Positions 1 through 37,159 of a stretch of DNA of 37,159 nucleotides are shown here, piece by piece. A program made the translations under genes and the position numbers. The notes under the pieces were generated by a model. That model was not told the DNA's origin, searched no databases, and saw only the letters and a program-made list of their open reading frames with translations. The first letter of the stretch is position 1. Each line of letters opens with the position of its first letter. This stretch comes from Candidatus Poseidoniaceae archaeon (GTDB lineage: Archaea > Thermoplasmatota > Poseidoniia > Poseidoniales > Poseidoniaceae): positions 1 to 37,159 of the forward strand of contig JAQXFL010000033.1 of the NCBI GenBank assembly GCA_029250345.1, given 5' to 3'.

Positions 1-2
1 CC

Positions 3-434
3 GGTGCCTCTGCAGGTGGAATTGTCCATAACCAACGGGTGTGGTTTGATTGCGTTGCCCCTCAAGTCGGTCATGAAATCTGTTCATCGGATGGAACGGT
101 TGCTGGAACTCGAATTGAAGCGGACCTGCATCAGGGATTAACTGGCTCAAACGTTCTCACCTTCGCTTCACATGATGCGACGCTGTTCTTCCTTGCTTCG
201 GGAGAAATGGACGGTGCTGAAACTGGTTCAATACTCTGGCAAGCCTCAGACGGTGAAATATCACCTGCCTATGACCCGTGGCCCGGACTGAACAACCATT
301 CAGCATCTGGAACGTATGGTGGACTTGTTCTTACTGAACACCATCTCATGTTCGCCTCACACGATGGTGTTCGTGGGCATGAAATCCATGCATGGAGTCA
401 CGGTCAAGTCACCGAAGATTGGTTGATTTGGTAG
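3..434 (+). CDS. ELWxxDGT-repeat (beta-propeller) protein, C-terminal part, 5'-truncated
   Basis: The frame is open from base 3 to the TAG ending at 434. It contains GHEICSSDGTVAGT and LMFASHDGVRGHEIHAW, resembling ELWxxDGT blades. Confidence 0.7.
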   Translation, partial: GASAGGIVHNQRVWFDCVAPQVGHEICSSDGTVAGTRIEADLHQGLTGSNVLTFASHDATLFFLASGEMDGAETGSILWQASDGEISPAYDPWPGLNNHSASGTYGGLVLTEHHLMFASHDGVRGHEIHAWSHGQVTEDWLIW

Positions 435-1259
435 TTATCGCAAATGAATGCAGTGTGGGCAAGATTCCTCGACCACATACTCTGGTGATTCTTGCTCTTC
501 AACCGTTAACGGTTGCCGACACGCAAAGCATTGCACAACATCGCTTTGTTCCAAATCCGGTCGCAATGCAACCCGATGATCGAATACAAAGCAATCGCCA
601 TCCCAGTGCTCGCCGCCAACCTCTTCGAAGTATCCGAGTATCCCGCCTTTGAGTTGTTTGACGTTGGAAAAACCAGCATCCATCATCACCACACTTGCTT
701 TCTCACAACGGATTCCGCCCGTACAGAACATCACAACCGGTGTGTCTTTCATATCCATCGGCAACTTACCGACTGCTTCTGGGAATGCTCGAAACGATTT
801 GATGTTCAAGTCGACAGCATTTTGAAACGTGCCCAATCGGATTTCGTAATCGTTTCGAGTATCGATGATTGCTACTTCTCGTCCTTCGTCAAGCCATTGC
901 TTAAACTCGGTTGGAGTAATCTCATCCCCTGTTCTTTGAGCAGGTTTTACATTATCCATGCCCAACGAAATGATTTCCTTTTTCAGTCGAACGTTCATTC
1001 TGTTAAACGGCTGATAGTCGGTGTAGGAGTATTTGAGCGTCATATCAGCAAATCGATTATCCTCATCCAAGAATTCACGATAAGTATCGATACCTTGTTG
1101 TTCACCTGCAAGAAAGAAATTGATTCCCTCGTGTGAGAGTAAAACGGTACCACGCAATCCCGCTTCCTGGCATTTAGCAAGGAAAGGTTGCCGAAGGTGG
1201 TCACGGTCAGGTAAATCGACAAAGCGGTATCCTGCAATGTTCGAAATCTGTTCCGCCAT
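435..1259 (-). CDS. trhO: UPF0176 rhodanese-domain protein (TrhO-like tRNA U34 hydroxylase)
   Basis: Motifs LRGTVLLSHEGIN, RLKKEII, DTRNDYE..GTF, FCTGGIRCEK, LKGGILGY, CFVFDHRV and a C-terminal CxxC...CxxC. Start placed at MAEQIS (1259) because the longer ORF overlaps nadE. Confidence 0.8.
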   Translation of the reverse strand: MAEQISNIAGYRFVDLPDRDHLRQPFLAKCQEAGLRGTVLLSHEGINFFLAGEQQGIDTYREFLDEDNRFADMTLKYSYTDYQPFNRMNVRLKKEIISLGMDNVKPAQRTGDEITPTEFKQWLDEGREVAIIDTRNDYEIRLGTFQNAVDLNIKSFRAFPEAVGKLPMDMKDTPVVMFCTGGIRCEKASVVMMDAGFSNVKQLKGGILGYFEEVGGEHWDGDCFVFDHRVALRPDLEQSDVVQCFACRQPLTVEEQESPEYVVEESCPHCIHLR

Positions 1260-1282
1260 GGTGGACTCACAAGCCTCAGCCT

Positions 1283-1288
1283 TTTGAT
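1283..1288 (-). promoter_or_regulatory. Putative TATA-position hexamer ATCAAA
   Basis: Begins 29 nt upstream of ATG 1259; one mismatch to the hexamer seen at the same spacing before other genes. Confidence 0.4.
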
Positions 1289-1299
1289 TCATTCCGAAC

Positions 1300-3066
1300 T
1301 CAATATCGCCAGTCGTGACGAGAAGCGAGTGGACGGCGCCATCCTTGCCCGAAGGCTCGCTTTGACACGCGAGGTGCCGGTGACATTTGCCAGCGTTTAT
1401 GTTCACTGCGCTCCAGTCGTGTGAGAACTTCGACCACCTCACTGCGATCGAAACCCTTGGCCGCAATGGCCTCAGCATCGAGACCTTCCTCAATGTGGCA
1501 ATGCAAAATCGCATCGAGGGTCGGATACGGTGGCAATGAATCCTCATCTTTCTGGTCTGGCGCTAATTCTGCGGACGGCGGCTTGGTTCGGGAAGAGGCG
1601 TTGATTGGTGGGGTTCTTCCCGCTTGTTCAGCGCGAGCGTTGAAGACATCGGCAAGCCCGTAGACCTGCATTTTGTAGAGGTCGCCAAGCGGTGCGTAAC
1701 CGCCGGCCATATCACCGTACAGCGTACAGTAACCTTGAGCAATTTCGGATTTGTTGCCGGTGGCAATGGCCATTCGACCTTGAGCATTGGCGTGGGCCAT
1801 GACAATCAAGCCTCGGAGACGGGCTTGGAGGTTTTCAGAGGCAACGGGATGCCCATCGCTCAGCATGTCTCCAATTGAGGCTTCAACAGATGCATGGAAT
1901 GAATCGATTTCGATGGAATCGAACACAAGGCCAAGCGACTCAGCAGTATGTCGGGCATCATCGATGGAGTGCTGAGACGAATGACGGCTCGGCATGGCGA
2001 GCCCTGTTACGTTCTGTGGGCCAACAGCTGCTGCAGCAACACACGCTGCAACAGCAGAATCAATTCCGCCGGAGAGGCCCAGAACAATGGAATTGATACC
2101 GGATTTGCGGCAGTAATCGGAAAGACCGGTCACGACAGCGTCGGTGAGGTCTTCAAGCAGGTCTTTGTCGTATTCTCGTCCGTCATCGTCGGCAGAGAGG
2201 TGCCGTAAAGCATCGGAGCCGATGTTCAGTGCGTCCGGTGATTGTGATGGAATCCAGTGACACTTTTCAGCATCATCGATATCGACCATCAATACACCTT
2301 CTTGCCACGCAGGAGCGACAACCACTCGGCCATCAGGCCAAGCGACAAGTGAGTTGCCGTCAAACAACAAATCATCGTTACCTCCAACTTGGTTTGCCAG
2401 CAGGAATGGGTGTCCAAGAACTGCTGCAGCGGTACGGCATACATGGATGCGAGCACTCAATTTATCGGCGTGATACGGCGACGCTGAGAGATTGACTGTT
2501 GCGTCGAGGAGAACGCCTTGCCTGCCCCATTCAGCCAAATGTTCGATGGGGTCCGCAGAGTACGTCGAAGGCGTGAGACCTGCCGTTTGCCATGCGTCTT
2601 CGCATACCGTTACGCCAAGGTTGAGATCGGCAATTGTGCGGGCGATTCCGGAGCGATTATCCGGTTGAAAGTAGCGTGCTTCATCGAACACATCGTAGGT
2701 TGGAAGGAGTTGCTTTCTTGCCACGACATGAGAATTTCCTTCACCACTGGGATGAGCGCCCGATGAACCGGCTCGGACAACACCGTTTGCAGGGAGTTGT
2801 CGTTTGGCTTGAGGCAAAATCGGGGTCCCAACCAGAACTGGAAGATCAACACGCAGTGAACTCGCAGTCTTCTGTGCCAGAGAGATGAATTCTTCTTGCA
2901 GCAGTAAATCACGAGGAGGATACCCGGAGATGGCGAGTTCCGTTGTTACAGCGACATGAGCACCCTGACTGGAAGCGAGCGACGCAAGATGTTCGAGTCG
3001 AGTAGCATTACCCGTCAAGTCACCGACCGTAGGGTCAACTTGCAAAAGGCCAATCCATCGACTCAT
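1300..3066 (-). CDS. nadE: Glutamine-dependent NAD+ synthetase
   Basis: N-terminal nitrilase domain with E-K-C triad (TELAISGYPP, RKQLLPTYDVFDE, VCED), then synthetase motifs LGLSGGIDS, ENLQARLR, TGNKSE, PPSAEL. A GGTGA SD-like sequence precedes ATG 3066. Confidence 0.93.
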   Translation of the reverse strand: MSRWIGLLQVDPTVGDLTGNATRLEHLASLASSQGAHVAVTTELAISGYPPRDLLLQEEFISLAQKTASSLRVDLPVLVGTPILPQAKRQLPANGVVRAGSSGAHPSGEGNSHVVARKQLLPTYDVFDEARYFQPDNRSGIARTIADLNLGVTVCEDAWQTAGLTPSTYSADPIEHLAEWGRQGVLLDATVNLSASPYHADKLSARIHVCRTAAAVLGHPFLLANQVGGNDDLLFDGNSLVAWPDGRVVVAPAWQEGVLMVDIDDAEKCHWIPSQSPDALNIGSDALRHLSADDDGREYDKDLLEDLTDAVVTGLSDYCRKSGINSIVLGLSGGIDSAVAACVAAAAVGPQNVTGLAMPSRHSSQHSIDDARHTAESLGLVFDSIEIDSFHASVEASIGDMLSDGHPVASENLQARLRGLIVMAHANAQGRMAIATGNKSEIAQGYCTLYGDMAGGYAPLGDLYKMQVYGLADVFNARAEQAGRTPPINASSRTKPPSAELAPDQKDEDSLPPYPTLDAILHCHIEEGLDAEAIAAKGFDRSEVVEVLTRLERSEHKRWQMSPAPRVSKRAFGQGWRRPLASRHDWRY

Positions 3067-3082
3067 CGTATCACCAGGGCCG

Positions 3083-6000
3083 TCACTTATGCTGTACAAT
3101 TTCGCCTTCTGCGTTCTTGTACCACCATTCATTGGCTTCTTTGTCATGGTACCACCAGTAACCATCAGAGCCCATTACCCAGTCGGTTTCCTCGGTGTTT
3201 GAAGAAGGTGTGTCTTCGCTTACTGCGCCGGTTGCAGCTGCAGCCGTAGCCACTGATTCCGAACCGGTGTCGTCGACAGCGACCTCCTCTGCCTCTTCCT
3301 CTTCGTCTTCGTCTTCATACTCGAACTCAGAGGAGTATTCATCCCAATCGTATTCGGATTTAGAGCCGCGGTTGAGGGTTTTTCGACGAGCCCAAAGAAG
3401 ACCGGTCGTAATGATGGATACGAAGAGTAGCCCCGCTAAACTACCAAGCAATGGGTGAACATCGCCAAAGATTTGCTCTGAGAAAGAAACCTCGCGAGTT
3501 GGCCGGACATCAATGGATGGACCAATCGCACCTGTATCATCTACAATCTGAACTTCGACCCACTGCAAACCAGTTTGTGTAGGATTCCAGTCCGTGGCCA
3601 CCGGGACAATGCCTCCGAGAGGCACCTCAACGGTGACACGCTGTAGATTTGAGCGTTCACCTGTGGCTTGAACTTCTGTGAAAATCACCTCAACTGAGCC
3701 ATCGAGTGTACCCGTATTTTCAACATAGGCAGTGACAATAGAAGTTTGTCCAAGTTCAACTAGATAGCGTGAATACGTTATGGAAGTGCTTTGTAATTCA
3801 AACTCAGGCTTGAGCCATACCATGTCCCAAACAGCGACTGGAGAACCAGGTTCAGCACCGTCAAGACCGAGGACTTCGTTTCCTGCTAGGTCACGGCCAG
3901 CGACATACATGTGCACTGAAAGTCTGTTCTCAAGCATTTCATCGGTAATCTCGCTGAGGTCAAAAGAGCCAACAACTTCGAGCCTTAGACCGGAGAGATC
4001 TGTGCCGAGTAAGTTCAGTGGTTCGACTCCATTACGAAGACGGTCGCCGGTCGCTTTCTCTTCAACCCACCAAACGAGTTCGAGAGAGTCGACGTCCAAT
4101 CCTCCGGCTTCTGACATCAGGATTTTCACTTCATGAGATTCCGGTTCAAGAACCGAGAACGGTCGAGGATTCGAGACTTCTACCGGTTGAGGCCCTGTGC
4201 CGTCCACAATAATCCAGCGCACAGCGTTGTTAAGGTCGGTGGAGTCGATACCTTGACCTTCAAGACATCCCACTTTCCACGTGAGTGGAATGGTTTGGGT
4301 TGTCGATGGTGCTTGCAATGCTACAGACCAAACGCCATCAAGTGAATTGGCTGAAGAAGTGGAACCGGAGAACAAGAGGTCGATTTGGCAATCAAAGTCT
4401 GGAACGGTTCCTGTTTCCGAGAAGACGACGTTTCCTGCGATTTCGAATGGGCTGCTTGGAGCGATTCGAGCACCATCACCGAGCAATGCACCCTGCGAGA
4501 GAATGAGCGTTACGGTTTCTTCTGGAACTTCAAGAGCAGCGGAGAAACGCCATCGATGTTCTGGGAAGGCACGGAATACTTCCTGTCCTGCTCGGTCAAT
4601 CATGCGGATTCCTGGCTCTCTGCGTGTCTCGCCGAGGTCAGGGGTCGTCCAAGCGAGCTTGAAATCAACATTGAGCGTCAAATCGGTTTCGTAAGGGTCT
4701 GCTGGACCGTCGGCGCCAAGCATTTGACAGTCCTCAATCAAGACGTGAGGGCTGGTTGTCGTACAATTTCCAGTCGTAAAATCCCAACGAATCGGTAACG
4801 GGTCACTGCCTTGGTTTGACGCAAGTTCAACGATGACCGTCGTGAGGTCTGAACCGCCGTTTGGTTCGGTGATATCAACATCTAAGGTGTAAGGCATTTG
4901 TGGGTGAAGCCAAGGGTTCTTTCCGTCGGTATATGAATAAGCATTCGGAGCTACACTCGGGGCGCCGTCAACCGCCAACTGGTACATGAACAGGTGCTTA
5001 TCAACAACATCTGAGCCTCCAAACTCCAAAGGATGGCCTGCATCATCTGTGCCGGTCAAATAAACCGAAACTTTCTGCCCTAGACTGCCTCCGGTATCAT
5101 CCATCATGAACGTGTACTGCCCAATCAGTGGGCTCAAATCGTTCGGAGTGAACAGCGACATAGGCTGGTACTCGCCCTCATCTGGCCACTGGTTTGAATT
5201 GGCATCATCGAACCATTCTCGCCATACCATGGCTTGAATATTGGTTGGGAGAATTGGTTGGTCCGAAATCTGGATTTGGACCGTTTGAGTCGTTGACGGC
5301 ATACGATGGTCGTAGCGGTCCATGTTGACCTCGAGCACTCGCGGAGAGATGGTGTCAATGTGGAACGTTCGCTCAAGAGAGGTGAAGTCCGGATGGACCG
5401 AACCGTTTTCTGAGGTAAGTTCGATGCGCCATGTCAAAGGCCCGAAGGTGAACGGAACCGTGTCCTGATAGTTCCAAGTGTTCTCATCCAATGTTGTTGT
5501 GTTGGCAACCAGAACATCACCTCTGTAAAGCGAAAGCATTCCTTCTCCGTCCATGAAAGCGTCAATCGTAGAGACATTTTCGAATCCGACAAAGGCAGAG
5601 ATGTTGAGTTTAGTGTACGGAAGAAGGTAGTAATCCGATGAACCCAAAATGAGGTTTTCATCAGCGTTCGTGAAGGTCATAATGTTCAGTGTCAAATCAT
5701 TCTCATAGGCTTGGTTGCCGAAAACGCCGTATGTGAAAGTACTCGGCATGGAATACACGGTATTCGAAAGCTGGAGCCGTGTCGTTATTTTCATGGTATC
5801 CGTATCGTCCCATAACGGTAAAATCCGGAATTTTACATCGACGAGAACACTCGTGCCGGTTTGATTGAACGAGATTGACTCCGTTGGATGCAGTTCTATC
5901 AACTCAAAATCACCGGTTCCAAACGGTGTTGCCCCTGAGACTGGAACGGTCCACGTTGCCTGGTGATCATCATCAAGAACATCGAGGCGGATGGAACTCG

Positions 6001-9000
6001 GAGCAACTCCAATCACCGAGTACGACATACTGATTGTTCTCCATCGTTGACTTGGTGTGAGAACATCCACTTCAGGGTCAATGGTAGCGGTGTTCAAAAC
6101 AACGACTGCCGAGGAATTGAGACCGAGAACTTCAACGGTAAGACCGCCCTTTTGAGTAGAGGTGAGAGGCAATGGAATCTCATGCATACCGCCGACCAAA
6201 GGCAGCAATTTTCTGGCATCGTTGAGGTTGAGTACAAAAGTGGAATCGGACTCAAATGTTTGTGATGCCTGAGCGGAATAGGTGACCGAGAGACCGCTAA
6301 AATCGACGGTCGATGACGCATAGACTTCAATGTCGACTTCAACAAATCTTGTACCGAGATGATTCAAGCCGCCCTGGCCAGCAATCGATTGCTCGATGTT
6401 ATCACGAGTCGTCTGGTTGAGTTCAACATGCATAAGCGAAGTTTCATTGATCGTTTCAGATGCAAGAATCTGTGACTGATACAGCATGGTATAGCCGGTA
6501 ATAGAGGAATCAGCGTCCGTAACACCAAACGAGAAAGAGTGGAGTTCCGATAGCGGTACGAGGATTTTGGTTGTTGCATATCCTGAAGAGCCAACCGTTT
6601 CTGAAATGCTCTTGTTACCGTTTGAGAAAACGTCCTGCCAGCCCCAAGTACCGATGGTTGAGAAATCAGCACCCCACTCAAAGTCACCGTCATCGTTGAA
6701 ATCAAACCGTGGGTTGCTTGCGACTTCCCCGTAGTGAACACGGGTCTCAAACGATTCAACAGTCCAATATGCCAAGCCTGAATTCAACGGAACCAAACGG
6801 AACTGAAGCTCATACATTGGAGCCGATGAAGAAACATCGAAAGCACCCATGTTTGCCACAACCGTCCAAGATGCATTTGTTGTATCCCACATCTGGAGTT
6901 CGACATTGGTTCCTGTGACGCTACCGGTGACTCGTGATGTTGGTGCCACCAGTTGTCGAGAATCCATAGTTACGGAACAAGTAGAATCTCCTCGGTAGCC
7001 GTCAATATCGATTCCGGTGACGACGACTGTTGCGTTTTGCGCACCACCAGTCACATTCACCTCATCACCAATGGAATACAATTGCCCACCGTCTTGAACG
7101 AGAGGAGAAAGGAGTTCTCCGCCCCAGTTCCGTACAGCTTGTACCGTAAACATTCCACCGGTTCCTCCAGACACAGTAATTTGGTCGCCCACTGAATATC
7201 CCGAGCCTCGGCCAACAATCGACACTGAAGTTAGATTGCCACCAAGAGCGTAGACTGAATCGATTTCAATACGAGCGTTGAAATCTCCTCCCGAGAGAGT
7301 AATGAGGTCGTTCACCGCATACCCCGAGGCGTTGTTGAGGATGGTGTAACCTGTGATGGTGCCGCCTTGCCGGTTCGTATCGAGCACGGTGAAGTTTGCA
7401 TTGCTGTCCCCACCTGGTATGTTGAGAGTATCACCAACATCGTAATTGAGGCCAGGTGTACTGAATGAAATCGACGTGATTCCGCCACCGGTTTCAGTGA
7501 GACCAGTCGTGTAAAAGTAAGCGTCTGCGTCCCCACCTGAGATGTAGAGTTTATCGTAGAAACCGTAACCTGAACCGCCGCTAATGATGCTAATTGAAGT
7601 GATTGCGCCACCAGAAACTGAATCAATACTGACGCGCAGACCCGAGCCGGAACCGCCGCTCGTGAAAGCAAAACTCGTTGTCGAATAATTCGTTCCGCCG
7701 TTAAGGAGTGAATAACTGGTCGGAATTCCAGTGATAATCGGGCTGGCGGTATAGTCGATTTTCAAACCGCTACCGTTGCCGCCGCTCAATGCGACGTCGT
7801 TCGAGGAAGTGTATCCTGAACCGCCGTTCAACGAGGTGTAGAGTGATACAGCACCAGAACCGGTGATTGGCGTAGCTGTCGTCTGAATCTGTAGACCCGA
7901 ACCACTTCCGCCGTTTGGTGAGATGGTCTGTGAAGTGTATCCTGTGCCTCCCGCTGAAAGGCTTGAACCGTCCACGATACCTGACGTAACGGGGGTGGCA
8001 ACCGTAGCCACTGTGAGGCCAGTTCCGTTACCACCGCTGGTCGCTCTACCGTTACTGGTATTGGTGTAAAGGGAACCAACAGAAGTGACGCTCGAGAGTG
8101 AGTCAACTTCGTCTAAAATGTAAGGCAATGGACTGGTTTGAACGGTTAAACCGGTGCCGTGTGAACTGGTTGTTGCGACCGAGGACGAAGCAAGGTAAGC
8201 CCACCCCGGATCGAGAACATCGACTGTTGTTGCGGAGCCGTATGCGGTGAATTGGCCGTTCGCACCGCACATCGACTCAGAATTTCCGAGGTTTTGCCAA
8301 TCGGAATACCTTGTCGACATTGTCCCATCACCCGTCAGCGAATAGACGAGCGGAAGTATTCCATCCGAACCAGCCGAAAGAGAGAGCCGAATGCGTATCG
8401 AATCATGGACCGACTCATCGATGAGGTGGAGCGGTACTGTGAATGTATTCGAGCCAGTGAAGCCGGGAATTTCAACACCGTTGTCATCGAGTACCGTCCA
8501 GTTGAGTGATGCACCCGCAGGTACATAGGCGTCAATATTCATCGGTGCATAGATCGTTTTTGCCACTTGGAAGGAAGACGAGGAAGACCAACCAATACTC
8601 GGACTTGTCCAGTTCGAAACCGGTGGGGAAGCGATGCGAACATCGTCAAAGAACCAGTAATCATAGGTCGAACCTGTGCCGCCGGTTTGCAACATACGGA
8701 TTTGGGTGTTTGAATGCAATGCTGCTGCGGGCAATGTCCCAGTCCACTGCAGTGGAGGTTGATTGAAGGTGCTGCCGGACCATGTTTGGAGCGTTGTCCA
8801 AGTGCCTGAAGCGGTTTTGTATCGCAGTTGAAGGTCTTCGTTGGTGTCCGGTTCTTCACCGCAACTGGAAGTACCTTGTCGAATCCAAATATGAATAGGA
8901 ACAGCGTTTGCACCTGCCAAATTGATGGTTGGAGAGGTTGCGTGTTCAGAAGATGAGGCAGAAGGTGCTTGTGTTTTGATTGAACCTCCCGAGGTGCCGT

Positions 9001-9472
9001 TGACACCGCATGCGTTCGTGTAAAGGCCGACATAAGAGGAACTGGACACCGTCCAACCCTGTAGCCCGTTGTTGAAATCCCAGAGAGTGCCTGCGCGTGA
9101 ACCGGTCAAGAAGCCGTCAGCGTCAACAGTTGCACCATCATTGACTGCATCACTGTGACCCCATGCAGAAGTACCACTCCACACTAAGCCGTTTGATGAG
9201 GGCTCGATTCCGGGGGACATTGAGAGATGAACATCAGTCACAGGTTGGGATGAAGGGACGTCGAGCGTCAACTCATCACTGTAGAGGCCAGAGCCGTCTA
9301 AAAACAACTGTGAGGCTGGGTCACCACCGGATGCCAACGAAACCGAAGATTCTCTGAGTTCACCGGATGTATCCGTTTCTGCAGTAGATGCAAGAAATGT
9401 ACTCAGTGGCCCGGTCAACATCAAGAACAGTATGAGAAAACATAGCAATTTTAACCGATACCCTGCCGACAT
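3083..9472 (-). CDS. Giant (~2130 aa) membrane-anchored surface protein: signal peptide, reelin-like domain, nested Gly-rich repeat insert, beta-sandwich/CARDB-like domains, TM helix, acidic tail
   Basis: Uninterrupted 6.4-kb ORF. Hydrophobic N-terminus (LKLLCFLILFLML), VENTGTLDG CARDB-like motif, TM LLGSLAGLLFVSIITTGLLW followed by RRK, and a D/E-rich tail. Start 9472 preferred; 9478 is possible. Confidence 0.85.
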   Translation of the reverse strand: MSAGYRLKLLCFLILFLMLTGPLSTFLASTAETDTSGELRESSVSLASGGDPASQLFLDGSGLYSDELTLDVPSSQPVTDVHLSMSPGIEPSSNGLVWSGTSAWGHSDAVNDGATVDADGFLTGSRAGTLWDFNNGLQGWTVSSSSYVGLYTNACGVNGTSGGSIKTQAPSASSSEHATSPTINLAGANAVPIHIWIRQGTSSCGEEPDTNEDLQLRYKTASGTWTTLQTWSGSTFNQPPLQWTGTLPAAALHSNTQIRMLQTGGTGSTYDYWFFDDVRIASPPVSNWTSPSIGWSSSSSFQVAKTIYAPMNIDAYVPAGASLNWTVLDDNGVEIPGFTGSNTFTVPLHLIDESVHDSIRIRLSLSAGSDGILPLVYSLTGDGTMSTRYSDWQNLGNSESMCGANGQFTAYGSATTVDVLDPGWAYLASSSVATTSSHGTGLTVQTSPLPYILDEVDSLSSVTSVGSLYTNTSNGRATSGGNGTGLTVATVATPVTSGIVDGSSLSAGGTGYTSQTISPNGGSGSGLQIQTTATPITGSGAVSLYTSLNGGSGYTSSNDVALSGGNGSGLKIDYTASPIITGIPTSYSLLNGGTNYSTTSFAFTSGGSGSGLRVSIDSVSGGAITSISIISGGSGYGFYDKLYISGGDADAYFYTTGLTETGGGITSISFSTPGLNYDVGDTLNIPGGDSNANFTVLDTNRQGGTITGYTILNNASGYAVNDLITLSGGDFNARIEIDSVYALGGNLTSVSIVGRGSGYSVGDQITVSGGTGGMFTVQAVRNWGGELLSPLVQDGGQLYSIGDEVNVTGGAQNATVVVTGIDIDGYRGDSTCSVTMDSRQLVAPTSRVTGSVTGTNVELQMWDTTNASWTVVANMGAFDVSSSAPMYELQFRLVPLNSGLAYWTVESFETRVHYGEVASNPRFDFNDDGDFEWGADFSTIGTWGWQDVFSNGNKSISETVGSSGYATTKILVPLSELHSFSFGVTDADSSITGYTMLYQSQILASETINETSLMHVELNQTTRDNIEQSIAGQGGLNHLGTRFVEVDIEVYASSTVDFSGLSVTYSAQASQTFESDSTFVLNLNDARKLLPLVGGMHEIPLPLTSTQKGGLTVEVLGLNSSAVVVLNTATIDPEVDVLTPSQRWRTISMSYSVIGVAPSSIRLDVLDDDHQATWTVPVSGATPFGTGDFELIELHPTESISFNQTGTSVLVDVKFRILPLWDDTDTMKITTRLQLSNTVYSMPSTFTYGVFGNQAYENDLTLNIMTFTNADENLILGSSDYYLLPYTKLNISAFVGFENVSTIDAFMDGEGMLSLYRGDVLVANTTTLDENTWNYQDTVPFTFGPLTWRIELTSENGSVHPDFTSLERTFHIDTISPRVLEVNMDRYDHRMPSTTQTVQIQISDQPILPTNIQAMVWREWFDDANSNQWPDEGEYQPMSLFTPNDLSPLIGQYTFMMDDTGGSLGQKVSVYLTGTDDAGHPLEFGGSDVVDKHLFMYQLAVDGAPSVAPNAYSYTDGKNPWLHPQMPYTLDVDITEPNGGSDLTTVIVELASNQGSDPLPIRWDFTTGNCTTTSPHVLIEDCQMLGADGPADPYETDLTLNVDFKLAWTTPDLGETRREPGIRMIDRAGQEVFRAFPEHRWRFSAALEVPEETVTLILSQGALLGDGARIAPSSPFEIAGNVVFSETGTVPDFDCQIDLLFSGSTSSANSLDGVWSVALQAPSTTQTIPLTWKVGCLEGQGIDSTDLNNAVRWIIVDGTGPQPVEVSNPRPFSVLEPESHEVKILMSEAGGLDVDSLELVWWVEEKATGDRLRNGVEPLNLLGTDLSGLRLEVVGSFDLSEITDEMLENRLSVHMYVAGRDLAGNEVLGLDGAEPGSPVAVWDMVWLKPEFELQSTSITYSRYLVELGQTSIVTAYVENTGTLDGSVEVIFTEVQATGERSNLQRVTVEVPLGGIVPVATDWNPTQTGLQWVEVQIVDDTGAIGPSIDVRPTREVSFSEQIFGDVHPLLGSLAGLLFVSIITTGLLWARRKTLNRGSKSEYDWDEYSSEFEYEDEDEEEEAEEVAVDDTGSESVATAAAATGAVSEDTPSSNTEETDWVMGSDGYWWYHDKEANEWWYKNAEGEIVQHK
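7001..8239 (-). repeat. Intragenic protein-level repeat array: 5 x type A (~42 aa) followed by 5 x type B (~41 aa)
   Basis: Type A: GxxY...(GG)xG[ST]GLx[VI]. Type B: GGx[IL]TS..GSGY.VGD...SGG...A.F.V. The A/B junction is at 7612/7613. Confidence 0.85.
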
Positions 9473-9496
9473 CAACATTCCGTAGCGGTCTAACGA

Positions 9497-9502
9497 TTTG
9501 AA
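9497..9502 (-). promoter_or_regulatory. Putative TATA-position hexamer TTCAAA
   Basis: Begins 30 nt upstream of ATG 9472. Confidence 0.5.
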
Positions 9503-9584
9503 ACATACCCAAGCCCAATCCGGAGCCACTGCTGCGAATCAGTGGAAAAGGAAACTCCTCATGCCACCTTTGAGAAGGGTGAGG

Positions 9585-9590
9585 TTCAAG
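9585..9590 (+). promoter_or_regulatory. Putative TATA-position hexamer TTCAAG
   Basis: Begins 29 nt upstream of ATG 9614. Confidence 0.5.
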
Positions 9591-9613
9591 ACAAAAAGGC
9601 TTCTCGCATGGCT

Positions 9614-12600
9614 ATGGCACGTCCTCATTCGGCAGGTGAACTCGATGCTGTTGCACTCGAGACTGCGTTATTGGAAACATGGAAGCAAGAAAATGCATTC
9701 CGTGCTTCAATCGATTCCAACGGCAACGGGGCACCTTTCATCTTCCTCGAAGGACCTCCGACGGCAAACGGAAAACCCGGCATCCACCACGTCGTCGCAC
9801 GAGCGTACAAAGACCTTGTATGCCGGTGGAAGACAATGGAAGGCTTCCGTGTCGAACGAAAAGGAGGCTGGGACACTCACGGATTGCCCGTGGAAATCGA
9901 AGTTCAGAAGCGTATGGACTTGATGTCGAATGAAGCAATCGAAGCCTATGGAATGGACAACTTCAACCAAGCTTGTCGTGATTCCGTTTGGACCTATGAA
10001 TCGGCATGGAGAGAAATGACTGAGCGAATGGCCTACTGGGTCGACCTCGACAATCCCTATGTTACACTCGACAATAATTACGTTGAATCCTGTTGGTGGG
10101 CCATGAAGCAAATGTTCGACAAAGGCCTGTTGTACAGAGGACACAAAGTCCTACCGTATTGCCCACAGACCGGCACTTCGTACTCGAGCCACGAAGTCGC
10201 ACTCGGATACAAGGAAGTCGAGGAGCCTTCCGTTTATGTGAAATTCAAACTCATCGATGATGATGCAAGTATCCTTGCTTGGACAACAACGCCGTGGACA
10301 CTACCCGGTAACGTCGGCTTAGCGGTTGGACCTGAAGTCACCTATGTCCGAGTTCGCATCACTGAACAAGCAGAAAACTGGATTGGTGCAGGAGGCGCAT
10401 CCGATGGTGAAGAAGTGATACTGGCAAAGGATTTGATGAAGGATGTTCTTCGTCACAACGTAGAAATTATCGAGGAATTCCCTGGTTCATCTCTGGTAGG
10501 TCGTTCCTATGAACCGCTGTTCCCAGATGCCGTTCCTCGAGGCGAGTCCACTACTGCATGGACCGTTCTTGAAGCCGATTGGGTCACGACCACCGATGGT
10601 ACTGGTGTTGTTCACACCGCTGTCATGTACGGTGAGGACGACTACAACCTCGGAATGGCTGCTGGTCTTCCCGCTTACCACACCGTTGGCATGGACGGTG
10701 CGTTCCTCGCTGGAACGCATCCGCAACTCGACGGACGATACGTCAAAGAATGCGATCAAACGGTCATTGAACTGCTTTCTGCCAAAGGCGGAAGCAACGG
10801 CAAAGGCCCTGAGAGCGGACTGTTGTACAGAGAGAAATCCTACCTCCACGATTATCCACACTGTTGGAGAACAGACCACCCGTTGCTCTACTATGCAATG
10901 GACTCATGGTTCGTTCGCATGACTGCAGTCAAGGAGCGGTTGTTGGAGTTCAACGACGGCGTCGAATGGGCACCTGAATGGGTCGGCGAGGGTCGATTTG
11001 GTGAATGGCTGCGCAACGTCAAAGATTGGGCCATCTCCCGTGAACGCTACTGGGGCACACCACTGCCTGTTTGGCGAGACGATGAAGGCAACATGAAGTG
11101 CATAGGGTCCATTGCAGAACTTCAGAGTGAAGTGGCAAAAGCAGTTGCTGCAGGCTTTGAAAACCCCGAATGTCCTGATGATGTTGACTTGCATCGCCCA
11201 GTCGTCGATGGGTACACGCTTGTTTCTGATGACGGGAAACCAATGCACAGAGAACCTTTTGTCATGGACTGCTGGTTTGATTCTGGCTGTGCACCTTTTG
11301 CTCAATGGCATCATCCGTTTGAAGGAAAGGAAACATTCGATGCTTCGTTCCCAGTCGATTACATCTGCGAAGGAGTCGACCAAACCCGCGGATGGTTCTA
11401 CACGCTGCTTGCCGTTTCGACGACCGTGTTTGACCAACCTGCATACAAGCGCTGTTTGAGCCTCGGTTTGATTCTTGATGCTGAAGGCAAGAAAATGTCG
11501 AAATCTCGTGGCAATATTGTTGACCCATGGGACCATTTCAACCGTGAAGGTGCTGATGCTACACGCTGGTACATGGTCACAGCAGGAGCACCATGGAACC
11601 CTCTAAAGTTTGATTCGAACGGGGTTCGTGAGACCTATGCAAAGATGTTCTTGACGCTATGGAACGTCTACAAGTTCCATGCCGATTATGCCGCTCTTGA
11701 CGGATTTGATCCCGAGCAATCAACATCTGATGTGGCATCTCGCTCGTCGCTCGACCGATGGATTCTCTCCCGCTTGGCGACCACTGCGAACAACTACCAC
11801 GCTGACTTCAAGCAGTGGAACTTCCACAAGGCATGCCGTGACCTTGAAGAATTCATCGTCAACGATGTGTCGAATTGGTACGTTCGACGAAGCCGTCGCA
11901 GATTATGGGACGATGCGGAAACCAGTGACAAAGTCGCTTGTCAGCACACGCTTCACGAGATACTCACCACCGTTTGCCGATTGGTCGCCCCTGTGAGCCC
12001 TTTCATGGTCGATGTCATCCACCGTAACTTGACCGGGAAAACGGTACATCAAGCAGCATGGCCACTTGGCATCCCTGGCTCTTTGGACGGCGCTACTGCC
12101 GATGAATGGGATGAAGAGGCCGCTGCTGAAACTGCAAACTTGCCACCACAAGACATGTCGCTCGAGGCAACAATGGCTCTGGTTCGAGAACTTGCTGAAG
12201 TAGGTCGGCGCATCCGTGTTGAGGCCGGCCGACGCCAACGCCTTCCTTGTGCTCAAGGCTGGATTGTTTCCGGCCCCGACATGGCAGAATTCCACGATAT
12301 CTTAGCCGAAGAACTCAACGTCGAATTAATTGAAGTTGAAAATGACCTTGACCGATTCCAACAAATTGAATTGGCACCCAATTTCCGAGCATTAGCTCCG
12401 AAAGCACGCAGTGAAGTCAACGCTGTAGCCGGTGAAATCAAGAACGCTGGAGACCCAACGGCGATGCTAGCATCCATTCAGGCTGGGACCTGTGAAATCC
12501 TCGGCGTTGCTATCGAAGAAAGCGATGTCGAAGTGCGACGTATCGAGCGAGAAGGTTTTGCAGCCTCAACCGTAACCATTGGCCAAGGCGATGATGCACA

Positions 12601-12901
12601 ACAAATCAGTTTGGTTCTCGACATGAACGACACTCCAGACTTGTTGTCAAAGGGCCTTGCCCGAGACATCACTCGTCGCATACAAGCGATGAGGAAAGAC
12701 CTCAACCTCGCTATTGAAGCAACGATTGATTTGGAAATCTGGACCAAAGATGCTCCCGAAATGTTCGAACAAGACCGGCAATGGATTGTCACTGAAACAC
12801 GTGCTGCTGCTGCTGTATTCCATTCTGAGTCGAGCGGTGCTCCATCAAATGCAGAACACTTTGAAGTGGACGGGACAACCGTTTGGTTCACCGTTCAATG
12901 A
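9614..12901 (+). CDS. ileS: Isoleucine--tRNA ligase (type 2)
   Basis: EGPPTANG.PGIHH, GWDTHGLPVE, WTTTPWTLP, GTGVVH, DWAISRERYWG, EGVDQTRGWF, KMSKS, SNWYVRRSRRR. Alternative starts are 9608 or 9542. Confidence 0.97.
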   Translation: MARPHSAGELDAVALETALLETWKQENAFRASIDSNGNGAPFIFLEGPPTANGKPGIHHVVARAYKDLVCRWKTMEGFRVERKGGWDTHGLPVEIEVQKRMDLMSNEAIEAYGMDNFNQACRDSVWTYESAWREMTERMAYWVDLDNPYVTLDNNYVESCWWAMKQMFDKGLLYRGHKVLPYCPQTGTSYSSHEVALGYKEVEEPSVYVKFKLIDDDASILAWTTTPWTLPGNVGLAVGPEVTYVRVRITEQAENWIGAGGASDGEEVILAKDLMKDVLRHNVEIIEEFPGSSLVGRSYEPLFPDAVPRGESTTAWTVLEADWVTTTDGTGVVHTAVMYGEDDYNLGMAAGLPAYHTVGMDGAFLAGTHPQLDGRYVKECDQTVIELLSAKGGSNGKGPESGLLYREKSYLHDYPHCWRTDHPLLYYAMDSWFVRMTAVKERLLEFNDGVEWAPEWVGEGRFGEWLRNVKDWAISRERYWGTPLPVWRDDEGNMKCIGSIAELQSEVAKAVAAGFENPECPDDVDLHRPVVDGYTLVSDDGKPMHREPFVMDCWFDSGCAPFAQWHHPFEGKETFDASFPVDYICEGVDQTRGWFYTLLAVSTTVFDQPAYKRCLSLGLILDAEGKKMSKSRGNIVDPWDHFNREGADATRWYMVTAGAPWNPLKFDSNGVRETYAKMFLTLWNVYKFHADYAALDGFDPEQSTSDVASRSSLDRWILSRLATTANNYHADFKQWNFHKACRDLEEFIVNDVSNWYVRRSRRRLWDDAETSDKVACQHTLHEILTTVCRLVAPVSPFMVDVIHRNLTGKTVHQAAWPLGIPGSLDGATADEWDEEAAAETANLPPQDMSLEATMALVRELAEVGRRIRVEAGRRQRLPCAQGWIVSGPDMAEFHDILAEELNVELIEVENDLDRFQQIELAPNFRALAPKARSEVNAVAGEIKNAGDPTAMLASIQAGTCEILGVAIEESDVEVRRIEREGFAASTVTIGQGDDAQQISLVLDMNDTPDLLSKGLARDITRRIQAMRKDLNLAIEATIDLEIWTKDAPEMFEQDRQWIVTETRAAAAVFHSESSGAPSNAEHFEVDGTTVWFTVQ

Positions 12902-12934
12902 TGCTCAACTGTGCTTTAACACCTCATCGACGGC

Positions 12935-12940
12935 TTCAAA
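12935..12940 (+). promoter_or_regulatory. Putative TATA-position hexamer TTCAAA
   Basis: Begins 29 nt upstream of ATG 12964. Confidence 0.5.
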
Positions 12941-12963
12941 GCGATGTGCCGATACGCAACATC

Positions 12964-14370
12964 ATGCGAAGAGTCTTGCTCTCTGTCCTATTGGTTGCCT
13001 CAACGGTCTTGGCTGGCTGTTTTGGCGGTGGTGAAGAGATCATAGACAACGAGTCGGAAATGACCTCGATTTGGGAGTCTTACCAACTCATCGACAGCGT
13101 GGCCCATGAAGATGCACGCATGTTCGTCACCGTCGATTTGAGAACCAATGAGACCACCAACACCTCATGGGCTGTTTTCGATGCTTCGAAAGGCGGCAAC
13201 TGCTGTGAACACTACCTTGCCACGACCATCGAAGGACAAATACTCAACATTGGTGGAGAATATCCGGTCTTCAGTGAAGACCGTGGCCACACATGGGACA
13301 CATACATTCCAGGCGTCTTACCCGCACTCGGCCAATGCGTCACTGCAGTCCCAACGAACCCAGGACAAGAAGGTCTCGGAGAAGGCAGTATCGTCCAAGC
13401 CACCAATGGAGACATCATCTCCATGTCGTGGTTCCCGTACGTTGGTGCAGATGGGAAAATCGACAAATTCTATGCCATCCTCTATGACGAGTCCGAAGAC
13501 GAATGGAAGTGGTGCTACAACCGCTTGACTGAACCGTTTTACGACCGCTCATGGCAGGTTGAGGTCGTAGGCCCGATTACATCCTCTATTGGCAACGGCG
13601 ATTGGGCAAGCATCGTAGTCTCCAATTTCTGGCATCAATCGCTTGATGCTGGAGGCCAGATAAGCGTCGATGGACTCAATTACGTACCATTCCAGTTCAC
13701 GAGCAGAGATTCAAATGACCCGATTATCGAGCTCGACCTTAATTTCACAGAAGAAGGATTGTCGTCCTACTACGATGTCAATAAACCTCACAAAGAAATG
13801 CGAGCATTCCCAATGCCAAGCGGTGGCCTCATTTTCCCGAATTATTACAACAACGGTAACGCCGCCTACATGGATACCACCTTGTCTTGGAATGAATTAG
13901 AAGTTCAGTTCCCTTCGGAATACTGCCACTTTGACTCCGCAGGAACCTTGCATTGTGTTGTCAACTCCGGTACTTCCTTCACGCACTACATGTCCACCGA
14001 CGGTGCACTGACATGGCAAAACCACACCTACGACATGAGTTCGGTATCATCGTCCATTGAAGAATGGGAATTCCAAGCCAACGGTGAATTGGACCTGTTC
14101 GTGTTGAATGTACGTTACCAAAGCACCGGTGGACCAGATATTGACATGATGTACCATGTACGTGGATATTCTGAAGATATGTCTCCAGATTCCATGACCT
14201 ACATTGGTCAAGGTGACCTTGACTCTACCTCGGGGGCTGGAAACGATATCCGTTTCGACTTTGCTTCGCTCGGCATCCTCAACGACGGTGGAGTCGTCGT
14301 GGCATACCATGATTCAACCGACCCCGACCCGTTGTTTGCGGTCGAACTGGAATTACCGTACACTTCATGA
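12964..14370 (+). CDS. Lipoprotein with Asp-box/BNR motifs (probable beta-propeller), function unknown
   Basis: Signal peptide with lipobox (MRRVLLSVLLVASTVLAGC); Asp-boxes SEDRGHTW and STDGALTW. Confidence 0.75.
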   Translation: MRRVLLSVLLVASTVLAGCFGGGEEIIDNESEMTSIWESYQLIDSVAHEDARMFVTVDLRTNETTNTSWAVFDASKGGNCCEHYLATTIEGQILNIGGEYPVFSEDRGHTWDTYIPGVLPALGQCVTAVPTNPGQEGLGEGSIVQATNGDIISMSWFPYVGADGKIDKFYAILYDESEDEWKWCYNRLTEPFYDRSWQVEVVGPITSSIGNGDWASIVVSNFWHQSLDAGGQISVDGLNYVPFQFTSRDSNDPIIELDLNFTEEGLSSYYDVNKPHKEMRAFPMPSGGLIFPNYYNNGNAAYMDTTLSWNELEVQFPSEYCHFDSAGTLHCVVNSGTSFTHYMSTDGALTWQNHTYDMSSVSSSIEEWEFQANGELDLFVLNVRYQSTGGPDIDMMYHVRGYSEDMSPDSMTYIGQGDLDSTSGAGNDIRFDFASLGILNDGGVVVAYHDSTDPDPLFAVELELPYTS

Positions 14371-14420
14371 ACACATGATTCATACGGAAACAACTTGTAC
14401 TACAACCCTCATTTACCGTC

Positions 14421-14729
14421 ATGATTGAAGCGGTCGACCTCGGTAATTCTGCCCTGCAAGGACTCGTGTTGGGGGTTCTTGCCGCCTTTCTTTTCAAAAT
14501 TGCAAGCACCGCTGTTAAGTTCTTTTTTGTCACGCAATTTATACTTCTAAAATGGCTTGAAGTACGAGGCATTGTCATCGTTGATTGGCATCGACTTACG
14601 AACGGATTACTGGAAGAAACCAATTTGATTCAACAAGCAGATTCAATGCTAAATGCTCTCTTGGAAACCAGTTCCTTCGGGTTAACTGCAGTCGCGGGAT
14701 TCTATGTCACTCGGCGTTTCATCAAGTGA
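14421..14729 (+). CDS. FUN14-family small membrane protein
   Basis: 102 aa, hydrophobic, with GLVLG...FK, L...GIVIVDW and a C-terminal GF motif typical of FUN14. Confidence 0.7.
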   Translation: MIEAVDLGNSALQGLVLGVLAAFLFKIASTAVKFFFVTQFILLKWLEVRGIVIVDWHRLTNGLLEETNLIQQADSMLNALLETSSFGLTAVAGFYVTRRFIK

Positions 14730-14736
14730 GGTAGAT

Positions 14737-16617
14737 TCATTCAACGCTGACACAGCGTTCATGAAGGCATTCTGGCGGAGTAAAATAGATTTTATCGGCA
14801 GGTACGAATGTATCCATTTGGAGCGTCGAAGATTCTCCTTCTTGGACAAACACAACAGATGAGGTACTTGCTGGCAAGTAATCTTCACCCGTTGAAAGTA
14901 AACTCAATCGAAGCGTATGGCCTTCAAGAATTTCCGCATCGAGAGGCATGAACTCCATCTTCGCATTGATCGTTTCAACAACAGGCGTCCATGATTGAAT
15001 ATCGTCGCCGCCTGCATGGTATCGCAAATCCATAATGGCATGACCGATGTGAATGCAGTTATCCGAATCATCACATTCTTCGAGCAGCGCATACAGTTGT
15101 CCCCCGACGGATGCAGTGGTAACATCAACGTGCAGTCGAGGTGTGCCTGCAACATACATGGTTTCTGAAAGTGGAGCAGATTGCCAAACCGGTCCAGTGT
15201 TCGCATCGGGGAATACAGTCGTCCCGCCTCCTACGCTCTCCATTGAACCGCCTAAATCGAAGGTGATTTCGACCGTGTCGCTTGGAGGATACCTGTCCTC
15301 GAGTCTCCATGAGCCTTGGTTGGACTGAATCTCGATGTAAAGGCCCGGTTGTTCACCGACATCTCGCAAATAGAAATCAAACCATTCGAGTAAATCTTGC
15401 ATCCAGTCATAGCGAATCATTTCGGGGAACGCTTCACCACCACGGCCACCTAAGTCCGATCGGTCATCCAACTGAACTGGGCGGTCTGGATAGTCGTGGT
15501 CCCACTGGCCAAACAACCCCTTTGCATCGATTCCAGCGTCTTTGAGTGCATTCATCGTCGGCACCGCCATGTGCGGGTCAACGTTCCAATCATGCATACC
15601 TTGGATCAGGTAAACACTGCCTTGGTAATTGTCCAAGACCCGTTCAAGGAAGTATCGTTCAGCCCAGTAATCACCGGCCACTTCCGAGCCGAACATGTAC
15701 GCAGTAACGCCTGTACCTGGGCCGATGATGTAATCCGGACAGAGGTTTTGATAATCCTCTTCATCGCCATCCAACCCGTAAGAACCGTAAACGCCATTAT
15801 GCATAATCGGAGCTCTCGCTTCGGAAGAACCGTTGCGCCACATCAATTCCTTGACACCAATCAATCCAGAAATTGGTACAATGGTCTTGAGATAATCGTG
15901 CTCAGCACCGAACATAGCTGCTTGCCAAGGTGTACTTCCATCGTATGATTTTCCAATCATTCCGACAGCGCCGTTCGACCAATTTTGCTCTGCGAGCCAT
16001 CGCACTGCAGCATCGTTACCAAGTTGCTCAGCATTACCCATCAAATCCATGCAGTGGTTCGAGCGTCCAGTTCCGGAAACTGAGACTTGTGCGAATGCAA
16101 AACCGTGCGGAAGAATTTGGTCGATAATCATCTGACCAAGCCAAGTGCCCGGGACTTCGATGCTTGGTGTCTCAACCGATGCTTCCTGGAAATAAGGTCC
16201 AAATTCTGCAATAACTGGTACTTGAACGCCATCAGGAACATTTGGTCGCCAAACAGCGAGACTGATGACGGCATCATCAGGAGCGGCTCCACCTTCTTCA
16301 ATCGGAAGGGCGTACTCAACAAAATGGTGCGTAGAACTCCATTCATTTTCGGTTGGTAGCAATTCATACGGCCCAACTTCAAGGGCAACCCCGAACTCGC
16401 CATCGGTTTGGTAAGGCAAGGTGTTTCGTTCCCAAACCGGAACACGAAGCGCAGAAAGTTGGTCATCATCTTCGACGATTTCGATAATCGCACCACTGTA
16501 TACTGCAGAAACAAAAAGGAAGACCAAAGAAACGGCAACGGTAGAACTCAACACGATGTTGAACTCAAGCATCGAGCGACCATGATCATCTGAACCGTCT
16601 TGATTCAACTCCTTCAC
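14737..16617 (-). CDS. CocE/NonD family hydrolase (X-Pro dipeptidyl-peptidase S15-like), N-terminal membrane anchor
   Basis: [23 protein letters not shown] (nucleophile Ser), QGMHDWNV, GQWDH and a C-terminal PepX_C-like domain; GTG start. Confidence 0.88.
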   Translation of the reverse strand: MKELNQDGSDDHGRSMLEFNIVLSSTVAVSLVFLFVSAVYSGAIIEIVEDDDQLSALRVPVWERNTLPYQTDGEFGVALEVGPYELLPTENEWSSTHHFVEYALPIEEGGAAPDDAVISLAVWRPNVPDGVQVPVIAEFGPYFQEASVETPSIEVPGTWLGQMIIDQILPHGFAFAQVSVSGTGRSNHCMDLMGNAEQLGNDAAVRWLAEQNWSNGAVGMIGKSYDGSTPWQAAMFGAEHDYLKTIVPISGLIGVKELMWRNGSSEARAPIMHNGVYGSYGLDGDEEDYQNLCPDYIIGPGTGVTAYMFGSEVAGDYWAERYFLERVLDNYQGSVYLIQGMHDWNVDPHMAVPTMNALKDAGIDAKGLFGQWDHDYPDRPVQLDDRSDLGGRGGEAFPEMIRYDWMQDLLEWFDFYLRDVGEQPGLYIEIQSNQGSWRLEDRYPPSDTVEITFDLGGSMESVGGGTTVFPDANTGPVWQSAPLSETMYVAGTPRLHVDVTTASVGGQLYALLEECDDSDNCIHIGHAIMDLRYHAGGDDIQSWTPVVETINAKMEFMPLDAEILEGHTLRLSLLSTGEDYLPASTSSVVFVQEGESSTLQMDTFVPADKIYFTPPECLHERCVSVE

Positions 16618-16641
16618 CGGTTCTTCCTGCGCCCAGTATCT

Positions 16642-16647
16642 TTTGAG
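16642..16647 (-). promoter_or_regulatory. Putative TATA-position hexamer CTCAAA
   Basis: Begins 30 nt upstream of GTG 16617. Confidence 0.5.
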
Positions 16648-16718
16648 GTTAACGAGCAGTTGGCCAGCGGCGACTGGTGTTCAAAATTCGATGATATTGA
16701 TGACGTTTGAACAATATC

Positions 16719-16724
16719 CTCAAA
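16719..16724 (+). promoter_or_regulatory. Putative TATA-position hexamer CTCAAA
   Basis: Begins 30 nt upstream of ATG 16749. Confidence 0.5.
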
Positions 16725-16748
16725 AGCCCTTGACAAACGATGTTGCAC

Positions 16749-18740
16749 ATGGTTCTCAGTAAACTGCCCGGTGTCGGCGAACGACTGGCACAGAAAATCA
16801 CCGACCACTTCGGTGGAGAAGATGAAGCAATTGCGTCACTAAAATCGGGCGACATTGCCCGCATTGCAGAAATTGACGGCGTGTCGCCAAAAAGGGCGTT
16901 GAATCTTGCCCGAATGGTTGCAGGTCAATCCGGTTCTTTTCTCGCCACGAAAGAAGCGGAGAAACTTCACCGTGCGCTGTTGCAAGATATTGTCTCCTTT
17001 GCATCGTGTGCCGCAACCCGTGAAAGAATGCAACTTTTGATGCCTGTTGAAAATCCTGCGGAACGAAGGCTCAAAGTCAGCCACTCCATGCAATTTCAGC
17101 AGCAAAACAGTGAACGTATGACCACTCTGTCGGGATTGTTCCACAATCTGCGTCAAACTCGATTCGCAAACGAGCGATATGAGCGAGTGGTCGTCAGCAA
17201 GGAACCGTTGGACACCTTCAAGAAATGGTGCAGGGTATTGCAGCCCGGAGAAGGCGAGACATGGAAAGATTATACCGTCTTCAAATCCGTAACATGGATT
17301 GGCTCAGGTGCGCCTGACGAAGCACCGGATGGATGGGTTATCCTGCCAAAAACAGCATCAAGCGAATTGATTCTACCCGAGCGAACAATCGACTGGTTCC
17401 GCCAGAATCTTCGCACTCTAACCGTCGTATCGGACGTTGTGAAGATGGCACGTAATTCGACAGATTCTCATCCCTTCATCGATGAGTTGTTTTCAATTGT
17501 CACTGGCCTTGAACACTTGCCAGAGATTCTTGAAAGTATAGACGACCAAGGTGATCTCGAAATCATTGCTGAAGTGAAAGACACGCTGTGGAAAGTCGCC
17601 AAAGGACTGGAAGGGCAAGTCAACGATGAAGTGGCCCAAGCCATGGATGACGCCAAAATGAACTTGAGCGGTGCAGAACTGCTTGAAGCTCTTTCGGATG
17701 GAGCAGCCTTTCAGAGAAAATTACAGGAAGCAACCAGTGATGTCATCACTGAGGCTATGCAGAAAGCGAAACAATCGATGGTCGAAACATTGGAAGGCAC
17801 AGGAGTCCGATGCCCATACGATATTTTTGCCACTCAATGGCCAGCCAAAATCAACAGGAAAGTCATCGATGAAATTGACCAAGCACTTGAGCAGAAACTC
17901 AAGACTGGAGAGACCGAACACATGCTCATGCTCGCACAGAAACTTGGTCCACTCCGTTCTCGTTGCGAAGATGCGGTCCGTTCTCTTATCGGATTTGACC
18001 AGTGGGTATGCATCGCCCTTTGGGCCAAGGCAAGGAATTGTGTTCTTCCTGAATCTGTAGAACATGGAATCTACATCGAAGAGGGGCGACACCTGTTGCT
18101 CGGCTGCGAACCAGACCCGGTCACCTACGGATTAGGGAACGCCGGTGAAAACGGTGACCAGCAGTCACTTGCACTTCTTACGGGTGCGAATTCAGGTGGT
18201 AAAACCACGCTGCTTGAGCTGCTTGCACACACTTGCATTCTTGCTCACATGGGCCTCCCTGTCCCTGCCAAATCTGCACGGGTTGGACAAGTCGAGGCAC
18301 TGCACATTCTTGCGAAAGCCGGTGGGACTCAAAGTGCTGGTGCACTTGAACAAACACTCGTAGAACTCGCCAATGTTGTAAGCGACCCAACTCCGAAACT
18401 GATTCTTGCTGACGAACTGGAAGCCATCACTGAACCTGGCGCTGGCGCTCGTATCATTGCAGGAATGTTGCTTGCTGCGGAAGCCCAAGACGACACGACA
18501 ATGATGCTGGTGACTCACCTTGCACCTTCAATACTCAAGGCTACGGGACGCAACGATTTGAGAGTCGATGGTATTGAGGCCACAGGCTTAGATGCGAATT
18601 TGGAACTGATGGTTGACCGAACACCGAAGCGAAACCACCTTGCCCGATCAACGCCTGAACTTATTGTCAAGCGATTGGTTGAGCGCAGTAAAGGACATGC
18701 CCAAACGCTGTTCCGAGACATTCTCGGCATGTTTGACTGA
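16749..18740 (+). CDS. Archaeal MutS-family ATPase with N-terminal HhH motifs (MutS2/MutS5-like, no mismatch-binding domain)
   Basis: HhH motifs LPGVGERLA and IDGVSPKRA; Walker A TGANSGGKTT; AHMGLPVPA; Walker B LILADELEAITEPG; VTH. Alternative start 16740. Confidence 0.85.
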   Translation: MVLSKLPGVGERLAQKITDHFGGEDEAIASLKSGDIARIAEIDGVSPKRALNLARMVAGQSGSFLATKEAEKLHRALLQDIVSFASCAATRERMQLLMPVENPAERRLKVSHSMQFQQQNSERMTTLSGLFHNLRQTRFANERYERVVVSKEPLDTFKKWCRVLQPGEGETWKDYTVFKSVTWIGSGAPDEAPDGWVILPKTASSELILPERTIDWFRQNLRTLTVVSDVVKMARNSTDSHPFIDELFSIVTGLEHLPEILESIDDQGDLEIIAEVKDTLWKVAKGLEGQVNDEVAQAMDDAKMNLSGAELLEALSDGAAFQRKLQEATSDVITEAMQKAKQSMVETLEGTGVRCPYDIFATQWPAKINRKVIDEIDQALEQKLKTGETEHMLMLAQKLGPLRSRCEDAVRSLIGFDQWVCIALWAKARNCVLPESVEHGIYIEEGRHLLLGCEPDPVTYGLGNAGENGDQQSLALLTGANSGGKTTLLELLAHTCILAHMGLPVPAKSARVGQVEALHILAKAGGTQSAGALEQTLVELANVVSDPTPKLILADELEAITEPGAGARIIAGMLLAAEAQDDTTMMLVTHLAPSILKATGRNDLRVDGIEATGLDANLELMVDRTPKRNHLARSTPELIVKRLVERSKGHAQTLFRDILGMFD

Positions 18741-20549
18741 TCAGCACAACCGTGCTGAATCGATTGAATAATCATGCATTGGAGCTTGGAAGAGGTCGGC
18801 ACAAGTCCGATTCACCAACGGTAGAGTGAGCGTAGCGCCCGCCCAATTGATTGAATATCCGCCAATAGCACCGGGTGAAGGAACGTAATCCAAACCGGTT
18901 TGCGACATTGTGATTTGGATGGATTCGCCCGCAGAAAGGAAAATATCCATTGGCATGAACTCCATGAGTCCGGTCACCGATACAAACGCACCGAGAGCAA
19001 CATCTCCATCGCGGCCACCGTCAGCGAATCTGAAATCCATGACGGCATGGCCGAGGCGCATTCCTGAGTCGTCGCTCATTTCCAAGAAAGCGTGAGCGCC
19101 GTTGGTTGTATGCGTCGTGATTGGAATGTGGAAAGTTGGCATACCTGCAATGTAGACATCCTCGTCAAATGGACCGTATGAAAGTGTAATCGTTTCGGTC
19201 GTTGTCACCATTGAAGCGCCGCTTGGGTTCATGTCCGCAGCACCGATTTCCATGTAGAAGGTATCCTCAGCCGGATAGGTGGTCTCAAATCTCCAGCCAC
19301 CTCGATTGTCTTGCATTTCAACTCCCAAGGTTGGTGCACGGCCCTCGCCCTTGAGGTACCAGTCGAACCAGTAGAGCATCTCATCGGCCCAATCCCAGCG
19401 AAGAGTGTACGGGTAAGCCTCTGCCCCTTCGCCCGATGGAAGTGCTTCATGGCCGGTTTTACGGTCTGGATAATCGTGGGCCCACTGGCCTGCAAGTGTC
19501 TTGGTTTCGATGCCTGCAGCTTCGACCAATTGGTGCGTCGGGAAAGCCATGTGAGGGTCAACGTTCCAGTCTTGCATACCTTGTATGATGTAGATTGAAC
19601 CTTGATAGTTCTCAACGACTCGATCGAGGAAGGAGCGTTCAGTCCAATAGGTATTGCCTGCATAGTCAACCATTCCGCCGGAAAGATATGCGGCAGGTCC
19701 GTTAAGATAACCTTCAAGATATCCTTCACAGAGGTTCTCTGGGTCTTCTGCATCGCCATCGACGCCAAAGGAGCCGTAAACACCGTTGTGCATAATCATA
19801 CCACGGGCCTCCATACTACCGTTGCGCCACATGAGTTCGTGAACACCAATAAGTCCAGACATTGGAACAATGGTGGCCAAATGCGGATTGCCAAACGTTG
19901 CTGCTTGCCAAGGCGTGGAGCCGTCGTATGACTTTCCAATCATTCCGACTTTGCCGTTGGACCATGGCTGCGTTCCGAGCCATGTCACTGCTGCGTCTAT
20001 GCCGCGTTGTTCATCGGTTCCCATGAGGTCCATGCAATGGTTGGATTCACCGGTCCCAAATACAGAAACTTGTGCAACTCCGTATCCGTGAGGCACGTAG
20101 TTCTCGATGAGGAACTTACCAAGTCGGTCGGCTGGAGTGAGAGCGTCGACGTCTCCGTCGTTGTAGTACGGTCCGACTTCAGCAATGACTGGGATTTGAC
20201 ATTCCGCTGAAAGATTTGCAGCAGTCCAGTCGCAGCCATCAATCACAGGCATCCAAAGTCCAAGATGGACTTCAGCGCCGCCGGTCAAGCCGGAGCCTCC
20301 GTCCGCAGCAGTGATGCTTGGAACTGCGACATAGACGGACTGTACCGTATCAATCGGGTATGAGCCGTTTTGAGTCACACGAGAGTAAATGTCTGAATCA
20401 TCGTATTGCATTTGACTGCGATCCCAAGGCTCAGGAAATACATCGTACGACGCTTCTATGCCGCCTTCGTCAATCAATTGTTCGCCGAAACATCCGGACA
20501 AACTGGTTGTCAACATTACGAACAAAATCAGCCACGGGCGGAAGTTCAT
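18741..20549 (-). CDS. CocE/NonD family hydrolase, lipoprotein; paralog of 14737-16617
   Basis: Lipobox LSGC; [56 protein letters not shown]. Confidence 0.88.
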
Positions 20550-20573
20550 GTTACTACGGGACAGGGTATGTTT

Positions 20574-20579
20574 CTTGAA
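20574..20579 (-). promoter_or_regulatory. Putative TATA-position hexamer TTCAAG
   Basis: Begins 30 nt upstream of ATG 20549. Confidence 0.5.
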
Positions 20580-20608
20580 CACACCGGCTGTTTGAATCGG
20601 CTGGTGAA

Positions 20609-20992
20609 TCACTCGGATTCAGTTTCTTGTGCTGCTTTTTGCGCTTCCATTTCGGCACGGACTTCATCCATGTCCAGTTCTCCAAGTTTGACGACCAAGT
20701 CACGTAGAGCATCCTCTGGGAGAGCTCCTGGCTGCATGAAAACGCCGATGCCATCTTTGAAAGCAACCGTTGTTGGTATTGAGCGTATGTTAAACGATTG
20801 AGAGAGCATTGGCTCGGCTTCGGTGTCGATTTTACCGAAAACAACATCCGGGAATTCTTCGGAAACTCGTTCATAGACCGGACCGTAGGCTTTGCACGGC
20901 CCACACCATTCCGCCCAAAAGTCGAGCAGTACGAGTGAATTGTTGTCGATAATGTCGGAAAAGTTAGGTTCGAGAATCTCTACTGTGGCCAT
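20609..20992 (-). CDS. trxA: Thioredoxin
   Basis: [11 protein letters not shown] active site; IRSIPT cis-Pro motif. Confidence 0.95.
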
Positions 20993-21016
20993 ATTTTCCC
21001 GTCAAAATCGGCGCTA

Positions 21017-21022
21017 CTTCAA
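21017..21022 (-). promoter_or_regulatory. Putative TATA-position hexamer TTGAAG
   Basis: Begins 30 nt upstream of ATG 20992. Confidence 0.5.
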
Positions 21023-21053
21023 CATGTTCGTCCCAAACCACCAAAGCGACGAG

Positions 21054-21059
21054 TTCATG
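21054..21059 (+). promoter_or_regulatory. Putative TATA-position hexamer TTCATG
   Basis: Begins 29 nt upstream of ATG 21083. Confidence 0.45.
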
Positions 21060-21082
21060 TGCTCACTGCGGAACGCCATTCC

Positions 21083-23782
21083 ATGCGCCTAGCCCAACTG
21101 ACGACATTGCTTGTCCTCGTTTTGTTTCTTGCACCCTTGATTCCTGCCGATGGAAGTTCACTTGAACAAGCCAACGTCGCCAAAGTTGATGCACGAAATT
21201 CCGACATCGTAGTCTCAGAACTTTTCCGAAGCCCGAACCAACTCAAGTCCAATGCCACCAATGCGAACATCTACAATGCCGTTGATTGGAACAACGATGG
21301 CGACTATGGGAAGTATTCGGACCAATTTATCGAATTGTGGAACACCGGTTCATCGCCAGTGAATGTTTCGGATTGGGTACTCAGTTCAACATCTGGTAGC
21401 CCGCCGTGTCAACTCGCTTGGAATACAGTGATTGACCCAGACCAACGAATCGTTGTATTCAGTGCCGATTCGGACATTGTACTGAGTTATTTCGAAGAGG
21501 AAACTGTATCCATTACCGACACCTCGAACACGCTCGCCAACTCAATGACGATACCAAAAGAATTCGGATTCTACGGCAACTCGATCGTGATTGATTCCTC
21601 TGGAAACGCAATTGAAGTTGACCCGTCTCCTGGTTGGGGTCCTGGCGACGCTGATTCGACCGTTGCTCTCAACATCGTCAAATGCTTCAAGGTTTCAGAA
21701 ACAGGTTCCGACGCTTTCATCCTCAAAGGCCGAGTCGTCACCATGGAAAACGAAAACAGCGTTCTAAACCAAGGAAATGTATTGGTTCGAGACGGTAAAA
21801 TCGAAGGCGTATGGTCGTCGAGTGACTCGGTCCCAGTAACCGCTGACCTTACCAATGCAGTCATCATCGAAACCAACGGAACAATCTATCCAGGACTTAT
21901 TGACTTGCACAATCACGTTCACTACAATCACATCCCATTGTGGGACTTCAATGTCCACTTGAGCGAAAGTCAACGCTCTGACGAAGGAGGATACACCAAC
22001 CGATACCAATGGGGCAACAACTACGATTACGGCCCGAGTATCACATGGATGAAAAACAACATTCAACAAAACAGCCGCTGGGGAATGGCAAGTGAACAAA
22101 TGAAGTATGCAGAAGTTCAAGCCGTTGCAGGTGGAGTGACTGCAATACAAGGCTCGCCAGGCTCAGGCACTTCCGCATGGGACAGCATGTTGGCTCGCAA
22201 CGTCGAATTGTACAACTTCGGACAAGATGGAATCTCTACCTGCGCTGTGTGCGGGGCTGCTGATGACGACTACACTGGAAGCCATCTGATTTCTCAAAAT
22301 CAATCAGGCTCATTGAACGCATGGTTCGTGCATTTGGCGGAAGGAGTGGACAGCAGCAGTAAGTCCGAATTTGACGCTCTATGGGACAAGGGACTCATCA
22401 TGGATGAAACCGTTGTCATTCACGGAACAGCACTTGACCGCCCTCAATTCGATAAGATGGCAACCGTCGGAGCAGATTTGGTCTGGTCACCAATCTCAAA
22501 CCTCCTCCTTTACGGAAACACGACCAATGTCCGGGCTGCAGATGCTGCAGGCGTCACCATCTCTCTCGCACCAGACTGGGGTCCAAGCGGTTCGAAGAAC
22601 AACTTGCATGAACTCAAAGTGGCTGACCTGTGGAATCAAGACGTCATGGATTCGTATTTCACAAACTATGAACTAGCTGAAATGGTCACCAGCAATCCCG
22701 CTAAAGCAGCAAATTGGGATCCATTTGTTGGACAACTCAAGGCAGGAATGTATGCAGACATCGTCGTGATGGACACCTTCCACGATGACCCTTACCGTAA
22801 CTTAATCGAAGCGATTGATGCAGATGTCCGACTTACTGTCGTTCAAGGAAAGGCTGTCTTCGGAGATACGGACATCATGACTGCCATAAACCAAGATGAT
22901 TGGGAGCCAATCACTGGTGGAGGCGTCTCAAAGGCTGTCGATGTAACATCGATGTCTGAGGTCGACGGCTCTCAAACTTGGGAAAGCATCGAATCAGGAA
23001 TGGCTATGGCAATGCGAAACGAAGTTTCTGACATTCGCCAACACTGGTCTGCCCCTGACAACATCGCTTGGGAAACCGATGCCGATGTTCAAGCATACCT
23101 CGACACGGAGTTCGACGGAAAGAACGCAGCAAACACAGGAGTCTCTCAGTTGAAAAGCATGACCGTTGATCCAATTTTCACCACTGGAGATGAACGTTAC
23201 TTCGACGTCATCAACCGCTCGACATGGGCCAACACCCACGTCGACCTGTCCAAACTCTATGCCTACTACGACATCTCCATGGATGCAGATGGAGACCGTG
23301 ACGGCGTCAATGTCGACCTGTCAACCGACCCAGCGAACGCTGGCAACACAGGTGGCAACAGTGGAAACAACGGCGATGCGACCGATGGCACGGACAATAC
23401 CGGCGGCAACACAGATACAACCGACGGAACAGACACGACGGATGGCACGGACGCAACCGACGGAACAGATACGACGGGTGGCACAGACACAACCGACACT
23501 TCAGGAGATTCCGACGCAGACTCAACATCTGGAGATTCAGATGAAAGCAATGCAAAGTACTTGCTTGTTGGAGTTCTAGCCGTGATTGTTGCAGGTTTAT
23601 TTTTCCTCAGTCGAAACGGTGGCGATGAACTGAACTTGAGTCAAGAGGCTCACATCGAAAAGATGTGGGACGATGATGCACTCGATGCCGCTGTGAATAC
23701 AGAAAAGGAATCGACAGGGTTTGTACCAGCCCCGCCTCCGATGGAATTCAAGTCGAGTTCGACGGCGAACGAAGAAGAGTGA
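21083..23782 (+). CDS. Secreted, membrane-anchored metal-dependent amidohydrolase with N-terminal lamin-tail-like domain
   Basis: Signal peptide; lamin-tail-like IVVSEL...DQFIELWNTG; amidohydrolase motifs PGLIDLHNH, VHLAEG, IHGT, LAPDW, GQLKAGMYADIVV; D/T/G linker; C-terminal TM helix. Confidence 0.85.
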   Translation: MRLAQLTTLLVLVLFLAPLIPADGSSLEQANVAKVDARNSDIVVSELFRSPNQLKSNATNANIYNAVDWNNDGDYGKYSDQFIELWNTGSSPVNVSDWVLSSTSGSPPCQLAWNTVIDPDQRIVVFSADSDIVLSYFEEETVSITDTSNTLANSMTIPKEFGFYGNSIVIDSSGNAIEVDPSPGWGPGDADSTVALNIVKCFKVSETGSDAFILKGRVVTMENENSVLNQGNVLVRDGKIEGVWSSSDSVPVTADLTNAVIIETNGTIYPGLIDLHNHVHYNHIPLWDFNVHLSESQRSDEGGYTNRYQWGNNYDYGPSITWMKNNIQQNSRWGMASEQMKYAEVQAVAGGVTAIQGSPGSGTSAWDSMLARNVELYNFGQDGISTCAVCGAADDDYTGSHLISQNQSGSLNAWFVHLAEGVDSSSKSEFDALWDKGLIMDETVVIHGTALDRPQFDKMATVGADLVWSPISNLLLYGNTTNVRAADAAGVTISLAPDWGPSGSKNNLHELKVADLWNQDVMDSYFTNYELAEMVTSNPAKAANWDPFVGQLKAGMYADIVVMDTFHDDPYRNLIEAIDADVRLTVVQGKAVFGDTDIMTAINQDDWEPITGGGVSKAVDVTSMSEVDGSQTWESIESGMAMAMRNEVSDIRQHWSAPDNIAWETDADVQAYLDTEFDGKNAANTGVSQLKSMTVDPIFTTGDERYFDVINRSTWANTHVDLSKLYAYYDISMDADGDRDGVNVDLSTDPANAGNTGGNSGNNGDATDGTDNTGGNTDTTDGTDTTDGTDATDGTDTTGGTDTTDTSGDSDADSTSGDSDESNAKYLLVGVLAVIVAGLFFLSRNGGDELNLSQEAHIEKMWDDDALDAAVNTEKESTGFVPAPPPMEFKSSSTANEEE
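23372..23500 (+). repeat. Degenerate 18-bp tandem repeat encoding (D[TA]TDGT)n linker
   Basis: Translates as DATDGT DNTGGNT DTTDGT DTTDGT DATDGT DTTGGT DTTDT. Confidence 0.8.
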
Positions 23783-23784
23783 GT

Positions 23785-25275
23785 TCACTCAAGCTTCCAT
23801 GACGGTCCTTCAGGTGTGTCGACGACAACGACTCCCATCGAGTTGAGTTGGTCTCGTATCTCATCGGCCTTGCCCCAATCTTTGGATGAACGCGCTTCAC
23901 TTCTGGCAACAAGTAACTGTTCGACCTGTTCTGCAACCTCTGCTCGACGTGGGTCTTCCACTGGTTCAGCCAGTGCCATCTCACGGCTTGGAAGCACTCC
24001 TAAAACTGAACCTGCTGTTTCTTCAAGCCAATCGACGGCATAGTGAGCAAAAGCGTGTTGATCCGCCTCATCGAGGCCGCTGTCCATGATTTTCGCCATT
24101 TGACGGACGGCGCCAAGCACCTTTCCTATGGCGTCACGGCTGTTGAAATCATCGTCCATAGCCTGTGCAAACCCCTCGCCCATTTTTTCAAGCAGGCCGA
24201 GAGAACGGGAGAAAGGCTGTTGGCTTGTGATATCAGCGTGAGGAAGGTCAACTGGGTTTGGAGAACTTGAAGCTACTTTCAAGACTCGTACATAGGTCTC
24301 AAGCAATCGATTGTAGTTCCTTTCAGCATCTTTCAGCAAGGTTTCGTTCATGTCAATGGGTGAACGGTAGTGGGCATTGATGAGCGAGAAGCGAAGCACC
24401 ATGGCATCGACTTTCTCAAGGATGTCTCGAATGGTCCAAAAATTACCCAATGATTTGCTCATTTTCTCGCCATCGATGTTAACAAATCCGTTGTGTAGCC
24501 AATGATGGACCACTGGACTGCATCCAGTATGGCATTCACCTTGGAAGATTTCTGCTTCATGATGCGGGAACCGTAAATCATGCCCGCCGCCGTGAATGTC
24601 AAATTGTGCACCAAAATAGTCCATCGACATTGCCGTACATTCGATGTGCCATCCGGGCCGACCTGGGCCCCAAGGAGAGTCCCATGTAGGCTCGTCTGGT
24701 TTCGCTGATTTCCACAAGGCGAAATCTTTGTGATCTTTCTTGGCTGAACCGGTTGCTCCTACTCTGCCGCCTGCACCAGAGCGGACTGCCTCGATGTTTT
24801 GACCGGTAAGCATACCGTATTTCTCTGGTGCTGAATCGATGTGAAAGTAGACACCCTCGTCGGTTTGGTAAGCATGGTCTTTGTCGATGAGGTCTTGCGT
24901 AATTCGAATCATATCATCGACATAATCGGTACAACGAGGGTAATCGTCAGCTCGTAGAATGTTCAATGCGTCCATGTCTTCGTAGTATGTGGCAATGTTT
25001 TGGTCAACCAACGCTTTCCAATCGCCCCCAGTTTCATTTGCTCTTTGAATGATTTTGTCGTCAATGTCGGTGAAATTTTGGACATAATGAACATCATATC
25101 CAGACTTTTCAAGCCACCTGTGAATCAAATCAAAGGCGAGATAACAACGAGCGTGTCCCAAATGACATCGGTCGTAGACGGTTACGCCACAGACGTACAT
25201 CGAGACTTTTCCAGGCTCCATGGTTGAGAAATCGACTTTGTCTCTCCTCCGAGTGTCGTACAGGCGAATTGGCAT
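23785..25275 (-). CDS. cysS: Cysteine--tRNA ligase
   Basis: YVCGVTVYD..HLGHAR, NFTDIDDKII, DFALWK, GRPGWHIEC, DIHGGG.DL.FPHHE, KMSKSLGN. Confidence 0.97.
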   Translation of the reverse strand: MPIRLYDTRRRDKVDFSTMEPGKVSMYVCGVTVYDRCHLGHARCYLAFDLIHRWLEKSGYDVHYVQNFTDIDDKIIQRANETGGDWKALVDQNIATYYEDMDALNILRADDYPRCTDYVDDMIRITQDLIDKDHAYQTDEGVYFHIDSAPEKYGMLTGQNIEAVRSGAGGRVGATGSAKKDHKDFALWKSAKPDEPTWDSPWGPGRPGWHIECTAMSMDYFGAQFDIHGGGHDLRFPHHEAEIFQGECHTGCSPVVHHWLHNGFVNIDGEKMSKSLGNFWTIRDILEKVDAMVLRFSLINAHYRSPIDMNETLLKDAERNYNRLLETYVRVLKVASSSPNPVDLPHADITSQQPFSRSLGLLEKMGEGFAQAMDDDFNSRDAIGKVLGAVRQMAKIMDSGLDEADQHAFAHYAVDWLEETAGSVLGVLPSREMALAEPVEDPRRAEVAEQVEQLLVARSEARSSKDWGKADEIRDQLNSMGVVVVDTPEGPSWKLE

Positions 25276-25341
25276 GGGATTCAGCCAACGGTGTGGACAG
25301 CCTCACTTCAAAGTTAAGTCCAAATCTCATGTCGGGAGGGT

Positions 25342-26373
25342 ATGGCAGAGGTCAAGCCCGGGTCTTCAAAGAGCATTTTCGTCACCGGCGTGAACGGTCA
25401 CGTAGGAAATCACATTGTTCGAGATTTACTTGAGCACGGCTACAACGTCATCGGTTCAGTTCGTGATTTGAATGACCCGTCTAAGGTCGACCATGTTCGT
25501 CAACATGCATTGGATTTGAACTGTGAAGACCGACTGAAGTTGGTTGAGGCAGATGTACTGGATGCTGACGGATGGAGCGAGGCAATATTGGGTTGTGACG
25601 CACTGTTCCACACCGCTACGGTCTACTCAAATTCGGATAAGGCGGAGATCATCATTGACACCGCTGTCAAAGGAACGACCCACCTGCTCAGTGCCGCCCA
25701 CGAAGCAAAAATTCCTCGCGTCATCTATACCTCGAGTGTTGCTGCAATTGGGAGTACGCCAAAAGGACGTGAAAAAACCGAGGACGATTGGCAAACCGGC
25801 AGCTATTCCCCTTACACCGTTGCGAAGACAGAATCTGAAAAGCGAGCATGGGAACTAGCAAAGCAGTTTGGAATCGATTTACGAGTCATCAACCCCGGGG
25901 GCGTTTTGGGTGGTGGATTTGTCAAACCTACGCCAAGCATTGATTACTTCCCCGATGCCATAGCAGGTAAGTTCCCAGTCGTTCCCAAAATACCAATTCC
26001 TATTGTACATGTGCGAGATGTGGCAAAAGCCCACCGCCTCGCTTATGAAATCGATGAAGCAGAAGGGCGATTCATCGTAGCACCACACAAAAACAAAACC
26101 ATTGCCGAAGTTTGCAAGGCGATAAAAAATCAATTCCCACACACCAAGGCATCTCGTCGAGCAATTCCCCGTTCACTGATGTTCATCGTCGTGTTTCAGG
26201 ATTGGCTGATGGGCCTGTTTGGAGCACAACGCCGCATGACCCGTAAGGCAGTGAAAGGCTATTTCGAAGGCGATGCTGATTTCTCGTCAAAGAAGGCCTC
26301 GGATGTTCTCGGAATCGAGTGGGAATCATTTGAAACCTGTATTCAAGACACTGTGGAGGAATTCTTACAGTGA
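25342..26373 (+). CDS. NAD-dependent epimerase/dehydratase (extended SDR, dihydroflavonol-reductase-like)
   Basis: VTGVNGHVG, FHTA, YTSSVAA, catalytic YTVAK, VHVRDVA; GGAGG SD upstream. Confidence 0.88.
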   Translation: MAEVKPGSSKSIFVTGVNGHVGNHIVRDLLEHGYNVIGSVRDLNDPSKVDHVRQHALDLNCEDRLKLVEADVLDADGWSEAILGCDALFHTATVYSNSDKAEIIIDTAVKGTTHLLSAAHEAKIPRVIYTSSVAAIGSTPKGREKTEDDWQTGSYSPYTVAKTESEKRAWELAKQFGIDLRVINPGGVLGGGFVKPTPSIDYFPDAIAGKFPVVPKIPIPIVHVRDVAKAHRLAYEIDEAEGRFIVAPHKNKTIAEVCKAIKNQFPHTKASRRAIPRSLMFIVVFQDWLMGLFGAQRRMTRKAVKGYFEGDADFSSKKASDVLGIEWESFETCIQDTVEEFLQ

Positions 26374-27071
26374 GTTTGAGTACGGGTAACGGGATTCAAA
26401 TTGCAGGAATCGAAGTGTCCGATTCAATGCTCATTCGTCTTGGATGGCTTCTCCCATTGGCGACGGTCGTTACTTCAATGTCGATTCACGCCTTCAGCGG
26501 TAATGCGAGAGCAATCCCCTTCTTTGTTTCAGAATCGGATTATCCCGGACCTGAGCGAATAGTGTTCACCACGGGTTTGGCAATCACGGGCGTAGTCATA
26601 TGTTTTCTCGCATACCGATTTAGTCTCATGGTTGAAGAGCAAGACTCCAAATGGAATCGAGTATCACTTTTTTCTGGGATATTATCAGGTCTATCGCTGT
26701 CTGTTCTCGCTTTTGCAAACATGTACGATGCACTCCTGCTCCACAGTATCACGACAATTCTCGTGTTTGTTGGCGGGTTCATTTGGGGAGCATCAATGAA
26801 TCAAATACATTCGAACGTTGTATCCCAAACCCCAAAACTACGCAAAGCCGGATTGTGGATGTCGGGTCTAGGTATTCTCATCATGAATCTCTCGCTGGGA
26901 GTCTATATCTTCTGGAAAAGAGAGAGTTTGGGCCTTCAAGACCCCCAATTTGATATTCTGAATCAAATTCAACCTGCCATCAACATTGCAGCACCTGCCG
27001 AATACCTCCTCATCGTAGGCTTGATGATGACACTCGCTTCGATCGGTAGAGATTTACAAAGCAATGAATGA
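26370..27071 (+). CDS. Frag1/DRAM/Sfk1-like multi-pass membrane protein
   Basis: About 6 hydrophobic segments; PFFVSE...PERIVF, LH and C-terminal AEY motifs. The GTG start overlaps the upstream TGA (GTGA). Confidence 0.65.
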   Translation: MSLSTGNGIQIAGIEVSDSMLIRLGWLLPLATVVTSMSIHAFSGNARAIPFFVSESDYPGPERIVFTTGLAITGVVICFLAYRFSLMVEEQDSKWNRVSLFSGILSGLSLSVLAFANMYDALLLHSITTILVFVGGFIWGASMNQIHSNVVSQTPKLRKAGLWMSGLGILIMNLSLGVYIFWKRESLGLQDPQFDILNQIQPAINIAAPAEYLLIVGLMMTLASIGRDLQSNE

Positions 27072-27088
27072 ACAATGAAAATGAGCGT

Positions 27089-28042
27089 TCAATTCTCTCG
27101 CAAAGCCAATATTTTGCGGTCGAGTGATGAAATCGCCACGTCTGCTGGTTCAGTCCCATGCCGACATGTACCTTGCCACACTTCAACAAAAATGTCCCGG
27201 TGGGAAAGCGTATGTTCTACAACACCGATGAAATCCATTCCGGAGACATCGAGATTCTCGTCCATCGGCGGCCCCCACATTCCAGCAAGAATTCCCTCGT
27301 TGCCTCGTTGAATCAACTCTGGCAAGCCATTGGCATCAAAACGAAGGGCGCATTTGAGGTCAAGCCGTTTTCGTTTGACTTTCTTTGGTTGTGGGTAGAG
27401 AAGTGGTTCGTCAATACCGGTGCATGATGAGGAAACTGGGCATTGCTCACACTGCGGTCGTTTCGGCGTACAAACGGTCGCACCGAGTTCCATTAAGGCT
27501 TGATTCCAATCCCCTGCATCGTCCTTGTAGAGAACGGTATTCGCCCAGACTTCAACTTCTTTCATGGTAGGCTCAACATGTTTCGACTGGCGAGCCATCA
27601 CTCGCCGAATGTTACCGTCAACGCATGCGACAGACTCTCCATGAGCAATACTGGCAACTGCTGCGGCCGTATATGGGCCAACGCCAGGCAATGTCAGTAA
27701 TTCAGCCGCAGTCTTGGGTAGGCTGCCGCCAAATCCCCCATCCACTACAGGTAGACATACCCGCACTGAAAGAGCGTGCAGTCGGCGTGCTCGACTGTAA
27801 TAACCTGCTCCTTGCCAAAGGTGGAGCACTGCATCGACATCGGCATCCGCCATGGACTGAGGAGTTGGAAATCGTCCGACAAGTTTCTCCCAGTAGTGTA
27901 TGCCTCGGCTCACTTGAGTTTGCTGGAGAAGAATTTCCGAGAGGAGAATCTTCCATGAATCGTTGGTGTGCCTCCAAGGCAGGTCCCTTTTCGATTCAGC
28001 ATACCAAGCAAGAAGAGCGCTCTGTGACAGGCGTTCACTCAC
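27089..28042 (-). CDS. mutY: A/G-specific adenine glycosylase
   Basis: WY...RDLPWR, SEILLQQTQV, WQGAGYYSRAR, LPGVGPYTA, VDGNIRRV, NQALMELGATVC, 4Fe-4S motif CTPKRPQCEQCPVSSSC; GAGGTG SD upstream. Confidence 0.92.
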   Translation of the reverse strand: MSERLSQSALLAWYAESKRDLPWRHTNDSWKILLSEILLQQTQVSRGIHYWEKLVGRFPTPQSMADADVDAVLHLWQGAGYYSRARRLHALSVRVCLPVVDGGFGGSLPKTAAELLTLPGVGPYTAAAVASIAHGESVACVDGNIRRVMARQSKHVEPTMKEVEVWANTVLYKDDAGDWNQALMELGATVCTPKRPQCEQCPVSSSCTGIDEPLLYPQPKKVKRKRLDLKCALRFDANGLPELIQRGNEGILAGMWGPPMDENLDVSGMDFIGVVEHTLSHRDIFVEVWQGTCRHGTEPADVAISSLDRKILALREN

Positions 28043-28061
28043 TGTGCCACCTCAATGGTGC

Positions 28062-30101
28062 TCAAGCCTCAGCCGTTTCGGCCTTTTTGGCTTCAATTGC
28101 TGCGTCGTTGGCTTTAATTTGCTCCCAAACAATTTCTGCAATATCTTTGACTTCCATTTCAGAGCCGATGGCACTGAGACCATCTGTGACCATGGTCGAA
28201 CAGAATGGACAACCGACTGCAACGGTTTCAGCGCCCGTCTGTGCCAGTTCCTTTGAGCGAATGATATTGACTCGGTCATGGTCGTCATCAACGTGTTCTT
28301 CCATCCACATTTGAGCGCCACCTGCGCCACAACAGAACGAATCCTTGCCGTGCCGTTCAGCTTCAACTGCAACGCCTCCAATTGCATCACGAGGCGCATC
28401 GAGTTCACCGCCAATTCGGCCAAGATAGCACGGATCGTGATAGGTGACTGAGCCATCGTGTTTTGGCTGAGGTAACTTCCCTTCCTTTTGCAAATGGTTG
28501 ATGAGTTGAGAGTGGTGCATAACTTCGATGTCTTCACCGCCGTAGTCTTTGTATTCTTTCCCAAGAGTATGGAAACAGTGTGGGCAAGATGCAACAATCT
28601 TCTTGACTCCGATTTCTTCGAATGTCTCAAGGTTGGTTTCAGCCAGCATCTGGAAGAGATATTCGTTTCCAGCACGGCGTGCGGCATCACCGCTGCAACC
28701 TTCCTGCATTCCGAGAATACCGACATCCAATCCTGCTTCTTTCATCACACTGATGGTGTCTCTGGCCACCTTTTTGTTGCGTTCGTCGAACGAAGCTGCG
28801 CATCCTGCGAAGTAGATGTATTCAGCAGGTTCTGCAACTTTGACGTCTAAATCAGCAGCCCAATCGCCACGCTCGTGAGCAGGCAGACCGTACGGGTTCG
28901 AGTCGGACTCCAAGTTCTCGATGGTCGCCATGAGTGGCATGACGGTATCCTCTACGGATTCATCAAACTCCATTCGCTCCATCATCAAGTGACGGCGGGC
29001 ATCGGTCAATTTGGGAACATGGTCGATGTAAATTGGACAGGCTTCGACGCATGCATGACAAGTTGTGCACGCCCAAATCGCGTCTTCACCGAACCGTGCA
29101 ATAATGTCCTGTTCAGGTGTTTCACCGGCGAGAAGCGTCGTGGAATTGTCGTTGGCATAGTGCCGCACATCGTGAATGATTTGCATTGGATTGAGTGCTT
29201 TGCCGGAAGCATACGCAGGGCAGACATCTTGACAGCGAGCACATGATGTGCAAGCCCAACCATCAATCAGATTGCGCCAGGTCAAGTCAGTGTAGTTGAC
29301 CGTACCAAAGGATTCGATGTCGAGTTCTTCAAGCGAAACCGCCTTGCCGTCCTCGCCTCGTGCGAGAGGCTCCATCGTGCCCATTGGACGCATGTCATGG
29401 AAGAAGACATTCGGGAACGCCATGACCAAGTGCATGTGTTTTGACAGTGGGATCAAGAACAAAAACGTCGAGATAGCAAGCATGTGCATCCAGTAAGCAC
29501 CTACAACAAGGGATGTCGTTGGCCCAATTGTCGAAGCAACCCAGTAGCCGATTGGTTCCCATGTCGAAGAAACCGTAGATTCGCCTGCTTCGACGAAGAA
29601 CGATGTAACCGTGATGGTCATGATGAGCAACAGGATGGCGTTTCCTTCAAGTTGCGACTTTCCTTTGAGCTTCTCCGGAGTGAAAGCAACACGGCGAGTT
29701 AACGCGGCGACGCAACCTACCAATGCAATGGTGTATCCCGTCTCAACGATAAGATTCCACGGACCTCGAACGAGATCGGGGAGAACATTGTGAGAAAACC
29801 AGTTTGCAGTAGCAAGGTCAAACATATCAGTTGAAAGCATGAGAAAGCCCCAGAACATGAGGACGTGAATACCGCCAGCAATGCGGTCCTTGAGGACTTT
29901 CTTTTGACCGAGCCATCCCGTGATGACTTCCATAATACGTGCCCCCCAGTTGTCAAAGCGGTTGTCTGGAGCCCCTTTCAAAACCAAACGTGTAGCCTTG
30001 ACGACTTGATACAGGAAGAAACCTCCCGAAATACCTCCGAGAAGCAAAAGAAGTATCCATCCAGAAACTGGGCCATAACTCATTGTCAACGGATGTTCCA
30101 T
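28062..30101 (-). CDS. Membrane-bound Fe-S oxidoreductase (FadF/HdrD/GlpC family)
   Basis: N-terminal TM helices with His residues; two ferredoxin motifs (CTSCARCQDVCP, CTTCHACVEACP); two CCG-type domains (FAGC..CSG..SCPHC; YHDPC..CCG..GCPFC). Confidence 0.9.
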   Translation of the reverse strand: MEHPLTMSYGPVSGWILLLLLGGISGGFFLYQVVKATRLVLKGAPDNRFDNWGARIMEVITGWLGQKKVLKDRIAGGIHVLMFWGFLMLSTDMFDLATANWFSHNVLPDLVRGPWNLIVETGYTIALVGCVAALTRRVAFTPEKLKGKSQLEGNAILLLIMTITVTSFFVEAGESTVSSTWEPIGYWVASTIGPTTSLVVGAYWMHMLAISTFLFLIPLSKHMHLVMAFPNVFFHDMRPMGTMEPLARGEDGKAVSLEELDIESFGTVNYTDLTWRNLIDGWACTSCARCQDVCPAYASGKALNPMQIIHDVRHYANDNSTTLLAGETPEQDIIARFGEDAIWACTTCHACVEACPIYIDHVPKLTDARRHLMMERMEFDESVEDTVMPLMATIENLESDSNPYGLPAHERGDWAADLDVKVAEPAEYIYFAGCAASFDERNKKVARDTISVMKEAGLDVGILGMQEGCSGDAARRAGNEYLFQMLAETNLETFEEIGVKKIVASCPHCFHTLGKEYKDYGGEDIEVMHHSQLINHLQKEGKLPQPKHDGSVTYHDPCYLGRIGGELDAPRDAIGGVAVEAERHGKDSFCCGAGGAQMWMEEHVDDDHDRVNIIRSKELAQTGAETVAVGCPFCSTMVTDGLSAIGSEMEVKDIAEIVWEQIKANDAAIEAKKAETAEA

Positions 30102-30245
30102 GGTAACTCATCTCAAGGGAGGATTCCCGCAGGTAATGGCAGACGCGCTCATCCCTTCAATGCACCGATAATTCTCGTTCAATGGCAGTGAATGAAGAAC
30201 AAGGGATATGAAGCGAAGGTGCCTCGTGAACACCGAGGGGACACC

Positions 30246-31430
30246 ATGGGTCGAGTTACAGCAAGCGCACCGGGAAAATGTATCCTGTTCGGCGAACATG
30301 CAGTGGTGTACGGCGAGCCTGCGGTTGCGGTGGCAATCGAGCAACGCATTTCTGTTACGCTCGAATCCGTTCAAACCGGTGAAACACCGTGGAAAATTGA
30401 TGGAATGCATTTTGATTCGAGAAAACACCCCCATGTTCAAGCGCTGCGCAATCGCCTCTGGCAAACCTCCCAAGGCGCACCAGGCATCACCATCCAAGTC
30501 AATGGGGACATCCCTCCAGCATCCGGGCTCGGCTCATCAGCCGCGCTTTCAGTTGCCGCGAGTGCAGCATTACGATGCGCTCGTGGTCGCTGGTACACAT
30601 CGGTTGATGACTTGCAAAACCCAGCGACATGGGCTGAAGGATATGCGAGTTCAATTGAAAACCTCGATGTTTACACTCCGGAAAATCGAGAACTTTCATC
30701 GCAACAGTCCAAGTCATCAATGGAGCATTATGTTCACGGCAAAGAAGTCGCATCACTCGATGAATGCGCACTTCTCGCTCACGCTGTTGAAGCGGTGGCT
30801 CAAGCAGGAAGGGCTTCGCCAATGGATGCTTCAACGTGTGCTCATGGTGGCGTCGTGCTGCTCAGCGATGCCATGGAGAAGGATGTCGAATACCTGTACA
30901 CGCGCCGCCTAAAGATGGAGGATGGAGAACGAACATGGCATCTTCACTCGGTTCACATGCCAAACACGACCGAAGACCTGTATCTGGTGATCGGAAACAC
31001 AGGCGTTTACGCTCCAACATCAAACCAAGTGGCAAAGGTCGCTGCAGCCATCGCAGCAAAACCTGAGCGAATTAGAGAAATTCAAACCATTGGAGTGATT
31101 GCACGGCGAGGCATTCAAGCGCTCAAAGAGGGTGACTTTGAAGCGGTCGGAAGAGCGATGTCGGAGAATCAGATTATGCTACAGGGCCTTGGCGTGTCGT
31201 GTCCCGAACTCGAATCACTCATTCGGGCGGCGGCGCCCACCTCTCTCGGTGCTAAACTCACCGGAGCCGGTGGTGGAGGGTGCATGGTTGCACTCACACG
31301 GCACCCAAAACAAACCAGTGAAGCGATTGAATTGGCTGGAGGTCGAACACTGATTTCCAAGTTCGGTAACGCTGGCTTAACGGTTGACGAATGCGAAAAT
31401 ATGCCTCTTTGGTCGACTGGTCGAGAATAA
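30246..31430 (+). CDS. mvk: Mevalonate kinase (GHMP kinase)
   Basis: SAPGKCILFGEHAVVYG, PPASGLGSSAA, SPMD, GAKLTGAGGGG; GAGGGG SD before ATG 30246. Confidence 0.88.
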   Translation: MGRVTASAPGKCILFGEHAVVYGEPAVAVAIEQRISVTLESVQTGETPWKIDGMHFDSRKHPHVQALRNRLWQTSQGAPGITIQVNGDIPPASGLGSSAALSVAASAALRCARGRWYTSVDDLQNPATWAEGYASSIENLDVYTPENRELSSQQSKSSMEHYVHGKEVASLDECALLAHAVEAVAQAGRASPMDASTCAHGGVVLLSDAMEKDVEYLYTRRLKMEDGERTWHLHSVHMPNTTEDLYLVIGNTGVYAPTSNQVAKVAAAIAAKPERIREIQTIGVIARRGIQALKEGDFEAVGRAMSENQIMLQGLGVSCPELESLIRAAAPTSLGAKLTGAGGGGCMVALTRHPKQTSEAIELAGGRTLISKFGNAGLTVDECENMPLWSTGRE

Positions 31431-31482
31431 CCGTCGCAGTGCGCTCTTTTTGCTGCTGGAATGCGGTAAGGTGCCTGCCTTC

Positions 31483-31503
31483 TTTTTATATAGTCGTTAT
31501 ATA
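31483..31503 (+). promoter_or_regulatory. Canonical TATA box of tbp plus a second TTATATA copy 11 bp downstream
   Basis: TTTTTATATAGTCGTTATATA; TTTATA begins 29 nt before ATG 31514. Confidence 0.8.
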
Positions 31504-31513
31504 TGGGCCTATC

Positions 31514-32128
31514 ATGACAACCGATGAAGAACGTCTAACTGTAGTGAATGTAGTAGCGAGCACCCGTGTCGCTGAAGAACTCGATTTGCCGGATATTGCT
31601 ATCCAGCTCAACTGTGAATACGAACCTGAGCAATTCCCTGGTGTCGTTTACCGAGTGACCGATCCAAAACTTGCTATCCTCATGTTCCGTTCCGGCCGTG
31701 CAGTTTGTACCGGTGGTAAAGACGAAGCAAACATCGAAACTGGAATCGAGAGAATGATTGCAGACCTTCGTGATGCTGGAATTGAAACTTGGGACTTGGA
31801 CCAAGTCGAAATTGAAGTTCAAAACATGGTTGCAACGTACGCACTCCACTACCCAGAAGACTACGATGGGAACGACAAATTTACCAACGAACCACTCGCT
31901 GGTGTCCCTCGTAAACTCAACCTCAACAACCTCACCTTCCACTTGCCCTTCGACAAGGTCGAGTACGAACCAGAACAATTCCCAGGCTTGATTTACCGAC
32001 TTGACTATCCGAAGGTTGTTTGCTTGATTTTCGGCAGCGGAAAAATGGTCATCACCGGCGCACGTCACAAGGACGAAATCCTCGAAGCCGTCGAAATTAT
32101 CAAGGACGAATTGGCCGATCTTCTCTGA
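31514..32128 (+). CDS. tbp: TATA-box-binding protein
   Basis: Two TBP repeats: NVVAS..YEPEQFPG..FRSGRAVCTG and QNMVAT..YEPEQFPGLIYR..IFGSGKMVITGA. Confidence 0.97.
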   Translation: MTTDEERLTVVNVVASTRVAEELDLPDIAIQLNCEYEPEQFPGVVYRVTDPKLAILMFRSGRAVCTGGKDEANIETGIERMIADLRDAGIETWDLDQVEIEVQNMVATYALHYPEDYDGNDKFTNEPLAGVPRKLNLNNLTFHLPFDKVEYEPEQFPGLIYRLDYPKVVCLIFGSGKMVITGARHKDEILEAVEIIKDELADLL

Positions 32129-32154
32129 GTTCGCCTAAGAGTTTGAGAGAAGTC

Positions 32155-32160
32155 TTGATG
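32155..32160 (+). promoter_or_regulatory. Putative TATA-position hexamer TTGATG
   Basis: Begins 29 nt upstream of ATG 32184. Confidence 0.45.
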
Positions 32161-32183
32161 TTCTATTGCGACTGTGGCCCGAC

Positions 32184-35100
32184 ATGGGCACACGGTCGCT
32201 CCGCTTGGCATCTCCTTTGATGCTCGTGGCACTGCTGTGCTTAGCAACAACTCAACCAATGCTTTCACAACCGTTGTTGGACGAGAACGGTTCACCGAAG
32301 TTTTCCTCTGAAAACCCAGGAGTAAGTGATGTGCCAACATGGAAAGTTGGTGACAAATGGATCTACTCGGGAACCTTTGACCCAACAAAATTGGTCACCG
32401 ATTCTGGAGTTCAAGCAACTGTAGGCGAGATTTACGGCGATACTACAGTACAAGTGATGGCCATCACTGAACGGTCTGTCGACAACATGTCTGTCTTGGC
32501 GTATACCCTACAGACTTCGGCGAACTATGACAAATCAGGAGTATCGCTTGAGGGATACAATGGAAACGTGTTCATTACCTTCAAGCAAACTGAATACCTC
32601 AGAGTGAGCGATCTTTCATCAATGCGCAGTGATTTGGAATTGTATATTCGGTTCGTCCCTTACGGGCTTTCGAGCCTCGCCCAAGTTCTTGGCGATATCA
32701 CCATCACGAACACGTACACTCCGGTAAACGAAGTCTATGATTTCCCCATTCGGGCGAATGAACAATGGACGACAACCACAACTGCATCAACCGCTTGGTC
32801 CGGTTCAAGCGACTACATTACACCGTTCCCAGTCCCGACAACCGGAACCAACAGTACCACTTGGGAAGTCACCGATACAGGAAGACCGCGTAACGACTAC
32901 GGACAAACCATCGGCTATGGCGGATGCAACGCTTCCTACGAACTGACTTCAGTGAACAGCAATGGCGAGGCAAGTGGTTACCGTTGGTATTGCCCTGAAG
33001 CGAGGAACTTTGCTTGGCTACACACTGAAGACGATATTGGCTTGGTTATTGATTTCCGTCTCAAACAATATATTCCGCTTGATTCCACTGGAGTCGACCA
33101 GTACACCAATCCCGGAACTCGCGATGAATGCTTGATGGTCGAATTGGAAAGCGAAATCACCGCACTCAATACTCCAGTCGGCGTTTGGGTCAATGCATCT
33201 GCAAGCTGCTTTTCAACGACGAGCGGGATACCTGTTGAGGTCCATCATGAAGCTTCAGGAATTGTACAACTCGCAACTACCGAAAGCAATGGAAGTGCTT
33301 TTTTCGACATTGACATGGGCGATGAAAAAGATGCTTCGGAATCGGCATTTGATTGGGCAAGTCACGGCATCGTCGCAAGGATTCAACCAAGTGCTGCATC
33401 CTCGTTTGGTACATCTGTGGGTTCGACCACAATCACACTTGATGAATACTTGATAGGGCTCGATTTGATTGCGAGCGAGGATTTTGGTAAAGTTCTTCGA
33501 AATCGAAGTGGAGTACGCACTGAATTGAATTCCCTTTCAGGTTGGAATGTATTGCCTGGTGATGAATTGCTTATCGAAGTCGCTGTCCAAAACAGAGGAC
33601 TTTCCTCCAGCACTCCGACGACCATGTCCATAACCCATCCAGACGGGCAGACCTCATCTCACCCTCTTCCTTCACTGGCAACCTATGAGGCTCACAAAGT
33701 GAACTTCACTTGGACTGTCCCGAGCGAGCAAGCGATTGGAATTGTTCCAGTTTCTTGGCAAGCAGACCCGAGTGGTATCAACAGTGCAGATGCGAACTCG
33801 ACCAATAATCAAGCACTCATCTCCATGTTTGTTGGCCGACTGCCAACACCAGTGTTCACCGACCCAATCGCAATGACATTGGAGGAACTGCAACTCACCG
33901 CCGGTGAAAGTTTTGACGAGGACGGAGGTGTTGTGTTCTGCGAATTCAAGATCCCCTACGACGATGGTTCAAAGAACTGGGCATGGGAAACAGTCCCTTC
34001 CGCCTCTTGTGCTGTCAATTGGACATGGACTGACGATGGCAATTATCCAGTTGAAATCACGGTTATTGACGAAGAAAAAGATGAACAAACTGCAGTCATG
34101 AATGTCATCATCGCCAACAGGAATCCAGAAATTCAAATCCTCAGTTCAAGAACCGAGGTGAAAGTAGAACACCCAATTACTCTCTACGCCTTTGCCAACG
34201 ATTCCGATTCGGAAGATGTGTGGCCTGGAGCCGTCGATGTCTACTGGCCAGATACCCTTTGCGATGAAGGATATTACACTCGAGTGTGTACCACGACTGC
34301 TCCGACTGAAGGCTTGCATACTTTTACTGCCGTAGCCACAGATGATGACTACGCAATAACACCTGCCACTATTGAAATCCAATTCTCAAACATAGCGCCT
34401 CACGGAACTTCCATTGCATTGCAGAAAAACAACCAATTCCTCGAAAGTGATGAACAGCAAATCTGGCACTTAGATGAAGATGAAACCATTGTCGTCAAGG
34501 GGCAAGCACTCGATTCAGTTGATGATTTGGAATCTCTGACGCATACATGGTGGCCGGATGGTGAGCAACCGTCATTGATGTATACGTTCAACGGACGAAC
34601 CTCGACCTTCCCCATGCAATGGAACACTGCTGGACTTCACACCATTCGTTTGGAAGTTCGTGACAACGACGGAGAGGCCAGTACGATTGAGGAACGCTGG
34701 ATTAACATTCGAAATGTCCCCCCAGTGATTCAACCGTTGGTCTCCTTGCTCCCAATTGCTGAAGGGCAATCGGTAACGATTGAAGGCAACTCAACCGATA
34801 CCGCAAGCGACATTGATTCTCTTGTCAAATGTTGGGACATCGACCCAGGTATCGACAGCGATGACATCGGAGGTGCTGACGATGATTGCGACATTACGGG
34901 AGATATTCTCACCTATGCATGGAACAGAAGCGGCTCGCATACCATCATCTATCACGTCACAGATGATGACGGGGCACAATCCAGCGAAGTACTTGTCATC
35001 GAAGTGTTGAACATGCCTCCAATCGTGAGATTGCAAAACACCGAATGCGTCGCTTATAGGGAATGCTACCTGAGTGCTGATCGAACCATCGACTCACTGA

Positions 35101-35765
35101 ATGACCTTCCTGGCCTTACCATTGTATGGGATTTGGACATCACTGTCGACAGCAACGGTGACGGTATCAAAGATAACGATGCAGATTTAATCGGCTCTTC
35201 AGTGACCCATACCTTCCGAGATTCGGGTACTGTTCGAGTGAAAGCCATGGCGTGGGATGAAAATCCGGAACGTCCAGGGCAATCGACCATGTCCATCGTT
35301 GTTGCACCACCTGAACGTACATCAATCGAAGAGGTGAGTGCGGCATTCATCGGTGAAGACGCGAATCCTCTTGCGCAAATTGGATTATTGCTTTCAGCAC
35401 TGTTTGTCTTGGCACTCTTGACACGTCGACGGAAGAAGAATTCGTCGGATGACCCATGGCAAAATGCAGAACTCGCTGGTGAAGACCCTGACGAACGTGA
35501 ATTTGAAACTCAGGCACTTCTCGACCAAGTGCAATCTCGACGCCCAGCAACCCCGCCTTCAACTCAAATGTTTTCAACTGGAGAAGAGATTGTTCAAATC
35601 AACGACCCAATACCAACACTTCCTGCAACAGAAGAACCGGCCACTTTACCGCTCATTGAACAAGGCCCAGCAATTCCAGAAGACGGGATTCCTGAAGGAT
35701 GGACTGCGGAACAATGGTCGCATTATGGGCAACAATATCTCGATGCTCAAGCATCTCACCCTTGA
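32184..35765 (+). CDS. Large membrane-anchored surface protein with CARDB and PKD-like domains
   Basis: Signal peptide; VQNRG...NN CARDB-like motif; repeated G.[YH]....V.DDDG..N.PP PKD-like units; DSNGDGIKDNDAD Ca-loop; TM helix followed by RRRKK; tail GIPEGWTAEQWSHYGQQYL. Confidence 0.85.
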   Translation: MGTRSLRLASPLMLVALLCLATTQPMLSQPLLDENGSPKFSSENPGVSDVPTWKVGDKWIYSGTFDPTKLVTDSGVQATVGEIYGDTTVQVMAITERSVDNMSVLAYTLQTSANYDKSGVSLEGYNGNVFITFKQTEYLRVSDLSSMRSDLELYIRFVPYGLSSLAQVLGDITITNTYTPVNEVYDFPIRANEQWTTTTTASTAWSGSSDYITPFPVPTTGTNSTTWEVTDTGRPRNDYGQTIGYGGCNASYELTSVNSNGEASGYRWYCPEARNFAWLHTEDDIGLVIDFRLKQYIPLDSTGVDQYTNPGTRDECLMVELESEITALNTPVGVWVNASASCFSTTSGIPVEVHHEASGIVQLATTESNGSAFFDIDMGDEKDASESAFDWASHGIVARIQPSAASSFGTSVGSTTITLDEYLIGLDLIASEDFGKVLRNRSGVRTELNSLSGWNVLPGDELLIEVAVQNRGLSSSTPTTMSITHPDGQTSSHPLPSLATYEAHKVNFTWTVPSEQAIGIVPVSWQADPSGINSADANSTNNQALISMFVGRLPTPVFTDPIAMTLEELQLTAGESFDEDGGVVFCEFKIPYDDGSKNWAWETVPSASCAVNWTWTDDGNYPVEITVIDEEKDEQTAVMNVIIANRNPEIQILSSRTEVKVEHPITLYAFANDSDSEDVWPGAVDVYWPDTLCDEGYYTRVCTTTAPTEGLHTFTAVATDDDYAITPATIEIQFSNIAPHGTSIALQKNNQFLESDEQQIWHLDEDETIVVKGQALDSVDDLESLTHTWWPDGEQPSLMYTFNGRTSTFPMQWNTAGLHTIRLEVRDNDGEASTIEERWINIRNVPPVIQPLVSLLPIAEGQSVTIEGNSTDTASDIDSLVKCWDIDPGIDSDDIGGADDDCDITGDILTYAWNRSGSHTIIYHVTDDDGAQSSEVLVIEVLNMPPIVRLQNTECVAYRECYLSADRTIDSLNDLPGLTIVWDLDITVDSNGDGIKDNDADLIGSSVTHTFRDSGTVRVKAMAWDENPERPGQSTMSIVVAPPERTSIEEVSAAFIGEDANPLAQIGLLLSALFVLALLTRRRKKNSSDDPWQNAELAGEDPDEREFETQALLDQVQSRRPATPPSTQMFSTGEEIVQINDPIPTLPATEEPATLPLIEQGPAIPEDGIPEGWTAEQWSHYGQQYLDAQASHP

Positions 35766-35792
35766 GTCGTCCCTACGGGACGGAGAATCAAG
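35761..35792 (+). terminator. Possible hairpin just after the stop codon
   Basis: CGTCCC-TAC-GGGACG (35768-35782) flanked by CTTGA/TCAAG; no U-tract. Confidence 0.3.
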
Positions 35793-35795
35793 CCT

Positions 35796-35801
35796 CTCAA
35801 G
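35796..35801 (+). promoter_or_regulatory. Putative TATA-position hexamer CTCAAG
   Basis: Begins 29 nt upstream of ATG 35825. Confidence 0.5.
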
Positions 35802-35824
35802 TAGGAGAACGCTTTCGGAGTACT

Positions 35825-37159
35825 ATGAATCGAATAGGCCCTGTAGTCATTGGATTGATATTTCTCATGTTTGCAGCACCGTTATCCAGCATGGTAACGT
35901 ACCAAACTCTAGAACTTTCTGAACAAAACATTCAGCATGCTGAAGGATGGAACAAAGACATCGATGTCCCTACATGGCGTATAGGCGATGAGTGGGTCTA
36001 TGAGACCAAATTTGATGTCGCTCAACTGATTGCACAAGCCAATGTTTCTGCAACATTGAACACACTCACCGGTGACACAACCTACACAGTCGAGGATATC
36101 CTCTTTGTCACTCTCGACGGTACACAGACACTTGTATACAAACTCGTCCTCGATGGAGATTTTACATCTGGGAACAACGGTGCGACCCTTGAAGGAGTGA
36201 CTGGAAGACTCAATATCGGATATGAAGGAGAAGATCTTGTTCGAGTTCGTGACCTTGCGGTTGTCAACTCCGAGTTCACACTCGATGTACGGTTCAGACC
36301 GTTCAATCTCGGTTTCCTCGAACAGGACATCGGTGAAATCACCTTTGACACCTATTATTCACCACCAAAGGAAAAGTACGACTTCCCGCTCCACACCGGC
36401 GACCAATGGTACATGCCATTCTACAGCGGCACGGGAGTGTCAGGAAGTTCAGATTACTTTGACCCGACTGAATTCGATAATCAGGGACCAGAAAACAACA
36501 GCTGGCAAATCACTGCTGATGGCGTCCCAACCGACGGAACCAGCTCGATTATTTATTCAGGGTGCGATGATTCATTCAAAATCAATGAATGGAATCAAAC
36601 CGGAGTATCACAAGGTTACAACTGGTATTGCCCCGCAGTTCGGTACAACTCTTGGATGCGTGTCAGCAACGCTGCAGGGTTTACCATTGACTGGCTGTTG
36701 AAGAGTTATTCACCGGCTGATTCCTATGGGATTGCAGCCGGCTCATCACCGGGTACACGCAATATCGAAGTCGATATCGACCTGCAATTTTTGGCAACGC
36801 TTCCAGACTCTGAACAGATGGTAACAGCAACCTATGCAACTTCGCCCAGTGGCACACCGCAAGGAAATACGAACATGCAGATCCGTTACGAATCCACGGA
36901 CTTGTTAGCCAATCCAACTACCGACGGCTCTGGCGTCATCAATTACATGCTCAACGTCTCGGACGGCATGGATTCTACACCATCAAGTGATGATTACTCC
37001 AGTAACGGAATCATTGTTTGGGACCCTGTTAACGAAATCATCGGCGCAACAACCGTCGTCATTGATTTGAATGTTGTTGCCATAGATTTGGTTGCACAAT
37101 CCGATTCAATCATCGTTACCCGCACACGTGGTACTGAAGTCGCTACTCTCAACAAAGCG
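35825..37159 (+). CDS. Secreted surface protein, paralog of 32184-35765, 3'-truncated (absent from the ORF track)
   Basis: Translated by hand in stretches that share one frame to the window end: MNRIGPVVIGLIFLMFAAPLSS...DVPTWRIGDEWVYETKFD...YDFPL...GCDDSF...GYNWYCP. These match DVPTWKVGDKWIYSGTFD / YDFPI / GCNASY / GYRWYCP in the upstream gene. Confidence 0.88.
   Translation, partial: MNRIGPVVIGLIFLMFAAPLSSMVTYQTLELSEQNIQHAEGWNKDIDVPTWRIGDEWVYETKFDVAQLIAQANVSATLNTLTGDTTYTVEDILFVTLDGTQTLVYKLVLDGDFTSGNNGATLEGVTGRLNIGYEGEDLVRVRDLAVVNSEFTLDVRFRPFNLGFLEQDIGEITFDTYYSPPKEKYDFPLHTGDQWYMPFYSGTGVSGSSDYFDPTEFDNQGPENNSWQITADGVPTDGTSSIIYSGCDDSFKINEWNQTGVSQGYNWYCPAVRYNSWMRVSNAAGFTIDWLLKSYSPADSYGIAAGSSPGTRNIEVDIDLQFLATLPDSEQMVTATYATSPSGTPQGNTNMQIRYESTDLLANPTTDGSGVINYMLNVSDGMDSTPSSDDYSSNGIIVWDPVNEIIGATTVVIDLNVVAIDLVAQSDSIIVTRTRGTEVATLNKA

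Follow-up and report, generated by a model that had tools for sequence, protein, structure and literature searches.

The window analysed here is the whole 37,159-nucleotide stretch of contig JAQXFL010000033.1 (assembly GCA_029250345.1), from a Candidatus Poseidoniaceae archaeon. According to the open reading frame list and the translation, positions 3083..9529 of its minus strand carry the gene of a 2148-aa surface protein, P0001. The protein begins with a hydrophobic signal or anchor and continues with a large extracellular part; at the C-terminal end come a membrane helix and then an acidic tail. Hydrophobic segments lie at aa 26-48 and aa 2026-2046, and the orthologues of P0001 are named in their sources as hypothetical proteins of Poseidoniales or Poseidoniaceae. 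A jelly-roll-like domain (aa 201-299; 8633..8929, minus strand), assigned by a match to Reelin subrepeat B (Pfam PF21471, E 2.9e-6, 27.5 bits with a cut-off of 27), lies upstream of the repeat array described below and outside it. Apart from Cys9 and Cys30 in the leader, the cysteines of P0001 pair up as 174/223, 421/851, 1589/1601 and 1714/1755.

The repeat array fills the interval between the second of these pairs. Cys421 (8267..8269, minus strand) stands immediately before it and Cys851 (6977..6979, minus strand), in ...GYRGDSTC..., immediately after it; both residues are invariant in the 10-sequence alignment A1 and are retained in the distant orthologue P0074, which has 5:5 units. The initial annotation had placed the array at 7001-8239, and its location was correct, while its extent is slightly larger, from just after Cys421 to just before Cys851. 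It had also described five type-A halves (7613-8239, aa 431-639 of P0001) followed by five type-B halves (7001-7612, aa 640-843), and this was borne out. The motif G[ST]GL.[VI] occurs five times (aa 458, 502, 543, 586 and 628; spacing 44, 41, 43 and 42) and is followed by five copies of GG.[IL][TL][SG] (aa 640, 681, 722, 763 and 803; spacing 41, 41, 41 and 40), and a pattern scan of the whole 2148-aa protein found neither motif elsewhere. Among 20,000 composition-preserving shuffles of the array region, the maxima were 2 for the A motif and 3 for the B motif (means 0.04 and 0.12, respectively). The final A motif directly adjoins the first B motif (aa 628-655), confirming that the central A/B pair is contiguous. 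Across the array region a G..Y anchor recurs each 40-43 aa (nine G..Y and one ASGY whose last residue is aa 737), and the ten 40-43-aa units fall into a single common alignment register.

Along the chain, the order of the elements, all on the minus strand, is cap-A4-J-B4-tail, with P0001 units at 4:4; this equals A'5 B'5 in the register used before. The cap (aa 422-445; 8195..8266) is a strand-2-type element ending in G..Y and represents the start of half-module A'1. It is followed by four A units (aa 446-488, 489-531, 532-573 and 574-615; 7685..8194), typed as A' by the half-module HMM described below and assigned to an outward arm. The junction unit J (aa 616-655; 7565..7684), placed at the tip of the array, combines an A-type first strand with a contiguous B-type second strand according to the HMM and alignment A2, in which it is the most conserved unit among relatives. 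The four B units (aa 656-696, 697-737, 738-778 and 779-818; 7076..7564), typed as B' in the same way and assigned to a returning arm, are each preceded by an x-h-x-D-x-h-x-h linker. The tail (aa 819-850; 6980..7075) holds a B-type linker and first strand without a closing G..Y unit, and represents the end of half-module B'5; the same tail form was found in 30 relatives. The whole layout is kept in nine orthologues (54-94% identity), in the fragment P0073 and at six genome loci (86-93% identity).

The identity of the repeat unit was analysed using a canonical GSGY unit HMM built from 62 non-orthologous matches, and all array units except the cap and unit 1 matched it at E<=2e-4. The match of J was full-length (E 2e-15), A units 2-4 covered profile positions 2-43, 2-46 and 6-42 (E 3e-5 to 8e-7), and the B units covered positions 23-46, 11-46, 11-46 and 6-46, respectively; the cap (positions 16-40) and A unit 1 (E 0.77) matched weakly. 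A direct comparison of A and B unit profiles gave a weak hhalign E of 0.01 with 4 sequences each, and a local E of 6.8e-4 over 19 columns when orthologue units were included. Judged by these profile matches, each "half" contains an entire canonical GSGY repeat of ~41 aa in circularly shifted form, so that each domain is, at the sequence level, a pseudo-dimer of two repeats rather than a divided 40-aa unit. This refines the earlier proposal that each domain is split. The single register and the full-length HMM matches also formed the basis of another reading, in which a plain tandem array had been mistaken for halves; the cap-A^n-J-B^n-tail grammar, with n the same on both sides, led to its being dropped as a full account.

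For the relatives, A and B units were first counted by eye. Among 38 proteins laid out in this way, counts were equal in 30 (nine with n = 1, nine with n = 2, seven with n = 3, four with n = 4 and one with n = 5), unequal in one and unclear in seven. Half-module HMMs for A' and B' were built from 23 proteins of our own curation, and in non-training, non-orthologous proteins they returned clean A+B+ runs with equal counts in 30 cases and unequal counts in seven, 24 being ambiguous. The seven unequal runs under strict labels were P0092 (AAABB), P0016 (AAAB) and five ABB. With loose labels, equal counts were obtained in 46/75 A+B+ runs and 26/40 B+A+ runs. Balanced-bracket words made up 34 of the 47 clean two-type runs, the other 13 being unbalanced, while 5000 shuffles of the labels within runs averaged 13.7 and reached 25 at most. 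Single AB modules standing alone, in tandem, were present in P0072, P0068 and P0140, and reverse B^nA^n cassettes with equal counts in P0213 (4:4), P0239 (3:3) and P0091 (4:4, including a final A' unit at 8.7 bits). Equal A and B counts had been expected in homologues generally. This holds for the cassette subfamily (30/38 by eye; 30 equal versus 7 unequal by HMM), where the numbers of the A and B types change together 1:1 from n = 1 to n = 5 and the independent copy-number variation of a simple tandem was not found, but not for distant relatives, whose uniform canonical arrays behave as simple tandems (some read as purely A-like or B-like, P0088 for example as 12 A and 0 B). Two other ways of typing were rejected. 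HMMs from whole orthologue units returned every order and unequal counts in distant relatives, and they were unfit for the grammar test because canonical uniform repeats were mixed with cassette units; regex-based automatic counting was noisy and mis-flagged B units as A, and the half-module HMMs were used instead.

The cassette is also found as an insert in other host proteins. In P0077, P0079, P0089 and P0160 the Pfam PA match begins at profile position 23-25, directly after the cassette tail, and the intact PA domain of P0076 aligns in two pieces flanking the cassette in these four proteins and in P0090; in P0089 the pieces are 21-84 (E 4.5e-13) and 376-489 (E 1.6e-35). The sheath protein P0215 carries an AABB cassette between Gp18_domIII_N and Phage_sheath_1, and the phage-like proteins P0012, P0013, P0014, P0017 and P0024 carry 3:3 or 4:4 cassettes. 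In P0080, P0082 and P0084 the cassette was seen by eye between ...DDFS.G.. and W..., a motif that runs uninterrupted at about aa 150 of P0001, also by eye. On these alignments, insertion with adjacent ends into a host domain is established for the PA-domain hosts and for P0215. As the cassette sits in loops of other domains, the ends of the cassette must meet, and loop insertion together with the invariant flanking cysteine pair implies an out-and-back topology. For P0001 itself, we infer adjacent ends from the invariant cysteine pair only. No Pfam PA match was found in P0001, and an intact PA region aligned to it by BLAST (E 0.021) on the upstream side alone (aa 331-415) and not on both sides of the array. 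A scan of viral contigs with patterns from alignment A1 gave no confirmed locus, and the ESM Atlas matches of the tip module were limited to unnamed viral clusters with scores of 0.85, which amount at best to a lead. As a separate observation, the ...GYRGDSTC motif after the array of P0001 looks by eye like the ...VYRG[DE]C after the cassette in PA-domain hosts.

A monomer model of the array was predicted using AlphaFold2. With 10 orthologues only as input the pLDDT was 29.3, and with 47 diverse rows it rose to 86.4, with a pTM of 0.55. This model has three strands per half, tight two-residue breaks between strand 1 and strand 2 in all units, and no predicted helix within the array. For docking, the cap with A1-4 (197 aa) and B1-4 with the tail (200 aa) were supplied as two chains and J was left out. 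The A arm docked to the B arm with an ipSAE of 0.53 in all three runs, while the best of three controls scored 0.00; at least 95% of contacts were shared among the runs and the partner pLDDT was at least 82. The docking tool rates this result as weak support; by its own description, such scores turn out wrong more often than right where the guess was not already likely. Of its calibration cases, 58/80 solved complexes and 2/110 mismatched pairs attained the mark, and scores at or below 0.60 comprised 7/80 solved complexes and both passing mismatches; these counts hold roughly here, with our own alignment supplied.

Tail or sheath proteins of phages had been suggested for comparison, and searches of the PDB with the A2 profile returned tail sheath proteins as best matches (9x3p_A residues 97-175, E 0.0017; 9ev2 102-263, E 0.0022), followed by gp18 fragments (3fo8, E 0.027; 3foa, E 0.23; 9mkb, E 0.75). 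All of these hits point the same way and all are marginal. The 97-175 segment corresponds to gp18 domain I, and the matches to the Pfam model of this domain stay below its cut-off. With Gp18_dom_I (PF22639), 6 of 47 family members matched at E<=0.01 (best 3.4e-4) and none was reported above the cut-off; the array fragments scored 16.9 and 17.1 bits (E 0.0063 and 0.0053; profile positions 5-24), below the 27-bit gathering score. A PDB search with the single sequence gave chance-level matches only (angiopoietin, E 0.44). Among solved structures, the closest relative in sequence is gp18 domain I (profile E 0.0017-0.027, residues 97-175; PDB 3fo8/3foa and sheath cryo-EM), and the match spans a pair of consecutive G..Y units, equivalent to a single AB module. 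In the available text of PMC3004832, T4 gp18 domain I (residues 98-188) is described as combining a six-stranded barrel and a helix; it forms an insert in domain II and points outward. The proposed likeness to the array lies in this outward-protruding barrel inserted into another domain, in the domain-in-domain insertion by which gp18 is built overall, and in the two-level AABB that P0215 has in the region corresponding to gp18 domain I. In contrast, gp18 nests different folds and has one copy of domain I, whereas in the array the same module is apparently self-inserted up to five or six deep, and domain I has a helix (PMC3004832), whereas none is predicted in the array. The findings suggest that the array module has its single-copy form in domain I of T4 gp18.

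We consider it likely, with a probability of about 0.7, that residues ~421-851 are a nested 'Russian-doll' array in which one small beta module occurs five times. The order A1[A2[A3[A4[A5B5]B4]B3]B2]B1 proposed at first sight is supported by the counts, the bracket words, the insertion contexts, the cysteine pair and the docking, the last at the level of weak support. The proposed module M would be ~80 aa long and composed of two homologous halves, A' with strand 2, G..Y, a linker strand and strand 1, and B' with the same elements and a D-containing linker. Alone, M would be an insertion domain with its ends together, probably a six-stranded barrel like the T4 sheath domain I. A further M would be placed in the tip hairpin between the halves, four times over, so that the chain would run outward via five A' halves, turn in J and run back via five B' halves, A'k probably pairing with B'k. 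The ends of the array are probably clamped by a predicted Cys421-Cys851 disulfide. The outcome would be a two-stranded stalk in which five barrels are stacked, with a length set by the nesting depth; it would project from the extracellular part of a Poseidoniales surface protein that is anchored in the membrane. The most likely role of the stalk would be mechanical, as a rigid, length-tunable projection or spacer on which the conserved tip module is held out to meet particles, polymers or other cells.

Covariation between unit pairs (1442 pairs, Neff 1342) showed strand 1 pairing locally with the next strand 2 (columns 19-32/34 and 17-35), in a signal that is dominated by canonical units and same-column duplication and in which long-range pairing is beyond reach. 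This family-wide local pairing and the two-residue breaks between strands 1 and 2 in the model would suit an arrangement in which the ~41-aa units are autonomous hairpins, five outward and five returning units being zipped as two arms or sheets whose matched lengths explain the equal counts. The matches of units to the canonical HMM (the cap and unit 1 weakly) and the docking of the arms (0.53 against 0.00 for the best control, again weak support) also agree with it, and the equal counts and insertion contexts fit it equally well. Such a zipper is nevertheless improbable in our judgement, since stand-alone ~80-aa AB modules exist, the sequence relatives of the module in the PDB are a single six-stranded barrel domain, and words such as that of P0035 are awkward for it. 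The P0035 word, AAAAABABBBBB, is balanced and non-symmetric; as read from the unit labels, it fits nesting, for which it is natural, and misfits a plain two-arm zipper.

It is very unlikely that the array is a linear tandem of ten GSGY repeats in two subtypes (beads on a string or a solenoid), with an A-then-B order inherited as a block and structurally meaningless, because several unrelated hosts have equal counts at n = 1-5, the placement of the cassette in short loops of other domains needs meeting ends, the flanking cysteine pair is invariant and the arms dock against zero-scoring controls (weak support), even though the ten units share a single register, many relatives such as P0218 have uniform canonical arrays, the monomer pTM is just 0.55, and the duplication history (A identity matrix versus B matrix, 52 pairs, 10 proteins) gave r values of 0.12 for mirrored and 0.10 for same-order comparison, too alike to discriminate.

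The nested array can be compared with several known systems. Si3 of cyanobacterial RNA polymerase, with eight SBHM domains (8emb), is likewise an elongated array of repeated beta domains in a loop, the trigger loop, and the available text of PMC10895346 describes it as not a simple tandem, the chain folding over itself and SBHM-2 to -5 including sequence-distant elements. In a Foldseek PDB list, 8emb chains stood at ranks 2, 3, 5 and 8 of the top eight with non-significant scores (E 0.07-0.24, probability <=0.06), and no significant structural or sequence match between the SBHM fold of Si3 and the array was found. Si3 differs in its fold family and has a fixed architecture, whereas the array module has a variable nesting depth (n = 0-5), many hosts and a strict two-type A'/B' grammar. 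In myosin X, a PH domain is split by a second PH copy (PH1N-PH2-PH1C) to form a rigid supramodule, as given in the available text of PMC3216653; this is a single nesting level in another fold, and it is intracellular and eukaryotic. The same GSGY-type ~40-aa repeat unit occurs in structural, baseplate-wedge and fibre proteins of marine cyanophages, and the 23 models found in BFVD at E<=0.001 include virion structural, baseplate wedge and tail-fibre-like proteins of Synechococcus and Prochlorococcus phages. Unlike the array, many phage and bacterial relatives, such as the sheath protein P0218, are uniform tandem arrays without the A/B grammar. A literature search found no description of the GSGY repeat or its nested form.

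Beyond P0001, we lean somewhat towards a wider explanation, in which a phage-type barrel module self-inserts into its own tip hairpin to give balanced-bracket arrays, A' opening and B' closing, with depths from 0 to at least 5. Because the module ends would stay together, the nest would be portable as a plug-in stalk, placed in hosts as unrelated as marine phage sheath, baseplate and fibre proteins, Bacteroidota T9SS proteins and proteins of Poseidoniales archaea, and it would represent a general, previously undescribed route to length-tunable rigid projections. Repeat proteins usually expand by tandem duplication; the data here point to nesting, with balanced A' and B' halves as the rule. If confirmed, this would be a natural self-inserting module that makes two-stranded, presumably stiff, length-adjustable stalks, of interest for protein evolution and design. 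The A'/B' grammar could be used to parse the unannotated 'GSGY-repeat' regions of marine metagenomes, which number in the thousands, and the finding would link the surface architecture of uncultured, globally abundant marine archaea to modules of marine phages and Bacteroidota.

The 2148-aa surface protein P0001 is encoded by the ORF at 3083..9529 on the minus strand, identified from the ORF list and its translation. P0001 carries a hydrophobic segment near the N-terminus (aa 26-48) and, near the C-terminus, a membrane helix (aa 2026-2046) with an acidic tail beyond it. The proteins most like it (54-94% identity) are annotated as hypothetical, and their sources place them in Poseidoniales/Poseidoniaceae (Marine Group II archaea); the gene neighbours of P0001 are housekeeping genes (NAD synthase, Ile- and Cys-tRNA ligases, S15 peptidases), and one copy of the gene is present in the source assembly, which is 75% complete. 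On these grounds the label of giant archaeal surface protein is fair. The cytoplasmic tail (aa 2047-2148; 3083-3391, minus strand) is strongly acidic and ends in a Trp/Tyr-rich motif, ...DGYWWYHDK..EWWYK..., conserved in all full-length orthologues.

In the same window, a MutS-domain-V/HhH gene is flanked by two paralogous genes (14737-16617 and 18741-20612, both minus strand) for S15 peptidases of the X-Pro dipeptidyl-peptidase family; a protein-degrading lifestyle has been proposed for this archaeal group, and the paired peptidase genes are consistent with it. A 495-aa ORF (12883-14370, plus strand) without a Pfam match at E≤0.001 sits immediately downstream of the Ile-tRNA ligase gene and shares that gene's last 19 bases. 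The 907-aa amidohydrolase-family protein at 21059-23782 (plus strand) has a weak Lamin Tail Domain match at its N-terminus (31.7 bits against a cut-off of 34.3) and may be a further secreted or surface-located enzyme.

When the whole P0001 protein was scanned, the A motif G[ST]GL.[VI] and the B motif GG.[IL][TL][SG] were each matched five times, 40-44 aa apart, every A motif ahead of every B motif, and neither was found in the rest of the 2148 aa; 20,000 shuffles of the region gave at most 2 A and 3 B motifs. The five-A-then-five-B layout of the initial annotation was thus reproduced, as was the contiguity of its central pair, the last A motif and the first B motif adjoining in the unit layout. 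The extent of the array had been drawn slightly short, its span being Cys421 to Cys851.

Unit by unit, every one of the closer relatives follows the order cap - A^n - J - B^n - tail (hereafter the cassette), where the cap is a strand-2 element with G..Y at its end, J starts with an A-type strand and continues with a B-type one, and the tail is a B-type linker and first strand with nothing further. A half-unit shift to the initial register turns this order into exactly A'^(n+1)B'^(n+1), A' and B' being half-modules. Counting by eye in 38 proteins gave nA = nB in 30: four in P0001, P0076, P0077, P0079, P0014 and P0017; five in P0074; three in P0080, P0082, P0084, P0089, P0012, P0013 and P0024; two in P0085, P0090, P0093, P0096, P0099, P0108, P0146 and P0046; and one in P0100, P0147, P0160, P0098, P0101, P0204, P0184 and P0111. 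P0092 was unequal (2:1), seven ambiguous proteins (P0112, P0179, P0023, P0035, P0109, P0127, P0207) were counted neither way, and the junction pattern found no junction in five further proteins.

To lessen subjectivity, A' and B' HMMs were made from 23 curated proteins, and all 23 returned A'^(n+1)B'^(n+1), with additional upstream units in P0012, P0013, P0017 and P0046 and a gap in P0012 where one cassette A' unit was missed. With strict labels, clean A+B+ runs in non-training, non-orthologue proteins were equal in 30 and unequal in 7, and 24 runs were ambiguous or mixed. Equal counts in homologues, as predicted initially, hold among the cassette relatives, and the further prediction of paired length changes is supported as well. 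If each A' opens a bracket and each B' closes one, balanced words made up 34 of the 47 clean two-type runs; 5000 shuffles of the labels within runs gave 13.7 on average and never more than 25. P0035 gave the non-trivial balanced word AAAAABABBBBB, which on its label order is four shells enclosing two tandem inner modules; the fragment P0211, AAAAAABA..., likewise suggests two tandem inner modules. The two distant relatives P0074 and P0211, both Poseidoniales-like, have a C..C pair just ahead of the A-type strand in their innermost units (aa 663-707 and aa ~226-330, respectively).

Several observations run the other way. Loose labelling, which made every unit either A or B at 8 bits, gave equal counts in 46/75 A+B+ and 26/40 B+A+ runs. 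A recurrent C-terminal 'ABB' group (P0111, P0116, P0174, P0199, P0032) runs against the grammar, and uniform canonical arrays (P0088 and the sheath protein P0218) lie wholly outside it. Reverse cassettes B^nA^n with equal counts occurred in P0213 (4:4), P0239 (3:3) and P0091 (4:4, its last A' weak at 8.7 bits); nesting can apparently begin with either half of the module.

Single AB modules of ~80 aa stand alone or in tandem in P0072, P0068 and P0140, and AB is therefore taken as a unit of folding. In P0077, P0079, P0089 and P0160 the Pfam PA-domain match starts at profile position 23-25, directly after the tail, and an intact PA domain aligned to these four and P0090 in two pieces, one on each side of the cassette. 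By eye, the cassette splits a ...DDFS.G..W... motif in P0080, P0082 and P0084 that is uninterrupted elsewhere. P0215, a bona fide tail sheath protein, has an AABB cassette with Gp18_domIII_N on one side and Phage_sheath_1 on the other. From these sequence contexts the cassette is an insert, and since it sits in a short loop its two ends must meet. Cys421 and Cys851 directly flank the P0001 array, are invariant in orthologues and are retained in P0074 (5:5 units); the remaining P0001 cysteines outside the leader lie in close pairs.

AlphaFold2 gave a pLDDT of 29 with ten orthologues, and with an alignment of 47 diverse rows a pLDDT of 86.4, a pTM of 0.55 and three strands per half-module. Two such halves would make six strands. 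A six-stranded meander has both termini at one end and the hairpin of strands 3-4 at the opposite end, where the next module would be placed. If cap-J-tail is placed in the J hairpin of a second copy, the grammar follows exactly: an 'A unit' is then outer strand 1 with the inner cap, and a 'B unit' the inner tail with outer strand 2. The two arms, cap+A1-4 and B1-4+tail, were docked as separate chains, leaving out J so that the split hairpin could not pass trivially. They gave an ipSAE of 0.53 in three runs (best of three controls 0.00), with ≥95% of contacts common and partner pLDDT ≥82, which the tool graded 'weak support'. Its mark was reached by 58/80 solved complexes and 2/110 mismatched pairs, and scores ≤0.60 comprised 7/80 solved complexes and both passing mismatches, counts that are rough for the arm pair because our own alignment was supplied. 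As the counts and insertion contexts had already raised the prior, docking modestly backs out-and-back nesting.

Alternatively, two arms of autonomous units may be zipped together, a reading that fits two observations: strands 1 and 2 covary locally, and in the AlphaFold2 model the breaks between strands are tight. Equal counts, balanced words, insertion contexts, the Cys pair and arm docking together support the nested out-and-back reading proposed initially. That reading was refined in one respect. An HMM of the canonical ~41-aa GSGY unit, seeded with the central unit and built from 62 non-orthologous matches, aligned with A units 2-4 at model positions 2-46 and with B units at 6/11-46. On this profile coverage each 'half' amounts to one entire common repeat, so that a domain consists of two full repeats as a pseudo-dimer. 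A plain linear array, our first reading, which rested on these matches and on the single register shared by all ten units (G..Y every 40-43 aa) and with which whole-unit typing of distant relatives (all orders, unequal counts) at first seemed consistent, was dropped once the cassette relatives showed cap-A^n-J-B^n-tail, and is unlikely.

In line with the likeness to marine phage structural proteins noted initially, Foldseek against BFVD gave 23 matches at E≤0.001, to virion structural, baseplate-wedge and fibre-like proteins of cyanophages. For the tail and sheath comparison, the top PDB matches of the 47-row profile were T4-type tail sheath proteins (residues 97-175, E 0.0017 and 0.0022), with gp18 fragments at E 0.027-0.75; Pfam Gp18_dom_I gave weak matches below the cut-off, in the window fragment and 6/47 family members. 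The tail sheath protein P0218 holds five uniform canonical units with similar A and B scores and no A/B cassette; the outer region of the sheath therefore also uses the GSGY repeat in simple tandem form. Domain-in-domain insertion is already known in T4 gp18, where domain I (residues 98-188, a six-stranded barrel plus helix) protrudes outward and is inserted in domain II, itself inserted in domain III (PMC3004832). The split PH domain of myosin X is another case of nested insertion. Searches of the main texts of open-access papers and bioRxiv yielded no description of this repeat, its nested form or the balanced grammar.

Nothing indicated an enzymatic role for the P0001 array. Judging from its anatomy and from gp18 domain I, which sits exposed and away from contacts, the best-supported role would be mechanical: the array would form a stiff projection of two strands, longer or shorter according to how deeply it is nested (n = 0-5 among relatives). 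The innermost module, the most conserved, would be displayed at the tip of the projection outside the cell.
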